From Naegleria gruberi (lineage: Eukaryota): DNA of 1,728 nt. Positions 1 through 1,728 of this stretch are shown piece after piece (within the stretch, counting starts at the first letter, position 1; each line of letters begins with the position of its first letter). The translations under genes were made by a program, and so were the position numbers. Below the pieces are notes generated by a model, which saw nothing but the letters and a program-made list of their open reading frames with translations, did no database searches and had not been told where the DNA came from. The stretch lies in assembly GCA_000004985.1 (NCBI GenBank), contig GG739336.1; one strand, 5' to 3'.

Positions 1-1
1 T

Positions 2-880
2 GAGGATCCCCCATCCACTTTCTACAATGAATTGAGAGTTGCTCCAGAAGAACATCCAGTCTTGTTGACTGAAGCTCCTTTGAATCCAAAGGCCAACAGA
101 GAAAAGATGACTCAAATCATGTTTGAAACCTTCTCAGTTCCAGCAATGTATGTTGCTATTCAAGCTGTCTTGTCCTTGTATGCTTCTGGTAGAACTACTG
201 GTATTGTTTTGGACTCTGGTGATGGTGTCTCTCACACTGTTCCAATTTATGAAGGTTATGCTTTGCCACACGCCATTTTGAGATTGGATTTGGCTGGTCG
301 TGACTTGACTGATTATTTGATGAAGATTTTGATGGAAAGAGGTTACTCATTCAATACTACTGCTGAAAGAGAAATTGTCAGAGATATTAAGGAAAAGCTC
401 TGTTATATTGCTTTGGACTTTGAAGCTGAAATGAAGGTTGCTGCTGAATCATCCTCTGTTGAAAAGTCATACGAATTGCCAGATGGTAATGTCATTACTG
501 TTGGTAATGAAAGATTCAGATGTCCAGAAGTCTTGTTCCAACCTAATTTCATTGGTATGGAAGCTGCTGGTGTTCATGAAACTACTTTCAATTCAATTGG
601 TAAATGTGATATTGATATCAGAAAGGACTTGTATGGTAACGTTGTCTTGTCTGGTGGTACTACTATGTTCGAAGGTATTGCTGAAAGAATGACCAAGGAA
701 TTGACTGCTATGGCTCCTGCCTCAATGAAGATTAAGGTTGTTGCTCCACCAGAAAGAAAGTACTCTGTCTGGATTGGTGGTTCCATCTTAGCGAGCCTTT
801 CGACCTTTCAGCAGATGTGGATAACAAAAGAGGAATACGAAGATGCCGGTCCAGGTATTGTCCACAGAAAGTGTTTCTAA
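2..880 (+). CDS. Actin, 5'-partial (window begins inside the gene). The in-frame translation from nt 17 ([39 protein letters not shown]...) through the C-terminal ...[38 protein letters not shown] aligns with conventional actin from about residue 89 to residue 375; the track ORF 32..880 begins at Leu94. Nucleotides 2-16 stay in frame but encode EDPPS where actin has the conserved KIWHH.
   Basis: Seen in sequence: a continuous 282-codon ORF ending at TAA 878-880. It carries near-complete actin hallmarks ([111 protein letters not shown]). Codon usage is almost entirely the yeast high-expression set (TTG Leu, AGA Arg, GGT Gly, GTT Val, GCT Ala, CAA Gln, GAA Glu, AAG Lys). No GT...AG intron interrupts the frame in the covered region. 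The gene symbol is left blank because the divergence makes it unclear whether this is the canonical housekeeping actin or a paralogue. Confidence 0.93.
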
Positions 881-1016
881 TTATTTTATTCGAAACATGT
901 TAATATTTAGATTGAGTGTAGTTCAATAACTACAATCAAGTTTGATGATATTTCTTTTTATTAAGAAGTTCTTTGCGAGTTTGTAAATGTAAAATAATAA
1001 TTGATTTATTAATTGA
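881..1016. terminator. A 136-bp AT-rich convergent intergenic spacer that must hold the 3' UTRs, poly(A) and termination signals of both genes. It contains yeast-type efficiency/positioning-like elements (TTATTTTATT 881-890, TAATAT 901-906, CAATAA 924-929, AAATAATAAT 992-1001, and TTTATT/AATAAA on the minus strand near 1005-1010).
   Basis: Seen in sequence: the region between the two stop codons is about 80% A+T and rich in TA/AATAA-type motifs. Yeast 3'-end formation uses degenerate UA-rich efficiency elements and A-rich positioning elements (established knowledge). Exact cleavage sites cannot be read from the sequence. Confidence 0.5.
917..934. other. Small perfect hairpin in the actin 3' UTR: TGTAGTT-CAAT-AACTACA (7-bp stem, 4-nt loop).
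   Basis: Seen in sequence: 917-923 is the reverse complement of 928-934. The element is short and in AT-rich DNA, so it may be chance. Confidence 0.25.
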
Positions 1017-1728
1017 TTACTTGGAGTGTTTCTTTTTCGATTCTTTCTTGGAAACTTTTTTCTTACTGACCTTTTTCTTCTTGCTATCAGTTTCCGAAGA
1101 AGAATCATCACTGTCTGACTCGACATGTTTCCTCTTGTTGTTTTTCACCTTCTTACTAGATTTCTTGGCCTTCTTGTTTGCTGAGCTAATTGCTTCACCA
1201 AGCTCTTTTTGGTGGGCGTTGGCAATTGTTTGTCTTGTCCTTTGTTTAGACTCATTCTTTGCCAAACGCAGCTCTTGTTGTCTTGTTGTAATGGCTTCTG
1301 AAATGTCTTGAGGAATTGAATTTAAAGATATGGTTTTGAGTAATAATTTTAAAATACCATTATTCTTCTCAGTGTTGTCAAAGGTAACATATTTACCTGC
1401 CAGCTCGTGCAAACTCTCTTCAGTCAATGTCAGTAATCCCCTAGCTAATGATTGTCTGGCTTCTGAATCGTGCTTAATGTACACACCTCCATACTCTTCT
1501 AAAAAACCATCTATACCTTGAATCTGTTCTAATTGCTTTCTCACTTCAAGAGTTCTGAAAAGCATATAACGATTTTTCATGAAATAACAGCGAGACTTAA
1601 TCTCGACCTCTGCATATCCACCGACAATAGGTTTCCCATGTGGTTCAAAACCATTCTCTCCTTTTTTGTATTCAACCATTTCATACTCTGACGAGGAGTG
1701 AACCTTTAATTCCATGTATCTTTCTGGA
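1017..1728 (-). CDS. Hypothetical nuclear/nucleolar-type protein of at least 232 aa. It has a structured N-terminal region of about 145 aa, a predicted helical/coiled middle (ITTRQQELRLAKNESKQRTRQTIANAHQKELGEAISS), and a lysine-rich, Ser/Asp-punctuated C-terminal tail (NKKAKKSSKKVKNNKRKHVESDSDDSSSETDSKKKKVSKKKVSKKESKKKHSK). The first ATG is at 1713-1715, but the frame (…SRKI-MELKV…) stays open to the window edge at 1728, so the true start may lie upstream of the window. Stop codon TAA (revcomp of 1017-1019).
   Basis: Seen in sequence: a 699-nt ORF on the minus strand with no in-frame stop between 1715 and the window end, convergent with the actin gene. The composition is protein-like and distinct from the AT-rich spacer. 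Codon usage is yeast-like but less biased than actin (mixed AAA/AAG, TTA/TTG). The C-terminus has basic NLS-like runs flanking an acidic serine cluster (SDSDDSSSETDS) that fits the casein-kinase-2 consensus S/T-x-x-D/E. Family assignment is inference only; I see no confident match to HMG-box, SRP14, Rpa34 or Loc1 sequences that I can recall. Confidence 0.7.
   Translation of the reverse strand, partial: PERYMELKVHSSSEYEMVEYKKGENGFEPHGKPIVGGYAEVEIKSRCYFMKNRYMLFRTLEVRKQLEQIQGIDGFLEEYGGVYIKHDSEARQSLARGLLTLTEESLHELAGKYVTFDNTEKNNGILKLLLKTISLNSIPQDISEAITTRQQELRLAKNESKQRTRQTIANAHQKELGEAISSANKKAKKSSKKVKNNKRKHVESDSDDSSSETDSKKKKVSKKKVSKKESKKKHSK
1021..1140 (-). repeat. Low-complexity purine-rich (minus-strand) coding repeat for the K/S-rich tail. 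It includes an internal near-tandem duplication KKKVSKK / KVSKK (aag aag aaa aag gtc agt aag aaa aaa gtt tcc aag aaa).
   Basis: Seen in sequence: the plus strand reads as pyrimidine-rich runs (ttctttttcgattctttcttggaaacttttttcttactgacctttttcttcttgc...), that is AAG/AAA/TCx codon iterations on the coding strand. Confidence 0.5.

What the first reader, a model, noticed from the sequence alone, without database searches (positions are those of the whole stretch)
785..850. Abrupt switch to non-preferred codons in the last ~30 codons of a highly codon-optimised actin gene
Upstream of about nt 785 the actin ORF uses preferred codons almost exclusively. Every Gln is CAA, every Glu is GAA, Leu is TTG except one CTC, Ala is mostly GCT, and Ser is TCT/TCA/TCC. 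Then, over the 15 codons from 788 to 832 (tta gcg agc ctt tcg acc ttt cag cag atg tgg ata aca aaa gag), 11 are non-preferred (TTA, GCG, AGC, CTT, TCG, ACC, CAG, CAG, ATA, ACA, AAA, GAG). GCC follows at 845-847. The patch is also locally GC-richer than the rest of the gene. It encodes the ultra-conserved [12 protein letters not shown](T/S)K segment, so selection on the protein does not explain it. Possible explanations are a gene-conversion tract from a differently biased paralogue or pseudogene, a chimeric assembly or primer-derived region, deliberate synonymous recoding (an engineered or marked allele), an overlapping functional RNA or regulatory element, or a programmed slow-translation patch before the C-terminus.
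Basis: seen in the sequence. Interest (0 to 1): 0.55.

Follow-up and report, generated by a model that had tools for sequence, protein, structure and literature searches.

The report
Synonymous codon island in Naegleria actin
One copy of the many actin genes of the amoeba Naegleria gruberi carries a real, roughly 50-base island of 17 silent changes to rare codons, most likely a scar of DNA copying between actin gene copies rather than an artefact or a functional signal.

Summary
Local codon adaptation falls to 0.05 against 0.73 for the gene, and 0 of 20,000 permutations reach that. The last 13 codons are normal again.

The window is an entire 1,728-bp orphan scaffold of Naegleria gruberi NEG-M. 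It still carries about 11 nt of cloning vector at its 5' end.

An independent metagenome contig (L002) has the same dip at the same place. It shares 9 derived silent changes, including a TCA->AGC serine switch. That excludes primer, vector, engineering and read-error explanations.

The other Naegleria actins lack the island: an N. gruberi transcript, N. fowleri, N. lovaniensis and three environmental copies. So does the actin of the related genus Willaertia. It is therefore not ancestral to the genus.

Inside the tract, window and L002 group together (9 to 0). Outside it the copies show no such grouping (5/5/9; p = 5e-7). The gene is a mosaic.

No RNA structure, Rfam family or repeat partner was found.

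Best reading: one short conversion or templated-repair tract between actin copies, followed by near-neutral drift. The donor was not found, because the N. gruberi genome could not be reached with these tools. Interest is low.

The parts
1..11 (.). Remnant of cloning-vector polylinker at the scaffold end. It is not Naegleria DNA.
   Evidence: Nt 2-11, GAGGATCCCC, is an exact 10-mer of the pUC-type polylinker ...TCTAGAGGATCCCC|GGG and ends at the SmaI half-site. The polylinker string itself was confirmed at 100% identity in plasmid records. In an N. gruberi transcript the homologous actin bases read GAAAAGATCTGG.
12..880 (+). 3' part of a conventional actin gene, cut off by the scaffold end. The stop codon TAA is at 878-880. 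The frame is clean from nt 17, and one base is missing near nt 15-16 compared with other copies.
   Evidence: Pfam Actin PF00022, E = 7.8e-112. 100% identity over 287 aa to N. gruberi actin NAEGRDRAFT_55094. Alignment to L001.
790..841 (+). The island: 17 silent substitutions relative to the standard Naegleria actin sequence. It encodes [18 protein letters not shown] with no amino-acid change. The lowest-CAI window is 788-832.
   Evidence: codon-by-codon comparison with 14 other Naegleria actin copies; CAI 0.051; 0 of 20,000 permutations; site patterns.
794..838 (+). Core of derived silent states shared with the independent contig L002: AGC at 794-796, plus nt 802, 808, 811, 814, 829 and 838. 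It contains the identical 23-mer TCGACCTTTCAGCAGATGTGGAT at 800-822.
   Evidence: 9 shared-derived sites, none for any other pairing; Fisher p = 5e-7.
842..877 (+). The last 12 sense codons, all in the standard preferred form. This is the 3' boundary of the island.
   Evidence: this stretch differs from L001 only at nt 850 (GGT/GGC, a change private to L001) and from N. fowleri only at nt 874 (TGT/TGC).
881..1016 (.). AT-rich spacer of 136 nt between two convergent genes.
   Evidence: Only the first 20 nt or so are weakly alignable with the 3' UTRs of L001 and L002.
1017..1715 (-). Convergent orphan ORF of 232 aa with a lysine/serine-rich tail. It is annotated 'predicted protein [Naegleria gruberi]', and it identifies the window as a whole 1,728-bp scaffold.
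   Evidence: P0121, 100% identity, longest contig 1728. (no Pfam family). (only one weak relative among 1.84 billion representatives).

Best explanation
The island at nt 790-841 is a short stretch with a different ancestry from the rest of the gene. In the N. gruberi lineage, one member of the large actin family had about 50 nt overwritten in a single templated event. The likely mechanism is interlocus (ectopic) gene conversion, or double-strand-break repair that used another actin sequence as template. That template encoded the same peptide but did not use the preferred codons.

The event predates the split between the NEG-M copy and the copy on environmental contig L002. Since then the off-optimum codons have drifted almost neutrally. 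That explains why the two copies differ about four times more inside the tract than outside it. Selection on a dozen codons in one of many actin copies is too weak to restore them.

Shown: the island is real and heritable, and its phylogenetic signal differs from that of the flanks.

Inferred: the templated mechanism, the direction (import rather than an unconverted relic) and the nature of the donor.
For: 1. All 17 changes in 52 nt are silent, in a fully conserved peptide. They include a TCA->AGC serine switch, which by single steps would pass through a non-serine codon. This points to copying from a functional actin template rather than to scattered point mutation.
2. The boundaries are sharp, with standard codons on both sides. 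19 of the 52 differences from L001 fall in 69 of 864 nt (binomial p = 8e-9).
3. Phylogenetic incongruence. Inside 782-862, 9 shared-derived sites unite the window and L002 and none support another pairing. Outside, the three pairings score 5, 5 and 9 (Fisher p = 5e-7).
4. An independent assembly (L002, an ENA metagenome) has the same dip: CAI 0.13 at codons 345-359 of 375.
5. The other copies use the standard preferred codons there. These are L001, the three environmental copies L013-L015, six N. fowleri copies, three N. lovaniensis copies, the divergent N. fowleri paralogue and Willaertia. The state is therefore derived.
6. Potential donors are plentiful. Actin-1 is reported to be encoded by up to 64 genes in N. 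gruberi (PMC9928731). The six N. fowleri copies differ by only 0-2 of 795 nt, which fits ongoing homogenisation or very recent duplication.
7. Window and L002 differ at 11 of 69 nt in the tract and at 4.2% elsewhere (p = 5e-4). This is expected if off-optimum codons evolve neutrally while preferred codons are held by selection.
Against: No donor sequence was found. The patch is not matched by the divergent N. fowleri actin paralogue (L016), by Willaertia actin (L017), by 80 actin loci in GTDB genome records, by JGI metagenomes (only a fungal actin shares the 23-mer, by chance) or by IMG/VR.

The DNA of the N. gruberi paralogues themselves could not be reached, so the key test was not run.

Seven of the 12 rare codons end in G or C (GCG, AGC, TCG, CAG, CAG, GAG, plus ACC nearby). 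That is not what a low-bias gene in an AT-rich genome would be expected to supply.

Only two sequences carry the tract. An unconverted-relic history, or two independent events, cannot be excluded.
Confidence: 0.55

Rival explanations
1. The changes accumulated in place. This copy has locally relaxed codon selection, or a local mutation hotspot. Silent changes built up one by one, while protein-level selection removed every replacement change.
For: The tract evolves fast between window and L002 (11 of 69 nt, against 4.2% elsewhere). At four sites (793, 799, 823, 826) the two copies both depart from the standard but in different ways. No donor was found.
Against: Translational selection acts on a whole mRNA, so there is no reason for it to relax over 17 codons and return to full strength for the last 13. 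The shared TCA->AGC serine switch needs a tandem change or a non-serine intermediate at an invariant residue. Nine shared-derived changes sit within 45 nt, while the flanks carry no comparable signal.
Confidence: 0.17
2. The tract is an unconverted relic. This locus is an old actin paralogue with lower codon bias, and standard copies have overwritten almost all of it by conversion. Nt 790-841 is what remains of the original sequence.
For: It fits the same mosaic signal as the main explanation. The tract lies near the 3' edge of the homology block, where conversion is expected to be rarer. The 3' UTRs of the copies are largely unalignable.
Against: It needs a second conversion that covers only the last 39 nt of coding sequence, right up against non-homologous DNA. 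One short imported tract is simpler. Outside the tract the window is no closer to L001 (33 differences) than to L002 (33 differences), so there is no sign of recent homogenisation within one genome. It is not verified that L001 comes from the same strain.
Confidence: 0.15
3. The tract is a functional, copy-specific cis element at the RNA or translation level. It could be a protein- or small-RNA-binding site, a recoding that escapes such binding, or a deliberate ribosome slow-down before the C-terminus.
For: The 23-nt core TCGACCTTTCAGCAGATGTGGAT is identical in window and L002 although the edges of the tract differ. In mammals, silent differences between the beta- and gamma-actin coding sequences do change translation dynamics and function (PMC5794254, PMC8328520).
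Against: There is no stable structure on either strand: the z-scores of the five folds run from -1.1 to +1.1. There is no Rfam match in the tract and no complementary partner in the window beyond a 10-nt chance match. The identical core holds only about 5 free synonymous sites, so its conservation is not significant. The standard copies, which are the multi-copy form sampled here, lack the tract.
Confidence: 0.07
4. The tract is an assembly or sequencing artefact. The tiny scaffold joins reads from two different actin copies, or contains low-quality read ends, near its midpoint.
For: The scaffold is an orphan of 1,728 bp. It starts with vector sequence and a probable one-base miscall, so read depth is probably very low. 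The tract lies near the scaffold midpoint (nt 864), where two end-reads of one plasmid clone would meet. That last point is inference only.
Against: All 17 changes are silent and in frame. The 3' boundary and the standard last 13 codons lie on the same side as the unique neighbour gene. L002 shows the same structure independently: standard codons, then the island, then standard codons.
Confidence: 0.04

Closest known systems
Interlocus (ectopic) gene conversion tracts in multigene families, and concerted evolution with mosaic paralogues (for example the Drosophila duplicates in PMC2588116 and the fungal ribosomal-protein genes in PMC6993855, both found)
   Same: A short, sharply bounded block of clustered substitutions in one family member. 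The block's phylogenetic signal conflicts with that of the flanks. The family is large, with up to 64 Actin-1 genes reported in N. gruberi (PMC9928731), and is otherwise highly homogeneous.
   Different: No donor has been identified. The tract lowers similarity to the bulk of the family instead of homogenising it. Its codons are richer in third-position G and C than expected for an AT-rich genome.
Function encoded by silent differences between mammalian beta- and gamma-cytoplasmic actin coding sequences (PMC5794254, PMC8328520)
   Same: Actin copies with identical or near-identical protein that differ by synonymous codons affecting predicted translation speed.
   Different: In mammals the silent differences are spread along the whole coding sequence and their effects were shown experimentally. 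Here the difference is a single 52-nt island in one minor copy, with no functional data and no sign of a conserved signal.
Rare-codon clusters proposed to pause ribosomes for co-translational folding (reviewed in PMC7488015)
   Same: A run of 12 rare codons in 15, in a highly expressed and otherwise optimised gene.
   Different: Clusters of that kind are expected to be conserved in position among homologues. This one is absent from the standard actins of N. gruberi, N. fowleri, N. lovaniensis and Willaertia.

Membership tests
Conventional actin (Pfam PF00022) | Full-length match to the actin profile and near-identity to known actins | tested here: met
   E = 7.8e-112, profile positions 83-410 of 410. 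100% identity over 287 aa to N. gruberi NAEGRDRAFT_55094.
Interlocus gene-conversion tract | Substitutions clustered in a short block with sharp boundaries, beyond what chance gives | tested here: met
   19 of 52 differences from L001 lie in 69 of 864 nt, p = 8e-9. 0 of 20,000 permutations reach the CAI dip.
Interlocus gene-conversion tract | The phylogenetic signal of the block conflicts with that of the flanks | tested here: met
   Inside the tract: 9 shared-derived sites for (window, L002) and 0 for other pairs. Outside: 5, 5 and 9 for the three pairings. Fisher p = 5e-7.
Interlocus gene-conversion tract | An identifiable donor paralogue carrying the tract sequence | tested here: inconclusive
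   No match in L016, L017, 80 GTDB actin loci, JGI metagenomes or IMG/VR. The N. gruberi genome's own paralogues could not be retrieved.
Vector-, primer- or assembly-derived artefact | The feature is confined to this one record and absent from independent assemblies | tested here: not met
   ENA MEGAHIT contig L002 carries the same dip and the 23-mer core. Vector sequence is present, but only at nt 1-11.
Structured cis-regulatory RNA element | Folding energy clearly below that of shuffled sequences, or a match to a curated RNA family | tested here: not met
   The z-scores of the five folds range from -1.1 to +1.1. No Rfam match overlaps 785-850, even at E <= 1.
Structured cis-regulatory RNA element | Compensatory base-pair changes among homologues | not testable with these tools
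   Only two sequences carry the tract (window and L002), which is too few for a covariation test.
Conserved programmed rare-codon (pause) cluster | The rare-codon cluster is conserved in position across orthologues and paralogues | tested here: not met
   In L001, L013-L015, N. fowleri and N. lovaniensis the lowest windows score CAI 0.37-0.60. None of them coincides with the island, although those of L001 and N. fowleri L003 lie in the neighbouring C-terminal codons. The codons at the site are the preferred ones in all of these and in Willaertia.

The most novel reading that the evidence does not exclude
The island is a selected, copy-specific tag in the mRNA. By recoding the most conserved stretch of the actin message, this paralogue would escape, or acquire, recognition by an RNA-binding factor or small RNA that acts on the standard actin mRNAs. 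One candidate setting, from my own knowledge of the literature, is the rapid loss of actin mRNA when Naegleria amoebae turn into flagellates. Alternatively, the island would slow ribosomes just before the C-terminus. Either way, silent sites would give an otherwise identical actin a distinct regulation.
Probability: 0.05. Interest if true: 0.6.

Novelty: new member of a known kind. Interest (0 to 1): 0.2.

Why it matters
If the reading is right, this is a clean small example of mosaic evolution in a very large, highly homogeneous protist gene family. It shows how a short templated event can knock a block of codons off their optimum, and how that block then drifts at close to the neutral rate while the rest of the gene stays pinned by codon selection.

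It has some practical value:
- The island is a natural sequence tag that distinguishes this actin copy from the dozens of others in read mapping or expression studies.
- The scaffold carries unremoved vector sequence, which should be trimmed.

It does not open a new biological question unless the island proves to be functional.

Tried and rejected
- **Primer, vector or engineered origin of the patch.** Rejected. Vector is present only at nt 1-11, and an environmental contig shares the patch.
- **Sequencing error at read ends.** Rejected. All 17 changes are silent and 9 of them are shared with L002.
- **State ancestral to the genus.** Rejected. N. fowleri (6 copies), N. lovaniensis (3 copies) and Willaertia have preferred codons there.
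- **Donor search.** The divergent N. fowleri paralogue L016 and Willaertia L017 do not match. An exact 23-mer scan of JGI metagenomes returned only an intron-bearing, GC-rich fungal actin, a chance match. A degenerate 27-mer scan of GTDB genomes found nothing, and the 23-mer is absent from IMG/VR. Among the actin loci with a comparable C-terminal motif (56 places across all fetched loci, which include the 80 actin-bearing GTDB loci), the best non-L002 match is 33 of 45 nt, close to the 30 of 45 of standard Naegleria copies. The one viral actin scores 28 of 45.
- **Retrieving N. gruberi paralogue DNA.** Failed. P0121 and P0037 are not on record in the contig index, and for P0025 only a transcript contig was returned.
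- **RNA structure, Rfam and repeats.** Nothing in the patch.
- **Finding the orthologous locus in other species through the neighbour gene.** No homologue in any fetched locus. The gene is an orphan.
- **Alignment of the 3' UTRs of window, L002 and L001 to test orthology.** Inconclusive.

Full report
**What the window is.** The + strand carries the 3' two-thirds of a conventional actin gene: frame from nt 17, stop codon at 878-880, Pfam Actin E = 7.8e-112. The 287 encoded residues are 100% identical to Naegleria gruberi actin NAEGRDRAFT_55094.

On the - strand, 136 nt downstream and convergent, lies a 232-aa ORF (1017-1715). It is identical to a 'predicted protein [Naegleria gruberi]' whose longest known contig is 1,728 nt, exactly the length of the window. 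The window is therefore a whole, tiny, unplaced scaffold of the N. gruberi NEG-M Sanger assembly.

Its first bases are not Naegleria DNA. Nt 2-11, GAGGATCCCC, is an exact 10-mer of the pUC-type polylinker and ends at the SmaI half-site. The next bases lack one nucleotide relative to other actin copies. The scaffold probably rests on very few reads, so I took the artefact question seriously.

**Checking the observation.** I used a codon table from six other Naegleria actins. With it, the worst 15-codon window of the gene is exactly nt 788-832, with local CAI 0.051. The gene scores 0.73 and the next worst window 0.67. None of 20,000 shuffles of synonymous codons among positions reaches this value. 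Twelve of the gene's 18 rare codons lie in those 15 codons.

Three corrections are needed:
- The rare set includes TTT, not ACC.
- GCC at 845-847 is the normal codon at that site.
- The feature is an island, not a switch lasting to the C-terminus. The 17 silent differences from the standard sequence lie between nt 790 and 841, and the last 13 codons are fully standard.

Third-position GC is 0.60 in the island and 0.34 in the gene.

**Is it an artefact?** No. I retrieved actin DNA from the following sources:
- an N. gruberi-type transcript (L001)
- four environmental Naegleria contigs (L002, L013-L015)
- six N. fowleri loci
- three N. lovaniensis loci
- a divergent N. fowleri paralogue (L016)
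- Willaertia magna (L017)

All but one read TTG GCT TCA TTG TCC ACy TTC CAA CAA ATG TGG ATy ACC AAG GAA or close variants, that is, preferred codons.

The exception is L002, a MEGAHIT contig from an ENA metagenome. It is as codon-optimised as the window elsewhere. At this place it reads TTG GCC AGC TTA TCG ACC TTT CAG CAG ATG TGG ATT ACG AAA GAA, and it has its own CAI minimum there: 0.13 at codons 345-359 of 375.

A feature found in an independent assembly of a different organism cannot be a primer, a vector, an engineered recoding or a base-calling error. In addition, all 17 changes are silent.

**A separate history for the tract.** I took four more distant Naegleria actins as outgroup. Within nt 782-862, nine sites carry a derived state shared by the window and L002: TCA->AGC at 794-796, and nt 802, 808, 811, 814, 829 and 838. 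No site supports any other pairing. Outside the tract the three possible pairings of window, L001 and L002 get 5, 5 and 9 sites. Fisher p = 5e-7.

Differences from L001 are also strongly clustered: 19 of 52 lie in 69 of 864 nt, p = 8e-9.

Window and L002 themselves differ at 11 of 69 nt inside the tract, against 4.2% outside (p = 5e-4). At four sites both depart from the standard, but in different ways.

The L002-only changes at the edges (ATT, GCT, GTT and others) are mostly swaps among preferred codons. The real tract therefore has about the same limits in both copies.

**Mechanism.** The most economical account is a single templated event, either interlocus gene conversion or break repair that used another actin sequence. 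It happened in the common ancestor of these two copies. It pasted in about 50 nt that encode the same peptide with unbiased codons.

The serine switch between codon families at an invariant residue argues for a template rather than for independent point mutations. So does the all-silent character of 17 changes.

After the event the codons were already off-optimum, so further silent changes were nearly neutral. That explains the fourfold higher divergence there. Selection on a dozen codons in one of many copies is too weak to restore them.

The family offers ample opportunity. Actin-1 is reported to be encoded by 4 genes in N. lovaniensis, about 15 in N. fowleri and 64 in N. gruberi (PMC9928731). 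The six N. fowleri copies I fetched differ by only 0-2 of 795 nt, as expected under homogenisation or very recent duplication.

What is shown is the reality, heritability and mosaic signal of the tract. The mechanism, its direction and the donor are inferred.

**Weak points.** I found no donor. The divergent N. fowleri paralogue and Willaertia do not carry the tract. Pattern scans gave only a chance match in a fungal actin:
- JGI metagenomes
- GTDB genomes
- IMG/VR

Among the 56 comparable actin regions found across all fetched loci, which include 80 contaminant or bacterial actin loci, none is closer than 33 of 45 nt. The one viral actin scores 28 of 45.

The decisive search, against the other N. 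gruberi actin copies, could not be run because that genome is not in the contig index. The G/C-ending rare codons (GCG, AGC, TCG, CAG, CAG, GAG) are also not what I would expect from a low-bias gene in an AT-rich genome.

**Rivals.**
- In-place accumulation under local relaxation or a mutation hotspot explains the fast evolution. It does not explain the sharp limits, the serine switch or the return to full bias in the last 13 codons.
- An unconverted relic of an old paralogue fits the mosaic signal. It needs an extra conversion of only the last 39 coding nt, up against non-homologous DNA.
- A functional element has a respectable precedent: silent differences between mammalian beta- and gamma-actin genes matter (PMC5794254, PMC8328520). 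Here, however, there is no structure signal, no Rfam family and no repeat partner. The identical 23-mer core contains only about five free sites. The standard multi-copy genes lack the tract.
- A read-join chimera is made unlikely by L002 and by the standard codons 3' of the island.

**Comparison with known kinds.** The feature meets two of the three defining criteria of an interlocus conversion tract: clustering with sharp limits, and phylogenetic incongruence. The third criterion, an identified donor, is untested for the relevant genome. It fails the tests for an artefact, for a structured RNA and for a positionally conserved pause cluster.

I file it as a new example of a known kind of event, of low general interest. 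The small residual chance that it is a selected copy-specific tag is what would make it interesting.

Noticed in passing
window 1-16: The scaffold begins with unremoved cloning-vector polylinker: GAGGATCCCC at nt 2-11, ending at the SmaI half-site. A probable one-base miscall follows (CATC-CAC against CATCACAC in other copies), which breaks the actin frame upstream of nt 17.
   Followed up: yes
window 1017-1715 (-): The convergent neighbour is an orphan ORF of 232 aa with a Lys/Ser-rich tail and no Pfam family. A search of 1.84 billion representative proteins found only itself and one 104-aa partial relative (P0122, E = 1e-12). No homologue lies next to any fetched N. fowleri or N. lovaniensis actin locus.
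   Followed up: partly
protein P0037 (N. gruberi NAEGRDRAFT_56150), C-terminal 55 residues: Another N. gruberi actin copy has 6 of its 9 amino-acid differences from the standard actin packed into the last 55 residues (S->L, K->T, V->I, L->F, Q->S, P->S). This region overlaps the one holding the island. It suggests that the 3' end of the gene is a recurrent site of mosaicism or decay in this family.
   Followed up: no
L003-L008 (N. fowleri) and L009-L011 (N. lovaniensis): Six N. fowleri actin loci encode the same protein and differ by only 0-2 of 795 nt, although their genomic neighbours differ. The three N. lovaniensis copies differ by 2-16 nt. This fits concerted evolution or very recent duplication.
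   Followed up: partly
window 782-850 compared with the standard copies: In the standard copies this segment hardly varies at silent sites, even between species: 0-4 differences in 69 nt, where the rest of the gene shows 4-9%. The numbers are too small to reach significance.
   Followed up: partly
window 554-637 (+): Sub-threshold Rfam match to mir-3533 (35 bits, against a gathering score of 104). It is most likely only similarity between actin coding sequences, not a microRNA gene.
   Followed up: no
window 816-824: The rare ATA codon creates TGTGGATAA, the reverse complement of the bacterial DnaA-box consensus TTATCCACA. This is almost certainly coincidence in a eukaryotic gene.
   Followed up: no
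L018-L097 (GTDB 'bacterial' genome records): Many bacterial and archaeal genome records contain eukaryote-type actin at 75-87% identity to the query. Most hits are short, low-coverage contigs, which suggests contamination. Some lie on long contigs, for example a 6.3-Mb Microcoleus chromosome (CP181291.1), cyanobacterial MAGs and myxobacterial MAGs, and could be genuine transfers.
   Followed up: no
L012 297-319 (-): An intron-bearing, GC-rich fungal-type actin in a JGI metagenome contains the identical 23-mer TCGACCTTTCAGCAGATGTGGAT. It is a chance identity, made possible by the invariant peptide.
   Followed up: yes

Follow-up and report, generated by a model that had tools for sequence, protein, structure and literature searches.

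Within an unplaced scaffold of the heterolobosean amoeboflagellate Naegleria gruberi, a long open reading frame (ORF) on the minus strand faces the 3' part of an actin gene, and the locus raises the question of what this ORF encodes. A sequence-only reading, which implied a yeast origin for what is in fact Naegleria DNA, had seen in it a compact N-terminal domain of an under-described protein family, followed by a helical linker and a charged tail. The window (the whole stretch of DNA that was analysed) is the complete 1728-bp unplaced scaffold that carries NAEGRDRAFT_77000, and it is made up as follows:

12..880, plus strand: actin gene (3' part) next to the ORF, with 100% protein identity over 98% of the query to N. 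gruberi NAEGRDRAFT_55094
881..1016, no strand assigned: AT-rich spacer of 136 bp (23–29% G+C) between the convergent stop codons
1017..1727, minus strand: ORF of 236 codons plus stop (stop codon at 1017-1019), still open at the contig edge

The ORF and its annotation

The minus-strand ORF is real. In 2000 shuffles of the region, the longest open frame had a maximum of 180 codons and a mean of 78, so an ORF of 236 codons is no chance feature. No frameshifts or stops were found within it, and G+C at the three codon positions is 0.42, 0.32 and 0.37, a coding-like pattern. It is convergent on actin, as had been proposed, with the actin coding sequence on the plus strand and 136 bp between the two stop codons, a spacer that presumably contains both 3' UTRs.

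The first ATG of the frame lies at 1713-1715 and gives a product of 232 aa, identical to one database entry, NAEGRDRAFT_77000 of N. gruberi (XP_002668090.1, EFC35346.1, UniRef D2W6F6), named "predicted protein" or "uncharacterized protein". The product is already deposited and uncharacterised, and the ORF is an annotated gene, not a newly found one; a literature search on NAEGRDRAFT_77000, XP_002668090, D2W6F6 and EFC35346 returned no paper that mentions any of them. Only 13 bases precede the ATG, and these are in frame and without a stop (PERY before the Met), base 1727 belonging to the last full codon of the frame in the window. Because the ORF is open to the contig edge, the N-terminal status given to its domain is insecure. 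Residue numbers are not those of the annotated protein: they are counted here from the first in-frame codon (PERYMELK...).

The actin neighbour and the quality of the scaffold

The actin frame (2..880, plus strand) encodes the last 292 residues of an actin, which Pfam recognises as PF00022 (E 5e-112). Homology to the N. gruberi actin mRNA starts at base 12, and the preceding bases 2-11 (GAGGATCCCC), which we take to be pUC18/19 polylinker, are identical to that sequence as far as its SmaI blunt half-site. The actin frame is shifted at 15/16 by a 1-base deletion (CATC-CAC versus CATCACAC in the actin mRNA). Taken together, the polylinker and the deletion give the left scaffold end the look of a low-quality Sanger clone end that was left untrimmed, and suggest that the scaffold rests on very few reads.

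Further along the actin gene, the stretch from 788 to 832 (actin codons 263-277) differs in codon usage from the rest: 11 of its 15 codons (TTA GCG AGC CTT TCG .. CAG CAG .. ATA ACA AAA GAG) either do not occur among the first 260 codons or make up <10% of synonymous use there, and that earlier stretch contains only 6 codons of this class. Against an actin mRNA contig (L005), this stretch shows dense, purely synonymous differences, including TCA to AGC, and its flanks are about 95% identical. It looks like a mosaic, either the boundary of a gene-conversion tract between paralogous actins or the wrong joining of reads that come from two actin genes. A sub-threshold Rfam match to mir-3533 (554-637, plus strand; 35 bits against a gathering cut-off of 104, E 4.8e-5) lies wholly in the actin coding sequence and was dismissed; since this "miRNA" family is presumably actin-derived, the match is no feature of this locus.

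Anatomy of the predicted product

The supposed globular part of the product, residues 1-123, carries a net charge of -4 and is followed by a linker and a tail in which basic and acidic stretches alternate:

1182..1358, minus strand: linker, residues 124-182, predicted to be helical (AlphaFold2 long helix at 140-183, pLDDT about 59-74)
1116..1181, minus strand: first polybasic block ANKKAKKSSKKVKNNKRKHVES, residues 183-204, net charge +9
1074..1115, minus strand: DSDDSSSETDSKKK, residues 205-218, the acidic serine cluster with the three lysines that begin the second basic run
1020..1073, minus strand: second polybasic block KVSKKKVSKKESKKKHSK, residues 219-236, net charge +9

The acidic serine cluster (D205-S215) reads DSDDSSSETDS, and the second basic run spans K216-K236. 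Within the tail, residues 204, 209 and 211 each open an [ST]xx[DE] site, and residues 185, 192 and 216 a K[KR]x[KR] motif. The tail thus has the polybasic, acidic-serine, polybasic order described for it previously, with +9 on residues 183-204, the serine cluster at 205-215 and +9 over 219-236. Low-complexity tails of this alternating kind are typical of nucleolar and chromatin proteins, and that of the ORF likewise alternates polybasic runs with a phosphorylatable acidic serine cluster, but the likeness is one of composition only, with no homology to such a family in Pfam or the PDB. The sole tandem repeat in the window is a 17-base unit, TCTTGTTG, present twice. A sub-threshold Rfam match to SNORD50 in the tail-coding region (E 0.22) was dismissed.

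AlphaFold2, run on the single ORF sequence, gave a poor model, with a mean pLDDT of 46.6 and nearly all of residues 35-139 below 50. The best-scoring stretch is the helix at 140-183, which bears out the helical linker; the compact folded domain supposed to precede it found no such backing. Beta hairpins were placed at residues 3-36, at low confidence.

Search for relatives

Pfam was scanned with the whole ORF and then with residues 1-124 and 124-236 apart. For residues 1-124 no family appeared at E<=10, and none passed its gathering threshold, ABC_tran (PF00005) and ABC_tran_Xtn (PF12848) included; the sub-threshold Pfam matches to PurT_C, RR_TM4-6, GEMI5_RBS and PFF1_TM fall only on the helical and low-complexity part and were set down to chance. 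Sequence searches of Pfam, NCBIfam and the PDB gave nothing significant, in agreement with the earlier statement that the protein matches no recognised family. The HMG box, SRP14, Rpa34, Loc1 and Srp21, which that reading had rejected from the letters, were likewise absent from the Pfam scans (E<=1 or E<=10) and from the PDB. A match of residues 105-143 to a viral L-protein in the PDB phmmer search (E 0.56) was treated as chance.

In a word-indexed search of 5.8e9 proteins, the ORF product matched itself alone, and an exhaustive HMMER phmmer search with residues 1-150 against 1.84e9 cluster representatives also returned only the self-match. Both the word-indexed collection and the library of representatives are drawn from the same source of about 15 billion proteins. 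An actin search of the former retrieved proteins of N. fowleri, N. lovaniensis and Willaertia magna, together with several N. gruberi actins from large scaffolds; as the collection thus includes Naegleria and Willaertia proteins, the absence of relatives of the ORF is informative. No orthologue was found among the N. fowleri, N. lovaniensis and Willaertia proteins of the searched collections, an exact-sequence look-up across public assemblies found no other contig and no second copy, and a scan of JGI metagenome contigs gave 440 pattern matches, of which 0 were confirmed.

Synteny was examined in N. lovaniensis and N. fowleri, at nine actin loci taken together with their 6-kb flanks. A tblastn search with the ORF detected no counterpart in this set (best E 0.6), so the gene order proposed as a check is not shared by these loci, and the convergent ORFs without Pfam match that do lie downstream of their actins encode unrelated membrane or proline-rich proteins. 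By these sequence comparisons, the ORF is an orphan even within the genus Naegleria. The sequence-only reading had itself held that a lack of conservation in related genomes would point to a spurious or species-specific ORF, and since only the ORF itself was found among 1.84e9 representatives, a species-specific ORF is indicated; the under-described family is reduced to a single orphan sequence.

Two arrangements were seen at the actin loci of the other species. One actin copy in both N. lovaniensis and N. fowleri has a convergent gene on its 3' side (L006, 7499-10528, minus strand; L010, 7294-10140, minus strand), which encodes a protein of about 950-1010 residues without Pfam match, with a proline-rich stretch and, at its end, a hydrophobic C-terminal segment; the two species share this conserved gene, which has no relation to the ORF of the window. 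Directly 3' of several actins of these species lies the gene for ARPC4, a subunit of the Arp2/3 complex (L007, L013 and L014, about 7400-8400, plus strand). Actin-ARPC4 is a conserved linkage of two functionally related genes.

Weak similarity to ABC-F proteins

Beneath the conventional thresholds, one coherent similarity emerged. The PDB phmmer search with residues 1-150 listed three chains at E<=10, and the best two were ABC-F proteins, LsaA (residues 416-480, E 0.077) and YbiT (468-523, E 0.31), matched at the equivalent place at the end of the second nucleotide-binding domain. The top NCBIfam match, NF011646, is the equivalog for YbiT-type ABC-F ATPases and was matched at positions 470-523 of 530 (E 0.018). 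With database-corrected E-values of 0.018-0.31, no single one of these searches is conventionally significant.

Profiles were built from the eight domains of the four E. coli ABC-F genes, each cut so as to start 35 residues ahead of the signature motif and to stop where the domain ends (8 segments), and from these segments plus the ABC-F fragments retrieved with that alignment (21 sequences). Aligned with hhalign, the ORF gave P 1.9e-4 against the 8 segments (probability about 47%) and P 4.8e-4 against the 21-sequence profile, with hhalign probabilities of 32-48% overall. In hmmsearch against the ORF and 5000 composition-matched shuffles, the ORF ranked 1 with the 21-sequence profile (13.5 bits), 2/5001 with the 8-sequence profile (13.2 bits) and again 2/5001, in an unchanged register, when YbiT was left out (12.0 bits); for each of the latter two profiles, 1/5000 shuffles equalled the score of the ORF.

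The alignments to these profiles cover about residues 65-121, in which FLEEYGG-VYIKHD-SEARQSLARGLLTL-...-GKYVTF is set against FL..Y.Gt.i.ISHDR.FL..vAt.I..L..G....Y.GNY..Y. The segment and the motif positions are:

1365..1532, minus strand: ABC-F-aligning segment, residues 66-121, from just past the D-loop to the domain end
1467-1475, minus strand: KHD on the H-loop SHD, in all ABC-F alignments
1380-1397, minus strand: GKYVTF on the ABC-F terminal motif GNYxxY, in all ABC-F alignments
1614..1628, minus strand: IVGGY at the place of the ABC signature LSGG(Q/E/W), residues 34-38, from the ungapped register test and BLASTP against Uup NBD1
1551..1568, minus strand: YMLF-RT at the place of Walker B hhhh-DE, residues 54-59, from the same two comparisons

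The H-loop (I/V)SHD(R) and the terminal G-N-Y-x-x-Y/F of ABC-F proteins have their equivalents in IKHDS and GKYVTF. At the upstream motifs far less is left: of the signature, IVGGY keeps the two glycines only, with Ser and Gln lost; of Walker B, the hydrophobic strand YMLF is kept and Arg and Thr replace the catalytic Asp and Glu; and the D-loop PTNHLD is occupied by LEVRKQ. These upstream residues were assessed by a register test, in which the downstream alignment sets an ungapped register and residues 33-65 are scored on the profile positions from signature to D-loop. They score -8.9, against -25.7 +/- 6.8 for their own shuffles (p = 0.010), and 5/202 other placements reach that score. BLASTP against Uup NBD1 independently produced one 92-residue alignment that follows this very register, with IVGGY on LSGGW, YMLF-RT on VLLL-DE, KHD on SHD and GKY on GNY, and 4/8 of the E. 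coli domain segments align to the ORF in it as well. No eukaryotic ABC-F chain appeared in the PDB phmmer search at E<=10, although the PDB can be expected to contain such chains (eEF3, New1, Arb1 and ABCF1).

Combining the database-corrected E of about 0.02-0.08 with the register p of 0.01, we consider it probable, though not proven, that the ORF is homologous to an ABC-F domain from its signature to its end. The statement that the domain matches nothing therefore holds as far as significant families are concerned, and fails in that there is one coherent weak match, to the ABC-F part from signature to C-terminus. In place of a new compact domain, the ORF probably encodes an ABC-F derivative that is truncated and has degenerate motifs.

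Nearly the same residues attract a second family. Archaeal uS9 models of NCBIfam match residues 60-119 (TIGR03627, E 0.038; NF001749, E 0.11), and with an E-value of 0.038 over the aligned segment this counts against the ABC-F assignment; on the helical linker, PurT_C of Pfam reaches E 0.018 (15 bits against a cut-off of 26.7). A divergent uS9 homologue, or a member of another weakly matched family of this sort, is nevertheless very improbable. The scores lie far under the curated cut-offs (14.3 bits against 162.75 for TIGR03627) and each match is limited to one library. We reject uS9 because it lacks support from both Pfam, where Ribosomal_S9 gives nothing at E<=10, and the PDB, which is rich in uS9 chains and returned none at E<=10.

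The ABC-F likeness could also be due to chance, the ORF being a complete, species-specific nuclear or nucleolar protein of 232 aa that starts at the annotated Met and has an unrelated, possibly new fold; in essence this is the sequence-only reading with its family taken away. The public annotation begins at that Met, there is no significant family match, and the composition of the tail is typical of nucleolar and chromatin proteins; moreover, 1/5000 shuffles attains the ABC-F score of the ORF, and AlphaFold2 gives residues 3-36 beta hairpins, not helices. Such a small protein, however, would have its start forced by the contig end, as the frame is open at the edge 13 bases before the ATG, and AlphaFold2 shows no confident compact domain. 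The ABC-F signal, for its part, repeats across distinct ABC-F proteins in one register throughout, and the register test on non-overlapping residues was passed at p = 0.01. We regard this alternative as possible but somewhat unlikely.

Origin and possible function of the product

Our preferred explanation, to which we give a little less than an even chance, is that the ORF represents the 3' end of a lineage-specific N. gruberi gene which evolves fast and encodes a catalytically dead, ABC-F-derived protein with a coiled-coil and polybasic extension. The folded part of the ORF would descend from the second half of an ABC-F nucleotide-binding domain, from the signature to the end. It appears to have retained residues of structural importance (the signature GG, the hydrophobic strand of Walker B, the His-Asp of the H-loop and the terminal G-x-Y-x-x-F), whereas those for ATP hydrolysis (the signature Ser and Gln, the Walker B Asp-Glu and the D-loop) would be gone. 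With these lost, the domain would not be a working ATPase site: if the ABC-F homology is real, it could neither hydrolyse ATP nor complete the site of a partner, and the product would be a pseudo-ATPase.

The region of an ABC domain from the signature to its end comprises only some strands of the RecA-like sheet and cannot fold without the Walker A half. Since half an ABC domain is not self-contained, the gene should continue upstream, beyond base 1728. If the homology is real and the gene does run past the contig edge, the annotated Met is probably not the true start and would be an artefact of the scaffold end.

The C-terminal extension would consist of a long helix and then a polylysine tail interrupted by the acidic serine cluster. 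The analysis shows the ORF, the absence of relatives, the weak similarity to ABC-F in one register, the state of the motifs and the make-up of the tail; from these we infer descent from ABC-F, 5' truncation and all of the functions proposed here. The product may act as a scaffold without catalytic activity, its helical and polybasic extension binding RNA or ribosomal or nucleolar particles, or may localise to the nucleolus; the polybasic extension may supply nuclear targeting, and phosphorylation of the SDSDDSSSETDS serine cluster could tune the charge of the bipartite basic tail.

Several observations sit uneasily with an ABC-F derivative. The catalytic motifs of ABC-F are absent from the ORF, AlphaFold2 places hairpins in the first ~30 residues where a helical subdomain is expected before the ABC signature, and there is no orthologue among the N. 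fowleri, N. lovaniensis and Willaertia proteins, which is odd for a functional gene. The loss of the catalytic motifs also agrees with a non-functional relic or by-product of assembly, that is, a decaying duplicated ABC-F fragment or an unconstrained ORF that survives on an unplaced scaffold of low coverage and was called a gene merely because it is open. In the same direction point the unplaced contig of 1728 bp, its untrimmed pUC polylinker at bases 2-11 and 1-base deletion against the actin mRNA at 15/16, the stretch near the end of the actin gene whose foreign codon usage suggests a mosaic, and the lack of an orthologue, paralogue or second copy of the ORF in the collections searched. Neutral divergence sufficient to erase nearly all ABC-F similarity, however, should have broken a frame of 236 codons in DNA of 36% G+C, and the ORF is free of internal frameshifts and stops and has coding-like G+C by codon position (0.42/0.32/0.37). 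An intact frame despite deep divergence favours constraint or recent origin over a neutral relic, and we consider a relic unlikely.

A further outcome, and a quite unlikely one in our estimate, is that the gene is either a live, N. gruberi-specific but catalytically dead paralogue of an ABC-F translation factor, changed beyond recognition and working as a scaffold that binds ribosomes or the nucleolus with a coiled coil and a phospho-regulated polylysine tail, or an orphan gene with a new fold. Should the catalytic motifs of the second domain all have been lost and the gene still kept by selection, it would rank among the rare "dead" ABC-F proteins, and if both ABC-F descent and function are true, a free-living heterolobosean would be home to an ABC-F paralogue without catalysis. 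The gene could then serve as a case study of the speed at which lineage-specific genes drift from a universally conserved ATPase fold. As matters stand, the significance of a truncated hypothetical protein on an unplaced 1.7-kb scaffold, without relatives, is small. The practical value lies mainly in annotation: NAEGRDRAFT_77000 is probably 5'-incomplete, and its scaffold carries untrimmed vector and a mosaic actin 3' end.

Comparison with known ABC-F proteins

If the preferred ABC-F derivation is followed, residues ~26-121 of the ORF are collinear with the bacterial ABC-F proteins YbiT, LsaA, Uup, YheS and EttA from just before the signature to the domain end. In common with them, the ORF would keep the signature GG, the hydrophobic Walker B strand, the post-D-loop helix (FLEEY.G), the H-D of the H-loop and the ABC-F-specific terminal G-[NK]-Y-x-x-[YF]. 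It differs from them in having other residues in place of the signature Ser/Gln, the Walker B Asp-Glu and the D-loop, and in a similarity of only ~13 bits (23-34% identity). Counterparts of Walker A and the Q-loop, as well as of the first domain and the linker between the domains, would lie off the contig, beyond base 1728. A charged helical region follows the ABC-F-like part, as it does after domain 2 of YheS and Uup, whose E. coli sequences have long charged helical regions beyond that domain. The serine/acidic/lysine tail, in contrast, is absent from every ABC-F protein retrieved here.

For a lysine-rich tract in such a position, the closest likeness is found in eEF3, New1 and eEF3L, to which the ORF bears no sequence similarity that was detected in the PDB search at E<=10 (eEF3 and New1). 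In eEF3 and New1, the C-terminal extension after domain 2 contains a polylysine/arginine tract of 20-25 residues, which in eEF3 falls in the eEF1A-binding region (PMC6723617). The ORF likewise has a lysine-rich tract of ~20 residues C-terminal to its ABC-F-like domain, here split in two by the acidic serine cluster.
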